Under the pieces are notes generated by a model, which saw nothing but the letters and a program-made list of their open reading frames with translations, was not told the origin of the DNA and made no database searches. Positions 1-64,000 of a stretch of DNA of 64,000 nt are shown one piece after another (position 1 is the stretch's first letter; each line of letters begins with the position of its first letter). Location: NCBI GenBank assembly GCA_021613535.1, contig CP075495.1:9672001-9736000 (forward strand), written 5' to 3'. The stretch is from Adineta vaga (lineage: Eukaryota > Animalia > Rotifera). The position numbers and the translations under genes were made by a program.

Positions 1-21
1 AGGAAAAAAAACTTGTCTTAC

Positions 22-1164
22 TGTATATTCATTAACAATAAATGCGATTCGACACCATTCTTTTTTTGGTATTGAAGCAACTGTTCGTGCACCATTTCCA
101 AATAAATCATACAAATATCCAAATGTACTTACTGTCATTTGACCTGAAGTTTACAACAAGAACAACAACAGCAACAAAAAACGACAATTTCAATAAGTTG
201 AAGTTATGAATATTGATATAAGTAAAAAATATACCTTCTCGATTAAGAAAAATTTCTGGAGTTAAATGTGTATTGTTAAATGATAGATGTTGTAAAATAC
301 CACACTGTATTGTAAAGAATTCAGATGTACAATATTCATCAATAAATATCCAAAATACAATTGAAAATCTAAATAAAATTCGTAATATAATATCTTTCTA
401 TATAAAAAATACAATTAATTCTACTTGGGACGTATAACTCGACTCTGTTGTTCTAATCGCAGACTATAGTCTTGATATGGTGGAAGAACAAAATGTTTTC
501 CATACACACCTCCTGTTAATACCAGAGGATAATTGATAATCCGTATTATTTCTAGAAGGAGAGAAATTCATAAATTTATAAAAATTGAAAAGATTTTACC
601 GGGTTCTTTTTGACATGTAGTTTGTATCGTTGTATTTGTTAAAGGATTCCATCGAAATGAACGAATATATGGACGTTTATCTACTGGAAGAAATCTTACG
701 TTAGATTGAATACTTTTCAAAATTTGATTTCCATTCTCATATTCATTGTTATACATAATTAAATTTAATTGACCATATTCAATTGGCCATGATTGTAAGT
801 TTGATTGCGGATCGGAAGCATATGCTAATGAACGATGTAACTTTACACGTATGTAACGTGTTTGAATATGAATTGATTTTTGACAAAACCAATGACGACG
901 AAAAACAGCGAAATTATATCGATATAGATTCCGTTCAATTCGTATTGATAAAGATATACGACGTCGTGATAAAGATGAACATTTATATTGAATTGTTAAA
1001 TAAATATTATCATTATGAAAAACGGATGGAATATGTTTAATAATGATAAAATCAAGTTCATTTGCTGTAAATCGATCATTTTCATAAGTAATTTGTGATT
1101 GTGTGAAATAAACACAATAGATCAAATAGATGAACATAGTGATAAGAGAGGTTTTCATTTTCAT
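22..1164 (-). CDS. SEL1L3: Protein sel-1 homolog 3 (5' part, 4 exons; gene continues off the left edge)
   Basis: Signal peptide MKMKTSLITMFIYLIYCVYFTQS from ATG 1164. Spliced exons read ...EIIRIINYPLVLTGGVYG..., FSIVFWIFIDEYC..CGILQH..TPEIFLNREG and ..IPKKEWCRIAF, which follow my recollection of the SEL1L3 N-terminal/LamG-like region (FTVSLWLYLLHYC..CGILYF..TPSVFLTEEG; IPLKEWFRL). Confidence 0.8.
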
Positions 1165-1785
1165 GATTGAAAAAGAACGGTATAATGATCGTTTCTGAGA
1201 CGAAGAAACTAATATTAATAATGAAGAATAGATACATATGGTGCCATGTTTCACACGTGGCAAAAAGAAGAAATTTATTCTTTTCAAATACATAAATAAA
1301 ATCAAAAGAGAATCGAAAGATATATTATTATCAAATTATTCCTATAATTCAAAATTATTGAATTCATTTCTATTTATCACATAAATTATGTATTACATAT
1401 CGTCAAAAATGAAAAATGATCTATAACGAATGTTTGACGGTTCATTGAGCAATAACTTGTCATGTTTAAAAACACTTTATGAACTATAAACATATCTTTT
1501 GTTCATATAGAAGTTACAAAATACGGTGATAGCGTGCATATTGATGTCTTCATTAAAACAATATAGTATACCAAAGTTCAATGCTTTTCTAAAGTTATTT
1601 CATGTTTTCTTTTCTCTTCTATTGTTAAACAATACAATTAGAATCCGTTGAATTTGTTTCAGTTTCAGGAAGTTAGTCTATTTGCATGGATTTTGTAAGG
1701 ATTCTAAGATTGAAGAAAGGATCTTAAAAGTACGTTCATAATATCATTAGAATAAAACAAAAACATATCACGATTAATCTTCCAC

Positions 1786-2058
1786 ATGGCAACATATCGA
1801 TATCTTGTTATCATCTATTCTATTTTATTATTATTTCAAACTACATTCACTAGTAGCGACAGATATGAGTAAAATAATAATACATTTGTTTACTTTTAGA
1901 GTATTTACATAATCATTAGATAATATTTTAGAGGGTGTGGGTGGAGGAAGTTTTATCTTATTCCTCCGCCTTTCTCCTCTGTTCGTAACTACCCATCTAT
2001 TTGTACTTCTTCGTCCTTTTCTCTCGTTATGTACTTTTCTCGTATCATACGTCCATAA
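1786..2058 (+). CDS. Candidate small secreted peptide (2 exons, 69 aa), not in ORF track
   Basis: Exon 1 (1786-1868) encodes a signal-peptide-like MATYRYLVIIYSILLLFQTTFTSS. A 63 bp GT..TTTTAG intron (1869-1931) is of typical size here. Exon 2 stays open as EGCGWRKFYLIPPPFSSVRNYPSICTSSSFSLVMYFSRIIRP*. Confidence 0.5.
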
Positions 2059-2334
2059 TCTTAGTAAAAAATTAAAAGAATCTAGATAAAGAATCAGTCA
2101 TGTTTCAACGTTAAAAATAACTTTAACCTTCGGACGATATAACAAAGTATGGACAAAGAAAATAATTCAAATATCAATCGTTACATGATAAATGATTGTA
2201 AAACATTCGAACTATTCATAGCAAAATTCATTTGTTAAGTCATATGAAATACATGATTAAAAAACAATTCATGATTTATATTTATTTTAACGAGTTCACT
2301 ATTTGTATCACAATAGAAACCATAAGTATGATAA

Positions 2335-3909
2335 CTAAATTTCTAAATCCATATGAAGTAATGGAATTAGTTGAACATGATCATCTCGATTTTGTACTAT
2401 TTCAACTAAATCAGCTTCAAGAATTTGTCGACGAAGAAAATTTTGTATAAATCTGACAGAGAAAACACAGCGTCATGGTGACCCAAACGGTAGAGAACAT
2501 ATTTCCACAGCAGTGTTAAATAATAATTTTGACTTAGAAATAAATTATTTGGAAATGAATCGAAATCCATTGAATTATATCGATCTTTTCTGAATAACGG
2601 CAAGTTTTGTGGTGATAGAGCAAGAATAAGAATCCATAATTTCATTATAACTGGATCATAAGATAGCATGTTTTCAAATGCATTCATATATTTTTCAGCA
2701 CGTTGAATAAATTCATCGGAAAGGACATATTGAAATACTAATCGATCATGTTCCCATGGAAAAAATTTTAAAACATTAGATTTCCTTAGTTCACTAGCAT
2801 TTACGGATGTTAGACATTGTAGACTATTCTTCACATATTGATAATGATTGTCTGTTGCGGATTGAAAGTTATCGAATTGTAAAATACGTTTAATAAATGA
2901 AGCAATTATAATCGTGTATTTAAATCTGAGATCAAATAAACGTTGTAGCTTAATACGTGATCGATAGGGCTGAACTGGTGGTACAAGTGAAATAGTTTGA
3001 TGAGACTCGATAAATTTCTGAACACAATATAGATCATAGGCATTTCGAATATTTGTTATTAAATTCCATTCATCCAATGAAAGAATAGTATGATCATCTG
3101 AACGTATTGAATCGACCTATATGATATAAGAAAATGATACACAACTTCTTTTCATATATAAATTAGCTTACAGTTGTTAGTTGTATTGATCGATAGTGTG
3201 GTCTACTATTTAGTGCTGCTGATGTAGCATGACTAATAGCATTTAAACTTCGGATAAGTTCTTTTTTCATACCTTGTTGAAAACATTTTTTTAAACGACA
3301 TGCTGAACAATGTCTTCTTGTTGTAATTGTTATTTCACATGAACTTGCTACTCGACAACTATAAGTTAACTTAAACAAAAAAAGATGTATTTGTTTGATG
3401 AAATATAATTACGAAGATTTATGTTGACGTACCTGTTCATTATAAGCATTACGACGAAAAAATGCTAAAAATAAACCAAAATATGCAACTTTTCTTTTCA
3501 CATTGATTAATAAGTCATATGTGCATATCTTTTTTAGGCACAGTGCACCGTATTAAATATTACGGGAGCAAAAAACATTCTCTACGAAGGAGACTATTTC
3601 TAAATATAAACTCGCTTTTTCCTTATATTAACCGTAGATAAGTTAAGTCATTCTTTTTTACATTTAAATATCCTGATTTATAAAAAAAATGAAAATGTAA
3701 ATATTCATACCTTTACATGATAAACATGTCATTGCATCGAAATTTCGTCCTTAGAAGTCAAATAGAAAGGGAGGACATACAGTCGAAAATTATATACAAA
3801 TCATAACATTACCTATTGCTGGTGCTCCACATACAGCACATAAAGAACGTGTATGCAGCATATACTCTTTAGTAGTAATATTCGACAGTAAGAAAGATTC
3901 CTTCTCCAT
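2335..3909 (-). CDS. Nuclear hormone receptor, NR1J/NR1I (HR96/VDR)-like; 5 exons; apparent 1 bp frameshift near 2462
   Basis: Spliced C4 zinc fingers [27 protein letters not shown] and CRVASSCEITITTRRHCSACRLKKCFQQGM, using 39 nt (3711-3749) and 32 nt small exons. LBD begins DEWNLITNIRNAYD. A shifted frame gives a plausible C-terminus FSVRFIQNFLRRQILEADLVEIVQNRDDHVQLIPLLHMDLEI* ending at 2335. Confidence 0.85.
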
Positions 3910-5391
3910 GAAATCTTCGACTAAAATGTTTACTTTTCTTAATACAAAACACGCTGTCTATATCTCTCTCTATGTGTTTGAGCTTGTAAATGCACTCCCG
4001 ATGCACTGGAAAAAGAGGTGCACAGTCGTCAAAATATTTTTCTTGCGTTTTTTCTTCCTTTTCTCTGTTTCTTTCTAAACTGCCTCACTTTCCACACGTT
4101 CTCTCACAAAACAGCGAAAACGTACTTCATATTCCTTTTCTGTTTTTCTCTATCTCACGAATGACCTTGCACATAAGTTTCTACAAAATCTTTATATCGA
4201 GCCATATTTTCAACAGTGAACGATACAGCCTTTCGTTGTCATAATTAAATTTTTACTCTAACCTAGTTTTATGGTATTCTTCTAGTCATATTAGTTCATG
4301 AAAACATTTGTTTCTTTTGTGCTTGGATGGCCTTCTTTTTCAGAGCAAATCTTAAACATCAACAATCTAAATGAAAAGTCATGAAGAACACTCGAAATCA
4401 AACAGCAGTATCATTAAAAATATGATTCTGATCATAATTAAACATGTCTCATTTCTACGAAACTTGAGAACAAGATTATTAAGAGGTAAAGTCTACATTT
4501 AATATCTAGTTCAGACGTCATTCCATCTACCTACACATTACACACACTCTATCAAGTTATAATGTGAATAAAACACATAATCAAGTCCAGTGTCATTTCA
4601 TATACTTTTGTTGATGAGAAAAATATTTAATGTACTTTGATATCAAAAAAGTACATTCAAGGTCAAGACAAAATAATTTATCTTTCGATTTCCTCTTCAG
4701 ATAGTTTGTAATGCAATTATCAGCTATTAAAGCTTGTATGTATAATTAGATTTGAAAATTAAAAACAAAGTCTGATTTGATCATTTTTTAATTCTATTCA
4801 GAAATTTTATTTTTCATAAACATGCGTATGTGTATAACATCATTGCAGTATTGCAATCTTGAGAAAACCCGAAAGCGATAGAAGATATTGTGTATCTGCA
4901 AAAGGTTAGCATGCTTTAAGCATATATTTATTAATATTTAAATAGGTTCGAAAAAACGTCCACAGTGGATACATGTTTTTATAAAAAATTGAGAAGCAGA
5001 AAATGCTAAAAAGAATAAGAACATATTTTAAAAGAGAGATATCAATTAATTTATGAATCTAATTCTCATGTGAGGTAATTACATTAGATGAAAATTCTTG
5101 ATGTGTAATATGATGTATTTATGCTATATAATTCTGAAAGAATCACATGACGAGTCATAATATATTGCTATTAGTTTGTTAACAGAAACTGAAATGATTC
5201 TTTTCTAGAAAATTATTCAAATATCTATTCACATCATATTAAGAAGAATTATGAACTCTAAATGATTTTAGGTACTTTTTTAAAATATCTATTGACGTCA
5301 ACTATTTATTTTAAGTAATACTAATCAGGCTTTACTTTTACACAACATAGAAATATATATAAATAAATATAAAAGAAATTCATTTCATAGT

Positions 5392-6350
5392 TTATGTAAT
5401 TGTACTTCCATGTGTAGTTCGACGAGTATATCGAACATAATTGGTTTGTCGAATTTTATTTCGAATTGATACGATTGATGCATATAATTCATGTCGATAG
5501 AATGGTGTTCCAAGTGTATATGCATAAAAACTTGTTGAAAAATTGACATTTAATAATAAACCAAATAGACGAAAGAGACTAACGTGTAATGCAACATATC
5601 TTGGTTGTTGAAACATTAATAGAACATATGTAACAGCAAATGGAACGTTACATACAACATTCATTGTTACATACATAAAAAGCATTTTTAATAATTGATT
5701 ATCACGTTGACGTGTACGTACTTGATTGACTGGCATAACTCGACGTCGTTGTTGACGAAGAAAAAGTAAAGTAATAGTCATAAAACTACCATTAATAAAG
5801 GTGGTATTATACATAAGAAAAATAATATGTATAAACCAATAAATTTACTATACGATGAATTTGGACTGAAACAATATGTCGAATTTCCTGATCGACCAAG
5901 TTCATACCCAAATAGAACATGAATATAACTTGTAAAAATGAATATAGCCATACAAGGAATGACATAATATGCCCTATGAACTGTAGCTAATTTTCGTAAT
6001 CTAGTATTTGTTGAACTTGTACATAAACGATCGAAACATGCCAAAACAACCAAATATGGAGAGAGTGTATATAAACTATCGGTGATATATGTTTTTAATT
6101 TACAATACCAATCATAACTTCGTGAAGGATCCATATTAAATTGATTGGCTAGCCATAATGGTAATACAACTGCATAGATGACAAGTAGATCATTGATAGA
6201 AAGTGCCCGAAAATATAATGAACATGAACTTTTTCGTAATGGTTTTCGAGAAAAAAATAGAATTTGATTAAGAATGGCACCAATTGTTCCAAAAACAATT
6301 AGAATTGGTTGAGAATAACGGGTAAATTGAAAGTATGTTGAATCAGACAT
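5392..6350 (-). pseudogene. Class A orphan GPCR, intronless, interrupted by a 1 bp deletion (pseudogene or sequence error)
   Basis: Overlapping ORFs 5778-6350 and 5392-5814 together align to the intact neighbour 7201-8175. Restoring one base (TGA CT to TGT ACT) gives PPLLMVVLCTITLLFLRQQRRRVMP, colinear with PPMLMTICCITTLILLRRQRRRVMP. Confidence 0.8.
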
Positions 6351-7200
6351 TTCTATTGCAACGTCTTTTGAATGATAATAATCATCAACAACTGAAAGAT
6401 ATTTATGTCAGTTTTTTTTCTCATTACACAATCTGATATTAAACGTCTCGCGATTGAATCAAAGAAATATCGTTATAGTTAATCTCACTTTCATTTTTAA
6501 TTATCATTGATAATAACACGTTTTTGAAGAGTTTGGAAAAAGAATGCTATGAGTGATCTGTAGTAGTCTGTATTGTATTAATTATTGATAATTCAAACGA
6601 TACGTTGATATTCTATATGAATAAATTTTCTTTCTTTTTTTTTACAGCATCTTCAAGTATATTCGTATTGATCTTTGGAAAATATATTCAGAAAGTATTA
6701 ACATTAATCCTAATGATGTATTCAATCTACTTTCTAATCTAGGCCAAGTTCTTTTTTTGTAATTATACAAAAGTCATGAAGTTCATAATCTTTATCTGAA
6801 TTTCTAAAAATATATCGTCTGAATCTAACGTTTCATGCTACGCTTTTCCTTTTCAATCAAAATCTGTAATAATAATAAGTATTAATAAGCGAAGGTGTTA
6901 ATAAGTCATTCAATCGGCACATGATACTTTTACGCTCAAAAAATTATACTCAATAATATTGTGCAAGATCTATTTCGTAAATGTCGATTGTTCTCAAATG
7001 AAATATTCGTATCTAAAGATCTTCGTAGATGTATTTTACATTAGAGGAAGATAATCATATTGTTTGCTTTCATACGTTATTTTTATTTAGAGAATATTTA
7101 ATACTCAAAAAGATAATACACATATTTTAAAAATCTAATTTACATGATGACATATATCTAATAGAAAGAAAGAATTGAATAAAATATAGTTTTTTTTTAA

Positions 7201-8175
7201 TCAGGAGCGTTTGAACGGTGTATTAATTGTCATGCGTGGTCTTGCTTGATTGTAATTAGGTCGTATCATTCTCTGATAATGTTTTACAGTGTCGATTATT
7301 AATCTATAAAATTCTTGTCGATAAAATGGAGTGCCCATGGTATAGATATAGAAACTAATCGAAAAACTTGCATTGAATAGAAGTACAAATAAACGATATA
7401 ATAGAAGTACTGTAGGTGATGGATTTGGTAATTGATAAACAGCAATGAGCAATACAGTACTGAATGGCGTAGTACTTATTATATGAAATGCTACATAGAG
7501 AAGAAGCATTTTAAATAATTGAGTGTCACGCTGTCGTAAACGCACTTGATTTATAGGCATTACTCGACGACGTTGACGACGAAGAAGAATCAGTGTAGTA
7601 ATACAACATATTGTCATTAACATCGGAGGTAGATATGCAAGAAATATGACAAGGAATATAGCATTTATTTTGCTGTATATCGGATCGATACTTGTACAAA
7701 CTTTACTTGTTGAACGAGTGATTAACATATTGTATACAGGAACATGAGAATAGGCAGCACATACAATTAAGATCATTGAAGAAATTAGATAAGATGCAAT
7801 ACGAGTTGTCGCAATTCGTCTTAAACGAGCATTTGTTGAACTTGTACATAAACGATCAAAACAAGCCAAAGCAACAAAATATGGAGAAAGAGTATAAAGA
7901 ACACAATTAAGATAGGATTTCGTTTTGCAAAGCCAATCGGATGTTTTCGCTATGTCAGTTCCATAATGATCTACAATCCATTGAAGCAATACATAGACAT
8001 AGAGAACAAGTAGATCATTGACAGATGATGCTCGAAAATAATATGAGCATGAAGTTGATCGTAAAGATTTTCGAGAAGTAAAAAGAATTTGATTAAATAT
8101 TGAACCTATCGTGCCTAAAATGATAAGTGGCGGTTGCGAATATAGACTCAGTTGTTGATAGGTAGAATCTGACAT
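7201..8175 (-). CDS. Class A (rhodopsin-like) orphan GPCR, intronless
   Basis: 324 aa with seven hydrophobic segments, TM2 SVNDL, DRL variant of DRY, ECL cysteines, and TM7 NASFSISFYIY followed by helix 8 FYRQEF. Confidence 0.9.
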   Translation of the reverse strand: MSDSTYQQLSLYSQPPLIILGTIGSIFNQILFTSRKSLRSTSCSYYFRASSVNDLLVLYVYVLLQWIVDHYGTDIAKTSDWLCKTKSYLNCVLYTLSPYFVALACFDRLCTSSTNARLRRIATTRIASYLISSMILIVCAAYSHVPVYNMLITRSTSKVCTSIDPIYSKINAIFLVIFLAYLPPMLMTICCITTLILLRRQRRRVMPINQVRLRQRDTQLFKMLLLYVAFHIISTTPFSTVLLIAVYQLPNPSPTVLLLYRLFVLLFNASFSISFYIYTMGTPFYRQEFYRLIIDTVKHYQRMIRPNYNQARPRMTINTPFKRS

Positions 8176-8901
8176 CGTTTTGAAGAATGTTTAAGTGATA
8201 ATAACTAACGAAGAAGTGCTTTGAATATAGTTTTTTAACCTATTTATATCATTTTGTTGACGTATATTGTGAAGAAAAAGACGAGATCGTTAAATAAGAA
8301 GCTGCTTAGTGCATGCATGAAATTGTAGAAAATAGCATGAGAAGGATAAACCACTATCAGTTTGTCTTCTGTTGATTCGCCGCAATGATTATTTTTGTCA
8401 AAAAACACTTCACTTACGATATGTGTCAAACACTAAATCGAAAAAATTCTTCTTGGCTTAGTTATAGTTTTCCTGATATAATTCGGACAACGGATAACAT
8501 AAAATTTCTTTATAGTAGCAACTGATTTCACCAGCAACATCATTAGTTCTGTACCTTAATTATATTCATTTTCTTTCATAATTAATTCGAAAGATGTCGC
8601 TAATTAGTAGATTTCAGATGGTAAAACATCTTCGTCTGTTTTTCTATTTACAGTATATTAATTTCAATTTTCTTTTTTTCGTTTTCTTAACTTTTCATAC
8701 AAAGAAATAATTGTCACTATCGTAAATTTTAATCTTTTACACAATTGGTTATATGACTTTCGTTCTCTCTTAACTTATCCATCATGGCCGATCAATTCAA
8801 CCATCCATTCGTGCATCGATTCTTTCAACATATCTTAAACTTAAACAACTGATTTGTTTTGTTTCTTCTTATATATTGTAGTAAACGTAGAACAATCAAT
8901 A

Positions 8902-10032
8902 ATGAGTAGTACAACTACAAATTTATCTTGTGAAGATTTACATAATGTTCGACAAGAATTATGGTCGAAATTACAAAATATTGATACACGTCTTAAACAA
9001 ACATATGTTGCACCTCTTTTTCGTATAACAACATCTTCAACAAGTAATCAACGTACTTTTTCAACAAATGATTCAACAAATACAAAACGTTCTCGAGTAT
9101 CATCGTCATCCTATGATGAACATAATACTTCATCGTTACCAGAAAATCATTTTGATGAATCATCAACGAAATCTCTTCATTCATCTATTGTTCCAACAAA
9201 TAAAATCATTAAAACAAAAGATGATTTAATTTCCTTGGTAAATCGTGATCAACAATCAACTGGACGTAATCGTCGTATGTTTGGAGTTATAGTAGGGACA
9301 TTGAATAAGTTCAAAGCTGAAGCAAATGCTTATAGTGAACAATCGGTAGGAATTAAACGGCATGAAATTGAACGACGTTTAGAAGAAAAACAAGAAAAAG
9401 AACGTGAAGATAAAAAACATGAACGGACAGAATTATTAGCAACAAAACAAGATTATAAACAACAATTGAAATTAGTTAATATGAAACTTGAAATCATACA
9501 ACGATTGGCGACGTATGAAAAAACTCATCTTCCATTACGGAATTTTATTCGAACAAAGACCAAACCATATGTTTTTTACTTGCCCAAAGGTTCAATTGAT
9601 GGAATATTTGAGAAAAATTTTCAAGAAAGTCAAAATGAAATTGACAAAGAAATGGAGGAATTTAAGCGAGAGTGTCAACAAAAATTGGAGTCATTAGATA
9701 GTATGTCAACAAATCCAGATGATGATGATGATGATGACAATGACAATGATGACGGTGAAACAAAAATAAATAAGAAAAGAAAATTAAATGAACATAATCA
9801 TGAGGATGACGATGATGATGCCACATTAGCAGATTTACCTGATGAAATCACTTTATCTGCACCAGAAATCAAAAGTGAAATTGTCAATACAACATCAGCT
9901 CATTCGAGTATTGATCAATCCAGCAACAAAACAAATGGTATAACTGTACCAAAAACAACACGTACAGTTATTTTTGATGAAACAGAATCGACCAATGATA
10001 AACAAAATAATCAGTCAATGACCGATGAGTAA
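8902..10032 (+). CDS. PNN: Pinin (splicing/EJC-associated, Pinin/SDK/memA domain)
   Basis: Motif RNRRMFGVIVGTLNKFK, a coiled coil, NFIRTKTKPYVFYLP and an acidic low-complexity tail. First ATG is at 8902, after an upstream splice acceptor. Confidence 0.88.
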   Translation: MSSTTTNLSCEDLHNVRQELWSKLQNIDTRLKQTYVAPLFRITTSSTSNQRTFSTNDSTNTKRSRVSSSSYDEHNTSSLPENHFDESSTKSLHSSIVPTNKIIKTKDDLISLVNRDQQSTGRNRRMFGVIVGTLNKFKAEANAYSEQSVGIKRHEIERRLEEKQEKEREDKKHERTELLATKQDYKQQLKLVNMKLEIIQRLATYEKTHLPLRNFIRTKTKPYVFYLPKGSIDGIFEKNFQESQNEIDKEMEEFKRECQQKLESLDSMSTNPDDDDDDDNDNDDGETKINKKRKLNEHNHEDDDDDATLADLPDEITLSAPEIKSEIVNTTSAHSSIDQSSNKTNGITVPKTTRTVIFDETESTNDKQNNQSMTDE

Positions 10033-11516
10033 CATCCAGGTTCATGAAGAGAAATCAATACTTTTTCTCTTTTGTTTTGTTTTGTTGAATGTTGTTCTTT
10101 TTTTCTTTGTTTCCTCTTTTTTTCACTGTGCTCGTCTTGCTCTTTGTATGTGTGGCGTTGTGCGTGTATGTATCAGAAAATAGGAGAGAAGAAAATTGTA
10201 TATGATCATGATTCTTTTTTGGTTGAACTACAAGAATTTTCTGAAGAAACAGAAGTAATACAATTAGGTTAAAAAATTATCCGCTTAATCAATCAGTAAT
10301 AGCCATATATTGGATTGTAATGAAGTTTTGATGTATGTTCTCAAAGAAGATTGTTACTATACACTTCTTCTTGATATAACTTATAACTGCACGAAAATTT
10401 ACACTGAAGGTGTTGTTCGGTCCTATGTGACGGAAGATTTTCTAATGTCATTTTACAGATTGATGCCAACATCATTTATTTATATATGTCGTGAGAGTAA
10501 GTGCTGTAACATTTCGAATTGTGTGGATTTCTAATGTGAGATCTTTTTGACCCAAAATCATAATTAAAGAACATGAAGAGTCATTTGAACGCATCGAAGT
10601 ACTTCGTTTTTTAGTTTATTCTTATTAATGATATACTTCTAAAATAATGATGATGGCTTTACTAGTTGTATCTCACAATGTTTCAAATGATATTTTTGAA
10701 ATAGTTGCTTAGATTCATCGAGAAAACACGATACTTAAAAATATGTATATTTTTAAAATGACATATTATTCACAAGAAAGATAGAAAGAATTCTGTTCAA
10801 TCATCCAGAAAAAGTACTGACTCTCAGTTTTGAACTTCAAGTACTTTTTTATGAATTCTAGGTGAGATGAAAGGAAGTAGACATCAATGAGTAAATAGGT
10901 GAAAACAGATTATCAGTTTATCTATTAATAATACAAGGTTATAACTTACTTCTCTTGTATTGAAATAACTTCTCAAAATAATATAATACTTCTTTTGTCA
11001 TGATATCGTTCTAAATTATGCATTTATGAAAAATTGTCATTAGTATAATAACAGTAATTTCATCGATTCTTTCATCTAACTATTATTCATATTATAGAAG
11101 CAAATAAATCATATTTTCTAATTAGTTTGGATTACCTACAGATGACTGGCGTTCTTCTCAGAGATTGTCACGTGCGTCTCAATTTGACACGAGAATGTAA
11201 TAATAAATAGCATGACAGTGTTTGAGCGTCAAGCGCAAGTACTTAAGATTATATCAAACCTAAAGAAATATGTTACTATGATATTTATTTTCATTTATCA
11301 ATAATTTTCGTCTGAAATGTTCAACTTAATCTTGTTTCTCTCCATAATCCTGTACTGTACTATTTTCCAGGATTAATAATGGCAGAATGTTAGAAAGAAA
11401 GTCAGATGAAATATATACAGATGATAATTTTTTTTATTTTGAAAATTATTTGAGATAAAATATTCGCAAAAAGAAAGAAGGTAATTAATTGAAAGTTCAT
11501 TAGAGAGAAGTTAGTT

Positions 11517-12620
11517 TTAATGTGATGCTGAGTTAACTGGTACCATTGCCACTGTGCCTGTGGCTCTTGTTCGTTGATCATTATTTGATACTGAAACTTG
11601 CCGATGACAATAAAAGCATGAAAGAAAAAGATTTTTAACGTCACTGCGAAATTTACTTGAAGCACATAGATACACATAAAATGGTGCACAATTATTGATA
11701 ATGATAAGAAATGGTGTAGAAAAATAAGCAATAAATGATTCAATACGAATACGATCAATTGTTTTCTGTTCATCAGATGTAATTGCTGAATATGTTATAT
11801 TGATTGAATAGAGAAGATTTGTACATACATAAAGTAAAACTTCACATATACATAAAATAATTAATTGTTGATCTCGTTTACCCATACGTTGCTGATTGAA
11901 TGTTCGAACATTAATAATAATATTTTGATCAACGCTATGTGTCGGACGAACTCGAGCTCTAACCTAAACGAGAAACATTTTTATAGATTAAATGAAAAGA
12001 ACTTCATTTATTAGACTATATGAACTGACTTTCTTTAGATTTTGAAAGGAGATTATACTAAATATAGACATTACGATTGGCGGCGACCAACCAGAAATAA
12101 CGATGGAATAAGCACTGAAAAACTTTGCGTAAGCACCTGATTGTGGTACACAACGACCGTTTTCAATACGAAAGAAAACTCCTAAATGAATAGGTATGAT
12201 CAGCCAAACAATTGTAATAATTAATATTGCTCGACAGGCTATACGTGCTTGACTAAATGATCGTATCCAGGCGTGACGATTGCACATTGCTGCACGATCG
12301 ATACAAGCAGCCATTTTGTACCATCGATAGAGCATAAGTAAAGCATTGAATAGATAACTACGAATTTTACACCAAACTAACGAAATATTTTGTGGATCAA
12401 TATTCCTTGCTGAATACACAGCAGCTGGAAGAATACATTCAATTAAAATTAAATTAACAATTGTTGCCGCAAGTAAATAGAGTGAACAAGAATTTCGTCG
12501 ATGCGTACGTCGAATAAGAATTGAAATCAGGAGAATATTACCGATAGTGCCAAATGCCAGAAAAGTAGATAAACCATATTCAGACATATACTGTTGAGCT
12601 TGAGTAAGTGCTGATGTCAT
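11517..12620 (-). CDS. Class A orphan GPCR, 2 exons (intron ~11964-12029)
   Basis: GN in TM1, WCKIRSY, DRA motif, GWSPP in TM5, then exon 2 RDQQL..NNCAPFYVY..SSKFR. Same broad family as the receptors at 5.4-8.2 kb. Confidence 0.88.
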
Positions 12621-14438
12621 AGTTTTTTTTTATTAAATGCAATGATAAACAAAGAATGTCGGTATGCACGTGTGTAATCTAAAATAAAATATATGTTTCG
12701 ATAGATGAAGAAGACGGAAAGTTCTTAGATTTATAATTGAATTATATCTGCAATGAAAGATCGATTTTTAGAAAAAAAAACTATTTATTTCAATTTCAAC
12801 TTTTGCAACTAGAATTTTATTTTCTGATAACATTCTAATATCTAATATACATTGAAAATTATGTTAAAATAAAAGCATTTAAAATAGGTGACAATATCTA
12901 GTAGACGTTAAGAGAAAGACGTGGACATTCAAGATTCGTTAATCCTATGAAATCTCTTTATCATTCCATTAATAAATGAACAACATCGAAAGAAAACATT
13001 TAATATATATAATGAAAAAATTTGCTAGAAATTTTAAGATCTACTTACAAATCTGTTTGAAAAGAGACAAGAAGCTGTCTTTTGGACATAGAGATTGAAG
13101 TTTTATCTCCTTCAAAATAATGAAACTGTTTCTATTTATCTAATCAAGTAAATGTAGCTAAATTATTATTTACTGACGTCATGTTCAATCAAAGAAGTTT
13201 GATTAAAGAGACTTAAGGTGACCAATATGAAATTTTTTTTTTAATTTAATCTTATTAGACAAGAATGTTAACTTGATCTAACATTATTCGCCTATTGCTG
13301 CTTGTTAATGCAGAGAGATACCTGACAGTTCTTATTTTCTAACATATATTTTTGAAGTGGAAAACTACTGACTTCCGTTTGTCACTTGACACGATGTGCA
13401 TTGATGTCTTTTTAACTAATTCAATAACCATATCCATATTTACCAACAATTCCAAAACTCTACATGTCATCCGCAATCAGACTGTATTCAATCGTCATAT
13501 GATGCAAATTTTTCAAGGAAGATTAATTACTGACAACTATTTTTAGATAATTTTCATTTCTAGCAAATAAAATGTAAAAATAGTAAAGCTATTCAATAAC
13601 AAATTCTAAGTTAAAACATAGTTGAGAAAAAAAGAAACAAACCTTATTTTCTTTGAATTAACTCAATTGTGTCAAATTCGCAAAACAAATAGAAGAAAAG
13701 TATTTCTTTTTTATAATTAGCAAAATTTGATTGATGGAAATATCTCTTCAAAAAAAACTATTTTCATAAAATCAGAAAGTTCAATTCTATTGTATACACT
13801 TAATGTCTGATTATTAGAAAAACTGAAAGGAAGTTTTTTATAAGTTCAACAAGACATCAGCAGATTCTTTAATAAGAGACATTATAAGCAAATCATTAGA
13901 TATCTTTTATATCAGAAATGTTAGTTAATCAAAAGAGTTAATTGTATTCGTTGTTATTTCAGAGTTCATCTAAGAAATAAATTGAAAAGAAAAGAATTGT
14001 GAAATATTGCGTATGAACATTGCTCATCACGTGTTGCATTACCATACATTATATAGGATTTTTGTTATGATCTTATTGGAATCGTTTTTTCACTTATTTA
14101 GTAAAAATTATGCATGAAGGAGAATCGATATTTACAAGTGAATTCATATATCGTGACAATCGAATTTTAAAGTCGATCGAATTCCTACTATAGACATTAC
14201 ATTGATTTCTTTTTCTACAAACTTTTCCCATCAAAACATTGAAAATCCTAAGTTAGAATAGATATTTTCTATTGATATTCATATCTTTGTTTTTTTTTAT
14301 TTTGGAGAATATATTGAAGCTGCACAAAATGGACGATCACTTCTTTGACACAGATAAACATAGATATATGCATATATAAGTAAACAATAAGTATATGACT
14401 AAATCAAATAGAATCATTATTTCATTTGTTGAGTTTCA

Positions 14439-16437
14439 TCATGACTTGGATAAAGCCAATTTTTCAACAGATATTGATGTTGTTTGTTCTTGTTCTTGAT
14501 TTTGTTTTACATTATCTACAAATTCAGTAAGATCCGATCGATTACGTTTGATTGTTGATGTTGGTGAGTCTAATAGCATAATTGACGTTGTTTGTGTAAT
14601 CGAACTAGCTCGTGGACCTAATGCTTGATGTTTATAAGAAGTTAAAAAATGTTCATTTTGATCATCATTAATTATCATTGAATTCAGTCGAAATTGATAA
14701 TTTTGATTCGCAAGTGGAATTTCTGATGATGAATATGCACTACAAATACTTTGTCGATAGGTGCAGATATCAGAAACATTCGATGGACGTTTTGGTGCAA
14801 CTAAGATTCGTGTATGACGTTTTCCATTTGAATAAAAATGTTCATGAACACCTTGTGATGGACTATGAAGTAACATTAATTTTTTTGCACGTTTTGTTAA
14901 ACGTTGAGATGATGTTGATGGAGTGAGAAATAAAAAACGATGACAATTAAATAAACGACGAAGTTCATGACGAAAAACACGACCCGTAAATGCATAGAGA
15001 AAAAAATTCGAAGCTAAATAAACGATAAAAGAAAAACATATTTTATTCGGTGATGAATTTGTTTTTGATTAGAAAACATACAATGATTGATATATTGAGA
15101 TATTTCAGCAATGATTTTTCCAATAGCAATTCCTGCATTCATTGTTGATGAGCGTTGTTCTATATCCGAATAAATAGCATCAATTAATTGCATTATTGAT
15201 ATTGGCATTGAACAAATACAAAATGCAAATGATACAGCTAATAACATTGTTGTTAAACGACGATTAACTCGTCGGCAAGCTAAAGTTTTTGTCGATGTAC
15301 TTTGCTGTTGTTGTTGTTGTTGTTGTTGTTGTAGATATGGAATCGATGAGCGTAAAAGATTATATTTCTTCTTTTTAATTAAGACATTGGAATTCGGATT
15401 TGTTGTTGATGTTGATGAATATGTCATTGAATAGTTGTTTGTATGTTGACTAGAATTGGTTTCGGAAGAAATTTGTTGTTGTAAATATTTATTTGCATTA
15501 CGTGCTTTTAATAAACTTTTAATAATTAAAATATTCAATGTTATTAAAAGTGTAAATGGACAAAAGGAATATTTAAATGAATCAATCCATGTAAAATATC
15601 GTATAAATAACGATTGAGTATTCAATGGTATACAATGTAAAACCGTTGGAGATAAATGAAATGTCCAAAGAAAATGAGCATTAATTAAAAAAAACATTGT
15701 AAAAACAAATAATAACATGTAACGTGCACGTTTTACTGTACAAAGTTGACTGGCACGTAATGGTTGAGAAACAGCGATATATCGTTCAAATGTCATAGCA
15801 ACAGTAATCCAAACGCTAAAGAAAATAAATGATAAAATAAGATTAAATTGTAAGTCTATTGTGTACTATATGGAATCAATAAGATTATAAATATCTTTGA
15901 TCTAGGCCCTGCTGTTAATACATTTCAACGATTTATACTCGAATGTTTTAAGAAATGCACTTAGGAAATTATTTTTAGATTTTTGTTGTCAAAAACCGTG
16001 AAATTTGACTTGACGGAAATTTATAATAAGAAAAGAAAGAAGAAGAAGAACATAAGACCTAGAGACATTCTGTCATTCTTTGAAAATATTTAATAAAGAC
16101 AAAGATAACATATATCAGTAGCTTACCTACAATCCGCGAAGAAAAAAAATGCGAATGTTCCTAATTTACAGCATAGATTACAAGCTAAAATTGGCCGTTG
16201 TTTATCTAATAATTCTAACCAACGATTGAGACAACCAATCCAAAGTACAAATGTATCAGCAATAGCCAATGTAGCCATGTAGAAACATGATGATGAATGT
16301 CGCATACGCCCTCGTCTCATAACAGCAAATGTTAATGTATTACAAGTTGTTCCAATTAGTAGTAAACATGGTAAAATAAATTCTTCACTACGTGATGCCA
16401 ATTGAACAAAACGATTATCAGATATTGTACTGTTCAT
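14439..16437 (-). CDS. Class A peptide-receptor-like GPCR (FMRFamide/TRH-receptor-like), 3 exons, polyQ in ICL3
   Basis: Exons ~16126-16437, ~15081-15816 and 14439-15013. Motifs LAIAD, VWITVAMTFERY, CICSMP, YINHSSNFFLYAFTGRVFR. Confidence 0.88.
15302..15331 (-). repeat. (CAA)n trinucleotide repeat encoding polyQ (10 Q)
   Basis: Run of TTG on the + strand, in frame as QQQQQQQQQQ. Confidence 0.9.
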
Positions 16438-19400
16438 TGTTTGTCGTTCGAATTCTAATGACTATATTTACATCTTAAAAGAAAAAGAAAGCTATGATTG
16501 TAAATCTAGATATTATATGACATATTGAAATGATGATGATGATGATATCTTCTGCTTTCGAATGCATTGTTCGATAGGTGGGCTATCAATGATGAAGGTC
16601 TCCTATCATACACATACTTCGAGCAAATCGAAGGCAACGTTTTTACCATACATTCGTCAGAAAAGGTTAGAGGTTAGAAATGGTCATATCTGAAGTTGGA
16701 TCTCTACTTAATATATTTTTTCTCAAGGAGACATTCTATTTCTTTGAAGGAGACATAAAAAAGCCTCGCTCATTACAACGAAAAGATTAAACGAGCATGA
16801 CTTCCTTGTGTCCCATAGTCACGATATAATTCAAAATATTCTGCATATTCTCATTGAAATATTTATAGATATCCACATTGATCTCTTCTAAAAAATAAGC
16901 ACCAGATTTCTTTTGCGTCACTCTATTATAAATGAATAAAGAAGCGTAATTTCTCTAACATTTGATCAATAGAAATCTTCAGTTATGAACATAACTAAAC
17001 TCATCTGTATATAAACATATATATAAATTTGTACAGACGAAATTTTGCATAAGACTAATTGATGAATTAAAACTATGTTCTATTCACATCTTAGATTAAA
17101 TAAAATATCCAGCACTATTGAAAAGAAGACAGATAAAAATGAAAATTAGAAAAGTTAGTCCTACATACTCATTGTCATCAACAGAAAAATATTTATAATT
17201 AAGGAAAATCTTCTTATCGTATGAACGCCTACCGCTTATTCTTTTTTGTCTTGAGAAACTTTTTTTTGATTAATATTAAATACAACTGACAAGAAAAAGA
17301 AGCACTGTCAACATCTGATAAAAGAAGATTTTCACGATCGATCTGATACAGTGCATTAATTTTTATTAAAAAAATATATTTAACGTCATGGTCAGTCTAT
17401 ACTTTCTCGTGAAAAAAAGAAATAATGATCTAATTTCATCTTTTTTTTGTCGTTTAGTTTGCGGTAAGAAAAGAGATGCATAGTCCTAATAATAGATCAA
17501 ACTACTAGTAGAAATCAAATTACGATTTGATGGTCGTTCCGCTTACATTCAAATATACAGAGTCCAATTACTCTCATTCATTTATTCATTCTTTTTTTAG
17601 CCTCATCGACATATCTACTCGAGCGTACTGCGTATAGTCGGAAAAACAGTTTCGCTATCCATATTACGCAACTAGACAAGCGCATCGTCTTCTGTCTCTC
17701 CTCCCTTTTTCTCTCTGCGTTTTTCGCTCAATCCATAAGAATTCCTTCTTTCTTTCTCTCTCTCTCCCTCATCTTTAATATGCATACTTCCATCGCCTTT
17801 CTTTTGTCGGATGAATGGGCGTCTCATTTGTCTTTATAATATAGAATAAGTTTATGTACTCATCATCACTCGAAAGAATAAATGACAATGAAGAGATCAA
17901 AAAAAGAAATGTATCGAAAATGTATTCAAGATTATAGAAATGATTGCACAAGAGCTCATCATTTTCTCATAGTAAACTAAATAAACAAATAGAAAACTTC
18001 TATAAAGATACTCATTTATCAATCATCACCTTTCAGAATGGAGATCAAATCTTCCAAGTCTCTCAATCGATTGGCAATGATCAATGTTATACATGAAATT
18101 ATATATACGCGTGCTAGTGAGACAAGTTTTTATATAAATTATCTGATGTCACTATGTCTGTCGCAACTAGAGGTATATATTTTGGATCAACAGACGAGGT
18201 CAATTTAATTAAGATAAGGGAAAAAATATATTAATTACGTTGATATGTGTGCCTTCGAGACCAATAGACATGGAAGGAGTGAATAAATGATGAAAGAGAT
18301 AGAACATCAAATGATAATGTTAGTTAATAAACGACTATCAATTTCAATGTTAACATGTATATAGTAATAAGTCACATATTTAAACAAAACTAAATGTATC
18401 ATATTATTCTCCTTCTTTTTTCTATAAATACAAACTGAAGGTAATGGAATATCTTCTCATTGCTTTGATACTGTCCGTCAAATGTTTATTTTCAGAAAAT
18501 GACAAAAGTAGAATATCTTATTCTTATTTTTATTTGATCAATTGACTAATGATTTTTTGTTTATTTATTAGATAAGAAATCTCGGGCCTTTTTTTTGTCT
18601 TTCTCTCTATGCATCAAGAAAGTGATCGATACATTTACTGATATAACATATATTTGATGTCAATGACAGACGTCAAGGTCTACATGCTCATCGACTAGCT
18701 CAAGTTGAGATGAATGGGCGGACATATAAGTAATATGAGAAAGAATGAAAGAAAGAAAGAAAGAATGATGATATTGAACAGACTACAATACGTACTAGTA
18801 ACATATGTTCGCATATTCAGTTATAATGAATTGCATCATCATCACTATCTCTCGCATTTATAATAGAAGTGTTAATATTCATTTGCTTATTCATTGTATT
18901 ACAAATATCATTGAAGAATACTAGTTGACTTAATGTAAAACAAATTCTAAAATAATAACTTATAAATGACTCCAAATGCAAAATAGAATGAACATCTTTG
19001 TCAATCAATGGAACGATGAATCAATTTGCTGTATTTAATAATGAGTTAGATAAAAAAAAAAGCAGTTCTTATAAATATTAGTTTTAAATCTGCATATCTT
19101 TGTTTTCTTCTTTTGACTTTATTATTGTCAACATGATAATTTTACGATCGTTCTAATTGATAATTTCTATGCAAATATTTTTCTCTCGTATATTGCTATT
19201 TAATGACCTTGAAGATAATAAAAGAATCTTAGAAAAATGAGATGAAGAAGAAGACGAAGATGATGATGATGTTGATCATTTAAATATGTATGATAATGTA
19301 ATAGAATAAACGAAATTTGATAATAACATTCTATCGGACAAGTTCGACATATTTTCTTTCTTTAGTGTATATTCTCAAAACATAACCGTCCTTGATCGAT

Positions 19401-19882
19401 TGACTAGGTCACTATTATTATTATTATTATTATTATGCGAAAGGTTATTCTAAATAGAACGATTACATGAAATTTCTTTCTCAATATAATCATAATTTAT
19501 TGGAATTAATTTCATGGTTGATCTTCGATCGATTCCTAAAATCAAACAGACAAATCATGACAGGGTCAAATTAACGACCACTCAAATACTTATATTCGTC
19601 CTTATGATACTGTTTATCTCAAGTATAGAATATGAGATTCTTCTAACTTATTACTTATATCATGATTACAACTTCAAATATGTATAATTGTGAAACAAAA
19701 AATTATACATATCTAAAACTGCGCAAAGATAGTTTGAAGCTTCCACTCAATAGCATGTCTTCTAAGAAAATGCAATTGTAGAATAAATGGATCATGAAGA
19801 AAAGATTTCGTTAAGAAATAAAAAGTTTATTTTTATCACATTGGTTTTAATTTTAAAAATTTATATTTCTTGTCAAGATATG

Positions 19883-19902
19883 ATATATATATATATATAT
19901 AT
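19883..19902. repeat. (TA)n microsatellite
   Basis: Direct reading of the sequence. Confidence 0.9.
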
Positions 19903-22009
19903 TTATAGAATTCCTCGCTAGATTGAACTCCGACATTAATTATAATAACTAAAGTTAGAAAATACCATGTTGTGATAGTTTTAATTAGTCAATTATCATA
20001 AGTGTATACTTCTAATAATAAATATCTAGTATTAATTTTTGATTATCTTTGTTTCATACCTTTTTTTTATGATATATCTCTTCTATCGAATGTATTCTGC
20101 TACCGATCACACTAACTCCCATGCATTGTAGATCAACCTTCTAGTATCATTTGAAGCTATACACTCTTTTTCTTAAGATCTCGATATCCTTAGAAACAAG
20201 ATATTGCGAATAGTTTTACATAGACGTGTAAATAAGCCATTCTTAAAATAGTAATCTTCCTTTACAAGTTTAATTACAACTGTTCAATTATTAATATATG
20301 TTGGATATTTATTCTTAGATCTCAACAGGAAAAGAAGAACTACGTGTAAAGTAGAACATATGTCAAGAATGAAAATCTAATGCTAATTGAAAAGATATTG
20401 TTAATATTCAGTGAAGTTTTCAATTTATTAGGATAATACGATTGAAATGTAAAGATTATGTTTCAGATTAATAAGTAAGTTGATTACATTGCTTTTTTGA
20501 GAAAAATAATAAAAAAACAACATTTTATAAGCTTTAAAGTTGCTTTATGAAAAGTCGCATCTTTCTATTTCTTATACTGATGAACAAGCAGTAAATTTAT
20601 TTTCATAATTATTCATACATAGAAAGGTAACACTAAAAGTACTTGTGTCCGAATATAATTTCACATAATCCTATAATACAACAAAATGGTTTTTCAATCT
20701 GTCTTTCTCAAGAGTAACTTTTCTCAATATGAAACATTCTAAATATTCTGTCGTTTTTTTAAACAAACTACCACTTTTTTCCTTGAACCAGATGATCAAT
20801 TTTTCCAAACTAATACATGTCTTTTCTACTTGTATTAGGTAGATTTAATTACATTGTTTAATATAGAAGCTACACGATCCATCTCTTAGACTAGAAAAGC
20901 ATTCAGTTTATCACGAAAAAAATTTTCTTTCTCATATCCATTATATTAAAAGTCTAATTATATCCGGAAAGAAATCATTTCCAGTAAATTTCAATTGTTG
21001 AGGTTAAGATACATGCAAACTATATTTTTCTCTTACCTGAAGTCAAACAATCACTTTATATAAAATCAGATTCTATACCAGATAATTACGAACGAGGAAC
21101 GAAAAAAGGTAAGAATAGAGATTGTTTTATCCGTTGAAAACATCAAAATTAGAGCGGAAGAGCCATCGTAAAGATGATAATTTGATAATAAAAATGTTTT
21201 TTTTTGCTTTCTTTTTCTTCTTTAATAAAAGACAACTTTATAGATAATAATAGTTGATACCAATTCTTTTTGTACTTTTAACGATCAGAACAATTGTTCA
21301 AGTTTTCTCGACTAGAAAATAAAAGTGCCATTTCTTCTTCTTCGGAACAAGTTACGTCCATTATATTTTTTATTTTTCTCTTAAGATGAATGGAAGATAT
21401 AATGATCATATTTCTAAATTTATCTAGCACAGTTGTTCGTTCTGATTTGTCTAAACTAATATAAATGAATATGTCCGTACAGTTTGTCAAGAATCTGATA
21501 ACAAAAAAAGTAAATTAATATAGGACAAGTAATTGAATACTTTGCTTCACTTTGATGTATTTATTTTAAGTAAAATAATAAGTGAGAACTGTTCTCAACT
21601 ATAATAAAGTGTTAATAATCATAGCTTTTTCAATGTATTGAAAGTCGAAGAAGTTCTTTTTAATAAATAACAATATGCACCTGACTTCTGAGTACATAAA
21701 CTTTTACATATAGATTCTTTCTAATATAAAAAACGAACGTGATATGCCATTAGAGACCTTCAGTATTAAAAAAAAGAGCTCGTTCAATGAACTTTGAAAT
21801 ATATATTCATAGACAACGGAAGCTAGTTTTTCTTTTGATATACTGTGAATTCTATGAATAATCATTCAGTATTGTTTTGTAAGTACAATGAAAGAGCACA
21901 AATTTTTATCTCTGCCCTCTTCGCTCCGCACTTTTGATCTATACGGTTCAAATTCTTTATATGCCATAAATTATATATTCCCGTCTCACTCTTTCTACGA
22001 TATTATGAA

Positions 22010-22031
22010 ATATATATATATATATATATAT
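22010..22031. repeat. (TA)n microsatellite
   Basis: Direct reading of the sequence. Confidence 0.9.
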
Positions 22032-23931
22032 TCAAAGAACTTCTACCATCAACTTCAAGCTCAAAGCTAAGTGCTAAATGGTACGTAGATCTTAAAAATA
22101 CGACTATCGGAAGTTAAAAATGAGGTAAAATCTTCATGAAACAAAAATGTTATTTCATTTTGTATAGTATTCTTTTTTCTCTTATTCAATGAAAAATTCT
22201 TTTTAAAAGACATTTTTTCTTTCACACCCGTAATGAGATATCATCGATGAGCGAAATATATGAACTGTTTAGATTCGATTCTTATTGATCTTTTGTTTTC
22301 GTTTCTTTGTCTCGATTGATAAATAACGAGATATTTTCTCATTCTTATCCGTAGGACACATTGTTCGCTTGTTGAAAGAATTAGCTCTAGATAATTGAGA
22401 ATAGTAGCGAATGTCTACATTCGATTACTGTTTGTCTTGATGACATACAAATAGAACAGAAAGAAACTATCAAATCGATTGTCATAGTTATTTTATATTA
22501 AAACAGAGAATGTATGTTATTCTGTTTTGTGTTCCATTTCATCATATGTTAAATATATGATTATATCTAGTTGAATTCTGTACGTACGAGGTTAGCTATC
22601 CGCTTGATAGTAGACATATGTAATAAATTAAATACAGGAAACAGTTCAGGAAAAAGTCGAAGACTACTCCAGACGATACCATACATCTGGTTTCTCTTTA
22701 TTTACTAAGATATATGCATGATCTTTTTTGTGACTGATTTTTGAATAGCTATAATAGTGAATTCACAAAAGAAAACTATTACTTATTTGTACTTCCGATT
22801 AGATATTAATGTAAGTCAACCATAAAATCTAGTACATTTGTTTACACCATAGGATTTCTATCACGTATACTTCATAAAGAATGTATATTAAGAACGATCT
22901 GAATAGATTTCCATTGATTCAGAGTAGATTGGTACTCTTATTGGCATTCGTTAATTTAGAAATACATTCATCCATAAAATGTGATTAGACAGAAAAACAA
23001 CTGAATTCATTTCTATTCTAAATGATCTCCAAGGCATGTTCATCAGAAAGAAAGAAAAACATCCTACAGATCTCCGTGTTCAACACGTCCTTTTTAATAT
23101 ATTCATTAGTCGTCAAAAGATACGATTTTTTTCTCTATTAGCTTTTTATTAGATTGAAGAAAAAGCACAACTTTTTCAATTAATCATTCACATTCCGTTT
23201 TTCATTTACTAGAAGTAATATGTAAGTATCAGATTTTCTTGATAGCAATCAATTACTTCGGTTGATTGAAATAACAAAAATATGCATATATTATTTCACT
23301 CTAATATAGAAAGAGAAATTTTCATGAAAAGATTTTTTCTGTTATTATGATTATTAAAAAATTAGTTTTAATTGTTTATCTATTCATACGATTATATTTG
23401 TTTCTCATAGTCCTACTGAGTTCTTTGAGTATAAAATAACAATTCTATTTTGCTTCTCTTCTGTATGATAAAAATAAACAATATATTAAAACTTTTCCGC
23501 GTTGTTTTGCCATGTATCTATAAAACTGGCATTTGTCCTTTAATTCATTATTATATTATCTTCTGACATGTTATCCATCAAATTAATTTAATTTTATCAA
23601 ATGTCTTCGTAAGTTGAAGGATAAGCTAGAGACATTTATATATTTATCTGATAAAAAGAAAGCAAATCAAGTCAAAAGATAACATTTGTTATAACAAAGC
23701 GAAACCTACATTTCTCTGACAAGAACATGAGCATTTTCATTCATATGTAACTATCTATTCAAGTAATTGATGGGAGAAAAAAGCTCTTAGCATAAATTAC
23801 AACAGATAACTAAGTTTGAATAAAACATGCTAGACCATGCTTATGCTGGAATACTTTTTAATAATCAGAATTTGACTTTATTTGACGACCTTTTTTTCTT
23901 CTGCAGATGAATAGAAACGGTTTTTTCTCTC

Positions 23932-24020
23932 TCTATATAAAAGAGTTGTTGAGGAAGAGAGAGAAAAACAATTGAGTTAGTTTCAAAATGACAACCGGAA
24001 AAGTTTTTCCTTATTTTTAG
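23932..24020 (+). promoter_or_regulatory. Putative TATA box and short 5'UTR intron of the GPCR at 24063
   Basis: TCTATATAAAAG at ~23932, a GTTAGT donor-like site at ~23976 and a TTTTTAG acceptor ending at 24020. Confidence 0.4.
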
Positions 24021-24062
24021 ATGAAATAACAAGAAGTATATAGGCGAAAATTTATTATCATC

Positions 24063-25589
24063 ATGAATAATGAAACGAACAGTCTTGCTTTATTAGCATT
24101 TGTTTATCGTGTCGAAATTATTACATTACCAATTTTAATCTTATTTGGTAGTATATGTAATATAACAACGTTTATTGTCATGCGTCGTAGACGTATGCGT
24201 GTATCATCCACTTGTTTTTATATGGCAGCACTTGCTGTTACAGATACACTTGTTCTATGGACAGGTTGTCTTAATCAATGGTTTTATATCATTCATATTC
24301 CAACTGTTGTAGCCAAATCGAATTTTACATGCAAATTACTTCCTTTTCTATTTGTTCTTTTTGCTGATGCAAGGTAGGAGAAAAGTGAAAAGTTTTTTTC
24401 CGGAGTTAACTTGTTGATTTTAGTGTTTGGATTATTGTTTGTATGTCATTCGAACGTTACTTTGCTGTTTCACATCCGTTACGAGCTTCACAAATGTGTA
24501 CAACAAAACGTGCAAAATGGGTAAATATTAAATTAGATAAAACTTAATCTTAAGTCTGAGTTCGAGAAATTCTAGTGATAATAAGTTATTTTCAGATTTG
24601 AGAAAAATTGAAAAAAGATTTTTGAAGAAATCTGTAGTTGTTCTTATCGGTTGTTGCTAACAGATTAGTTATTTACATATTAATACAGGTCATTTTTATT
24701 CTGTTTGAATAATGGTTAAACATTTATAGAGAAATAAAGGAAATCAGATTAATAAAAGAAAACTTCATGAAATACCAAAATAAAGATTTTCAAAATGTTG
24801 TTTTTGAGTTGAAGAGACAATTTGAATGACTCCGTATCTTGCTTTTTTACTGTTCGTCTGACGTCTTCTCGTCAAGAAGGATAATTGCTGACAAGTCTGA
24901 AGTATCATATTCTATTCGAAAAATGGATAGTGGGATGGTTAAGATCTCTAGAACATACAGATATTAAAATAAACTATTGAATTAGTTCATTTCAATGAAA
25001 TCAGCACTTTTGCTAACCTTTTCATTGGGTCCTTGAATATCATCATTATATTAATTAATTTCCTCAGAATATTTCTATAGATAATTGCGTTACATAGGTT
25101 TTTTCTGTCGCAAGAGGATACGGAAGTGCGCAATGCACGACGCACTTTCTTGCTATTGAAAAAGCATGGAATTCAATTCTGTTTTGACACATACTTTTCG
25201 TAGGTGATAAAAGAAGAGATTTCCTCATTGTTGAATAGAACGATAATTTTTAATTATACAAATGATAATTATATCGTTCAAATCGAGAATTTTTCTTTTC
25301 ATAATGAAGTTAAAAATTAAGAAAAAAGGAAAGAAAACGAAGAGGGTTGTCTCATTTCGGTCCTTTCTTATTTCAGTTCCAAGGCTTCTAATAACAATCA
25401 GTGTTGATTGTGTATCAGACGAAATGAGAACTTAATCATATTATGATTAATAATAAGAGAAAGAGATTGTCAACATTTTAATATACGAATGTTATGGGTA
25501 CACATAGAAAAGACAGAGAGTGACGAACGACAGACATCTTTGTTTTATAATTAATCTAGTCTCAATTGCTTTACTTCATAGACGTGATA

Positions 25590-25620
<31 letters not shown>

Positions 25621-27035
25621 CAATAAGTGCACCTAATAGATGTTTGTTGAGGGTGTGGGTTGGTGGGAACCAATTAGAATTAAAGCACAAGTTTTTTTGA
25701 CTCTTAGATGGCAGAATATATTTCATTTGATTCAATGAAAAATAATTGAAATAAGAACGGACAAACCCAACTGAGATAACTATCAATGGAATCAATTCGA
25801 ATTGCATAGAGATTAATCCAACTAAGGAATTCACCATGATTTCTTTCTTATCATTTCAAAAATAACATAATCAACGTACTTATTTTTACTGCTCAACTAT
25901 AATTTTCTCTACAAATATTCTATATTGATCAAATCTGTAATCATGAATTTTCATGTAGGTTTTATTGGTTATGTTCGTGGTATTTGCTTTAATTGATGGA
26001 CATTTTCTTCTAACATTAGAATTAGAAATAATTGATGGACATTATCGTGTGTGTCATCCGAAAACTTGGGCAAGACATTTTGTCGGCAAAATTTTTGTTT
26101 TTATTGATGCATTGAAATATTCTGCTATTCCATTTTGCATCTTACTCATATTAAGTATTATGATTATTCAACGAGTTTTTCGTGCCGAAGGTATCAGTGC
26201 TCAGTTACAAAATCTTCGTTATTTACATAATTATCGTCCGTATTCAGCGACGGCAAGTTTAAGTTGTGCAACACATACATCAGCATTAACAGTTAATCCA
26301 CTACCATCAAATACTTTGACAAGTAATACACGTGTAGGTCGTCGAGTGACATTTATGCTTTTGTCAGTTAGTATTGCATTTTGTGTCTTTTCTGCTCCTA
26401 TGTCATTAATGCAAATTGTTCAAAGTATAACGAAACCTGGCTATCACGAAACACCATTAGCGATAGGAAAAGCAATTGCTGAATTATGTCAATATATCAA
26501 TCATTCATGTAATTTTTTTCTATATGCATTAACGGGACGAGTTTTTCGTCGAGAATTCGTACGGTTATTTTTTCCAACACGTTTTGGTGGTAGAAGAGGA
26601 ATACCACTTGGTACGGGAATGAATGGTATGGGTCTTAGTGCACGTGCTGGTCTTATTCCTCAACCAGTACAGTCGTCAAGTCGTCGAGGTTCATATTATT
26701 CTGTTGATAATAATCGTTATGATGTGAATTCAAATCGATCATCTCGATATTTCGGTACTTTGTATCCTAGACATCCACATTCAACTCGAACAACACAAGG
26801 AAAATCACCATTCTTATCTTGTAATAATAGTCCATTAATGATCAATCGATTAAATTATTCAAGTATGGAAAAATCTTTACTGCGAACTTCACAAAAACCT
26901 GATGATCACAATCAAATAATAATTGACTTCTGGAATAAATTTGGTGAAAAGAAAGAATTACAAACAACAAGAGATGATTCATTGTTATCTTTAAAAGTTT
27001 TCAAATTAAACAATCGTGTACCATCAACTGTATGA
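24063..27035 (+). CDS. Class A peptide-receptor-like GPCR, 3 exons; paralog of 14439-16437
   Basis: Exons 24063-24373, 24424-24520 and ~25960-27035. Motifs SSTCFYMAALAVTD, VWIIVCMSFERY..HPLRASQMCT and QYINHSCNFFLYALTGRVFR closely match the minus-strand paralog. Confidence 0.9.
25594..25620. repeat. (TA)n microsatellite in GPCR intron 2
   Basis: Direct reading of the sequence. Confidence 0.9.
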
Positions 27036-27271
27036 TATAAATCCGACGAAATAACTCTACTAATTCAATTCTTTTTTGTTAGAAAATCTTGTTGTTATGA
27101 AATGAACTATTTGACTAAGAGAAAACTAATTTTAATAGAAATTATTTTTACTAAATGACATTTAAGAATAACTTCGATTATATTTCAGAAAAAAAATTCG
27201 TCATAGAAAATAATCGTGAATAGAAAAATATAACTGGTTTATTCTCTTCATCAATCTTTATAGAAATGTTT

Positions 27272-28522
27272 TCAAACAAGTGTTTGAAAAGGTGAATATT
27301 CATTTCGTGGCATATTAGTTGTTACAGAAGTTGATGTTTCTGAATTATAATATGGATGTTCTAAAACATACGAATTATATTTCAAGTGTTTTCTTTTTTC
27401 ATTTACTACATATATTCTTTATGGTACATACTAGTTGTGATTCGATTTCTTGGTGGAAGTTGTGGGGGTTGACAACTATACTGTTGTTGTAATGGAATAC
27501 ATGTTGTAGGTATTGATTCTAAGAAACAAAGAAGATTAGATCAATGAGAAAAACAATAGTGATAAATTCTCACGATTCAAATGTTGTACACTTTGTTTAA
27601 CAGACATACGTTGTTGATGAGATGTATCTGTCACTGCCATACTTTCATTCCATTGTAAATAGCATGAGCGAGCGTCCATTAGTGATTCAAAACGGAAACG
27701 TATAAAACCTTGAATAGGTGCACGTGAACCTAATTCGAATTCAATCGTACTATCATCAACGAAACGCATTGTACGAATAGTTGATCGTGCAAATGTATAT
27801 TGTTTATCCTGATGTTGTTCAAGGACTAATTTATCGGCATCGAATACTAATACACATTCATTTGTTGATAATGATAAAATTTCTTGAGTTGCTAAATCAG
27901 CAAATCGTACATGATATTTACGAGCTAAAAGTTCACAAAGATCAAATGTTTCGTCAGTATTGTAATCAAAAATTTCTATGTTTACCATTGACAGATTCGT
28001 AGAGCATATTGACAGTAGTGTTATCATCTGAAGGCTTTTTATCTGTCAAACTGCATGCAGAATTGTAAACATCATCGAGAAGACTTTTCCATTGATTATA
28101 ATCATAGATTTCATCAAAACCAAGTCGATGTTTTCTTCCATCGATTTTAAGTATAATAATATCTTTCGGTTCTTTTCGACTAATTCTTCCATGTAGACAT
28201 GTTAAAGAATCGAGTCGTTCTAAATCAATGATTTTTCCATTTGGTTCATTAAGATTATTTTTTGAATGTAATTCAAGTTGATTTTGATGTTGACTATTAG
28301 CATCAATAAATGATGAAAATATACAATCATATTCAGTCCACTTATCCTTGATGATTTTTATAAAGTAACGATAAAAAGAAGAGAAAAGATTTCGATAATG
28401 AAAAATTTTAAAAGTCATTTTACCCATGTAAATGTTCCGTGTTTTGAATATTTTAGTTGACAACGTTGTCGAATATTTCGATGTGTTGATATCATACGAT
28501 TGTCGAAAGTGACGTCACTCAT
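27272..28522 (-). CDS. DOK/IRS-like adaptor: PH domain, IRS-type PTB domain, Tyr/Pro tail; 5 exons
   Basis: Exon 1 MSDVTF..KHGTFTW spliced to DKWTEYDC..HRLGFDEIYDYNQWKSLL (PH). Linker VNMLYES resembles the DOK ENxLY motif. PTB-like IRTMRFVDDSTIEFELGSRAPIQGFIRF. Tail has PPQLPPR, YYNS and ends QTLV*. Confidence 0.65.
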
Positions 28523-28645
28523 TTGAAAATTTCAAAAAGGTAAAAGAATGAAAATCTAACTCAAAACTTCTATTATAAAACTGAATGAAAAATGTCTATA
28601 AAACGATAAGCAAACGAAAGGTAAATATTATGGCATGCTGGATTT

Positions 28646-28674
28646 TATATATATATATATATATAGAGAGAGAG
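28646..28674. repeat. Compound (TA)n(GA)n microsatellite
   Basis: Direct reading of the sequence. Confidence 0.85.
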
Positions 28675-29161
28675 ACGATCATATATGTTTCTTATTTACC
28701 TGTATATACCATCTATGACAAAAAATCTTTTCGGGTTCTTTTTTTGTATTTATATATGAAATTTGTCTAAAATAAATAACTTCTAAGACGAATTAATTAT
28801 TTTAAATAATATTTTATTACTTTTGACGAAAATTTGTTTCTTATACATGCATCATTGAATTCTTTCATATCGTCGATATACGTTATGTATTCTTATTTTC
28901 TTTGATCAAATTCATATACATATACACCTACTTAAAATCAAGTTGATATAACTCATTCATTGAATATGAATTCAGGCAAATAAATACGTTCAATATTATT
29001 ATACAGATGATTAAATCAATAAGTGTAGATTGATATTATTGTTAGAAAGAAAAGAAAAACCTTGAAATGCAAGAATAACAAAAAAAAATTTCATTTTGAT
29101 ATACGATCGTTAACTTCGATATTTCGCGCCCTATTGTATAATCTATAAATATAAAGTGAAT

Positions 29162-30992
29162 ATGACAGGAAAAAAAACAATCAATTGTTTGTAGAACTTT
29201 TTTCATTGATATTCTTATCATTTTCGTCATGTATTCATCTGTCATTGAAAATTATAAATTTCTATTCGTACGAATATTCATTCATGTGTAATGGACAAGA
29301 ATTTTCAATAAGATCATCTTCATTTAATAAACAAACGAATTTACAAACTAATCGAATATTTATATCAACGAAATCGAATAGAATTTTTCAAAAGAAAACA
29401 ATCGATTCTGTAAGTAGAGTTTCTTCATATGTCGACACAAAGAAAATAACAACAATCACACAGTTGTTTTAATAGACGATTTATTATTTATGAAACAATC
29501 TCTATGTTCAGTAGTACCTCTCCTTAGATTGATCATATTCTATCAACATCAGAAAAAACTCTTCTTCATACAAAACGGATGCAATCATCAAATATTGCGT
29601 CATTATCCGGTAAACAGCAATTAGGAAATCAAGAATCAACAAATACCGTAAGTAGAATTAAAAATGATTTGACATTAAATTCTGTTTAAGGATTGCATTT
29701 TCGATCAAGTCTATTTCATCATATCATTTTTCTCAAGAACTTTTTCTTTTATGATTTAATCCGATGAAAAAATGCTTTTCTAATCTGACAGTACCGAAAA
29801 ATGACATTATTAATCATTTTAAAAGAAAAATTCTAACACTCATTTCTTTCCTTCTTCGGACAAGATTGAAAATTTGTTAATAAATTTTCGTTTATCGATA
29901 GTGTAAACTACACATTATGATTAATCCTGCTGATCATACATCTGTAAAAACATCAGCTTATCTTTTCTCTAACAAATATGATAAATAGCATTAAGTAAAT
30001 CATTAATACGATTCGTAGACATTGAATCATGAACAATATCTTTCATCATCATCATCATCGTCATCGTCATCGTCAGCAGCAGCAGTACGATTGAACAATG
30101 AACATCAGTCATTGTCGACATCAATTTTAACTAAGCATATCTTTCGTAATAGAAATCAAACTGTTACTCATTCTTCTCATCAACAAATTGAGCAACCATT
30201 GTTATCATCATCATCATCATCTTCTCTTCTTTCACAACTGATTCCAGATTCTATTATTAATGGCAAACAGGCAACAAATAGAATTTTTAATGAAAGAAAT
30301 TCGACACCTTATTCATACCTTTCAAAACGTATTATTTTAACACCTGTAATAATTCAAATTGAGAAATGAAGAGAAGAATGTTTTCTTGTGTTTTTATTAA
30401 GATATATTTTTCATCAAGAAAAACTTCTGAATTAAAAACTAATAATGAAGAAAAATCAATCAATCGTACTGGACAATACTATCAAATTGCGAGTCTTTTC
30501 ACTTCAACAAGCACATTTCTTATGCATCAAAATGAAGTTATTGCTCATGCAACTGCTTCTGACCCGTTTCTTTCAGACACTATTTTCATTATTATAATTG
30601 CAACTCTTACAATTCTTATTCTTCTCTTTTGTTTCGGTCTCTTTTGTCTTTGTCGTCGTACGACAAAACGTAATATATCGCCTTCATTCGATGGTGGTAC
30701 CTATTCAGGATTATATGGTCAATCATTTGTTGTACCAATGGATGATAATCAACAAGAATTTTCTCCCTATGAACATGATGTTTCTCCTTCGCCGATCAAT
30801 CATCCATCGGTGTTGAATGATCGAATAGTTTTGCCACAAACAGTTGCTTTACATCATACAGCTAAACAAAAAGCTCATATAAGTCAAAACAAATTGAAAA
30901 AGAAACGTGCTGGTTTTTGTTGTTGTAATTCCAATCGAACACCATCAACCGTTGTCAATACACAAACTCGAATAAAAAGAAATCAAATATAA
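29162..30992 (+). CDS. Uncharacterised single-pass membrane protein with Ser/Thr-rich ectodomain; start and internal exons uncertain
   Basis: Several open exons with GT-AG boundaries (e.g. 29528-29647) and poly-Ser tracts. Clear TM helix IFIIIIATLTILILLFCFGLFCLC followed by RR; tail with Tyr motifs and KKKRAGFCCC. Confidence 0.55.
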
Positions 30993-31188
30993 ATCATTTA
31001 ACGATTATGTACTTTTCTTTCCTATAAAAATCACGAGTAGAAGGGAAAAAAACTAATAAATCCAACTTTAGCCTTTTTTTCTTCTTCAAAGAATATTTAC
31101 TGTATGCGTTTAATTTTTAACTATCTGTGTTTTTCTTTTTCTTTTTTTTCTCTATTGTTTTGTCACATGTCAATCGATTTTGATTAAG

Positions 31189-31636
31189 CTATCTGACATA
31201 TGTGACCGTTAAACATCCGTTCGACCCCTTCTCATATTAAACGAGACAAAGAAGCAGAAAAAAACTCATATTTTACGCCAGACTTCTTTTCTCTCTTTTC
31301 ATCAAACAATAAGATGACCTTGTTCACTGTAAAAATGATGAGTACATATGTGTAACAGTAAAAATAAGTACCACTTGTTGTTGTAGTTGTACAAAGATCA
31401 TTTGTATTTTTTAATTCAAATAAATAAACAATCAAGAAAGAATTGCTCATAGTACGGTACATTTATTCTCTCTCTTTCTCGTTTTCCTTGAATTGATTGA
31501 CAATATATATGATAGGGGGTGAGGATGGTGGCCATCTGCTGGCTTCTCCTTACTTAGTTATTCGATTCTTTCTCTTTTCTCTTTGGTGCAAAATGTCAAT
31601 TGAGCGGTCACAAATATACAAGCTAATGTCAGATAG
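31189..31636. other. Nested inverted-complementary element (candidate structured RNA or enhancer)
   Basis: Four outer stems in correct nested order plus two crossing inner stems; coordinates given in the findings. Confidence 0.4.
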
Positions 31637-34201
31637 ATCCGTTCACAATCGATCATCACTCAGCATGCAACTTGGACCAAAAATCGATATATACATACAA
31701 GATCAGGTGTCTTTCTCTTATTTCTTCTGAAGAAAACTGCGTGATTCCTAAGGGAAATGACAAAAGTTGGAGACATTATCCTTTTTCCTGCTAACTCTCA
31801 CTCTTCGCTCACTCGCGCATACATTCACTCACACATGTTACTTTAATCAACGACATGCACGCATATAGCCTTGACCGAAAACAATCTTCACGGCATGTCG
31901 AATGATTTCTAACGATTGTCCACTGGTCATCATAAGCAATCACTTTATTCTAATCGACTTTTTTTTATCACGCTGTCTATTATCACATCACCTGCCCATC
32001 TATGTACATATGTCGGAAGAATTCCAACTGTGATATTAAATGTGTTGATCATCACCTATTGGAAAAATTTCTTTCACACAAACTAATAATAATAATAATA
32101 ATATTAGTTCCGACTAACAGAAGTATATAGAATGCATATACCTATGCGTAATCTCTGAATCGAGATGCACTTGTTCATTCATTGTAGCGCTTGTTCGCTC
32201 GTGCGCAAGTGCCTTGCGTAATCGTATCATCATCGAACCCAAATAAATATCCTTGATAATACAGGCACGCGCATAGGGTTCGTAAAACGAAGTTACAAAG
32301 GCGGTCGGATGTACACACCGTTGAGGATTATAAAGCAATACTTGCCAACTATCATCATACTAAAACTTATTACTATTACATCATAAACTTCCATATGTTA
32401 CTTCAACGGTAAACGTACGTATCTTATTCTTCTTTTTTTTCTCAGTCGCTCTTCTTTTACTATCATATCATGAAATTGACCCTCGACCGAGCAACTTCGC
32501 TCTCTCTCTCTCTCCCTTAGCGTACTTTTTTTCTGCTGATGGTGATGAGCGATAAAAGCGGAGAAGAAGAAGAAGAAGAAGAAAGAAGTGGTTAGTTGAG
32601 TGCTTATTTAGTTGTTCAATTGAGAAGCCCGTATTCTTAATGGAATTCGTCAAGAAGAATGAGACTAGTGAATGAAATTAAACGTGCACAAATTTTGTTT
32701 TGTTGTATTAGACTTTTGAATGAACTCGAAAAAAGAGTAAGAAAAGGTTTCATGAAACATGAATAAACAACAAAACGAAAGAAAATATTTTTTATTTTCA
32801 ATATTCAAATGAAATTCTGTTATAATTCAAATTACACAAATGGAAAAGGTGATACCATATCAACAAACGAATTTTTCTTCATTCAAACTATTTCTATAAG
32901 AGAAAATCTTTCACAGTACGCCGATATTGACTGTAAATATATGTCGAGATTTTCACACTAATTTAATCACTGAACAGGTGGTAAATATGACACATACGTT
33001 TTCTCCCTCAGAGATGTGTGTGACTAAAAAAAGAAATTATCTCACATCTTGTTCAACTTGTTTATATGTGATAGAAATAGATAAGACATGTTGTTAGATT
33101 TCGTTATCAATTATTCCTTATTCTTTGAGATATTCATATGCTTATGTATGTATGTATATATCATCTATTATACTAGTCAATCAATAAAACGCTTGTATTA
33201 CGAGAATATGTATATAGTATAAAAGAATCGTTGTGCTTGCATGCTTTTGTTTTATAGGTAAACAATACAAATAGCAGACGTAGAATTTCTCATGTTCAAT
33301 AGTGTCTGAACAATCGCGATTGAGAAGGAGAAGAAATACGAAACGATGGCGTGTGACGCGACAAACACATACCGATAAAGATGTCTCGTCCAGCCTCTGT
33401 TCAATGGATCAAGGTGACCCATCCAAATAGGACGAAGGTAGCAATTTGTTCGACACGCGTCTTATTAGATAGTGCATGCATCTATTACACGTAGACACAT
33501 GCAAACGACTAGTAATAAGATAGGAGATGCTCACGTCGACGCTCGTCCATCATCATCATAATCATTGGTCTATGCATGTCTGTTCTCAACAACAATCGAA
33601 CATCATGTGTCTGTTCAGCAATGTTCGCATGGATATACAAAAAGAAAACAGAAGAAGAAGAAGAAAAATCTTGATTTCGTGATTTGAAAAGAAGTTTATT
33701 CATCTCAATGCTGAGTTCTTTCATTTTTCGATTGAACTAGATGTTTGCCAAGATATGATTTGTGCTCCTAATTAGCTCATTGACACATACCCTAAGCATT
33801 TTTTTCTTTGTCGCTCTCCTTCTTTCGCTTTACTTGTTTCATACATTCCGACTAGAGAGAACGAGAGAGACAGAGTAGAAAAAAAGAAGAAAGAATAGAA
33901 GTTGAACAAAACGGGCGACGCTAGCGAACTAGTCGTCGATGTATTTTTTTTCCTCTTCGCTTCGTTCTCTCGCTCTCCCTCTCTCTTTCTCTGTCTTTCT
34001 TGCAAACGAACGATTGTCCAGTTCATCGCCGGTTTAATATACACACATCTTTTCCTTTCTTATTGGAATACATACGAATGTATTTATGTATATGTCATAA
34101 AAAATTTGCCAAATGACATTTGATTTTCGTTTTTTTACTCTTCGCATTTCAGATTTCTATTTGTTTAAAAACTTTTTGAATTCATTTTTATCTTCCTATG
34201 T

Positions 34202-37200
34202 ATGTCTTCATTACAAATCTCCATTCTTTGTATTTTATTGACAATTATATTTGCCGATAATAAAACACTTTATTTTACCGCATCAAATTATGAATTATGG
34301 TGTCAAGAAAATATTTTATCAAACTCATTCTTTCTCTATTCAAATCGAATACCAATTGGAATCTATCGAACATCGAATATTAAAGCCGTTAGTTATCATT
34401 TGATTGATGATAGTAATAATGGCTTATTCGAAGTAAAAAGCAAACGTTTAGCAGATTTTTATTTTCTTATTATCAATATAACACGACCATTCGATATTAA
34501 TCGAGAATATCAAGATGTTTATACACTACGTATTCAAGCAAATATTGTTACGACACAAGAAAATCAAAGTGAACAAACAGAAGTAAGAGTTTTATGTTAT
34601 CGAAGTTATAAAACTGCTCTCTCTCTCTTCTCTCGTCAATAGGTTCGTCTTCGTGTTGCTGACTCGAATGATAATGATGGCGTATTTGATATGGATGTCT
34701 ATGAACAAAATTTTACTCAATCAATTGAAAATGACCAACCAATTTTACGAATTCATGCAAGTGATGCAGATGAAATTCAACATGCTCAAATATTTTATGA
34801 ATTAGCATTACCATTAAATGAAACATTTTCTCTTCATCCCTTTACAGGTGATTTATATTTAAATATACGAGAAAATTTCCAACCGCACTATGAATTCGAT
34901 ATTTATGCATATGATCGTTATCAAAAACGTCTCGTCGATAATAATATAAAAACGAAAGCACGTGTTAAATTAAATTTCCATATTCCCGAAAAAACATCTC
35001 AAACAATTCAAACTATATTCAATGAAACAATTGAATATTATGAAATCATATCTTCTCATGAAATCAATATTTCCGAAAGGAAATCATATCATCGATTAAA
35101 TCTTCATCAACCAATCATAACAATTAATATAAAACCAAATGAGAATTTTTTCGAAATATTTCTTTTGAAAAATTCCTCGAGCAATGTCAAGAATTTATTT
35201 CTTGATAACAATCATTTTTATTTCAATAAATATTCAATTGAAGAATATAATCTTCAATTTTTCATTTGTTTTAATCGATATCAACGACAATGTCAATATG
35301 GAAATTATCATTTCATCCCACAAATTGATTTTAATGAATATAATTTTCATTTTAAAACTCTGAAAATAATTTCTCTTGACGAAAATTTACCTGTCGATTC
35401 ATTTATAACACAAATCGAACTTGAATATGAACATCTTTATGAAGATCAATCGTTATCGATTAATTATAAATTATTAAATGATGACAAATATCTTCAATTT
35501 TATCTCGATTCCAAAACAGGTATTTTACGTGTTGCTGAACGTTTAAAATATCAAAATTATACATTGGATATTCAAGCAAATATTCAATTATTCAATCGAC
35601 GATATTCAATTGAAACAAGTCTACAAATTCATATTCGAGAAATCAATAAATATCGACCTAATTTTCAAAATAACACACCAATTGAATTAGTACAATTACC
35701 ATATCAATTTCAAGCATGGGATATGGATGAAAATAAACAAACAAATGGACGAATAACATATCGTTTATTAAATTGTCCAAGATCTTGTCCATTTATATTG
35801 GATCCAAATAATGGAACATTAATGTTTGAAAACAAAAATTCATTTAATCGAGATAAAATTTATAATTTACAAATTCTCGTTTTTGATTGGGGTGAACCGA
35901 TTAGTTTAGAAAATCGAATTGATATACGTTTAGATCTTTCATCCAGAATAAATCGAAGAGATTTAGGACGAACAAGAGCATATTCAAGACGATGGAGAAA
36001 GAAAACAACATTAAATTTATTTACAACAACAATCAATACAATAGTTTCAGAACAAAAGTAAGTTGAAAAATCTCATTCTGATATTTTTTTCAAGTATCTG
36101 TTTATTAAAACAATATATACTTTTGAAATGCCCTCCAGTTACAAACTTCTTCTCTACATTAATTGAACTATGTTTTTAACCTACTTTGTTTTAGTCTTTC
36201 AACAACAAAGTTACCAATAAATACTGATACAGTTTATTTAAATATTGGTTTTCGAAAGAATATTAGTACATATTATCTTTCTGAAGATGCGAATATCAAT
36301 ACAATTATTGATCGATTAAATATTGAATCAAATTCATTTCCATTGAATATAAATGATGAGAAAGATAACTTGTTTTTCTATACAATCAATGATACGACAG
36401 TACCGTTTATTATCGATCAAAACACGAAACTATTGAAATTAATCAATCGAATTGATCGTGAAAAACAAGACCGGTATGTTTTTGAAATTGAATTAAAATT
36501 TAAATCGATCTATTCAATGAAATTATATGAACTTTATCATTGTCAAAAGAAAAATACTTCATTAATCAATTTCGACTATACAAAGATATTTTATCAAAAA
36601 ATCTTAATTATTATTCATATAACTGATGTTAATGATAATATACCAACATGTTCATTATTTCATACGAAGATTCATTTAAATGAAAATGAAATACACAAAA
36701 ATCTTATACAAATTCAAGCATATGATCCGGATTTAGGTAAGAAATCGGCGATTTTTTTTCTTCAATTGAACAGTATTTTGAGGGTTTTTTTTCTTTCTCT
36801 CGAATAGGTGAAAATGGAACAATTCATTATTCATTATTGAATTATAATCAATATTTTTCAATTCATTCATTAACAGGACAAATTGATTGTATAAAATCGA
36901 TTGATTTCGAAGAATATTCATCGATTGAGTTATATATCATTGCATCTGATCAAGGTTTTCCAATACAATTACAAACTATATGTACAACTATTCATATTCG
37001 AATAAATGATACAAATGATAATATTCCACAATTTTCATCAGATAATTACATGTTCGAACTTTTTTCTGATATGCCACGTTATTCAATTTTTGGACAAATC
37101 TATGCTACTGATTCTGATAAAAATAATCAATTGATCTATTCACTTAGTCCCAATCCATATGTAACAATTCATAAAAATACAGGTTATCTTCGTTTAAAAC

Positions 37201-40200
37201 ATCATTTACATCGTTTAATTGATCAAAAATTAAATGTAACAATTCAAGTATCCGATGGTTTACATAAGAATAAGACAACAATTAATATTTATGTTAAATC
37301 ATTTCCTGATGCACAAGAACCGATACTTTTACATGAACCTGCTTATGCATTAACTATAAATGAATCATTAGCTAAAGGTTCAGTAATAACAAATGTATAT
37401 CGTCGTTTACAATTGACTGCATCAACAATTGATTTCATTGAAATTATTCATGATCAAATGAAATTACCATTTTCGATCGATCAACAAGGTATGATAATGA
37501 TGACTTATTCGTTTCTTTCTTTCTTTCTTTCTTTCTGTTCTCAATCAAAAAAGGATTTAAGGAGTTTAATACATATTCAGACTTATGAAAGTGATTTTTG
37601 TAGACTAATAAGTCTCGTTTGTCAATTGTTTATTTTATTCTTTTCTTATTCGTATTATATTCTCATTTATTCTCTTAATCTTACATCATAACAATTCATA
37701 CATATATATTTGTCGTCTCAATATAATGAAACGACAATTAGAATGTCTGCATGCATACGCGTGACCAATGGTGGACATCATTATACAGTCAATTCTAATT
37801 TCCTTTTCTTTAATCCCTTGTGTTGATGCGCGTGGTGACCGATGTCGGTTTGATGCATGTCTGAATAGAGATTGCTGCTGCTGTTGTTGTTTTACATGTC
37901 ATCAATCGATTTATATTGTGAGAATAGCAGCTGCTTCTGTTTCTCACTCATTCATTTATTCTACTGAGTTGTTCTTCATCAGACACTAATTACCCATCGA
38001 ATTCATTTTCTAATCGATAGATGATAAGAAATAGTCATTATATACATGTTCGAAAGGAACACATGTTCATCAAAAAAAAGAAGAAGAAAAAAAACGTAGA
38101 CATTATTGAGGACATCTGTTCAATGGGGAGATCAATCTGTAAAATAGAAAAATCGCGCGAAAAAACAATATTATTTGAAAATAATAATTCAATTAATTCG
38201 GAATTGCTTTTTTAAAGAAAATATTTATTCGAGTTGATTAAATCGATTGAATGTCAAACGATTCAAATTACATTATCAATACATGATAATCTAGTGACTA
38301 TATATTACTAGACAATTTTGATTGATATGATCAGATGACGCTTGTTCGCATGAATAGAACTTATTGTTAAGCAAATAAGGTCATCCCATGATTGAAATGA
38401 CCGGAAAAGTTTTCTTTTTCTCTATCAATGACCTTTGAATAATCGACAAGACAAAGCGATGACATGCATATTTTCTCCCTTTTCTCATCATCCTAATTTC
38501 CTTTTTTAGTTCTACATAAATTTTGCAGTCTACTTGCTAAAATGCCAGCAACGCGAGATTAATATTGACAGTCAATGTACTGTCAAATTAGAAAAGAAAA
38601 GAACGGAAGTGTGTCTTCCGAAGGGAAAACAGTCATTTTCAATTATGAAATGAAAAAAGAAAAAAAGCTTTGTTACAATTTCTCAATTTAATTCGAACGA
38701 AAAGTTTTCTTTTTTCAATCACAGAATCGATATAACCATTTCTACTAAGATGATTGTTGATTAGAATCTAGCCGATAATCTTTACTCGAATGTTGAATTT
38801 GTTTTTAAGGTTATCTTCGTCTAACTCATTCATTAATCGGTCTATCAAAATCATCATATTGGCTTACAATACGTTTGACACGTTATCGTGCTCATCCACC
38901 ACATACATTTGTTCATATTCATCTATCAATTCGACAAGAGAACTTTTATCTTCCCCAATGTGTAGATATTTATCAAAATATCAAAGTCTATGATTATGCA
39001 AATCAACATCCATTTCATCGTGTTGAAGCGATATCATCCAATCGAAATTCTCTTGTTCAATATTCAATTGATGGAAATGAAAAACTATTTTCCATTGATC
39101 AACGAACTGGTTCACTTAGTTTAGTATCATCAAAGCAAAATTCTCGTCGATTGAAATCTGATTATCTCCTAACAATTAAAGCATTAGATACTCAATATAA
39201 ATTATCAGTGAATTGTTATGTAAATATACATTTGATTCGACGACGTCAATTAATACCAAAATTTTTCTCTGAACCAATCTATAATATTAATCTATTAGAA
39301 ATTGGATTAGAGAGTGGACGATTAAGACAACGTTTATTTCAAATTGTTGCTTTATTAGAAACGAAAGTTTATAATAAAAAACTTGAAATACGTTATCGAA
39401 TTGTTGATTCCAATCAACATTTTATTATCAATCGACAAACGGGATATATTGCAACGAAACAACCATTGAAAGCTTTTACAACATATGAATTTCATGTATG
39501 TTAGAATCAAAAGTTGTAGTTTGATATAAGAAAAATTTTTCTATTTTAGGTTGAAGCATTTACTGTTGCATATCGAAATGATATTCTATCGGATGGTAAT
39601 GATAATGAAGAAGATGAACCATCGAATCGTGGTAAATGGCGTATTGTATCATCTCGTGTTACATTACCAATCAAAATTCAAATTTTACCAATGATTTCTA
39701 TGAATAAATCTTTATTAGCAACAATTGATTCCACAATAAATATTGATCTATTAACAACGACAGAAGTTGGCTCAACAATTCTACATCTTGGAATGAATAA
39801 TCGTCTTAATACAACACAATGGTTCATTATGATTGGTGATATTCGTCATACACGATATTTTCATGTCGATTTTCAAACAGGTCAATTGATTCTCATTCGT
39901 CCTATTGATGAATTAATCAATCAAACAAATCTTATCGATCTTCGTATTAATGTTACTAATGATTGGATTAATATGAATACAATTAAAGTTCTTATTCGTA
40001 TTGTAAATAATCCAATGCCATCAATTGCATTTTCTCAACCAGATTATTATAGTTCCATCTCAAAGAATATTCCAATCGGTGCTGAAATTGCTCGTTTAAC
40101 AATTGAAAATTCTGCAAATGATTGTACATATTCTATAAATTCAGTTGAACGTATTAAATCCAAAGATTTATTTCATATTAATCCATCATCAGGTTCTATA

Positions 40201-43200
40201 ACTGTTATGAATTCATTAGAAAATTCTCCTAGTCAAATGCATCTATTAACAATTCTATATCGTTGTCAACATAATTATGAAATTGCAAATACAAATTTAC
40301 ATATCAATATTCTTGACGAAAGAAATCTATTGAATCAAACTAGAAAATCATTTCAATTTGTTCAAGAACATTATTTAATTATCTTTGAAACTTCACTAAT
40401 ACAAAATCGACGAAAATATTTAATCGATCTGGAATTGATGAGTAATGAAAATGAAGACGAAAGAAAGCGAATTCAATCTAATGCACAAATTCTTCAAGGT
40501 AAACTTCATTATTCATTGTAGAAAAGAAAACAAATCTACTATCTTTTTTTTCCCTGCGATATTTAGGTGATCCATTAGGTCTATTCTCGATTGATCCTTC
40601 CAATCAATCTCTTTATCTTATTGATGAATCACTTGCACGTTCATATATCTATCCTTTAAATTTAACTATTATGGATACATCACAAATTGAACCAATAACT
40701 ACTATCGTCACATTATTTATATCCAATATTGGCATTCATTTTCCATGTCCATCATATTTGAAAACATCTCCATATCTTTTTACATATCAATCTTTACCGA
40801 CGACAAGTATTGATTCTCTCACTGGTCAACAGTATAAACCATACAATTCTTTAACTATTCGCGCTTTTGATCCATTTACACCTTTGAATGGTGAAGCATC
40901 GAATCTTGCTGAATGTAGTATCACTTCGAAATTGAATGAATTTTCTCTTCATTCTATTGAAAATTTGGATTTTATTTTCACGAATGAAATCTATTCTGGT
41001 TATATAAATCAATCATTTGGTTCATCAGCATTTATTTACAACAATCAACAAGAACCATTACATATTCAACTAAGAAATCCTTCAAAAAATTCATTTGATA
41101 TAACTTATCATTTATTGAATCAAACACATACAAATTTCTTTCAACTTGATGAATATGCTGGTTTAATCAAATATGATTCATTTGGAAGTTTATTTAATAA
41201 ATATTCTTTTCTTATCTATGCAAAATTTCGATCTTTCATTACATTTACACGTTTAAATTTGATAATTAATCATGATAATCTTCCCTCAAAGAAAACATTA
41301 CAATCCATTTATGAATTTAAATTATTTACACCATTTGTTGAGAATTCAACAATTGCATATTTGAATCAAACAAGTGAAAATTGGACGATTTTAAATGAAC
41401 AAATTCTACCAATGATATCCATTGATCAAACAGGAAGACTATTTATTAAAAATCGAACATTAATTTTAACAAATGGTAATTTCTATGATTTTCTTATTCA
41501 AGATACGAACTTAAAAATCATTCGTATACAACTAATTATTGTTACTGAAGTTAATCAAATATCTGAATGTATATTAAATCGTTTAAATTATACAAATGAT
41601 AAACAATACATTGGATTTATTGAAATTTCAAATCCTCATGAAACAGAAACGATATGTGTTCAAACAATAAAACAATCGTTTGAATTATTAAATTATAATG
41701 ATCGATTTTTACTTGATCGTCAACAGGGATTATTGCTTTATAAGAATATCAATGAAACTATTCATGAAGATCTATTATTATTAATTCAATTGGAACATTC
41801 AAAATGTTTAGTAACAATAGAAAATTCAATAGAGAAAACATCTTATTTAATGATTCGTAATGAAAGTCAATTATATATCGATTTGAAAGAGAAATATCAT
41901 ATTGAACAGGTAAAACATTTCATTTGTGCTAAAAGGAAAAGATCTGAACGATAATTTTGTTTTTCATTTAGAATTCTGGTCATATAAAGCTACAAAATAA
42001 TACCCTACTTCATTATGATATAGTTTCATCTCAATCACCCAGATTTCTGCAACAATTCTATGAATTTTTTGTGAATATTTCTGATTTAACTAATCAATCG
42101 ATCTTTATCGGTCAAATAACTGCAGAACCTTATAGTATCAATCGTAGTCAACTTGTTTATGAATTTGTTCAATCTCATAAATATTATCTTCTCAATCCGG
42201 ATACTGGTATTCTGGAATATATTTCCAATGAATTCTATAATAAAACTTTGGAACACATTCAAATCATCGTTCGTGATTTAATCTATCAACAAAATACGAC
42301 CATTAATATCACAATTCATATAAACAATTCGAATTCTATGCCATTTTCATCTCTAATCTATCAGAAAACGATTTCTGAAATTCTCCCACCAGGATCGATT
42401 ATTTTCCAAACAAATTCTTCTATCTTAGAAGATTATAATCCAAATGTTTTCAAATTGAATTCCACATCTGGAGAAATTCTACTTCTAAATTATTTAACTG
42501 AACAATTTTATTCCTTAAAATTTCGTTCATTTCAACAAACATCGATTCTGAAATTGACTATCAATGATTACAATAATCATCCACCAAATTTTATCAATCC
42601 ACCATTAAATCTATCACTTTCTTCTTCCGATACATTCCTTACAAAATTCTCTGCAAATGATTTAGATTTCAATGATAATCTTCATTTAAAATATTATCTT
42701 CTCAATTCTGAATATCATCCATTCTTTTCCATCAATCAAACCAATGGAATTCTTACAAGAACGAAACAAGCTTTAGAGAAAAATCTTTATCAATTAAATA
42801 TTGGTGTTAGTGATGGTTTATATCTAAGTAAAACTTATATTCAATTACAATTCTCGGATTATTCAGCCAATCGTCCAAAATTTTCATCGAATGAATATGT
42901 ATTTCCTTATGATTCAACAAAAGATATTCTTGGACAAATATCTGCCTATGATGCTGATCTTCATGATGAAATTACCTACGAACTTTATCTTCAACCAAAT
43001 GGTATTGAAATCAATAAACATTCAGGTTTAATTCAAATGAATAAAACTATTTTTACGAAATCGTTTATTGAATTTTACGCATCAGCAAAAGATCTTGCTA
43101 ATCAAATTGTTTATACAAGAATTCAATTAATTCATCCAGTTCAACCAAGATTTAATTCGGATTTATACTTTATTTCGTTAATTCCAACACAAGTGAAGAT

Positions 43201-46200
43201 TCCAATGGAAATCTTTCGATTTGATATTGTCGATTCATTTAATCAACCATTGAAATCTGCCAAATATCAATTAAAAAATCAAACCAATCTATTTGAAATT
43301 CAAGAAAATAAATTAATTTTAAAAGAAAATCTCGTTCCAACAGATCAATATTCGTTAACTATCAATGCTTATTGGAAGAATTTTATCATTCAAACATCAA
43401 TACAAATAAATTTCGTAGAGAAAATCTTTCATTTAGAAAACAAATCTTATGAATTTCGATTGGAAAAATCTATCTTAAAAGAAAATGATTCGATTGAAAA
43501 ATTTCAAATTAAGAATTTAACATTAAGAATTCTTCCAACTTCATTAACACAAAATAATTGTCATGAAAATTTCTATATCAAATTCAATGAACTTTTCTTT
43601 AAACGTTTTCCCATTTTATCAGATTTATGTTTTTTTGAATTGCATTTAACTGATCATATTAGTACTTCATCAAGTCAAGTCAAAATTCTCTTTACAAATT
43701 CAACTAATCAACCACAATTCTCCTCGTCAATCTATCATTTTTATGTTTACAATCACAATAGCACTGATCAATTTCGAGTATTTGCACAAAGTTTAAATTC
43801 AATTCAATATAAATTACAAAATAATCCTTATGGTTTAATGATTAATCAAACAAATGGTATTCTTCAATTTATGTATCAATCAAAATTAATTGAAAATATC
43901 AGCCGAATACACTTGAATATCTATGCAATTGATGAAACAACCAATGTAAATAGTACAGCCATAATTGAAATTTCATTCAATGAACGAAAACAATTCGATA
44001 TGCCAAAAAATCATTCTCAAATAGACATCTGTCCCAATTTACCAATTGTACTTTCTGATCGAAGTTTACCGGGTAAGTTGAAGACAAATTACCTCAATCT
44101 CTAAACTCTCATCCACACTTCTGAGTCACGTTGATAAGAAATCTCTTTCTATTGTTATTTTTAGGTACTGTCATTCAAGATATTAGTTTGAAGAATAATA
44201 TTTCGAATAATTATTATATTCTTTCGGGAGATGACTATGGTCTATTTGCGATTAATAATCTTGGTCAACTTTATTTAACTTCATCAATACTTAATCAAAC
44301 ATTAAATGAATATTTTGAATTGATGATTTTTATGTCATCATCATTGATTTATTGTCATACAAATATATCGATTATACGAACACCCAAATGGTCATATTTT
44401 ATATGTCCAGCGGTAAATCATCATCATCATCTTTTGTTTTTCATCTTTGTTAGAAAACTTTGATTTTTCTTCAGATTCCAATTCGATGGATGATCAAAGA
44501 AGAATCTCCGATTGGTACAATTCTTGGTACAGTAAAAGATACATTGTTATCAATCAATAATTCATCAAAATTAATCGATCAATTACAATTTAAATTAACT
44601 ACAATGAATAATCCTGATGCACAATCATTTCTACTCAATTCTCAAATAGGTTCGATGAAAATTGATTCATTAATTTCTTTAAAAGTTTTTTCATTGAAAT
44701 TTAGGTTTAATCACATCGAATTCACGACTTGATTATGAACAAAAAACTTTCTATTCATTTTCTATTCAACTACAACCAAATGAATTAAATTGTTCCATTT
44801 CAATCGTCATCAAACTGATTAATATCAATGATAATCCAATTGTTTTCGATCGAAATTCTTTAGTTTATAATATTACTGAAAATAATCTTATACCATTCTA
44901 TGTTGGTCGTCTCAATTTAATTGATATCGATCGATTATTTCAATCGAATTATGAATTTTATCTTCAAAATTCTTCATCACATATCTTCATTGATCAAACA
45001 ACTGGCTCGATTCTTCTCTATGAAAAACTCAATCGAGAATATCATGGTTCACAAATAATTTATCAAGTCAAGGCAATTGATACTAACAATCGAGAGAATG
45101 CTTTGTCGGAAAAACTCATCCTCAATATCATTGATATAAATGATCATGGACCGAAATTTGAGAAAAATTTCTATTCGATTAATATAAGTAAAACAATTCG
45201 ACCAAATACGAATATATTTCAAGTCAATGCTACAAGTGAAGATTCTGTTATGAATGGAAAATTTCAATATTCTTTAAAAAACGCATCGAATTATTTTCAA
45301 ATTGATGAACATACAGGAATGATACGTTTGAAAACATCTCTTCCATCGATGTTGATGAATTTAACTGTACATGTTGAAGTCTTTGAAGACGAAATTAATT
45401 TAACCGATTCTACAAATGTATTCATATCAATTATTAATGATGATAATATTTATTTTAATTTCGAAAATCAAGATAAATGTTTTCTTGATGAAAATCAAAA
45501 TATTGGAACGATTATTTGTACGATTGGAAGAAATTCTGATGAATTTCTTTATGAATTAATCGATACAACAAATGCTTTTCAAATTATGAAATTCAATGGA
45601 ACAATTCTTAGCAAGAAAATATTTGATTATGAAACTGATCCTCATCAATATAATGTCACAGTAATTGTTAAAGATCGAGAAAATCAAGTAGGAAGAAGTT
45701 TTTACTTAGCGAAAGATAATGAATATACTTTCGTTTTCTTTAGACTGTTCCATTATCTTCATTTAATCTAACAATTTCTATTCGTAATATTAATGATAAT
45801 CATCCTGAATTTGTAACAAAGAATATGACAACACTTGTTTATCTATATCATCCATCGATCAATACAATTATTCATAAAATTGAAGTATTTGATAGAGATC
45901 AATTGAATTTAACATTTCAAATTCTTAATGATACATTTTCATCATATAAACTTTTTTCATATGAAAATACAACAGAATTGATTCTTAGTGAACCAATTCT
46001 TTTTGATCATGAAGATTATCTTATTATTCGTGTTTGGGATAATCAAACATTATCATCATCATATAATCTTGATCTTCATTTAAATATAATCTATCTTCAA
46101 CGTGATGTATCTCTTCCATCAATACTTCCACATACAATCGATGGTTATATTAATCTTGAAGAAAAATATTCACAAATTAATTTTGGTGAAATATTTCTTC

Positions 46201-49200
46201 AAAATCAAACGAATTATCAATTTATTTCATATAATTTACTTTCAAATCAATATTTTTCTTTAAAACAACTATCAAATAATCAAACAGACTTATATTTTAA
46301 TTCCTTTCAACAACAACAATATCTTCATCAACAAAAACATCAACGTTTATTACAATATCAAATTGAATTAACAACTTTTGCTATTAATCAATCAATGCCT
46401 GATATAAATTTTTCTAATCAGACAATTTTCTATCTTCCAACAAATATCAAATCTCAATTGAAATCTCATTTGATCGATATACATCTATGGTTAATTGATC
46501 GTGAAATGTTAGATCGAACGATATCAATTGTTATTAATATAAATCCTCAAACAATTTATGAACAATTTATTATTCATAGTTTACCATTAATACGTGAACA
46601 TCTTGCTGCAATCGTTGGTGTTCATATGCGTCATGTACATTTATATTCATTCGATATGAAAACTCCCTATCAAATTGAATTACTTGTTGCTATTATTCGT
46701 TATCCATCACGTTTACGACCACCACGTTATATTCATAAGAAATTACTTTATAATGTTTTAAAAAATTCAAGTGAAATTTTCGAAAAAATTCCTCATATTA
46801 AATCAATTGAAAAGATTTCGATTAATCAATGTCATACGAAATCATGTGAAAATAATGGTCGTTGTACAAGTCAAATTAAATTATATCAAAATCAATATGA
46901 TTATTTCTATTATAATACATATCAACGTTTAATACCAAAATATCAATGGAATATCAAATGTCTTTGTTTAAATCATTTCTATGGACAACATTGTCAATTT
47001 AAACAAGATTATCAATCACCATGTTCATCCAATCCATGTTCATCATTAGAAAGATGTATTGAAGAAAGTTCAACATTATATACATGTCAATGTATTGATG
47101 AACCATGTAATCAAAATGAAATTCTTTCTGAAACAACATTAGATTGTATTAATATTAATTCACCATCATGTCGAGATTCATCGAATACTTTAACATTTGA
47201 TGGTTATAGTTTTGTTCGAATGAATTCATCATTAAATTTCACTCAACATACAAACTTTACATTTACATTTCGAACGCAAGTTGGTCAAGGCAAATTACTT
47301 AAATTGATATTTTTCGATGAGAAAAAGAAACAACAGATATTGATTATTCAAATAACTGATAATCTTGTAAATCTCGAATTAAATAAGAAAATTCTTTTTC
47401 GAATCGATGAAATAACTATTAATGATGGTCTATGGCATCATATCTACTTTTCTATTGATTATACATTAACAAATCAAAATTCCTACTATCTTCTTCGTCT
47501 TGATCATGTTTTTAGTAATAGAATTCAATTCTATCAACCATTTTCAATCAAACAATTAAAACAAATTTTCATTGGAAATGATTTTCATGGTTGTTTTGGA
47601 AATTTAACAATCAACAATCAAACAATTCTTATACAAAAACAAGAAAAAAATACTTCAATTGAACATATCGGTACAAATAATGGTTGTCAATTAGCAGAAA
47701 TTGAATCACGTACATTACGACAATATACGGATAAAGATGATCTTTGTTCTTTATATCATCCATGTTATCATGGTGGTATATGTGTAAGTCAAACAACAAA
47801 ATATGGTTTAAGTTTTACATGTAATTGTTTAAAACCACGTTTTACTGGTCGACAATGTCAACGTGATTTACAACCATGTGAAAGTCATCCATGTTTATTT
47901 AATGAACAATGTATACCATCGAATCATATGAATATATCTTATACATGTATATCATCATTAGGAAACCTACCTATGTCAACAAAGAATCTTTTATATATTG
48001 GTTTAGCAGTAACGTTCTGTACATTTATATTATTTATCCTATTGTTTTTATCATTGATTATCTATTGTCAACAACAACGAAAGGAGAAGAAACGAAAATT
48101 GAATATTCAACATGATAAACCATTAGTGTCCGCACCATTATTAATTCCAAAATCTTCACCAACATCAACACCAGCAAATCCAATTGAAAGTCCAATGCAA
48201 ACGTTATTGAAACGAAGTCCAAATGGTAAACAAATTATTGAAACAATGGCATTAATTGATAATAACGTTGAACATACGACATTGAATAATTTTAATGATA
48301 AGGTATGTTGATTGTTTCCATTCTGAGATAAGCGAATTCATACAATGTGATGTTAAAGAAGTAGATGTATAGAATTCTAATGAAATCTTGTTTGTTTGTT
48401 TTTTTAGCAAACTAATCCTCCAAATAATAAATCATCTCTCTCGATTGATAAACATCAATATGAATCTCATGAATCATTAAATCGTCGTCGAGTAAGTTCG
48501 ATAAATTTCACAAAGAATTCAAGATTCTATACGAAACATATCATTTAGAGTGATCCAAAATATTATTCAACTATCGGAAAAATGAATATTCCACCAGATA
48601 ATTTTCTTAATCATTATAATAGTATTGATTATGGTTTGTTATAATTTTATTCTATGATTTCAAATTGTATATCTCTCTCTCTCTGTGTCTTTTAGATACA
48701 ACACGTATTCCACTTGTTGATCCACATTCACCAGATCTATTTGACTGTAAGTAGATTTCATAATTTATTTTATAATATAACTGATTTTTTTCTCTCTCGT
48801 TCTATTCAGTTCCATCATCACCAACAAGTAAGTTCTTTATTTTTCCTGAAATTCTTTTGTTTTACCTATATATATATTTACTTTCGTAGAATATTTCAAT
48901 GGTCATGATGATAATCATTCCAATAATTATCAAATACGTATTAATTCTCTATCGAATCTAGCAGAAAAACTTGTGGAACAAAATGATATTGAATTAACTC
49001 ATTCATCGAATGATTCATCAAATAATGAACAAACTTTATTAACATCACCTATCTCTAATGGAGAACGTAAACGTTCTCTATTCAATGGTGGTAGTTCACA
49101 TAGTGTACGTGCATCGAATTCATCCTTACAAAAAGCTCCAGTTTATGCAAAAGTTATTAAAAGTAAAGAATTTCACAAAAGAAATTGGAAAAAATCCATT

Positions 49201-49691
49201 GATTTGCTTTTGTTTATTTAGCAACATCAAAAGTTTCCAATAGTGGTATGAGTACAATTGAACGTCTTCGTTTAAGTGGTTCACCACTTCGTCTTCTGTC
49301 TTCATCTCCAACCTATATGCGTACAACTTCATTTTTTAAGGGTAATTCAAATCATGAAAATGATAAATACCAAATACCATCAACATCATCAACAACAACA
49401 ACAACAACTGCAAGTAAAATATCAAAAATCAATCCCACATCATGGAAATTAAATCCAAGAAAATTAGATAGTTTAAAAATAAGACGTAATAGTCGTTATA
49501 CAGATGATGATGATGACGATGATAATAATAATACTAATACTAATCAGACCAATAATGAAACAAGTCAATTAACAATGAAGACAACAATAATCAATCGTTT
49601 ACGACATGCGAGCGAGTCTGATTTAACAAAAGAGCATGTTAATGGTAAAAAAATAACAAAATTATCATCATTTTTTCAAACAGAAGTGTAG
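34202..49691 (+). CDS. Giant Fat-like protocadherin (FAT1/2/3, Drosophila Fat2/Kug family): signal peptide, many cadherin repeats, EGF, LamG, EGF, TM, tail
   Basis: First repeat FTASNYEL..IGI..VSYHLI..GLFEVK..LADFYFLII..INREYQDVY resembles the FAT1/3 EC1. Motifs DVNDNIP, DTNDNIP, DYNNHPP, DINDHGP and IDREKQDRY. EGF-EGF-LamG (NDGLWHHI, FHGCF)-EGF-EGF, TM LLYIGLAVTFC..., and C-terminal QTEV, like FAT1 HTEV. Confidence 0.9.
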
Positions 49692-50340
49692 TATTCAGAT
49701 GAAAGAGATACAGTGTGTGCCTTACTATTACTATTATTATTGTTGTTGTTGTTATTGTTGTTTCATGGTCTTGTTTTGTATCTGTAAATCTTATTTTCGA
49801 CCCGGTGCTATTTTTTTTCTGTTTATCTCTGTCTCTTTTTTGGCTAATCTATATGAAATATTGAATAAATAAATGTGCACGAATTTTCATATTCAGTTTA
49901 TTAAATCTGAAAACGTACATTAGAAATTGGGTACATTATGGACAGACAGTTTGCACTTTACCACACACTTATAAGTAAAAATGTTCATTTCGACATGTTC
50001 ATTTTATATAAACACTTACAAGATTACACCTTGAGTATAGGACAATTGATGTTGTCAGATACAGTGTTTTGAAAATATATCATAAATAAACATTGTCGAA
50101 GTTGTCTACAACTTGTCTGTCCACTTCACATAAACATTTAGTAAGCTTCATCTCCTATATACCAATAACAATGATCAATTAAAATAAAGTAACCATTTTT
50201 TTTCTGTAGAAGTGTAAGTTTGTTCATTATTATCATATTAACAAAGTGTTTTATACAAAATAAAAAAGTAAGAGAAACTAGTCAATCATACCTATTGAAT
50301 AGAAATAAAGACAAGTGTTTGTTGCTAAACATGATTGAGA

Positions 50341-51807
50341 TTATGTCAGACTGAGTAAAGGCACAAAATGATTAGGTTTCCATCCATTTTGACTTTCTTT
50401 GGAATAGATACCAGGTCGACCTGAACGTGAAAAAAGTAATTTGATCTCTATCGTTGCTGATGATGTTAATGGTTCTATTTTTTTCTCTTGGTCATCATTA
50501 TCATCAATCAATGCTATGAAAATAGCAGTGTTTATGTGTAGAAAATATGAATCTTTGTCACCATTCACTTTTGGATAAGCACACATAATACTAATATTCA
50601 ATACAGTTGGAATACTGAGAAGATCCCAAGCAGATACATGAGTTGAATCACGAACCATTTCTTTTGTTACATAATCTTCGAAATTTTCTAACAATGCTGA
50701 TAGATGTGCATATTGAGCTTGATAACCATTGATATTGAGAACAAGTTCAACAATATTTCGTGCTCGAAGTTCAACTGCTGTTAATGTCAATGAATGTGTT
50801 GCTGAACCAGCTTCAACTAATCGAAGAAATGAATTATAAAAACAGTTTCCATCTCCAACTACAACGAGTGGCATGGAACTTTTAAATTCTTGTGTACAAT
50901 GATTTTCTAGATAATATTCTGCGACAACATCACGTTTATGAATAGTTGGATCGAATCTTTGTACTGGATTATAAGAAAGTGGATAAGATCTTAAAATAGG
51001 TTTCAATGCTTTACATTCAAGTACAAGTTCGTTATAAGATTTTTCGGCAGCCATACGTAATCGTGCTAAGAATACATTGAATAATTCTGAACGTGCTAAT
51101 TCCGAACAATTTAAACATAAAAGTTGTCGATCAAAAGGTAACTGTTCATTTTTACAAAGTACACAATAACGACTTAATGCTGTTGATGTCAATGATCTGG
51201 TAGGAATTGATATTGAGCTTGTAGCATTTGCTTCACTATTGATTTGTTGAGCATAATTTGTCCATGCTGCTTCTTGTGGAGGAAAATGATTTGCTCCACA
51301 TGATATTGCTGGAAATGCAATTGAAGACAATTGATAGAGATTAGCTAGTATGAATGCTGTATTATAACATGATTGTAATAGAAAAGCAGCACGTTCTTTT
51401 TCTGCTTCAGTATAGAGTGGACCCACAGTATTGATCACAAATGGTACATCATTTTCTTCCGCTTTAAATTTTCCAATAAACATACGTGATTGTCCAACAG
51501 GACAGGAATTTTCTTGCATAGCCTTATGAATGGATACGACTTGATCCGTATAAAATTGACCCATCTTTTCATGAATTAGACGATCAACTCCTCCGTTTGG
51601 ATTCATATATTGATTCGTTGAATTTACAATTGCATCACATACTTCTTGACTTATATCACCGTGACGAATTAGTACAGCTAAAGAACCATTCTTCAATGTG
51701 AAACATGTGCTATTATTGTCAAGTTTTTTGATTTCACTGAATAGATCAATAACGATATCAAATATAATATGGATTCATTCTCAAATAGATACTTACATGC
51801 CGGACAT
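50341..51807 (-). CDS. Macrodomain + CxxC/CxxC zinc ribbon + OTU-like (A20/vertnin-type) cysteine protease fusion; 2 exons
   Basis: 11 nt first exon (ATG 51807). Macro motifs GDI, DAIVNSTN, GGVD..IH, VINTVGP and SIAFPAISCG; CVLC-x13-CLNC; OTU motifs GDGNCFYNS and WKPNHFVPLL. Confidence 0.85.
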
Positions 51808-52162
51808 ATTAATAAACGTAATATTTAATCAGAAATATTTCACAATTTTTTTTCCAACTTGATGCTATTCAAATAAATATAAAACCTTCACCATACTTGT
51901 TCTTTTACTTGAATGAAAAAAACGTAGATAAAGTTATTCTCGCTTGTTTTTTTTCTTCTTTTCCTTCTGTTAAAAACACAAACCACATGTTTTTATCGTG
52001 TTCTCATTTACGATAGAACAACCGACGACAAATAAGAAACATATGAATAAAAGTAAATCAAAGGAAATGAATTTATTGCTAGAATTCTACATAGACATAT
52101 AATAAACAGAAAGAAAACAGATTCTTATAGATGAGAGATGAGAATGAAAGAAAAATTATGTT

Positions 52163-53101
52163 TTAACATAGTGTGGCGACAGATTCATGTCGATATCGAC
52201 GAAATTCAAATTCAACATCAATACGATATACAGCAGTTAGAATACAACTAATAAAAACACAGCATGTACCAGCAACAAATGACCAAAAAGAATATCCATA
52301 TGCTGTAATTGTTTGTAAACGTTCAAAACCAAGAAATAATGCTAATGTAATCAATGCTAAAACAACTATTCGAAAAAAATCTCAATAAAAATATCTCCTT
52401 CTTCTTTTTCTTCGTTTGCTACATACCCGTGAGAATATTAGAAATTAATAAACATTCAATCATACATTTTGAAAATCGAATACTATCGAAAGATGCATTT
52501 GTATTTATTGTTTGTGTGAAAAGTAGAGCAATTATACCAACAAATATACAACCAAATGAAACTCCAATTAAAACTTTTTGATAATCTATAAAAGAGATCA
52601 TATGTATAAGAAGTATATCTAAAGTTCACTTCAATTCTTCTTTTACTGTCTCATATTCTATTGAAAATTGTTCTCTCTTATCGATTACTCGTGTTAAATA
52701 TCTTAAACCAACTTTCTCAATATCCGTGGATTGTCTTACATTTGTAAAGAATGAAATTTCTTCTATAAATATTTAAATGTTAATTTACCTAATAAATCAG
52801 GTCCACTGATCGATGAATTATGCCATTTCAACAATCGATTGAAGCATACATAAGCATCATCATAGAGAACATTGGTATAACGACTACTACTCGTTAAATT
52901 ATATATAGTAGCATATTGTTCGATATTATTTTGTTTATAAAGTCGTTGACACGATGTAATAATACCATTTGAACGTTCACCTATCATCGAATTTGTATTT
53001 TCATCAAGAAAAACAAGCCATCTTGATGTTGTTACACCCAAAATGAAAAGTGATATGGAAAGAAATAAAAGAATAAAATTGAAGAAGAGTAAGCAACTCA
53101 T
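52163..53101 (-). CDS. Claudin/PMP22-like tetraspan membrane protein, 3 exons
   Basis: TM1 MSCLLFFNFILLFLSISLFILGVTT followed by W, a degenerate GLW..C motif (GIITSC..C), three more hydrophobic helices and YGYSFW before TM4. Confidence 0.7.
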
Positions 53102-54223
53102 GACTTTTAACTGTGTTAATTTCCTTTTTGATTCCACAATTGTTCGTTTGCCGTTCTGTCTTTTCTATGTCTACTTGGCCGCCAGTTGGAGCCCGACAAG
53201 AAATATAAATGATTGTGATAAGAACGGACAAAGAGTTTATATATATATATATGTATATGTGCACACAAACACTGATGAACGTTGTGTATAGTCGAAGTAT
53301 GTGTAATTCAAAACTCTTCTCTTTTTCTTCTTTTGTGCCTGATAAAGACACATATACTATACAAGAAGAAAAAAATTCTTTCCTCCTTCTTCTCTCAGAT
53401 TTTTTTGTACTCTCAATCGTTCTTTTCGAGTAAGTATTGTATTTGTAGGTATGATCGTGAGAAGCAAATATGAATAAGAAGAAAATGATAGACAAACGAC
53501 GAAGAAAAATTCTACCTAGGATTGATGAAGACTTACATAATGATTGTGTATTTGATGGAATTTGAAGAATATATATATCCGATTATATATATCTTCTATT
53601 TTCATGGAGATGATTGTTCATTCACTTAGTTCGATGCACTTTTATATTAAGATCAAAGACAGAGAAGAACATGTACGAACATGTTCAAGTGGAATAGTGT
53701 CTGAAGTGGAATGAATGAATAATTACAAGTCATCATCTGCTTGTGACAATGTATATAATAATCGAAAGAACAGAATTTTAACGAACTGTAATCTTTTGAA
53801 ACCTATCGAAATAATCTCTTGTAGAGTTCATTGAAATATTTTTACAATTCAAAGTGATAAATCTCTCGTTGTAGTTTTTATCATTGTTGTATAATTATAT
53901 CTTTTATTACTACTTAAAAGATCAAAAAGATTGAATGCTTAGAACTAATGACTAAATAGTCTATAAGAATTGCTAACACAATCATCAATCATTGAAAAAA
54001 ATGTTCATTTCTCTTTTTGTTATAATCAACATTATTATGTGACTGTGACAGGTAAATGATTCTACAAGTGCACAGATTTCTTTCAATAGAATCGATTCTC
54101 TTTTTTTTTTCTTGATTCAAGGAATATATCAATCTGAACATGAAATATTCATCAAGTTTATTTTCTCTTATAAATGTTTTGATCATATTTACATAAAAAC
54201 AAACAAAAAGTAAAGAAGGATGA

Positions 54224-55994
54224 TCATCGTTTTAAGTTCAAAAGATTATCGGTCAAACTACCAGCTATTGACGCATTTGTAGTTGTTGTTGTTGCACTGG
54301 GTGTTCTTGGTGAACTTTTAATAATTCCAATACTTAAGGGCGTTTTCGGTGTTCGATCACCGATAGCACTACTTCGTACAATGGGTGATGGTGTTAATGC
54401 ATGTTGTCGTTGTGTACTTGTAGATTGCGTACGTTGAATACCAAGACGGTTGGTTAAGAGACGTTGTGCTGCTGGACTCATACTTGATACAAGTAATCCT
54501 TTCGTTTGTTTTGAACTGTTAGAAGATGAAAAATTTCGATTGATTGTTTTCATTGCTTCGAGTTTCTTTTTTCGATGTTGTGCAGCATTCTTTTCGACTA
54601 ATTCTAAAGCTAATTGTTCGCGTACAGGTGTTTCTATAATTTTAAATTGTGGTCCCCTATTAATTGCGCATGGTGTCTCATTGCCTGCATCCAAACAAAA
54701 TGGTGTACCTTCAATTTGACCCCATGTCATCATTGGTGATTCGTCACCATGAGCACCAGGCATCGGGGATGGTGTTACAACAAAGCCATAGCCACCGACT
54801 TGTGGACTTGCTGTGTTTCTAATTTCTTGACCGCTAACATCGAATTTTGGTTGAGTCATTGCATTTGGACGAGCAGGTGTATCCGACGAGTCGAAGAATC
54901 AGCTTTTATTGTAAAAGGATCCACATCAAAACGAGTATTGGTATGATGAATAGCACGAACATGTTTTGCTTGTTCAATTTTTTCTGCTGCAGTCAGTTTA
55001 GCACCGTCAGGAACATACATAACAGCATTTTTAACAGTATAAGGCCAAAATTGTATGGAATCAGGATTATTTGTTTTGACTTGATCTTCAATTGATGGAA
55101 CGGGTAATTGATGAATTGGTTCACCGTCACTACTCTATAAAGATTTAAAAACAGTATTTTGTTGATGAGTTAATTATTTTTATAAAAAGGAAAGAAACAA
55201 AAGTTTCATACCGAATGTGTCAATGCTTGTTGTTCATAGAGCCAAGCGTGATGAACTTTACTACGGTCTTTTTTTTGTGTTTCTTCCATGATTTGTTCAA
55301 ATGAAAGGTTATCTTCACTCGTATTAATACTTAAATATTGATCAAGTCGAAGATCACGTGGCTTTTCTATAAAACAAAATTTTTACATGTGTCAAAAGTA
55401 AACGATTAAATGAAAAGAATAGAAATACATACTACGCATAGTTGATGTTGATGTTAGTGATTGTTTATCAAAATCATCATCATTATCACCAGTTTTTCTC
55501 CGACTGGTAGGTAATTCGTCTTCATCAAGTTCATTATCCTTCATTGTTTTTGGTGTATCAAGTCCTCTGTTAATCGGTGTTTCAAATGAACTTGATGGTG
55601 TATCTAAAAATTTTAAAACTTCATTATAATAAATTTTATGAAAGAATATATACATACCTCGAATACCCATCATCGATGGCGATGGACTTGGACCACGATG
55701 AATACTATATTTTGCATGCATATCTCTTAATGTTACCACATCATTTTTTTCAAGAGCTGTGAAATATTCTGCTTGTGCTCGGAGACGTTTTATATCAGGG
55801 AAAAAATCTCGCTCAATAATATGTCCTAAATCTTGAACAAATTCTTCTTCAGCAAGAATTTTACGTTTCTGTCGACGAGAAGATGGTGGTTGTTGTGTGA
55901 GAATTGCTGGTGGTAATGGTTTACGAAAGATATCAACATCTTTTTTAGGATTGTTTGATGTTGATAAAGATATTTCTGATGTATCATCAGTCAT
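54224..55994 (-). CDS. ESS2: Splicing factor ESS-2 homolog (DGCR14)
   Basis: KILAEEEFVQDLGHIIERDFFPD, LDQYLSINTSEDNLSF, GYGFVVTPSPMPG, SPMMTWGQIEGTP and MSPAAQRL. Confidence 0.92.
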
Positions 55995-56146
55995 GACTAT
56001 CAATCTAGAAGAAAAAAGTAATAATTATTATTAGAAAAATATTATGTAAAATAGCTAGAATATCTATAGAGTACAAATAAAACGCTTGATTATTCCACGA
56101 TATTTTTTTAGAAAAAACAACGGAATGATTATATTCATAATTAACA

Positions 56147-57579
56147 TTATTTGAGATTAATTTGACGAGCACCATCACATGATACAAATTGATAAAAATT
56201 TGCTTTGCCTTTATAACCTTTTTGAATGGTTTCGATGCATTTTTTCACTGCATCTTTTTTCACAAATGTGACTGTACAACCACCTAAAATAGACGAAATG
56301 AAAAGCGAAACTTCTGACAAAGATATCTTTACCAAAACCTGCACCAGTCATTCGTGAACCAAATACACCATCGACTGAACGTGCTAATTCAACAAGTTGA
56401 TCTAATTCATCGCATGATACTTGAAAATCATTACGTAATGATTCATGACTTTCATACATAAGACGACCGAATTCTTCATAATCATTATTTTCTAATGCTC
56501 GAGCACCAGCTTCAGTACGTTGACGTTCAGTTACAACATGACGGGCACGTTTTAGTGTAACTGCAGACATTTTATTCCGACCTTCTTCAAGTTCTTCAGT
56601 TGTTGAAACATCACGTAATGTCTTATGACCTAAATTTATAAATAATAACACGCTAAAACTTGTCTGATTAATATTATATGAAAGTATTCAAGGATCAATC
56701 TGATATACTTTTGTAAATGGATATTTGACATACCTAATGCTTTTGCAGCATCTTGACAATGTTGAACGTTTTCAGCAAATTTTCCTGAAGTTAATTCGTG
56801 TTTTACATTCGAATTTGTTACTAGAATACATAAATCTTTATCATTAAATGGAATTAATCTAGATGAATTATCATGACAATCAATTAATATAGCATGACCA
56901 GATTGTCCCATGCAAGATGCATATTGATCCATAACTCCACATGGAACATTAGCAAATGTTTGTTCAGCTTTGCAACATAATAATGCTTTATCAACTTTAG
57001 ATAATTGTAAATCTTGTGCATATTGATCTTGATAGAGTATTTCGAGAAATGTACACATAGCTACTTCAATAGAAGCTGAAGAACTAAGACCGCCACCAAT
57101 TGGTACAGATGTTGTGATAATGACACGAAATGGTCTTTTTTTATTTGGTTTAATTCGTTCAAGAAACAGAGCAAGTACACCAACAACATAATTTCCCCAT
57201 TTTGGTGATTCTAATGGCTTAATTGATTCCTTCTGATCCAGTTCAAATGATTTCGATTCTTCAATATCTTCTACATGAACAGAACAACATGTTTTCATAA
57301 AAAGTAAACGTTTTTCGCTGTCTATTCACCTGATAATGTATGAAAATAACAAATTTGATTATCTGTATCATCTAAAGGTTTACCAATAATCATTGTACCA
57401 ATTGGTATAGCCATGGGAAATACAAAACAATCATTATAATCGGAATGTTCACCAATTAAATTAACTCTTCCAGGAGCAAATGCACATATTGTTGGTTCAT
57501 CACCAGGAAATTCCTTTCGATAAGCATCAATCAATTGTTGTTGAAGTTCATCGACTGAAACAATTTTTTCCAATGCCAT
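56147..57579 (-). CDS. GALK1: Galactokinase (GHMP kinase), 4 exons
   Basis: [50 protein letters not shown] and spliced [12 protein letters not shown]. Confidence 0.93.
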
Positions 57580-57791
57580 GATTTATACTTACGAAATCTA
57601 CGTCAACGAAAGAGTGTATATTAAAAAAAAGAAAGCAAAGTATCATCAGTCATCAAAATCGTTACCAAGATTTTTATTGGTCCTCTAACAGAACCAATAG
57701 GAATATCTTGTTTGTTTTCTATGTTCTTTTTAATGAATTTTTCTCTCATGTTTTTCCTTTTTCTTTTATGATTAGAAGTGAAACAACAACA
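57580..57791. promoter_or_regulatory. Candidate bidirectional promoter between GALK1 and PDPK1
   Basis: Only 212 bp between divergent ATGs; opposed CCAAT boxes ATTGG (57676-57680) and CCAAT (57694-57698). Confidence 0.6.
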
Positions 57792-60700
57792 ATGACAGCA
57801 CCAAATCCTGCTTCGTTACGGATACCGAAAAAGACAGTCAAGGATTTTAAATTTATCAAAGAAATTGGCAATGGAGCTTATTCAACTGTAAATTTACAAA
57901 ATATTCAATTTTTTTTCATGAGAAAATAACAAAAATCTTGTTGCATCTTTTAATTATTTAGGTTTTTCTTGCTATAGAAACAGGTTCTAATCGTGAATTA
58001 GCGAGTAAGTTCAAATTTAAATATATAATCTAATTTTTTTTGAATTTTTTTCCCCTCTTTTAGTTAAAGCTGTTTCTAAAGAACTAGTCACAAGATTGAA
58101 AAAAATCTCTCAAGTCTTTCGAGAAAAAGATATTTTAGCTCGTCTTACGGATTGCACTTATGCTGTTAAACTTTATTGTACATTTCAAGATGAAAAATCT
58201 CTTTGTAAGTAATTTCAAATTAAATGAAAGTCTTTAATCAAACATATAGATGTACCAAGATCGTAGGATTCATCAAGGATTTTGAAAAAAGAAAAATAAC
58301 AGAATACCTGCTCTTTCGCATCATTGAAGCAAATAAATATTTCTGCATAGAATTATTGAAATCTGGAACTGGAATCTGTAGAATATTCATCGTAGAATTA
58401 TAAAGAATTGTATTCAAAGTGCACATTTTTCAATACACAGAGAGGTTTCTTTATTTAACAGCGTCTCATTCGACAACCTTTTGTATTAAATAATAATTCG
58501 TGATAAAAATCATTTCGCTATATATTCAGAATACAATCATACAATAGTCTGATTAGACCGATGTTTCTGTTCGTAAAAGCTGAGTACGAGTAGCTTAACG
58601 TGATAATTGATCATACGTCATGGAAACAATGAATAAATGATGAGAGATCGTGTGTCTATTTTCTTTAAAAATTCATGACTATGCCATTATATACTTGATT
58701 CGATAATCGGATAATTAAATATGATGTATGACGTCATTTACAACGACAAAATTTGGTACTCACGTATAGAAATAGTTACTGACAGTTCCGATTGAATTAT
58801 CAAAGTAGTTCTCGAGATGATCAATGTAATCTGTAAGATCTTTTGAATTTGATTTGAATGGAAAAATTAACGTTCTTTTTTTCGTAGATTTTGGTCTTAC
58901 ATATTGTCCAAATGGTGATCTTTTACAATATATCACAGATGCTGGTCATCTAGAAGAAGAAGTTGTACGATTTTATTCAGCTGAATTAATTGAGGCACTC
59001 GAACAATTACATAGTCGATATATAGTTCATCGTGATTTAAAAGTAAATTTCAGTTCATTGATATTTCGAGAACATATTTTCGGAATACACTATATATGTA
59101 TATCATTTTTTTTTCTAGCCAGAAAATATACTTTTAACAGATGATATGCACATTCAATTAACTGATTTTGGTTCCGGTGTGATTACTGAAAATACTAATC
59201 GTAAGTTTCATAGAGAAAAAGTGGATTTTATAAAAATTGTTTTTCGTCTTTTCTAGTTGATTCACAATCAAATGAAATAAAATCTAGTGATGAAGAAAAG
59301 AAACCGTTAAAGCGAACCAATTCTTTCGTTGGTACTGCTCAATTTGTAGCGCCAGAAATACTTAAACGTGGTACTATTCATTATGGGTGAATAAAAAAAG
59401 AACTCTTCTTTCATTCAATCCTTCATTTTCTCTTTCTTAGATCTGATTTATGGTCGTTAGGTTGTATTATATATCAAATGACTACAGGTAAACATTTATT
59501 TCGTGGAAGGTAAATTTGAAAATTTCTCTTAAGAAACAGAATTTAATAAACATTTGCATCAGTTTAGTCATGAATATGATATTTATAATGCTGTTTCACG
59601 TGTTTCGTATAAATTACCGGATGATTTTTCTTCACTAACTGCTGATCTTATTCGAAATCTCGTTGTGCTTGAACCGAGTGCTCGATTGGGTAGTGAAGAA
59701 ACTGGTGGCATGGAAAAACTCAAAGCACATCCATTTTTTAGTCAATTCTCTTATGATACCAAATGGGGTAATCTATTAAATCAACGTTCTCCACTTGAAG
59801 TCAAACCAAAACTTAGTTCAAGACCAAAACTTAGTAATGATGAGGTAATAAGTTCTTCACTGAATCACATGTTTTATTCATTTTTACTCTTCTATAAATT
59901 TATAACGTTCCTTTCTTTCGTTCTTCTTATCACATCAACTACTCTAAAATCTAAATTTACATACTGAGTCATTTCGTATATATATGAATATTGTATTTCA
60001 TTGTTTATTTCGTCAGTAAGAATATTACAGATGCAAAATGAATTAGCCTTTCATGCATATAGAAAAACAAAAGAAACTTGACGGAAGAACTGACTAAGTT
60101 TTTATCGTTTAGCTTCAAACAATATCGTCAGGTTTCGATGCTCGTGTCGAAGCTCGTTTAATTGGTTTACGCATGGCTTCTGATGCTCCAAATGGAATGG
60201 ATGCACTTGTTACTGGTTCATCGAACATTTCTTTAACGAATAAAACTTCTTCTGTACATAAAACAGATAGTCAAAGTTCATCATTGCAGCAAGGCAATAC
60301 ATCACCTACTGGACTATTTAATAATAATGCACCAATGACAGCACGAAGGTAAGAGTTTCATTGAAATCATTTTGTTTTGGATAATTTTTCTATTTAGATT
60401 ACAAACAACAGATCATGCTCTGTCACTATCTGAACAAGCTTCAAAGAATATTTATCATAAATTTGTTCAAAATAATCTAATTATTAAACAAGGAATTTTA
60501 GATAAGAAAAAAGTATGACGACAATTTATTTGATTCAATTAGTTGATTTTTTTTTCTGTAGGGTCTCTTTGCCAAACGACGGATGTTTTTGATTACAGAA
60601 GGACCTGCAATTTTCTATGTCGATCCAGATGCCATGGAATTGAAAGGAACTATTTCATGGTTTGTTAAGTCATTTTATTTCTAATCGATATTTATCTTTT

Positions 60701-61001
60701 CCTTTTCTAGGACAGCAGATTTGCGACTTGAACAGAAAGATATGAAAACATTCCTCCTCCATGTGGTAAATATTAACTTAAAAGTTTTCATTAAAAAGAA
60801 AAGTTCTTCATTTTCTAGCCCGGTCGAGCATATCATTTAACTGATCCTGAACAAGATGCAAATTCTTGGTGTAAAAGTCTTGCACAAATTCATTTTCAAT
60901 ATTATAATACAGATCCTAATCGAAAACTTTCGACAACGACATCATATTCTTCGACATCATCATCTTCAATGCACACTTCTGTTCCAGTGACTGAACTCTA
61001 A
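57792..61001 (+). CDS. PDPK1: 3-phosphoinositide-dependent protein kinase 1 (kinase + C-terminal PH domain), multi-exon
   Basis: DFKFIKEIGNGAYSTV, HRDLKPEN, TDFG, activation loop RTNSFVGTAQFVAPE, and PH domain NNLIIKQGILDKKKGLFAKRRMFLITEGP..YVDP..ELKG.I.W. Confidence 0.93.
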
Positions 61002-61572
61002 AAGAGAGATATTCCAGGAAAAAAAGACCTTAAAATAAAAATAAAATTAATACATCTTATTTTGTTTTCTTTTTGTTTGATTGATCTTCAGTAGTCTTGT
61101 GTTCTTTTTTTATTTTCTGTTTTATGTTTCATCTCATCAGTACATATGTGCATGTGTGTATAGAATACTATTTCTTCTTTCGTTCTCCTTTATAAAAGTT
61201 TGAAAGTACTGAAACTAATGACGATGGTTAATATTATAGAAGAAAACACAACTTTATTTTCTTGCAAAATTCAAGATAGGAACATCGAATGTGCTATAGT
61301 GAATTTCTTACCTAAAAGCGACATCTATATAACGTGAAAGAATGCAATATATTATTCATATTTCTGATGAAAAATAATAATAATAATAATCTGTCTTCTA
61401 ATTATTGAGAGTGTTTCAAGAAAAACACTTCCATATGATTTTCCTTACTATTGGATATTTTCCAAGGACTTTGTAGGAGATGAACACTTTCGACGATTGA
61501 TTGTTAATTTGATTCGATTGTTTCTTTGAACAAGTACTAGGTAGACTAGTGGAATTAAAATAAAAAACTATC

Positions 61573-62676
61573 ATGCCTTCAAAAACGCAATCAAATATTC
61601 TTTCTAAAAATACAACGGATCTTTATTCAATGCGTTTTGCATCTGTACCTTATATTCGTATGTTTAAATATTGAATTTTCTTCGAAATAGTATCAATGAT
61701 ATATTATAGCTACAGATTATACGGACAATTCGCCGTATAGTAAAAGTGTTGCAGATATTACTGAAGAAACTCGTTATATATTAGAAGAATTTATTGTTGA
61801 GCGAGCTGCCGAAGATGGTGTTGATATGAATTTAGTTAAACCAATCATTGATGTTGATCTCACTGCACGTAAGAAAAAGAATAGTAATAAAATTCGTAGT
61901 ATTCCTTTAATGTATTTAGTTCCACAATATCGACAAATTCAACAGATTGCATATCGATTACGACTTATTGGTGATCAACTTGATGCTGACCAACGCATCA
62001 CTAGGTATAAATAAAATTTTAATTCTTTTTCATATAAATACTGCATATTCTTTTCTAAAGATTATTTCTCATATATTAATTGTAACGGTAAGCTAAAATA
62101 GATAGATAGATTGTTTGCTTTATACTATCACGCTCTTTCAACCTCTATTTGACCGCTATACTTTGCTTCTCATGATACTAACGCATTAGTACTAGTTCGC
62201 TGTTTTCTTTTGTCTATTAGCATGGTTGATCAAGTATCTATTAACAGTCCATATGAAACATTTAGTGATGTGGCCAAAGAACTGTTTTGTGATGGTATCT
62301 ATAATTGGGGACGAATTGTTACATTATTCTATTTTACATATAAACTTATATTGAAAGTAAGTAATAGAAATTATTTCGAAAAAATATATAACTATCGTTC
62401 ATTGTAGTCACTTATAGATGAACCATCGTCACTTTTACATGTTCTCATCGAATGGACTGTTCGTTTTGTTAGAGAAATTATCGCTCCATGGATAATACGT
62501 AAAGGTGGTTGGGTAAGTTTTGTTACTACGAACAATTTCATACTATGATTTTGATAATATTTTAGTTAGTTATTCTACGTGATGTTATACCACAATCACG
62601 TTTAACAACAATTGGTATTTTTCTTAGTGGTATGGTTGCAAGTTTTATGATTCTTTATTTTTTTCGACGCATCTAA
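61573..62676 (+). CDS. BAX: Pro-apoptotic Bcl-2 family effector, BAX-like; 6 exons
   Basis: BH3 LRLIGDQLD, BH1 VAKELFCDGIYNWGRIVTLFYF (BAX: MFSDGNFNWGRVVALFYF), BH2 WIIRKGGW and C-terminal anchor TIGIFLSGMVASFMILYFFRRI*. Confidence 0.85.
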
Positions 62677-63617
62677 TCAAATATTTCTTATTAAAATAAA
62701 ACAAATGGATACTAGTCGCTGTATGACACTATATCTCTTCGTTTATCATAAATTCTATTTATTTACATCTATGTATTCTCTCGTGTGTGTTTGCTTGTTT
62801 TCTTTTAAAAAAATATGTATTGTACAATTCGATAAACGAAATCAATTGTCATTTAAATAAATAAATAAATATGATGTTCATACGAAATTAAAGTTATAGG
62901 TAACATTGTTGATTATGTTGTATTAGAGATAATACTCAATGATTGTCAACGAAAAAATATTAGTTGTTTAGATATACAAATTGAAAGAATTAGAAAACTA
63001 ATGATAAATAAAATAAGCATTCCTATTTTTGAGATTTGAAATAAATCGTTTGAATTTTCTATTTTTTGTTATTGTTTGTTCGAAATATTATAATAAATAT
63101 CTATAGAAATCCGAGAGAATATTTTAACATGATAAAAATCTACACATAGTCATAAATTGAATCGAAGTATATCATGATACATTTTATTTTTTAATATTTG
63201 TTGTAATATATTCATCTTGTGCTCATTCAGTATCATAGATTAACGGGAATATCTAATGAATGAGCTTTAGAAGTTCAACTTTTTCTCGAGGATGAATACA
63301 TTCACTTTATTAGAATGATGTTGACCATTATATAGCTCCTCAGGTAAGAGTAATAATAGTCAAACGATCAATGAATATTTTATAACATGAAATGCGAAGA
63401 AGGCAAAGTATTTTACTTAATATTATTGGCTAAATATTATGATGAAATAATCAATAACTTCGAAAGAAAATATATGGATTATCATTGTTATTTAAAATAA
63501 AGTTTCTTACAAATTGTATCATATAGAAGATTGAAAAGTACATAGGATTACTAAACCATTTCGGTGTTCGTTCTCAAGCTCACATAACAATATTTGGATT
63601 TTTAGTTTATTTATATA

Positions 63618-64000
63618 TTAAAATTTCAAATAACTATCATCATCTGATGGATAAGTTTGATGACGAGTTACAGTCGTAGTTGTGATATTATTAGGTACGG
63701 GTGAATAACTTAATCTATACGCCGTTGACTGTTGTTCCAAATCTTTTCGATCGTTACTTCGACGTTGATAATCAACAGATCGTTGACGTCGTTTCGTTCG
63801 ATTGTCTTCATCGTCATCATCTTCATCAAGTTCACGAGGCGACACATAAAGTGGATAACGAAGACCTTCGACGGATCGTACACGTCGTGTAGGACCTGAA
63901 ACACGTCGATTATTTAATCGATCATAATCACGACGACGACTAACACGTTCATTGCGTTGATAATGTGGTCGACTGTAAGTTGTCGGTGATAGAGCACGAT
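63618..64000 (-). CDS. 3' end of an uncharacterised Arg/Ser/Asp-rich low-complexity protein (enters from right edge)
   Basis: One frame is open from the window edge (RALSPTTYSRPHYQRNERVSRRRDYDR...) to YPSDDDSYLKF*; no recognisable domain. Confidence 0.65.
   Translation of the reverse strand, partial: RALSPTTYSRPHYQRNERVSRRRDYDRLNNRRVSGPTRRVRSVEGLRYPLYVSPRELDEDDDDEDNRTKRRQRSVDYQRRSNDRKDLEQQSTAYRLSYSPVPNNITTTTVTRHQTYPSDDDSYLKF

Follow-up and report, generated by a model that had tools for sequence, protein, structure and literature searches.

Research on how ADP-ribosylation and ubiquitination influence each other is still young, and includes the ADP-ribose-ubiquitin made by Deltex, reader-writer ligases and the viral Mac1-PLpro pair. 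To our knowledge, no cellular enzyme joins an ADP-ribose module to a deubiquitinase. Bdelloid rotifers are known to acquire genes and to repair DNA to an extreme degree, and are famous for surviving massive DNA breakage. Of the described systems, coronavirus nsp3 has both Mac1 and PLpro, for which a sequential removal of ADP-ribose-ubiquitin marks was proposed (PMC12687431). OTU proteases are mostly poor esterases, and an esterase activity is described for TRABID (PMC7848729). On Ub-ADPr, K11 chains are a substrate of Cezanne (PMC12583694).

The gene described here lies in a stretch of 64,000 nucleotides of Adineta vaga contig CP075495.1, hereafter the window, which is AT-rich animal DNA with a GC content of approximately 0.3. 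The gene encodes a macrodomain, a C4 zinc ribbon and a predicted OTU domain in one protein. In database searches, this layout was found only in bdelloid rotifers. As a whole, the locus is best explained as a bdelloid-only host gene whose protein would be an ADP-ribose-directed deubiquitinase. This reading, of which the function is drawn from folds and motifs, is held at somewhat better than even odds. The gene model is as follows, with positions counted in the window.

50341 to 51807, minus strand: gene, from ATG at 51807 to the TAA stop at 50343-50341, two exons and a 60-nt intron
51797 to 51807, minus strand: exon 1, 11 nt, i.e., ATG and 8 bases (M-S-G and the first two bases of I), with a phase-2 donor
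51737 to 51796, minus strand: intron, 60 nt, GT..AG, with donor GTAAGT and ending in CAG at 51737
50341 to 51736, minus strand: exon 2, an open frame that carries all three domains, to TAA

A 451-codon ORF was recognized on the minus strand at 50341-51696. Its frame is open upstream to 51774, and no in-frame ATG was found on this strand between 51696 and 51774. Exon 2 matched residues 5-468 of I4U23_008790 at 100%, and by database comparison the gene model was 100% identical to this hypothetical protein of Adineta vaga (468 aa). Exon 2 and the database protein I4U23_008790 were used in the homology searches; exon 1, with 11 nt, is too short to search.

Transcript contigs from three public runs (two studies) joined 51736 to 51797 and skipped the 60-nt intron, which reads CT..AC on the plus strand. 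The contigs extended from approximately 51876 to beyond 50150, i.e., from the 5'UTR through past the stop, and covered all domains. Because they skip 51737-51796 exactly, the runs are RNA-derived, the intron is real and a single mRNA carries all domains. The first-pass annotation had described one reading frame joining a macrodomain, a Cys cluster and a protease domain in a nearly intronless CDS, and had asked whether transcripts join the domains. All motifs indeed lie at their expected sites in one minus-strand frame, the single intron of 60 nt follows the 11-nt exon 1, and the contigs of the three runs span all domains on one mRNA. The gene is a real, transcribed host gene. The fusion is not a chance event, because approximately 60 homologous clusters conserve both domains. 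The parts of the protein were placed as follows.

51265 to 51735, minus strand: MacroD/YmdB-type macrodomain, residues 5-161, by Pfam PF01661, with the C-terminal end shortened in the assembly
51262 to 51268, minus strand: junction of a 99-nt (33-codon) in-frame gap, by alignment and transcript contigs, with the break at 51265/51264
51178 to 51264, minus strand: short low-complexity linker, read as disordered, residues 162-190, variable and gapped in the alignment, pLDDT below 50
51106 to 51165, minus strand: C4 zinc ribbon CxxC-x12-CxxC (C195, C198, C211, C214), by conservation and model
50344 to 51105, minus strand: helical arm and OTU core, residues 215-468, by model and fold searches
50929 to 50931, minus strand: Asp273, candidate third triad residue, invariant in both alignments, role by analogy with A20
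50842 to 50856, minus strand: GDGNC, catalytic Cys302 loop, by conservation
50356 to 50373, minus strand: NHFVPL, catalytic His460 strand, by conservation

The macrodomain was recognized by Pfam Macro PF01661 in the window protein (E 5.5e-22, 78.4 bits against a cut-off of 22), and its best PDB relatives were E. coli YmdB, O. iheyensis (Oceanobacillus) MacroD and human MacroD1. The MacroD-type motifs read earlier from the DNA, i.e., GDI, DAIVN, GGVD, TVGP and FPAISCG, are all present. Conservation in the 29 aligned homologues and approximately 60 clusters extends to the adenine-contacting Asp (DAIVN), N-x6-GGVD-x3-H and the Gly that opens loop 2. The window protein carries the catalytic N-x6-G-G-[VLI]-D motif with a His four residues on (N..GGVD..IH). 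N-x6-GG-V-D-x3-H is kept in most of the 60 family members, and the Asn is replaced in approximately 10 paralogues. Loop 2 of the window copy is G-A-N-H, unlike the G-[VIA]-[YF]-G of MacroD. Among the family members, 28 have N at the third position of this loop, 16 have F and 8 have Y, and none has Gly at the fourth. Judged by the kept DAIVN Asp, N-x6-GG-V-D-x3-H and the first loop-2 Gly, the macrodomain likely binds ADP-ribose. Its hydrolysis of ADP-ribose is doubtful, because loop 2 lacks the aromatic residue and the second Gly and several paralogues lack the catalytic Asn.

A gap of 33 residues in the macrodomain had earlier been overlooked. In the alignment of 29 homologues, the 33 residues between ..PPQEAA and WTNYAQ.. 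were absent only from I4U23_008790. In the other sequences, this segment takes in the last helix of the macro fold, its central and last beta strand, and the point where its final helix begins. The macro fold of the window copy is therefore incomplete at its last helix and central last strand, whereas the segment is present in all homologues. The transcript contigs of the three runs break at 51265-51268, where 95 letters stay unaligned and 4 nt overlap, and at this point they exceed the window sequence by exactly 99 bases. Judged by length, the 33-residue segment is present in the transcripts. Since contigs in at least two studies carry the 99 extra bases, the animals there express the full-length form, and the gap is either an allele-specific deletion or an assembly error. 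The working protein is most likely the form of 501 residues, because the mRNAs of three public runs carry the full length. In a whole-protein model of the deleted form, pLDDT was below 50 over residues 1-190 and approximately 90 in the C-terminal half. The low values over the macro part, obtained from the deleted form alone, are consistent with a crippled macro fold.

Of the CxxC cluster noted earlier, the cluster itself stood but the spacing did not, i.e., the Cys pairs are separated by x12 at 51165-51106 and not by x13. In the homologue alignments C198 is invariant, and C195, C211 and C214 are at least 90% conserved. The zinc ribbon was modelled at pLDDT of approximately 90, and weak Pfam zf-C4pol and DZR_2 matches to it were found in some family members.

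The C-terminal domain scored below the Pfam OTU PF02338 cut-off in the window protein, i.e., 13.2-14.2 bits against 23.3. A Pfam OTU match at E up to 1 was found in only 8 of 29 family members (best E 0.00095), and more distant members of the OTU clade pass the cut-off. The family profile searched against PDB sequences gave EschOTU alone, at E 0.31. No Pfam match besides Macro was found in the window protein, i.e., no Vertnin middle domain, transposase or HTH, and Vertnin_mid is possibly absent from the profile library. As the sequence-only evidence is weak, the assignment was settled by fold comparison. The model of residues 186-468 had pLDDT 84 and pTM 0.84. Its top 50 Foldseek matches in PDB were all OTU or otubain, with A20 first. 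With VIA-align (model residues 33-283), 55 chains were found at Z of at least 8. VCPIP1 reached Z 10.8, A20 and Cezanne both 10.4, and TRABID 10.2 (10.1-10.8 overall), and minimal OTUs scored 8-9.5. The best match in the ESM Atlas was a Vertnin cluster (TM 0.68 over 220 residues, rmsd 3.0), and the next best was an OTU cluster from cnidarians. On the model, the C-terminal domain is confidently predicted as an OTU fold, the point on which the first-pass annotation had staked its protease. Its description of an A20/vertnin OTU signature also agrees with these matches to A20, VCPIP1, Cezanne, TRABID and the Vertnin cluster, and one relative is named Vertnin by UniRef.

The motifs GDGNC and NHFVPL were both found where they had been read, at 50856-50842 and 50373-50356. 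In the 29 aligned homologues, the invariant residues are G300 and C302 of the first motif and P458, N459, H460, V462 and P463 around the second, and conservation of D299 and N301 is at least 90%. GDGNC is kept in 58/60 and PNH[FY]VP in 56/60 family members, and GDGNC ... PNHFVP is found throughout the wider OTU clade. No acid follows His460, and Asp273, 29 residues upstream of Cys302, is invariant. A20 has an unusual upstream triad residue, Asp70, and by analogy Asp273 is a candidate for the third triad residue. The modelled OTU core has an intact Cys-His pair, and from the fold and triad we infer deubiquitinase activity. When the OTU part was predicted in complex with ubiquitin of the rotifer itself, the score was 0.02, with the mark set at 0.34, and this result was counted neither for nor against the activity.

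The full-length fusion was found in approximately 60 clusters at 90% identity, and all named ones belong to Adineta or Rotaria. The Didymodactylos annotation has one gene for the macro part and another for the OTU part. An exhaustive profile search with the zinc-ribbon-OTU part gave 753 cluster representatives at E up to 0.001, and outside the fusion family none of the best 150 of the 753 relatives has a macrodomain. This wider OTU clade includes further zinc-ribbon-OTU families of bdelloids, a Rotaria cluster with a Helitron-helicase fusion, PHD-OTU-MULE transposase proteins, e.g., of the oyster Pinctada, and the protein named Vertnin. Several decayed OTU copies were observed in the Adineta vaga genome. 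In the tree, the macro-fused OTUs form one clade, with one fragment of 280 aa nested inside. Their sister is the Didymodactylos OTUs without macro, and the MULE/PHD group lies across the deepest branch.

A second full Adineta vaga copy was found on C5, with 501 aa and 48% identity. It lies 2.3 kb from a galactokinase paralogue, and the window gene lies 4.5 kb from a galactokinase gene. The two are syntenic ohnologues on two chromosomes. The ohnologues, together with the sharing by Adineta and Rotaria, make the fusion old, and the earlier suggestion of a recent assembly is wrong. The neighbours of the window gene are ordinary animal genes, i.e., cadherin, Es2 and a GHMP kinase.

Didymodactylos, which is held to branch early among bdelloids, has a stand-alone macro protein of 199 aa with 51% identity. 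Its gene stops where the linker of the fusion begins and, like the fusion, opens with an 11-nt exon followed by a phase-2 intron. From this matching exon and the stop at the linker, the simplest reading is that the module was appended to the macro gene after the Didymodactylos split; the alternative is fission in Didymodactylos. A zinc-ribbon-OTU module, of the kind also carried by MULE and Helitron, would have been added to an older macro gene, until then stand-alone, at its 3' end. The earlier hint of a transposon-related OTU fits this, as PHD-OTU-MULE transposase proteins fall in the sister clade and Helitron-linked copies exist. Among the matches listed, the closest non-rotifer macrodomains were bacterial and YmdB-like (Streptomyces and others), with 38-43% identity and up to 135 bits, in a search biased by database make-up and length window. 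The family macro profile scored 87 bits with human MacroD1 and 89 with E. coli YmdB in PDB, and this range of 87-92 does not separate bacterial from animal proteins. The match list, which is not a tree, hints at a bacterial source of the macrodomain.

Two alternatives concern the locus itself. The window copy may be a damaged allele, i.e., one haplotype would have a real 99-nt deletion with a dead macrodomain and a live OTU, and the other haplotype would supply the working protein. The chances of this are about even. The gap is exactly 33 codons and in-frame, its 4-nt overlap is as expected for microhomology-mediated deletion, the contigs also differ from the window at several single bases as another haplotype would, and the model of the deleted form is poor over its macro part. 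However, the deleted form was seen in no read or contig of the four runs examined, and an assembly error would account for the gap as well, the runs compared being of RNA type. It is far less credible that the window gene is part of a transposable element and not a host gene; we regard this as very improbable. Related OTU modules do occur in MULE and Helitron proteins, and the genome has the decayed OTU copies mentioned above, but only two full copies of the fusion are present, at syntenic ohnologous positions. Orthologues are conserved across genera, and no transposase lies near the gene among its ordinary neighbours. The transposon reading was ruled out by copy number, synteny and neighbours, and the C5 ohnologue beside the galactokinase paralogue marks the window gene as a host gene.

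For the protein of this host gene, we prefer the ADP-ribose-directed deubiquitinase. Its macrodomain would bind mono-ADP-ribose on a modified protein, and removal of the ADP-ribose may or may not follow. The tethered OTU domain would thereby be placed beside the ADP-ribosylated protein, and would cut ubiquitin or a ubiquitin chain off it. Deltex DTC domains and many PARP catalytic domains were found in the Adineta vaga genome, so that writers of ADP-ribose and of ADP-ribose-ubiquitin exist there. Against this reading stand the Pfam OTU score of the window protein, the missing part of the macro fold in the window allele, and the Vertnin cluster as the closest structural match, by which the clade may not always be a protease. 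Vertnin is known as a DNA-binding factor. It is accordingly conceivable, though unlikely, that the OTU acts on another ubiquitin-like or other substrate, or is a non-catalytic scaffold or DNA-associated module like vertnin, and that the macrodomain acts alone. The Vertnin cluster has transposase-type HTH domains, relatives are transposon proteins, and the sub-threshold Pfam score points the same way. However, Cys302, His460 and Asp273 are strictly invariant and GDGNC and PNHFVP are kept over deep divergence, which argues for catalysis, and the solved structural matches are all deubiquitinases. A two-step eraser of hybrid ADP-ribose-ubiquitin has a similarly low probability. Here the OTU would cut the ubiquitin ester or the chains on it, and the macrodomain would then remove the ADP-ribose. 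Both eraser-type domains lie in a single chain, N-x6-GG-V-D-x3-H is kept in most members, and the genome has the Deltex DTC domains and many PARPs. A sequence of Mac1 followed by PLpro was proposed (PMC12687431), Cezanne as an A20-like OTU trims K11 chains on Ub-ADPr (PMC12583694), and TRABID, a top structural match, has esterase activity. However, OTUs are largely without this activity (PMC7848729), and loop 2 is degenerate in the macro-fused clade. The protein could also be a dedicated MARUbylation eraser, in which the macrodomain reads ADP-ribose and the A20/TRABID-like OTU cuts the ubiquitin ester or a K11 extension. This is improbable; if true, an enzyme dedicated to the hybrid ADP-ribose-ubiquitin mark would here be described from a cell for the first time.

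Whichever activity the OTU has, the fusion is a new arrangement of known parts. Literature searches on macro-OTU fusions, bdelloid macrodomains and vertnin with OTU gave no paper on a macro-OTU fusion, and none on a characterised animal gene with the macro-zinc ribbon-OTU layout, in line with what the first-pass annotation had stated. The 'OTU' of a bdelloid DNA-repair paper was set aside, i.e., it means taxonomic units and not the protease. The annotation of the gene itself goes no further than hypothetical or 'Macro domain-containing'. As the fusion is natural, conserved and expressed, and is kept in two ohnologues across bdelloid genera, it amounts to a 'Rosetta stone' argument, i.e., an argument that both activities share targets. 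The fusion is thus a natural candidate link between ADP-ribosylation and deubiquitination. The protein is compact, with approximately 500 residues, and directly testable on defined substrates. The gene also shows a transposon-type OTU module recruited to a host gene.

In comparison with known systems, the macrodomain belongs to the same fold family as the MacroD/YmdB O-acetyl-ADP-ribose deacetylases, i.e., E. coli YmdB, O. iheyensis MacroD and human MacroD1/2, at 87-92 bits. It shares with them the adenine Asp, N-x6-GG-[VL]-D-x3-H and the first loop-2 Gly. The rotifer loop 2 is G-[AV]-[N/F/Y]-x, whereas that of MacroD is G-[VIA]-[YF]-G. Unlike these enzymes, the rotifer macrodomain is fused to a protease, and its last helix and strand are missing from the window allele.

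Coronavirus nsp3 likewise combines a macrodomain, Mac1, with a deubiquitinating cysteine protease, PLpro, in a single polypeptide (PMC12687431). However, PLpro has a USP-like fold and not an OTU fold, and nsp3 is part of a viral polyprotein. The proteases have no homology, and the likeness is an analogy only.

The A20-like OTUs, i.e., A20/TNFAIP3, Cezanne/OTUD7B, TRABID and VCPIP1, are the best solved matches of the C-terminal part, with Z of 10.1-10.8 over arm and core, and the Cys and His loops are present. In the rotifer protein there is no acid after the His, and an invariant Asp approximately 29 residues before the Cys may correspond to Asp70 of A20. The identity is 13-19%, and the rotifer protein differs in having no zf-A20, NZF or ankyrin and in the C4 zinc ribbon before the arm. 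The closest proteins by predicted structure (TM 0.68) and by profile search are Vertnin and the PHD- or zinc-ribbon-OTU proteins borne by MULE and Helitron. In them, as in the rotifer protein, a zinc module precedes the OTU, and the signature GDGNC ... PNHFVP is present. They carry transposase, HTH, PHD or FLYWCH and no macrodomain, whereas the rotifer gene is a single-copy host gene.

The macro part of the fusion gene has a stand-alone counterpart in another rotifer genome locus, L013 of Didymodactylos carnosus.

L013 6001-6654 (contig CAJNOK010007451.1): stand-alone macro gene

This gene and the A. vaga fusion have in common an 11-nt first exon followed by a phase-2 intron. The stop codon of the Didymodactylos gene was placed at the point matching the start of the fusion's linker.

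Transcript contigs of different runs differed from the window and from one another at approximately 15 single-base sites (window 50150-51950), including variants at 50443, 50465, and 50466 found in run X18 only. These differences point to haplotypes, or else to laboratory lines that differ by strain.

Neighbours of the fusion gene in the window include the following.

54224-56003, minus strand: Es2 (DGCR14-like) gene, between the fusion gene and galactokinase
39691-48311, plus strand: successive long open frames containing cadherin repeats

The fusion gene and galactokinase, which flank Es2, both retain ohnologues on C5 (approximately 8.87 Mb), and no second copy of Es2 was found in a search of the A. 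vaga genome. The cadherin frames, in which a transmembrane end and EGF-like Cys patterns were also recognized by eye, probably belong to a single protocadherin/Fat-like gene that is very large and has short introns.

Genome-wide, the PARP catalytic domain gave 82 exon-level matches in A. vaga, and Deltex DTC domains were located at about five loci, including two in tandem on C6. Macro and PARP domains shared a long open frame in at least two cases on C5.

C5 3954007-3955857: macro and PARP domains together
C5 2118822-2120714: macro and PARP domains together

Relatives of the fusion's OTU part were placed at other A. vaga loci, including L010 and L004.

L010 (C1:17727826-17731443) 1495-2175, plus strand: OTU ORF of 226 aa with GDGNC and PNHFVP
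L010 2358-3116, plus strand: downstream ORF bearing Arg/Gln-rich repeats as well as a CxxC
L004 (C2:13144466-13148191) 961-2313, minus strand: zinc-ribbon-OTU ORF of 450 aa with an extra C-terminal domain
L004 2874-3611, plus strand: AAA ATPase ORF (Pfam AAA, E 1.8e-30)

The L010 pair resembles the leading part of a Helitron-type element. Similar OTU copies at L005, L008, and L011 are interrupted by stop codons, and the zinc-ribbon-OTU copy at L009 is decayed.

The two L004 genes are arranged head-to-head, and P0073, a relative of the L004 zinc-ribbon-OTU protein on a different contig, likewise has a divergent AAA neighbour. VCPIP1 was the top structural match for the OTU clade of the L004 protein. 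The working partner of VCPIP1 is p97, an AAA ATPase.
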